The notes below the pieces were generated by a model. The model was not told where the DNA came from and did not search any database. It saw nothing but the letters and a program-made list of their open reading frames with translations. From positions 1 to 15,766 of the forward strand of contig JBAXKK010000064.1 of NCBI GenBank assembly GCA_037137395.1: a stretch of 15,766 nt of DNA, written 5' to 3'. Made by a program: the position numbers and the translations under genes. This DNA comes from Elusimicrobiota bacterium (GTDB lineage Bacteria > Elusimicrobiota > Elusimicrobia > Elusimicrobiales > UBA9959). This document shows, one piece after another, positions 1-15,766 of the stretch (position 1 is the first letter of the stretch; each line of letters starts with the position of its first letter).

Positions 1-183
1 CTAACAATCGCTATAGGCAGAAAATATGCCATAAGCTTTAGGCTTTAAGCCATATTCAGAGTAGAAATCGCTTACTATTTACGCTTTCCGCTTTCCGCTA
101 ACAATCGCCATAGGCTTTAAGCCATAAGCTATATGCAGAGTAGAAATCGCTTACTATTTACGCTTCCCGCTTCCCGCTTCCCG
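1..183. repeat. Degenerate heptamer tandem repeats plus a duplicated ~43-bp block
   Basis: Heptamers gccataa/gctttag/gctttaa/gccatat at 28-55 and (gcttYcc)n. The block cagagtagaaatcgcttactatttacgcttYccgcttYccgct starts at 57 and again at 136. ctaacaatcgcYatagg occurs at 1 and 98. Confidence 0.85.
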
Positions 184-191
184 ATTCAGAG

Positions 192-1223
192 TTATTCCGG
201 GAGGAACTTTTTTTTGAGTTTTCTGACCGTGGCGTAGAGTTCAGGGAGCTTTGAAAGTATAACCTCTATCTTCATGGCCTGCGATCTGGGCCGACCGGTA
301 TGGCCGAACACCACTTCCCCGGCTGCCAGGTCCGACATTATGCCGGTCTTGGCCATGACGATGGCGTTGTCGCCTATGGTCAGGTGATCCGAAATGCCCG
401 CTTGCCCGCCTATTATAACGGAGTTGCCGATCGCGGTCGAGCCGGCTATAGCCGCCTGAGCCATTATCAGACAGTTTTTGCCTATGCGCACATTATGAGC
501 GATATGGACCAGGTTATCGAGTTTTGAGCCGGCACCTATCACCGTGGCGTCCAGCGCGGCCCGGTCGACGGTAGAATTGGAGCCTATCTCCACGTCATCC
601 TCGATTATAACGCGCCCCACCTGTGGGATCTTCTGATGCCTGCCGGAAATATTTATATAGCCGTAGCCGTCGGAACCGATAACAGCGCCGGGGTGAAGGA
701 TAACGTTTTTGCCTATCACGCAGCGCTCGCGCACGGTGACATTGGGGTAAAGCCTTGAGCCTGCGCCTACGCTGGAGTCCGCGCCAATATAGCAGCCGGC
801 GGAGATGACGGCGTTGTCGCCGATTTCGGAGTTAGCCTCCACTACCGCGTGCGGCCCAATGTGGACGCCGGAGCCTATCTTCGCGCTTTTGTCCACCACG
901 GCTGAAGGGTGTATCCCGGGCCCGGGAAGCGGGTTCAGTTCCTTTTCAAATTTTAAAAGAGCCCGGGCGAAGGCCTGTTTCGGGCTGCCCACATAGATGA
1001 CGGCGCCGGCGCGCCCTTTTAGCGCAGTTTTTGCTTCTTCGGGGGCGATGAGGCACCCTGCCGGACGGTTGGCGGTCCAGGCCGCATTCGCGGCTTTTTC
1101 CAGATAAGCAAGGTCGGTTTCACCGGCAAGCGTAAGCGGCATGGCGCCGGTTATGACAGTGCCGGCGGGGCCCTGAAGTTCTCCTCCGATTAGAGCGGCT
1201 ATTTCTGCAGGCGTGGTCTTCAT
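192..1223 (-). CDS. lpxD: UDP-3-O-(3-hydroxyacyl)glucosamine N-acyltransferase
   Basis: 343 aa with left-handed beta-helix hexapeptide repeats and LpxD motifs [27 protein letters not shown] and [12 protein letters not shown]. Canonical position after bamA-skp. Confidence 0.97.
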
Positions 1224-2086
1224 AGCGGTTCTTCCAATTTTTTTAAAAGTTTATCGGTCAGGTCTACGGCCGAATGGCCAAAGAGGATATTGCGCTTGTC
1301 TATAATCACGCTGACCTCTTCCCTGACGGCCAGCTCTTTTAAAGTGATGTAAATGCGGCCCAGGAGGATTTCGCTTCTGTGGCTCTCATATTCCAGCAGT
1401 TCTTTTTCTACCTGGCGCTGGTAGATCTTAAGCGCGCTCTCTTTTTGCTTAAGGTCATTTTCTTTGGCGCTTATGGCCGCGTCTATTTCCGGCACGGCCG
1501 TGGAGACGGAGAATTTGAAATTATCCGCCGGAATGTTCTTTGTGTCTGGCGCAGCATTCTCCATTCCCGGCAGATTGGATAGCGCGAACGGCTTGGGAGC
1601 CGCCGCGGTGGAAACCGCCACGACCGCCGCGGAGGAGGAGGCTGAGACGGCCTGCGCGGATGCTGTCGCCTCTGTGGAAGCCGTGACGGACGCAATGGTT
1701 TTATCCGACGGTGCGCTTCCCGGGGTTGAGATTGAAGCTGCGGCCTGGGTGGAGGCGGTCGCGGGCGCGGAGGAATTAAGCTTTTCCTGAGTGGCGAGAA
1801 GGGAGGACAGGGTCAGGGCGAATTCGCGCTCCTGCCTTAGCTTGGCCATATCGGCCTTAATCACATATATTTCGTGCCTGCGCTGGTTGACGGATTCCTC
1901 TTTTTTCTTTATCTCTCCGAGGAATTCCTCGCGGGCGTTAAGTGTGCCGGAGTATTCTTTGAAGACCCGGTCTATATCCACATACCCGACGGTGCCTGAC
2001 TCGCCTTTATTCTCCTCAAGCGAGAGCTCCAGGGCCGCCGCCGGCGCCGCGGCCGACAGAAGGAGCAGAAAAAATATCTTCTTCAT
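1220..2086 (-). CDS. skp: OmpH/Skp family periplasmic chaperone with a Ser/Thr/Ala-rich insertion
   Basis: Likely start is MKKIFFLLL at 2086 (AGAGGA RBS, signal peptide), not 2347, which overlaps bamA. Has [10 protein letters not shown] at the N-terminus, coiled coils and a C-terminal [20 protein letters not shown] motif. Lies between bamA and lpxD. Confidence 0.88.
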
Positions 2087-2103
2087 ATTTCCAATCCTCT
2101 TCG

Positions 2104-2146
2104 CCAGAGGCGGATCCGCCGGGTTGTTAGGCGGGTAGTCCTCTGG
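2104..2146. repeat. Intergenic palindromic (REP-like) hairpin between bamA and skp
   Basis: ccagagg (2104-2110) pairs with cctctgg (2140-2146), with an inner ccgcc/ggcgg stem. Contains the palindrome ggcggatccgcc. Confidence 0.65.
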
Positions 2147-2174
2147 TTTTCTAAAGTATCCCGTCCTACGGTTC

Positions 2175-4613
2175 CTAAAACAGATTTCCGAGCGTGAAGT
2201 AGATGTCGGAAAGCTGTTCGCCGGCCTTGTGGTTGAACCCGTATCCCCAGTCCAACCTGATGGGGAAAGCCGGGGTTGTGAAACGTATGCCGAACCCGGC
2301 GCCCACTTTAAGGTCGTTGACCCCCGTGCCGGTGCGCGTGCTGACATTGTTAAAGCGGTCCCAGGAATTGCCGATATCCATGAAGAAGGCCCATTGTACG
2401 ATGGTGCGCTTCTTTTCCCTGGCCAGCGGGAAATGAAATTCCAGGTTCAAAATGTCGTAGATCGTGCCGCCGTTCAGCGGGCCGATCTGGCCGTTGTTGC
2501 TGTAGCCGCGGATGGTGTCCGCGCCGCCGAGGAAATAGCGTTCATATACCGGCAGCCTGGGCGTTCTGCCAAAGCCGGCGCCGTAGCCCGCTTTATTTGA
2601 GACAGCGAAGACGAAAGGGTAGTCGTCTATAGAGAAGAGCTTCAGATTGTAGGTGTAGGTGAAGCTGGGCTTATAGTAATTGACGTCTCCCATCAGCGGG
2701 CCGCCGGTCAGATCCACGCCAAGCGAGGCCTTGGAGCCTTTGGTGGGATCCCAGACATTGTCGCGGGTGTCGCGCGCGAATTCAACATAGATGGATGAGG
2801 TGACGCTGGTGCCTTCGGGCAGCTCGGTAGTGAACTCCGGATCCACGCCGGAAATCTTTACTTTTTCGTAGGTGTATGAAGTGGTGAGGCGGTATTTGTC
2901 GTCCTCAAAGCGCGGGCCGACCGTAACCTTGCCGCCGGTGCGCCGCTCTGTGTAGGCGGAGAGCGCGTCGCGGTACGGCTTATAGCGGCGGGTATTAAAA
3001 ACATCAAGGCCCAGAGTGGTCGGGTGGCCGCCGATCCAGGGGGTGGACCAGCTCAGCGCGTAGTCCTGCACCCTGCTGCCGAAGTTCCAGGACAGGGAGG
3101 TTCTGTAAGCCCGGCCTAAAAGATTTAAGTGCTGCAGCGAGAGCGTTCCAACCAGGCCGTCCCGTGATGAAATGCCGGCGCCGGCGGTGAGCATGCCGGG
3201 TTTGCCTTCCGCGATATCGAAAACCAAATCTACCTTGTCGGGGTCGGGCGTGGGGTTGATAGCTATGCCGACGTCGTCCAGGAAGCCCAGGTTGAATAAT
3301 TTCTCCTGGCTGCGCCTGATCTTGCCTGAGCTGAATATCGCGCCTTCTTTCTGCACGATCTCGCGCCTCAGGACATAGGTTTTGGTGGCTTTGTTTCCTT
3401 CGACGTCTATATTACCGACATAAATGGGGTTATTCTCTGTGATGGTGAAAGTTATATCAAGCTCGCCGGTGGCGAAGTTCGCGACCTTGTCAGGTTTAAG
3501 CAGGGCTTTCAGGTAGCCCTTATCGGCGTATTTGTCCTGCAGCGCTCTGATGGAATCGTCGAATTTCTCCTGGTTGAACAGCTTCCCGCGCCGGTATTCC
3601 AGCAGTTCCAGCAGATCCTTTGACGGGTAGACGGTGTTGCCGGAGAACAGCGTCACGCCAAAATGCTGGCGCGGCCCCTCGTTGATGACCGCTTTTATCG
3701 ACACGCGGCTTTTGTCCTCGTTGAAGGTGACTGATGATCTCTCCAGTTTGAATTCGCTGTAGCCGGTGTTTTTGTAGAAAGTTTCCATTTCTTTGAAATC
3801 GTTTTCCAGGTCCTGGGGCGAATAGATCTTTTTGGGACGGTTTTTCATTTTCTTGACCAGCTTTTTGGTTTTAAAAGCTGTCACTCCCTCCAGCGTTACC
3901 TCGGCTATTTTGGCTTTCTTGCCCTCGGTGACGCTGACGGTCAGGCTGGCGGTGTGGGTGGCCGTGGCGTAGCTGACCTCGTAATCGGCTTTGGCCTCTA
4001 TATAGCCTTTCTCGTGATATTTATCGGTGATTTTTGTTATATCCTCGCGAATCTTCAGTTCGTCAAAGAAGTCTTTTTCCTTAAGATTCATCTCGTTCTT
4101 GACGGTTCCCTTGGAAAGCTCTTTCGCGCCGGCGATCTTCACTTCTTTAATCATGAATTTTTCGGAGACTATATAGGTTACCGTCACCGCGCTGGAGGAA
4201 CTAGTTACGCCGCGAAACTTGGCAGCAACCGGCTTGTTGTTTATGTTCGCGATATCCACGGAGACCTTCTCCATGCTGCCGAGGCCCAGTACGGTGGAAA
4301 TGTCGGAATTCACGAAATCCTGATAATACAGCTTGCCCTTTTTTGCCTTTCCGGTTTTGATCACGACTTTGGACTTTACATTGATATTACCTTTGACTTC
4401 CACGGCGCCCACTTCCCAGGGCCCTTTCCCGGGGCCGGCTTCCGGGGCCGCGGGCTCGGCTTCCCCGGACATGCCGGGCAGTCCGGCGGGGTCGGAGATC
4501 TTAAAAGCTTCAGTGGAGGCCGGCGCCCCGACATAGGGGACGGGGGCAGCCTGGCCCATCGCGAAGGGGGTAAGGGAACAGGTAAAAAGCAGGATGAGTG
4601 AAATCTTTTTCAT
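2175..4613 (-). CDS. bamA: Outer membrane protein assembly factor BamA
   Basis: 812 aa with a signal peptide, five POTRA-like repeats (e.g. IDVEGNKATKTYVLRRE), a barrel with the GGADTIRGY motif, GFGIRFTTPAFPIRLDWG and a C-terminal Phe. Confidence 0.97.
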   Translation of the reverse strand: MKKISLILLFTCSLTPFAMGQAAPVPYVGAPASTEAFKISDPAGLPGMSGEAEPAAPEAGPGKGPWEVGAVEVKGNINVKSKVVIKTGKAKKGKLYYQDFVNSDISTVLGLGSMEKVSVDIANINNKPVAAKFRGVTSSSSAVTVTYIVSEKFMIKEVKIAGAKELSKGTVKNEMNLKEKDFFDELKIREDITKITDKYHEKGYIEAKADYEVSYATATHTASLTVSVTEGKKAKIAEVTLEGVTAFKTKKLVKKMKNRPKKIYSPQDLENDFKEMETFYKNTGYSEFKLERSSVTFNEDKSRVSIKAVINEGPRQHFGVTLFSGNTVYPSKDLLELLEYRRGKLFNQEKFDDSIRALQDKYADKGYLKALLKPDKVANFATGELDITFTITENNPIYVGNIDVEGNKATKTYVLRREIVQKEGAIFSSGKIRRSQEKLFNLGFLDDVGIAINPTPDPDKVDLVFDIAEGKPGMLTAGAGISSRDGLVGTLSLQHLNLLGRAYRTSLSWNFGSRVQDYALSWSTPWIGGHPTTLGLDVFNTRRYKPYRDALSAYTERRTGGKVTVGPRFEDDKYRLTTSYTYEKVKISGVDPEFTTELPEGTSVTSSIYVEFARDTRDNVWDPTKGSKASLGVDLTGGPLMGDVNYYKPSFTYTYNLKLFSIDDYPFVFAVSNKAGYGAGFGRTPRLPVYERYFLGGADTIRGYSNNGQIGPLNGGTIYDILNLEFHFPLAREKKRTIVQWAFFMDIGNSWDRFNNVSTRTGTGVNDLKVGAGFGIRFTTPAFPIRLDWGYGFNHKAGEQLSDIYFTLGNLF

Positions 4614-4695
4614 TAGGTTATATGTATTGGATAGATTTATAATATATTACAATTTTTAGGCGGGAATTTGTAAATTTCTTGATTTCCGTGTTTTA

Positions 4696-4704
4696 TGCTA
4701 GAAT
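4696..4704 (+). promoter_or_regulatory. Putative extended -10 promoter for the PhoH2 gene
   Basis: TG-C-TAGAAT (TGnTAnnnT) in the AT-rich divergent intergenic region, about 110 nt upstream of ATG 4815, which has an AGGAG RBS. Confidence 0.45.
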
Positions 4705-4814
4705 TGTGGCTGAAAGGCGGATAGGTTGCGGGCAGGAGTAGTATCAGGCGGGAAATGAATATCACTGACAGCCTGCGGCCTTAACAACCTGACATCGCCA
4801 GGAGACCTTAAAAA

Positions 4815-6116
4815 ATGAAAAAATTCTACATTTTAGATACCAACGTGCTAATCCACGACCCGATGTCCTTCACTAAATTTGAAGACAACACCGTGGTTGT
4901 GCCGATTTCTGTTATTGAGGAGCTTGATACCTTTAAATCCGTAGCGGACGAGCGCGGTAAGGCGGCCCGGATAGTTTCGCGGCGTCTGGACGAAATGCGC
5001 AAGATAGGAAAGCTTAACGCCGGCGTGAAGATGGAGAACGGCGGCATGCTTATCGTAGACCTGGATCACGAACAGGTCCTGCCCAAGGAATTTCTCCTTC
5101 AGCAGATGGATAATCGAATTCTGAACTCCGCCCTCTGGTATAACGGGAAAAAACACAGCGCCATTCTTGTGACCAAGGATATCAACCTCCGCCTTAAGGC
5201 CGAAGCGGTGGGCGTCAACGCGGAAGATTACGAATCCGGGAAAGTTAAGGTGGATGAGATCTACCCCGGCCTGGTCACCGTGGAAAAGAGCGCCGATTTC
5301 GTGGACAAGTTTTACAAGGAGAAGACGGCCAAAAACACGGACGCCGACCTCGTGGCCAATGAATTCGTTGTTTTCAAGGCCAAGGAAGACCCCAAAAAGA
5401 GCGCCATGGGACGCGTGTCGCCCGGAGACACTTCGGTGATAAAGATGCTCAATCCCGAGAGTTCTCCCTGGGGCATCAGGCCGCTGAATAAAGAGCAGCG
5501 ATGCGCCATGGACCTGCTGCTGGACGAGAGCGTTAAACTGGTGACGATGATAGGTTCGGCCGGCACCGGAAAGACGCTGATGTCGCTTGCCTGCGGACTT
5601 CAGAAAGCGGTGGAAGAAAATGTTTACCGGCGGCTGATCATCTGCCGCCCGATCGTTCCGGTCGGTAAGGATATTGGCTTTATTCCCGGCACCAAAGAAG
5701 AGAAGCTCTCCACCTGGATGGGTGCCATTTATGACAATCTGGAATTCATCATGGACAAGCGTCATCAGGACGATGCTATGCAGAAATTCGAGTATCTTCT
5801 GCAGAACGGCAAAATTGAGATAGCGTCCGTAACGCATATCCGCGGCCGTTCGCTCCCTAAGCAATACATGATAGTGGATGACGCGCAAAACCTGACGCCC
5901 CACGAAATAAAAACTATCCTCTCACGCGCTGGAGAAGGGACCAAGGTTGTTGTCACCGGGGACCCGTACCAGATAGATAATCCTTATTTGGACATCGCCT
6001 CTAATGGTCTGATGTATATCGTGGACCGGTTCAAGGGGCAGAAGCTTTATGGTCACCTGACGTTCACCAAGACCGAGCGCAGCGAACTGGCCGGCCTGGT
6101 GGCTGAGCTGATGTAA
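4815..6116 (+). CDS. PhoH family ATPase with N-terminal PIN domain (PhoH2/YlaK type)
   Basis: PIN motifs ILDTNVLIHDP, VIEELD and LVTKDINLR. Walker A GSAGTGKT, IRGRS, Walker B variant IVDDAQN, and TGDPYQID. Confidence 0.95.
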   Translation: MKKFYILDTNVLIHDPMSFTKFEDNTVVVPISVIEELDTFKSVADERGKAARIVSRRLDEMRKIGKLNAGVKMENGGMLIVDLDHEQVLPKEFLLQQMDNRILNSALWYNGKKHSAILVTKDINLRLKAEAVGVNAEDYESGKVKVDEIYPGLVTVEKSADFVDKFYKEKTAKNTDADLVANEFVVFKAKEDPKKSAMGRVSPGDTSVIKMLNPESSPWGIRPLNKEQRCAMDLLLDESVKLVTMIGSAGTGKTLMSLACGLQKAVEENVYRRLIICRPIVPVGKDIGFIPGTKEEKLSTWMGAIYDNLEFIMDKRHQDDAMQKFEYLLQNGKIEIASVTHIRGRSLPKQYMIVDDAQNLTPHEIKTILSRAGEGTKVVVTGDPYQIDNPYLDIASNGLMYIVDRFKGQKLYGHLTFTKTERSELAGLVAELM

Positions 6117-6160
6117 ATAGTCAAATCAGCGCGGCAGCCCAACGCCTCCGCTAATCATTC

Positions 6161-6371
6161 ATCGCCTAATGGTTCGCGGGTCCTGCCGTGGGCCTGGAAC
6201 GCGAAAACAGGGTCGGGGCACACCGTGCCCACCCTTCCGGACCTCGCTCGGCGCGCTTATGCAAGCGCCGAGCTCCGGTACGGTTTCGCTAACCCAGATC
6301 CCCCGTCACCCACTCCAAAATGTATCTGTCTTAATTCTGCGTTTACATTTCTAACGCGACGTTTTGCCGAT
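6161..6371. other. Multi-hairpin structured intergenic element (MITE-like or degenerate attC-like)
   Basis: gcgaaa (6201-6206) pairs with tttcgc (6284-6289), enclosing the hairpins agggt..gggcac-acc-gtgccc.accct and ccgga..gctcggcgc..gcgccgagc.tccgg. The outer ends show imperfect complementarity. Confidence 0.45.
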
Positions 6372-6403
6372 GTGCAGTCACTAACCACTCGCCACTATTC
6401 ACT

Positions 6404-6443
6404 AAAAGCGCCGGGTTTCAGAATTCTGAAACCCGGCGCTTTT
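6404..6443. terminator. Perfect 40-bp palindrome, probable bidirectional intrinsic terminator
   Basis: aaaagcgccgggtttcagaa|ttctgaaacccggcgctttt: a GC-rich stem flanked by A4 and T4, downstream of the PhoH2 gene. Confidence 0.7.
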
Positions 6444-6479
6444 GCCCTTAGGGCCCATGCCGGAGTGGGCCTTAAGGCC

Positions 6480-6508
6480 CTGACCAACATCCTGAATTCG
6501 TATAGAAT
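6480..6508 (+). promoter_or_regulatory. Putative sigma70 promoter of the ribonuclease gene
   Basis: CTGACC-17 bp-TAGAAT, about 37 nt upstream of ATG 6546 (AAGGA RBS). Confidence 0.5.
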
Positions 6509-6545
6509 ATATATGCTTTCACAATATATACATCAAGGATGATTA

Positions 6546-7130
6546 ATGCCCAAAATAAAAGCGATGTTGTTGAATGCCGTGCTATTGTTCTCGCTGGCAA
6601 ACTTCGCCGGAGCCGCCGATCCCCGGGTCAAAGGGACCGCTTCCGCAAATGATTTAAAGCCGACATCAGCGGTTGAACTCCTCTTCGCTATCGCCCCTTC
6701 CCCCGACATCCGGGATATAATCGCCGGCCAAAAAATAGAAGCCGCACCTTTCTTTTCTGAAAGCGGAAAGGTCATAGAGCCTGGCCGCGACCTGGCTCCT
6801 AAAGTAGAAGACGCTGCGCGTGTCAGAGCGATACTTAAACTTGTCAGTGATGTTTACAACAACGTGCCTCTGCCTTATTCCCAGGATGGTTCTATTTTTA
6901 AGAATAAGGAAGGACAGCTGCCGCAGCAGCCCCTCGGTTTCTACAAGGAATATACGCTCCTGACCGGCAACGCGCCGCATGAGGTGGTAATCAATGGCCA
7001 AACCTATCAGGTTTCACCCGATATGGGCGAGCGCGGCTCGGAGCGCGTGGTCATGGGTGGAGGCGAAAAACTTTACTACACTCCGGACCATTACGCGCAT
7101 TTTATACAATTAACTGTGGTGAGAGGTTAG
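6546..7130 (+). CDS. Secreted guanyl-specific ribonuclease (RNase Sa/N1/barnase family)
   Basis: Signal peptide ending AGA-A. The C-terminal domain LPYSQDGSIFKNKEGQLP..GFYKEYT..RGSERVV..YYTPDHYAHF matches the RNase Sa pattern, with catalytic Glu, Arg and His retained. Confidence 0.92.
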   Translation: MPKIKAMLLNAVLLFSLANFAGAADPRVKGTASANDLKPTSAVELLFAIAPSPDIRDIIAGQKIEAAPFFSESGKVIEPGRDLAPKVEDAARVRAILKLVSDVYNNVPLPYSQDGSIFKNKEGQLPQQPLGFYKEYTLLTGNAPHEVVINGQTYQVSPDMGERGSERVVMGGGEKLYYTPDHYAHFIQLTVVRG

Positions 7131-7159
7131 ACGCCCAAAAGCCCACGTAAAACCAAGTC

Positions 7160-7254
7160 GTCTTTCCGGCGAAAGCCGGAATCCATGAATACAGACTGCA
7201 CTGGACCCCGGCTTCCGCCCCCAGTTTCACGGTGGGGCAGGTCGCCGGGGAGAC
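7160..7254. repeat. REP/RPE-type paired palindromic repeat element
   Basis: gtctttccggcgaaagccggaatcca (7160-7185) and tggaccccggctt[insert]tcgccggggagac (7202-7254) resemble the widespread GTCATTCCCGCGAAAGCGGGAATCCA...TGGATCCCCGCCTTCGCGGGGATGAC family, which reads WIPAFAG on the minus strand. Confidence 0.8.
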
Positions 7255-7370
7255 ATTAAAAGTTGCACTAGAACGATGGGAAATGTCTCGCCGAGACCTC
7301 CGCCTTATCAACTTTTGAGTAGACACAGGTTAGCCGGAAGGGAGCGGTTTCCCTGAAGGAAGAGAGGAGC

Positions 7371-7772
7371 ATGGACCCCCGCGACGCGATTTCGGACCGG
7401 GAAGTTTTTCTGAGGCTTGAAGGAAAAGATCTGAAAGCGGAGGAAATAGAAAAACTATTTTCTCCGCTTGGTTATTTTACGCTCCGTTTGGACGGAACTA
7501 AAATTAAGAATAAAGCGGACCTGCTTGCCGCCCTGGCATCCGGTTTGAAGTTTCCGGCGTATTTCGGGCATAACTGGGACGCGCTGCTGGATTGCCTGCG
7601 CTCCCTGCCGGACTTTATTAAAGCCGGCGGCTACGCGGTCATAATAGAAAGTTCCGACTTTTTTCTGGCCGATTCTTTTTCCGACCGGGATAATTTCAGG
7701 GATATTGTAGAAACAGCGGCCGGATTCCTGGCTGAAAAATACAAACTCAGGTTTAAGGTGATAATGCTATGA
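7371..7772 (+). CDS. Barstar family ribonuclease inhibitor
   Basis: LDGTKIKNKADLLAALASGLKFPAYFGHNWDALLDCL is the barstar signature. GAGGAG RBS. Lies downstream of the barnase-family RNase. Confidence 0.93.
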   Translation: MDPRDAISDREVFLRLEGKDLKAEEIEKLFSPLGYFTLRLDGTKIKNKADLLAALASGLKFPAYFGHNWDALLDCLRSLPDFIKAGGYAVIIESSDFFLADSFSDRDNFRDIVETAAGFLAEKYKLRFKVIML

Positions 7773-8548
7773 CATGGCCTATTAAATGCATGGCCGTCCT
7801 TATTTTTTTTGCATGCCTCCCGGCCGGCGCGGCCGAAACAGTGCGCTTTGATACTTCCGACGGCTGCCGCCTGGAGGCCTTTTACCAGGCGCCTTCCACC
7901 GGCGCTTATGTGTTCGTGAACGCCCACGGTCTTGGTTCCGGAAGGGGCGAGTGGGGGGTGCTGGAGGCTGAACTGAAAAAAAGGGGGTACGGTTATCTTT
8001 CTCTTGATTTTAGAGGGCATGGCGGAAGTCTTGATTGCGGTGGGGCCCCGGCGGACTACCGCGCATTCGACGCCGCGGGATGGAGTTCGCTTTCCGGTGA
8101 TATACGGGCCGCCGCCGGTTTTCTGAAAACAAAAGGCATTCCCGCGGAAAAGCTGCTGCTTTGCGGAGCCAGCATAGGCGCCAACCTGTCGCTCAAGGCC
8201 GTGATAGAGGGCTTGAGACCGGCAGGGGTCATACTGCTCTCCCCAGGACTTGTCTACGCGGGCGTAAGAATTGATGATTTTTTTAAGGCCGATTTCGGCG
8301 TGCCGGTGTTCATCGCCGCCTCCAGGAGCGACGAGTACTCCTGGCGGAGCGCTGATTATCTGTCGGAGCGGGCCAGAATCAGCGGGATCAAATATGTTTT
8401 TCGCGCCGGCGCCGGGGGACACGGCGTTAATATGCTGACGGCTGAAAAGACGCCCGGCATGATAGAGGCTATAATGGCCTGGGCAAAGAGGCTTAAGCCG
8501 GGAAGCGTGAAGCGAAAAACGAGAAAAGTTGATGGCAGCGCCGGTTGA
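7769..8548 (+). CDS. Secreted alpha/beta-fold hydrolase
   Basis: Signal peptide, HGLG, DFRGHGGS, nucleophile elbow GASIG, acidic D and GHG. ATGA overlap with the barstar stop codon. Confidence 0.9.
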   Translation: MTWPIKCMAVLIFFACLPAGAAETVRFDTSDGCRLEAFYQAPSTGAYVFVNAHGLGSGRGEWGVLEAELKKRGYGYLSLDFRGHGGSLDCGGAPADYRAFDAAGWSSLSGDIRAAAGFLKTKGIPAEKLLLCGASIGANLSLKAVIEGLRPAGVILLSPGLVYAGVRIDDFFKADFGVPVFIAASRSDEYSWRSADYLSERARISGIKYVFRAGAGGHGVNMLTAEKTPGMIEAIMAWAKRLKPGSVKRKTRKVDGSAG

Positions 8549-8610
8549 AAAGCCATTTTTACGATTTGTTATGCCCTGGTTGCTCTGCTCGTGTCAGTAC
8601 GAAATAGCCA

Positions 8611-8639
8611 TTGAAAAGAGCCAGTTTTTATATTAGACT
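8611..8639 (+). promoter_or_regulatory. Putative sigma70 promoter of the exported-protein/hxs operon
   Basis: TTGAAA (8611-8616), 17 bp spacer, TAGACT (8634-8639), in an AT-rich context. Confidence 0.55.
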
Positions 8640-8759
8640 ATATTATATAGATATGAGTGCGACCGATATTCGTTCGCGCCTCATAATTTATGGTCAATGG
8701 CAGCCCGTAGGATGTGTCCGTTAAATGTGTGGCAGCGGGTTCTGCGCTAAGGGGATTTT

Positions 8760-9482
8760 ATGGAAAACACGAATATCACAACTTTTGAGTTGCGGTTTAC
8801 CAAAGGAAAGGCGCTTTTAATCCTGACGGCTTTTTTCCTCTGTTGGCATCCCAGGTTTCTCGGCTCGGAAACCCTGACCCTGACTACTTATTATCCCGCG
8901 CCTTACGGCGGTTATAATAATTTGTTAACCACCGGCCAGACTCTGCTGGCCAGGGATGGCGGCGTGGCCGGCTCATATGTAAACATAGGCGCGGGCTATA
9001 ATGGCACCGGCAGCCGGCGTGACGCGAATGTTAAATTGGAAGTGGGAGACGGCGGCATAAGTACCTCTAACGGCGTGCAGTGGGGCCTTAACCGTTCAGC
9101 CCTGACTACCGAGCAGGGCGGATCAATAGAGCTGGGCGGGGCGGGCGGCACCCCGCGTGTTGATTTTAGCCAGAATATGACGCAGGACTATTCAGCCAGG
9201 CTGTGGCTGTCTCAGCCGGGCCGTCTTGAGGTCGTCGGTGACTTTGCCGTCACCGGGATCATACAGAATGTTTGCAGCCGGGTTCCCTACATCACCGGCC
9301 CGGTTTCGTTTTGTCCCACCGACACTGACGGGGTTGCCAGGAAGATAGTCGGTTCCTACGGTGACGGCGTCGCGCGCGTGACCGGGTATCTCCCCACAAC
9401 CCAGACTTTTGGCACCACGAACAGCGTCGCCATCACTCAGGGCCAGGACTGGAACGGCATAATGATTTGCTGCAGATTTTAA
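8760..9482 (+). CDS. Exported fibre/adhesin-like hypothetical protein A (TTYYPAPYG motif, C-terminal CCRF)
   Basis: 240 aa. Basic-then-hydrophobic leader, ETLTLTTYYPAPYGGY, a Gly-rich beta region containing QGGSIELGG..PRVDF..DYSARL, and a four-Cys C-terminal domain. Close paralog of the next gene. Confidence 0.8.
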   Translation: MENTNITTFELRFTKGKALLILTAFFLCWHPRFLGSETLTLTTYYPAPYGGYNNLLTTGQTLLARDGGVAGSYVNIGAGYNGTGSRRDANVKLEVGDGGISTSNGVQWGLNRSALTTEQGGSIELGGAGGTPRVDFSQNMTQDYSARLWLSQPGRLEVVGDFAVTGIIQNVCSRVPYITGPVSFCPTDTDGVARKIVGSYGDGVARVTGYLPTTQTFGTTNSVAITQGQDWNGIMICCRF

Positions 9483-9525
9483 TTGACAGGCGCGCGTGTT
9501 AGCGGGTTTCAAGGCAAAGGGTTTT

Positions 9526-10236
9526 ATGGAAAACGAAAACATCCTGACCTTGCGGCTGAGGCTGACCGGGAGAAAAGCACTTTTTATCCTGACCGCTTTT
9601 TTTCTGGCCTGGCGTCCCGGTTTTCTGGGGTCGGAGACTTTAACACTGACGACTTATTATCCAGCGCCTTACGGGGGATACGCCGCCCTGCTGACTACCG
9701 GTCAGACCCTGCTGGCCAGGGACGGCGGGGTCGCTAATTACATAAATGTAGGCGCCGGCTATAACGGCACCGGCAGCCGACGTGACGCGACTGTCAAGCT
9801 GGAAGTGGGAGACGGCGGAATAAGCGTCTCCAACGGAATGCGATGGGGCGCAGGCCGCGGCGCCCTTACTACAGATCAAGGCGGCTCTATAGAGTTGGGC
9901 GGGGCTGGCGGCGGCTATCCGCGCGTTGATTTCAGCCAGAATATGGCGCAGGATCATTCAGCCAGGCTGTGGCTGGCTCAGGCGGGCCGCCTTGAGGTTG
10001 TCGGCGATTTTTCTCTTACCGGGGTTATACAAGACGCCTGCAGCCGCGTCGCCCACACCGCGTCCTGCCCGGCCGACTCTGACGGGGTTGTCCGCAAGCA
10101 GATGGTCGGCTTTCTCCCCGACTCCAGCGGATATGTAAGCGGATTTCTGTACAAGAACGGAGCGGCTGGCGTGGGGACATATGTACGTATGCCCTACACC
10201 CGCAGCGGTGTCAAGGTTTGTTGTAGATTTAATTGA
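9526..10236 (+). CDS. Exported fibre/adhesin-like hypothetical protein B, tandem paralog of A
   Basis: Start moved to ATG 9526 (MENENIL) by alignment with protein A (MENTNIT). 236 aa, same motifs, ends CCRFN. Confidence 0.8.
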   Translation: MENENILTLRLRLTGRKALFILTAFFLAWRPGFLGSETLTLTTYYPAPYGGYAALLTTGQTLLARDGGVANYINVGAGYNGTGSRRDATVKLEVGDGGISVSNGMRWGAGRGALTTDQGGSIELGGAGGGYPRVDFSQNMAQDHSARLWLAQAGRLEVVGDFSLTGVIQDACSRVAHTASCPADSDGVVRKQMVGFLPDSSGYVSGFLYKNGAAGVGTYVRMPYTRSGVKVCCRFN

Positions 10237-10273
10237 GCGGTTGACGGCGAGCCGGCCGTTAAAGGAGCGTGGT

Positions 10274-10744
10274 TTGACTAAAACAACTTTGAGCGTGAAA
10301 GTAAATGCGAAGGACTACGATCTCGATGCCGTCCGCTATGCCGCGTACGCCGTAAGCGACGCGGCGTATGTTTTTATAAAACCGGGGGTCGGAGGCGTGA
10401 CTGTTGAATTCGTCCCCAAAAACTCCGCCGCGAAAAATATCAGCGCGCGCTTTAAAGGAGAGCTTAAGGATGAAAAACTGCGCGCCTCTATTTTTGACGC
10501 CAACCGCGATCTGCGGGAATTTATGATCCTGAAGGCGCTGGCCTATGAGGAAATTCCGGCCGGCGTCAGGCAGGAGGACTCCGGCCTTACTCCGGAGCAG
10601 GAGAAGGAACTGGACGCTTTGATCGCGCAGGTTGAGGGTGAGATAAAAAAGGAATCTGCCGGGAATAAGACCAAAGATCCGCTCGGGATCACAAGGACAT
10701 GGGAAGAAAAATATGGCTCAAAAAACGGCCGCAAAAAAAAGTAA
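10274..10744 (+). CDS. hxsD: His-Xaa-Ser system protein HxsD-like with C-terminal extension
   Basis: TTG start 6 nt after AAGGAG. Pattern YDLDAVRYAAY..YVFI..F..EL.DEKLR..I...R..REF...AL is typical of HxsD. Lies immediately upstream of hxsB. Confidence 0.75.
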   Translation: MTKTTLSVKVNAKDYDLDAVRYAAYAVSDAAYVFIKPGVGGVTVEFVPKNSAAKNISARFKGELKDEKLRASIFDANRDLREFMILKALAYEEIPAGVRQEDSGLTPEQEKELDALIAQVEGEIKKESAGNKTKDPLGITRTWEEKYGSKNGRKKK

Positions 10745-12170
10745 AAAAATAACTTCCGTGCTGCCGCAGGTCTTGTGGCGTAAAATAGGCGCGAATTATC
10801 TGCTCACCAACGATTCAGGTCATTACGCGTGGCTTAAGGAAAAGGACTTCGCGCTGGTCACAGTCGGCGGGATGACCGAGCTCCATCCGCTTTTTGCGGA
10901 GCTGGCCGTAAAAGGGTTCATCCGGAACCGCCTGGATTTTAACGACCTGGCCGCGAAGTGGAAAAAGAAAAACGCCTACCTGAATTACGGCCCCGGCCTG
11001 CATATCCTGGTGATGACGCTCAGGTGTAATCATAAATGTCTTTATTGCCAGTCCAGCGCGGCCGGCGTGGGAGACAAGAAGACCGACATGAATCTCGCGA
11101 CCGCGCGCAAAAGCGTGGATTTCGCCTTTAATTCCCCCAACCCGGGCATAACCATAGAATTCCAGGGCGGAGAGCCTCTGCTGAACTGGGAAGTGCTTAA
11201 AGGCGCGGTTGAATACGCGCGTAAAAAATCCGGGACGGCGGGCAAAGAATTAAAATTGGCGCTGGTTTCTAATTTCAGCCTCATGACGGAGGAGAAGGCC
11301 AATTTTCTCCTCAAAAACGAGGTTTCCCTGTGCACTTCGCTTGACGGCCCGAAAAATCTGCACGACAAGAACAGGATTTGTTCATCCGGGAATTCGCACT
11401 CCGACACTGTAAAATGGATAAAGTATTTTCAGAAACGATGCAAAAAACAGGTTCCGGAGTACCGGGTTTTCAAGCCGAGCGCGCTGCTTACCGTCTCCAA
11501 GTATTCGCTGCCGCGGCATAAGGAAATTATAGACGAGTATGTCAGGCTGGGTCTGGAGGACATATTCGTCAGGCCGCTCGCTCCCATCGGTTACGCGCGG
11601 AAGCTCTGGGGCACCATCGGTTACGACGCCGCGGATTTCGCGGCGTTCTACCTCAAGAGCCTTGACTATATGCTCAAGCTTAACCGCCAAGGCGTGGTTA
11701 TCCGGGAGAAAATGGCCACCATGATGCTGGACAAGATAGTAAATTTGCAGGACCCGGGATATCTGGACGCGCGCTGCCCCTGCGGAGCGGCCATCGGCCA
11801 GATAGCTTACAATCATAACGGCGACCTTTATACCTGCGACGAGGGCCGCATGGTTGGTTGGGAGGGGGATGATCTCTTCCGCATAGGCAATGTATTTAAA
11901 GATAGCTATAAAAAGGTGATGACTGACCCGGTCACCAAGGTCTGCGTCGTTTCATCAAATCTGGAGGCCCAGCCGGCCTGCGCCCGCTGCGCTTATAAGC
12001 CCTATTGCGGCGTGTGCCCCGTGTATAATTACGAGGTTCAGGGATCCTTGTGGGGGAATATCCCCTCAAACGACCGCTGCGGGCTTTTTAAAGGTATATT
12101 GGACACGCTTTTCACGCTTTTGAAAAGTCCCGGTAACGCGGAGATACTTAAAAAATGGGTGACAAAATGA
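10713..12170 (+). CDS. hxsB: His-Xaa-Ser system radical SAM/SPASM maturase HxsB
   Basis: N-terminal YLLTNDSG, TLRCNHKCLYCQ (CxxxCxxC), IEFQGGEPLLN, TSLDGP..LHD.NR, CPCGAAIGQIAYNHNGDLYTCDEGRM and a SPASM-type CARCAYKPYCGVCPV..RC motif. Confidence 0.9.
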   Translation: MAQKTAAKKSKKITSVLPQVLWRKIGANYLLTNDSGHYAWLKEKDFALVTVGGMTELHPLFAELAVKGFIRNRLDFNDLAAKWKKKNAYLNYGPGLHILVMTLRCNHKCLYCQSSAAGVGDKKTDMNLATARKSVDFAFNSPNPGITIEFQGGEPLLNWEVLKGAVEYARKKSGTAGKELKLALVSNFSLMTEEKANFLLKNEVSLCTSLDGPKNLHDKNRICSSGNSHSDTVKWIKYFQKRCKKQVPEYRVFKPSALLTVSKYSLPRHKEIIDEYVRLGLEDIFVRPLAPIGYARKLWGTIGYDAADFAAFYLKSLDYMLKLNRQGVVIREKMATMMLDKIVNLQDPGYLDARCPCGAAIGQIAYNHNGDLYTCDEGRMVGWEGDDLFRIGNVFKDSYKKVMTDPVTKVCVVSSNLEAQPACARCAYKPYCGVCPVYNYEVQGSLWGNIPSNDRCGLFKGILDTLFTLLKSPGNAEILKKWVTK

Positions 12171-12460
12171 AGACCTCACTTCCTGAAAAAAAACTTATCC
12201 TGGATAACGGGATCTATTGCGCCGAAGCCGTTAAGCTGGCCGCTTTCGTGTTTTCCGGCAGAGTCGATATAAAGATCAAGCCCGGTAAAAGCGCTTCGCA
12301 GATTCTTATCGGCGCCCAATCTTCGGACCTAGCCGCCGGAGAGTTTATGAACGAGGTTTTGAACCAGCAGTGCCGCATAGACCTGGCGAAGAAAAATTCC
12401 AAGATCGCCGGCATTATAGTCACCAAGGCCCTGCTGTCAGCCGCCGGGAAAAAAAGCTGA
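12167..12460 (+). CDS. Second HxsD-like protein
   Basis: ATGA-coupled to the hxsB stop. IYCAEAVKLAAFVF...GEFMNEVLNQQCR..L....IVTKAL follows the HxsD pattern. Confidence 0.7.
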   Translation: MKTSLPEKKLILDNGIYCAEAVKLAAFVFSGRVDIKIKPGKSASQILIGAQSSDLAAGEFMNEVLNQQCRIDLAKKNSKIAGIIVTKALLSAAGKKS

Positions 12461-12536
12461 CGGCTGGCATGCCGGACGGCGATCAGCCGCAAAGAAGTCC
12501 CGCTTCACTCTTTCCGCTTTATGCCCCGTAATATTT

Positions 12537-13424
12537 ATGCCAGACATACCGTTTTGGAATAAGTGCAATAATAAGTGCGTCATGTGCACAAACCTGCCGG
12601 AGTTCGCAGCTCAGGAAGCCGCTCTGTACGGCTTGAAAAGCCAGATAAAAAAACTGGAAAGCTATTTGAAGGGCCTCGGTCCGGTCTACCTCAAAAATAA
12701 CGATAAAGCGGATTTTTTAAGCCTCACAGGCGGCGAGCCTACGCTGCACCCGGATTTTTTCAGGTTGCTGGCTTATTTCAAAAGAAGGCTGCCCGGCGTC
12801 AGCATCACTCTGCTTTCCAACGGCAGGCGTTTCGCGGATAAGGATTTTACGCGGCGGTTTCTGAAGATGGCCGGTTCGCGCCTGACGGTCGCCGTCCCCC
12901 TGCACGGAGCTTCCTCCCGTGTTCACGACAAGGTTGCCGGAGTAAGGGGCGCCTTTCGGGAAACGGTAGGCGGACTTGAGAATCTGCTGGCGGGGCCGGA
13001 AGGCGTTTTTCTTGAGATAAGGCTGGTTCTGCATCGCCTTAATATCAAAGAGTTCTCAAAGATACTTTTATTTCTGCGTGAGAACTTGCCTTTCCCAGGC
13101 AGATACAGGGTGGTAGTCATTCATTACGAGATAGAGGGAATGTCGCTCAAAAACCATAAAAGCCTCGCGCTCAGGCTTTCCGATTCGGCCAGAGTGATAA
13201 ACGCCGCCGCCTCGCTGATAGAAACCTTTCCGGATCTCAGGCTCTATCATTTCCCGCTATGCCTGATAAAAAATAAACTGCGGAGCCGGTGCTGGATAAC
13301 CCTGCCGGCTGAAGACCGGATCTATACAAAAAAATGTGACGGGTGCAAAGCCAGAAAAGAGTGTCTGGGCCTTATGCTGGAATATTACAAGGAATTCGGA
13401 GACGCGGAGCTTAAAACATTATGA
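12537..13424 (+). CDS. hxsC: Radical SAM protein, HxsC-like
   Basis: CNNKCVMC, LTGGEPTL, LLSNGRRF, VPLHG...HD, EIRLVLH, LYHFPLC and a C-terminal CDGC....CLG motif. Context next to hxsB. Confidence 0.75.
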   Translation: MPDIPFWNKCNNKCVMCTNLPEFAAQEAALYGLKSQIKKLESYLKGLGPVYLKNNDKADFLSLTGGEPTLHPDFFRLLAYFKRRLPGVSITLLSNGRRFADKDFTRRFLKMAGSRLTVAVPLHGASSRVHDKVAGVRGAFRETVGGLENLLAGPEGVFLEIRLVLHRLNIKEFSKILLFLRENLPFPGRYRVVVIHYEIEGMSLKNHKSLALRLSDSARVINAAASLIETFPDLRLYHFPLCLIKNKLRSRCWITLPAEDRIYTKKCDGCKARKECLGLMLEYYKEFGDAELKTL

Positions 13425-14578
13425 AATTTTTCGGTCTCTCATGTCTGGTCGTGTTTGTCATATGGGCTGTGGGCATTGTAAATATCGATATAGCCACAAA
13501 AAAGATCCCCAACGCCAGAGTGGCGCTCGGAGCCAAGCTGATGCTGCTGGCCCTGGGGGTGATGATGCTGAACACCTATCAGGGGTCAGTCGGTTCCGCG
13601 ACCAGTTACCTCACCTGGAACTTCTATCTCCTATGGTGCGCGCATTTCTTCTGGGCGGTCCTGGCCGGGGTGATACTCTGGTATTCCGAGATTTGGCCGG
13701 CGGGCGACGCCAAGTTCTTTATACTGGTCGCGGCCTGGCTGCCGCTGATAAATCCCTATATCAAGAATTTTCCAAATTATCTATTCCTGAGCCTGCTGAT
13801 AAACATTTTCGTCGCGGCAGCTCTGGTGACAATAGGCGCTTTTATCGCCTCCGGCCTGGCGCAGGCTAGCCTTGGAGACTTTTTAAAAAGTATCTGGTCC
13901 GACCTGAAAGTCAGGATGAAAAGCATGGCAGGTGATAACAAGAAGAACGGATGGCTGATAACGGCGTATATTGCCAATATGACTTTTCTGTTCCTGCTGC
14001 AACAGATCATGAACGCTGAAAGTCGGCATTTGCTGTCCAGGTTTCTGGCCCGCCCTGATATTATTTACTTCTTTCTGTTCTTTCTCTGGGACAAGATCGG
14101 TTCGGTCTTTCAGAGCAAGAAATGGCTTTATGTCACCACGGCCTGCTACGCCATATATTTCTTCGGCGGCTATTTTTACTTTTACGACCGGCTGGTCAGC
14201 CTTGTGTTCTACGCCATGGCAAATGTGGTCAAGTTCAGCCTGTTGCTTTTCTTCGGGCGGTTCGTCTTGGAAGCCCTGATAGAAAATAAAGACACGCAGT
14301 ACCTTAAGGCCTCGGAACTGGAACCGGGTATGATACTCCTGCCCAAAACGGCGCAGACCTTCAGGCAGAATCCGGTTTTTGAAGGCGCGTTCGACGATTG
14401 TTTTAAGGACGGCCTTACGGCGGAACAGATCCAGATCATAAAAGACTGGATGGCCAAGATGACCATGCCGGACCCCAAGATAGAAGTGATGCGCGGACGG
14501 CCTTTCGCGTTATGGATATTTGCCGGAGCGGTTATTTCGATTCTCTTCGATAAAACCATCGTGCACCTTCTTAAATGA
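13421..14578 (+). CDS. A24 family GxGD aspartic membrane peptidase (archaeal FlaK/EppA-like prepilin peptidase)
   Basis: Multi-TM protein. First Asp in NIDIATKKIPN, second in WPAGDAK. C-terminal soluble segment ELEPGMIL...DGLTAEQI followed by RPFALWIFAG. ATGA-coupled to both neighbours. Confidence 0.8.
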   Translation: MKFFGLSCLVVFVIWAVGIVNIDIATKKIPNARVALGAKLMLLALGVMMLNTYQGSVGSATSYLTWNFYLLWCAHFFWAVLAGVILWYSEIWPAGDAKFFILVAAWLPLINPYIKNFPNYLFLSLLINIFVAAALVTIGAFIASGLAQASLGDFLKSIWSDLKVRMKSMAGDNKKNGWLITAYIANMTFLFLLQQIMNAESRHLLSRFLARPDIIYFFLFFLWDKIGSVFQSKKWLYVTTACYAIYFFGGYFYFYDRLVSLVFYAMANVVKFSLLLFFGRFVLEALIENKDTQYLKASELEPGMILLPKTAQTFRQNPVFEGAFDDCFKDGLTAEQIQIIKDWMAKMTMPDPKIEVMRGRPFALWIFAGAVISILFDKTIVHLLK

Positions 14579-15507
14579 CAAAAGAAAACGCAAAGATGCT
14601 GAAGATAGTCCTGTTCACCGGTTACGCGTGCAGTAACCGCTGCGTGTTCTGCATCGGCGCGGATAAGCGGAACCTGCGGGGGCGGACCACCAAAGAGCTG
14701 CTTGCTTCTGTCTACGCGGCCAAAAAAAAAGGCGCGGATATCCTTGAGATCATCGGCGGTGAAGCCACTATAAGACCGGATTTTGCTGCCCTGGTTCGCG
14801 CCGCCAAGGATATAGGCATACGCGAAGTGGTTTGCGCCACTAACGGACGGGTGTTTTCTGATATGTCCATGGCCGGAGCGATTGTCGGGGCGGGAATAGA
14901 TGAACTTATCTTTTCGATACACGGGCCGTCCGCAGCGGTGCACGACAAAATGACCGCCAGCCCGGGCAGCTTCGCGGAGCTGAAGAAGGGCCTGGCCAAT
15001 CTTAAAAAGCTTGGGTTCAAGCGGATAAGCGGCAATACCACAGTGGTCAAGGGTAATATGCGCTCCCTTCCGGAAATAGCCAGATTTTATGTCCGGCTGG
15101 GGATCCGCAATGTGGAATACATCTTTGTGGATCCCAATTACGGAGGCGCCCGGAACGATTTTGACGAACTGGTGCCCAGGATCTCGGCGGCCGCGCCGCA
15201 TATGCGCTCGGCGCTCAGGATCGGTCTCACCGCCGGCTTTGATCAGTGGAAAGTCCGGTATGTTCCCCTATGTCATTTTATAGGTTATGAGGCGCAGATA
15301 AGCGAGATGAACGAGCGGGTCAACTTTCTGACCGAACACTGGGCACCTGATTTTAAAAACACGGACGCCATCGGTTCGCGGAGCGCCGTTGGCAGACGGC
15401 GCACGGCCGTCTGTAAAGGCTGCGCTCGTCTCCATGTCTGTGAAGGCATATGGGTTGAATATTTGAAGCATTACGGAGACGGGGAACTGAGGCCGATAAA
15501 GAGGTAG
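14575..15507 (+). CDS. Radical SAM protein, second HxsC-like paralog
   Basis: CSNRCVFC, IGGEATIRPD, ATNGR, FSIHG...VHD, RYVPLC and a C-terminal CKGC....CEGIW..Y...YGDGELRP, parallel to the C-terminus of 12537..13424. Confidence 0.85.
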   Translation: MTKENAKMLKIVLFTGYACSNRCVFCIGADKRNLRGRTTKELLASVYAAKKKGADILEIIGGEATIRPDFAALVRAAKDIGIREVVCATNGRVFSDMSMAGAIVGAGIDELIFSIHGPSAAVHDKMTASPGSFAELKKGLANLKKLGFKRISGNTTVVKGNMRSLPEIARFYVRLGIRNVEYIFVDPNYGGARNDFDELVPRISAAAPHMRSALRIGLTAGFDQWKVRYVPLCHFIGYEAQISEMNERVNFLTEHWAPDFKNTDAIGSRSAVGRRRTAVCKGCARLHVCEGIWVEYLKHYGDGELRPIKR

Positions 15508-15512
15508 CGACC

Positions 15513-15592
15513 GCCATAGGCCGTAAGCAAAAAAGACCTGCTATACGCTTTAGGCTATAGGCCGTAGGCAGAAAGGCAGCCATACGCTTTAA
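15513..15592. repeat. Degenerate heptamer tandem repeats
   Basis: gccatag gccgtaa ... gctatac gctttag gctatag gccgtag gcagaaa .. gccatac gctttaa; same family as positions 10-55. Confidence 0.8.
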
Positions 15593-15595
15593 CCC

Positions 15596-15660
15596 GAATC
15601 CTGCAGTTCAGAATGATTCCCATAGAGAAATCAGTGGAACAAAATTATTCTGCAGGATTC
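15596..15660. repeat. 11-bp perfect inverted repeat enclosing 43 bp
   Basis: gaatcctgcag (15596-15606) and ctgcaggattc (15650-15660). Confidence 0.6.
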
Positions 15661-15766
15661 CCCGCGAAGCGGGCGGAGGGCCAAGCGCTATGCGCGACAG
15701 GCCCGACGGGGTGTATTCCTCCCGAAGGGCGCCAGTTATACGGGCGGAAAACTTCAACTGAAGTTT

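Follow-up and report, generated by a model that had tools for sequence, protein, structure and literature searches.

An enlarged His-Xaa-Ser peptide-tailoring cluster in an Elusimicrobiota bacterium that probably encodes its own A24-type protease for the HxsA precursor

The window, which is the whole 15,766-nucleotide stretch of Elusimicrobiota contig JBAXKK010000064.1 (C64) that we analysed, holds a row of His-Xaa-Ser (HXS)-type radical SAM genes with a prepilin-type peptidase gene among them, and raises the question of what these enzymes act on. A sequence-only reading had proposed that the cluster is "HxsA-less" and that its enzymes may work on a pilin- or adhesin-like exported protein, possibly the two proteins A and B, instead of a classical RiPP. 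The features of the window are these:

6546..7772, plus strand: ribonuclease (PF00545) and barstar pair by Pfam matches; often upstream of the cluster
8605..8639, plus strand: weak sigma-70-like promoter candidates, two 9-of-12 consensus matches
8760..9482, plus strand: exported protein A, TTYYPAP family; likely a short adhesive fibre
9526..10236, plus strand: exported protein B, a tandem duplicate of A, 67% identical
10274..10744, plus strand: HxsD-like adaptor 1 (TIGR03976 42.9 bits, E 4.6e-11; cut-off 50)
10713..12170, plus strand: HxsB radical SAM/SPASM maturase (TIGR03978 483 bits, passing the cut-off of 370)
12167..12460, plus strand: HxsD-like adaptor 2 (TIGR03976 39.5 bits; cut-off 50)
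12537..13424, plus strand: HxsC-like radical SAM enzyme (TIGR03977 167 bits, under the cut-off of 267.9)
13421..14578, plus strand: A24-type (FlaK-fold) membrane aspartyl protease, 385 aa, enlarged; likely HxsA leader peptidase
14575..15507, plus strand: HxsC4-like radical SAM enzyme (NF038332 126 bits, under the cut-off of 500)
15589..15766, no strand assigned: dispersed repeat of about 180 bp with many genome copies, at which the contig breaks

Eight co-oriented open reading frames were found at 8760-15507, as that reading had placed them, with spacings of -32 to +76 nt (37 nt between B and hxsD, counting from the TTG start at 10274; read from the sequence, this start is preceded by an AAAGGAG site). 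The single promoter predicted for them fared less well: two 9-of-12 sites do lie at 8605-8639, but the region holds 11 promoter-type sites against 6.0 +/- 2.5 in shuffles, which is not clearly above background. HxsB passed the profile check that had been suggested for it, but the HxsC-like, HxsC4-like and PF01478 matches stayed under their cut-offs, as did both HxsD-like proteins, which match most of the TIGR03976 model with E about 1e-10. The 12537..13424 product carries a CxxxCxxC motif and a C-terminal Cys cluster and, judged by its profile score, is HxsC-like, with TIGR03977 as its best family match but not the equivalog. In a quick tree the window's HxsB groups with those HxsB proteins of relatives that are flanked by two hxsD genes and precede hxsA (99% SH-aLRT). 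Ribonuclease and barstar genes both lie within 4 kb upstream of hxsD in 16/21 loci.

If the substrate is not A or B, where is it encoded? Our scan agrees that the window itself contains no HxS-repeat open reading frame, but a six-frame scan of the whole genome gave one true HxS-repeat protein, on a second contig (C61:11592-12020). This HxsA is 142 aa long with 27 His-Xaa-Ser repeats, and it passes the HxsA4 model NF038313 (91.4 against a cut-off of 55), a score that low-complexity repeats may inflate; its leader scores 46.5 bits against HxsA3 (NF038309), under the cut-off. The chain stops right after the repeats, and a Pfam search returned a collagen-like repeat match only. The window's end and the start of C61 share an exact 55-bp overlap, and two related contigs, L095 and L097, run across the junction, L095 spanning C64:7784-15498 into C61:244-9241 at 93%. 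A third contig (C31) also terminates in those 55 bases, so it is sister synteny that carries the join. The cluster thus likely continues onto C61, with hxsA likely encoded downstream, about 11.8 kb past the operon's end. In relatives, hxsA stands directly behind orthologues of the window's hxsD-hxsB-hxsD trio, and the order A/B-type (TT) gene-hxsD-hxsB-hxsD-hxsA is directly visible, for example in L108, L118, L126, L130, L144, L148 and L150. The description of the cluster as lacking HxsA is therefore wrong, for the genome does encode a canonical HxsA, probably within this very cluster, which is the finding that the earlier reading had itself named as speaking against it. We regard it as very probable that the radical SAM enzymes act on HxsA.

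The joined region also encodes U32, asparagine-synthase-like and B12-dependent enzymes, and C61 carries a second HxsB copy (TIGR03978 470 bits). HXS chemistry had been called uncharacterised, which is out of date: according to the main text of Li et al. 2026 (PMC13128918), HXS of Pseudomonadota has anti-phage activity, blocks phage DNA entry and places +8 Da on an HxS repeat. Like the HxsD-HxsB-HxsC-HxsA system (TIGR03976-03979), the window cluster has an HxsB above cut-off and HxsC- and HxsD-like genes, and its precursor is of the exported type with tandem HxS repeats, for which N-terminal processing is needed in the published case (PMC13128918, main text). Unlike that system as described there, it has 27 repeats rather than 5, a precursor in which the Pfam search found no peptidoglycan-binding domain, two HxsD, about 20 radical SAM genes, its own A24 protease, a TTYYP gene in front, and a gene order other than D-B-C-A. 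Among NCBIfam families the precursor passes HxsA4 and the last gene is nearest HxsC4 (NF038332), but the HxsA3 and HxsC4 cut-offs are not reached, and these models name families without tested function. PADLOC 2023 gave viperin cross-matches only on the cluster. We think it fairly probable that the window is the front end of an enlarged His-Xaa-Ser peptide-tailoring cluster, with HxsA in the same genome and its own HxsA-processing A24-type protease.

What, then, does the peptidase do? Its two putative catalytic aspartates, D23 and D96 (WPAGDxK, the second lying in a GD motif, A94-G95-D96), are invariant in 19/19 sequences of 22-67% identity, which points to an active protease. The PF01478 scores, 19.7 and 24.1, do not reach the gathering score of 26.5, and the domain is assigned in 2 of the 120 homologues listed. 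The top structural match is FlaK 3S0X (Z 10.9, rmsd 3.9, 172/186 aligned, next 6.4), the only chain above Z 8, although chance can produce such Z values between helical proteins; Foldseek scored FlaK no better than E 2.3, and searching PDB sequences with the peptidase profile yielded no match. The enzyme resembles FlaK/PibD, EppA and TadV in its two aspartates, the second in GD, and in its FlaK fold, and it resembles the nine-helix EppA form in its enlarged membrane part (cited parts of PMC4858521 and PMC3244431); unlike A24 prepilin and preflagellin peptidases, it is 385 aa long with a large insertion, and it sits among radical SAM rather than pilus genes.

Such an enzyme might serve the Tad pilins of another contig, C3, as the TadV that they lack, its place among hxs genes being chance, since the Tad locus there (RcpC, TadE and two Flp-like pilins) shows no A24 gene and the only PF01478 matches in the genome are the window peptidase and PilD, which adjoins type IV pilins. 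We consider this extremely unlikely: Tad RcpC occurs in 110/131 phylum genomes, as against 10/131 for the peptidase, and 78/80 peptidase loci hold another hxs-like gene, so that the proposed linkage of the peptidase to hxs genes held up. These searches were made within Elusimicrobiota, on a phylum sample of 131 genomes and on 80 peptidase loci. Peptidase and HxsA occur in the same 10/131 genomes, a match that is not independent because 8 of the 10 belong to one family. Within one Elusimicrobiales family the cluster is found in 31-32 of 36 genomes, HxsA being present in 30/31 of those that have the peptidase (22 on the same contig, 21 of these within 22 kb); a search of 24 further genomes from the order did not find it.

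A predicted complex of the peptidase with HxsA residues 1-60, computed from self-built alignments, scored 0.66 (runs 0.64-0.69), against 0.00 for the best of three controls, which included neither A/B nor a pilin. This level is reached by 116/157 solved complexes and 2/215 mismatched pairs. The runs share at least 77% of contacts, with a partner pLDDT of at least 63. In the predicted interface D23 and protease residues 90-97, the latter including D96, meet HxsA 14-39, so that leader and helix lie across both aspartates; the model is silent on the cut site. Its most confident contacts are helix-on-helix, between protease 123-137 and HxsA 28-36. These results argue that the protease probably acts on HxsA, as does the presence of a separate PilD beside the genome's type IV pilins, and for Gly21 as the place of the cut we would put the chances at about even.

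The SEE[GA] motif at this position closes with Gly in 14/15 HxsA and Ala in 1/15, and six mostly polar residues separate it from the hydrophobic helix. By the class III prepilin rule (cited part of PMC3244431), position +5 carries Asp/Glu, with Tyr at +6 in Flp, and the N-terminal helix is strongly hydrophobic. HxsA has S or A at +5 (K in one), never Asp/Glu, among the 15 sequences, and its best 19-residue hydropathy is 1.2-1.9, versus 2.1-2.8 in the genome's seven pilins; on these sequence features it fails the rule and differs from pilins, which speaks against cleavage by such a protease. So does the processing of HxsA in E. coli, which takes place in the absence of a gene of this kind (PMC13128918, main text), as does the greater frequency of TT genes than hxsA within 10 kb of the peptidase (31 versus 21 of 80 loci). 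It is also conceivable that FLxSEEG serves only as the HxsB/HxsD recognition sequence, that signal peptidase I frees HxsA at an AxA site, and that the role of the A24-like protein is to retain or accompany the precursor, or to cleave its helix at another place. The FLxSEEG-type motif does persist in HxS peptides without any helix, and at loci where no peptidase was detected: the enzyme was not found at two 20-kb metagenome loci with the motif (L220, L279), nor in any of 121 loci with it, most of which are short and were searched with an Elusimicrobiota-trained profile. Ala48, moreover, is kept in at least 90% of HxsA, and the strongest predicted contacts are those between helices. Against this, both aspartates are invariant in the 19 sequences and lie inside the predicted interface, and we judge recognition alone to be rather unlikely. 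In viral contigs no relative of the peptidase turned up, and among 121 HGS-pattern loci hxs clusters were seen only in the near-identical L348 and L351, of a short type without peptidase.

The proteins A and B remain to be placed. Their family has a conserved N-part (median identity 0.78), a variable middle (0.25) and C-part (0.28), and a C-terminal CC, and more than one TT copy was seen only in L095 and L109 among the 80 peptidase loci. Protein A gave no Pfam, NCBIfam or PADLOC match of weight, its monomer fold model is poor (pLDDT 58), and Foldseek on that model gave nothing under E 0.001. The family has a weak profile match to Bd3182 (8OJN, E 0.014), and a VGIGTxxPxxxL-type loop occurs in 15/29 members, A and B themselves being without it. 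Like the Bdellovibrio MAT fibres, which are trimeric beta-helix fibres with capping loops (Caulton et al. 2024, cited part of PMC10769870), these proteins have a signal peptide, a conserved N-part and a variable tip; unlike them, they are 206-302 aa long, have no S74 domain match, and carry an invariant TTYYPAP and the C-terminal CC. Tat export was considered, as a TRR-like motif occurs in 9/29, and rejected, TatC not being found in this 98.9% complete genome. Atlas matches, none of which reached 0.9 (0.89 for the best, which is unnamed; 0.83 for shufflon PilV), are leads only, and we found no relevant publication on TTYYP.

The linkage of A/B-type genes to hxs genes, which the sequence-only reading had named as a check, held up: the TT gene is conserved at the cluster head, standing directly before hxsD in 26/32 loci with room upstream, and somewhere in the locus in 31/32. 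Could the peptidase, perhaps along with some of the radical SAM enzymes, act on A/B before these are assembled into a surface structure? Besides this placement, the TT gene abuts the peptidase in L171, a FlaFind-like [KR][GA]xx motif occurs in 11/29 members including A and B, and G, A or S stands five residues ahead of an invariant Glu in 23/29. But the putative -1 position is variable (A 17, V 7, L 3, T 1, R 1; n=29), there is no hydrophobic stretch behind the invariant Glu (mean 0.37), the G-F-L-G-S-E look-alike sits beyond the helix with a polar stretch behind it, and A and B hold 0 His-Xaa-Ser motifs. By these features A and B are without a conserved class III (pilin) cleavage site, and the proposal that they replace a classical RiPP substrate is not supported. 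In addition, TT genes occur in 15/131 phylum genomes, five of them without peptidase or HxsA (G038 alone has 15 matches), and twice more in the source genome away from hxs genes; in G016 the TT gene keeps with hxsD-hxsB-hxsD-hxsA and the peptidase lies about 65 kb away. We thus hold action on A/B to be very unlikely; A and B are likely ordinary signal-peptidase-I fibres, partners of the cluster rather than its substrates.

With HxsA as substrate, the following sequence of events can be proposed. A basic leader ending in FLxSEEG would recruit HxsB, HxsD and HxsC in the cytoplasm, where the HxS repeats would be modified as in E. coli HXS. The weakly hydrophobic HxsA helix (residues 28-41) would dock in the protease, which would cut on the cytoplasmic side, most likely after Gly21. 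The product would then cross the inner membrane and either stay anchored by its helix or be set free at the conserved AxA site close to residue 48, and its modified poly-His tail would act in the envelope. Anti-phage defence is the single most likely role, although we put it forward for this cluster only tentatively. A more far-reaching possibility, which we consider quite unlikely, is that HxsA is a miniature pilin-like subunit: after cleavage by the A24 protease it would keep a membrane helix at its N-terminus, its 27-repeat His tail would be decorated by as many as 20 radical SAM and other enzymes, and the envelope would be where the product is displayed or polymerises, partnered by the rapidly evolving TTYYP fibre.

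We found no paper on an A24 or prepilin peptidase acting on HxsA or on any radical-SAM-modified peptide, and none describing such a cluster, although the supplements of PMC13128918 could list some; in its main text the words peptidase, protease and pilin have 0 occurrences. The enzyme that trims HxsA is thus unnamed in the main text of the one experimental HXS study, and here a cluster-encoded candidate protease tracks the precursor and is predicted to bind its leader. The cluster looks like core biology of one Elusimicrobiales family. It is probably through HxsA itself that radical SAM chemistry and pilin-type processing are connected. If so, the substrate of an A24 protease would be a peptide modified by radical SAM enzymes instead of a pilin; and if the miniature-pilin possibility were true, a RiPP would be matured by pilin-type processing into a surface structure.

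The eight co-oriented genes that the sequence-only reading had placed at 8760-15507 of the plus strand are present there, and the spacing between neighbours ranges from -32 to +76 nt. In family profile searches HxsB scored above the TIGR03978 cut-off, the two HxsD-like and two HxsC-like genes matched their own families with scores under the cut-offs, and the exported proteins A and B, which are 67% identical, gave no family match of weight; the membrane protein of the operon has a weak PF01478 match in Pfam. The named relatives are Elusimicrobiota. A ribonuclease and barstar gene pair lies at 6546-7772 of the window. Of 21 related loci, 16 have this pair no more than 4 kb upstream of hxsD, and it may belong to the same antagonism or defence unit.

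The system had been thought to lack HxsA. Scanning every one of the 174 contigs in six frames overturns this: the genome holds a single long HxS array, an hxsA ORF on contig C61 (C61:11592-12020, 142 aa, 27 repeats) that passes the HxsA4 model NF038313. The window is the entire contig C64, its 3' end is a dispersed repeat, and its last 55 bases are the first 55 of C61 and also the last 55 of contig C31. Contigs of two relatives (L095, at 93%, and L097) continue directly from C64 sequence to C61 sequence, and given this join hxsA starts about 11.8 kb past base 15507. Sister synteny prolongs the region through contigs C36 and C101; a motif count gives 20 radical SAM ORFs for the four contigs together, and among 24 proteins scanned the extended region also has U32, asparagine-synthase-like, B12-dependent, deacetylase and GNAT genes.

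The dispersed repeat, about 180 bp long (15589-15766 of the window), has about 30 further copies elsewhere in the genome and breaks the assembly; the sister species is without it at the C64 end and has one copy at the barstar/hydrolase junction. It is possibly a small mobile element. Directly 5' of hxsA lies a gene (L001:10326-11579, on G000:C61 of the same genome) whose 417-aa product is rich in Cys and has a membrane anchor at its N-terminus; Pfam and NCBIfam searches returned no match for it. Within the extended cluster, on C36 (L336:2307-5497), a U32-family gene and its shorter partner occur as two tandem pairs, which adjoin an asparagine-synthase-like gene and radical SAM genes of the B12-dependent kind.

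The window gene set is that which flanks hxsA in relatives; several genera have the order A/B-type (TT) gene, hxsD, hxsB, hxsD, hxsA, further hxsB/hxsC, hxsC, peptidase, hxsC. In a quick tree built from 49 HxsB proteins, the window HxsB and the copy on C61 both fall in the hxsD-flanked HxsB clade (99% SH-aLRT). Gene order and tree placement thus indicate that hxsA was relocated downstream in this lineage, and not lost. Many relatives (L105, L108, L110, L118-L127, L130) have three distinct HxsB paralogue clades per cluster; the genome under study has just two, closely similar, copies.

The peptidase retains D23 and a WPAGDxK motif in all 19 aligned sequences. Its model (pLDDT 81.6) has FlaK as best structural match among 48,161 chains (Z 10.9, rmsd 3.9, 172 aligned; runner-up Z 6.4), though Foldseek ranked FlaK only 20th for the same model (E 2.3). 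A separate PilD in the genome adjoins its type IV pilins; at C62:9304-10520 two tandem type IV pilin genes, identical over their first 110 residues, precede pilD.

Two Flp-like pilins are encoded at the Tad locus of this genome (G000:C3:31951-39971), which has no TadV next to it.

This locus has no A24 gene of its own, as would suit a peptidase serving as its TadV; however, of 131 phylum genomes 110 carry Tad RcpC and 10 carry the peptidase, so the peptidase is not needed in that role. The distribution of the peptidase follows that of HxsA. Among 60 relatives searched, 36 are family genomes, of which 31 have the peptidase and 32 have HxsA; neither is found in any of the 24 others. As read by eye from two presence tables, both are present in 30 genomes; they share a contig in 22 of these, and in 21 of the 22 they lie within 22 kb. 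In the phylum sample (n=131) both occur in an identical set of 10 genomes, statistically a weak test since eight of these belong to one family. The proposed linkage of the A24 peptidase to hxs genes across genomes holds, in that 78 of 80 peptidase loci contain another hxs-like gene.

The N-terminus of HxsA has, in order, a basic leader, FLxSEEG, KMLDSD, a glycine-rich helix and an AxA site, and the residue closing the FLxSEEG-type motif is Gly or Ala in 15/15 HxsA. The +5 acidic residue that pilins carry, according to the account in PMC3244431, is absent from HxsA, and the HxsA helix is less strong than those of the genome's seven pilins. Complex prediction for the peptidase with HxsA 1-60 gave 0.66 (best control 0.00), in a control set without A and B; this mark is reached by 116/157 solved complexes and 2/215 mismatched pairs. 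Runs shared at least 77% of contacts, with partner pLDDT of at least 63. The predicted interface joins peptidase D23 and residues 90-97 to HxsA 14-39; F362 lies close to Met23 and A94 to Phe15, contacts that would bracket HxsA Gly21 as a candidate cut region. Against HxsA as peptidase substrate, the FLxSEEG-type motif also occurs on HxS peptides without a helix. A search with a narrow profile found the peptidase in 0 of 121 metagenome loci, most of which are short, though two extend over 20 kb. On this evidence the motif may be primarily a recognition tag for the radical SAM enzymes. HxS precursors at loci L212, L250, L279, L286 and L287 have a leader with an LP..K..FL..EE-type motif and no hydrophobic helix. 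HxsA C-termini (L065-L094) are of two kinds, HGSY or H[ASQ]RGGWC, partially sorted by lineage, and may mark different products.

The reading of the system as HxsA-less and acting on A and B fails in its main point, since HxsA is present. Neither A nor B has an HxS motif. Invariant in their family are SE..TTYYPAP.G.Y and a C-terminal CC; identity is 0.78 over residues 28-70 and 0.25-0.28 past that. A FlaFind-like motif fits 11 of 29 TT proteins, A and B included, but 12 of the 29 have V, L, T or R at that position; the L-G-S and then E that come after the helix look like a signal peptidase I site. Fifteen of the 131 phylum genomes carry TT genes, five of them having neither peptidase nor HxsA, and this genome has TT genes at two further places. 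The TT gene-hxsD linkage is nevertheless real: of 32 loci with enough sequence upstream, 26 have a TT gene immediately 5' of hxsD, and only one of the 32 lacks a TT gene altogether. The structure model of A is poor. Our best guess, from a weak likeness to the Bdellovibrio MAT fibres described in PMC10769870 (E 0.014; loop motif in 15 of 29 TT proteins), is a short adhesive fibre. Such a fibre-like gene heads the cluster.

The four-gene HXS described in PMC13128918 stops phage DNA entry; its HxsA cleavage depends on HxsBCD, its HxS repeat bears +8 Da, and a term search of the main text found no protease named. The present system resembles canonical HXS in precursor and enzymes but does not match the canonical form itself, and literature searches found no paper linking Hxs or RiPP precursors to a prepilin peptidase. 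The system is an enlarged variant of HXS, as yet unpublished, whose private pilin-type protease likely processes HxsA.
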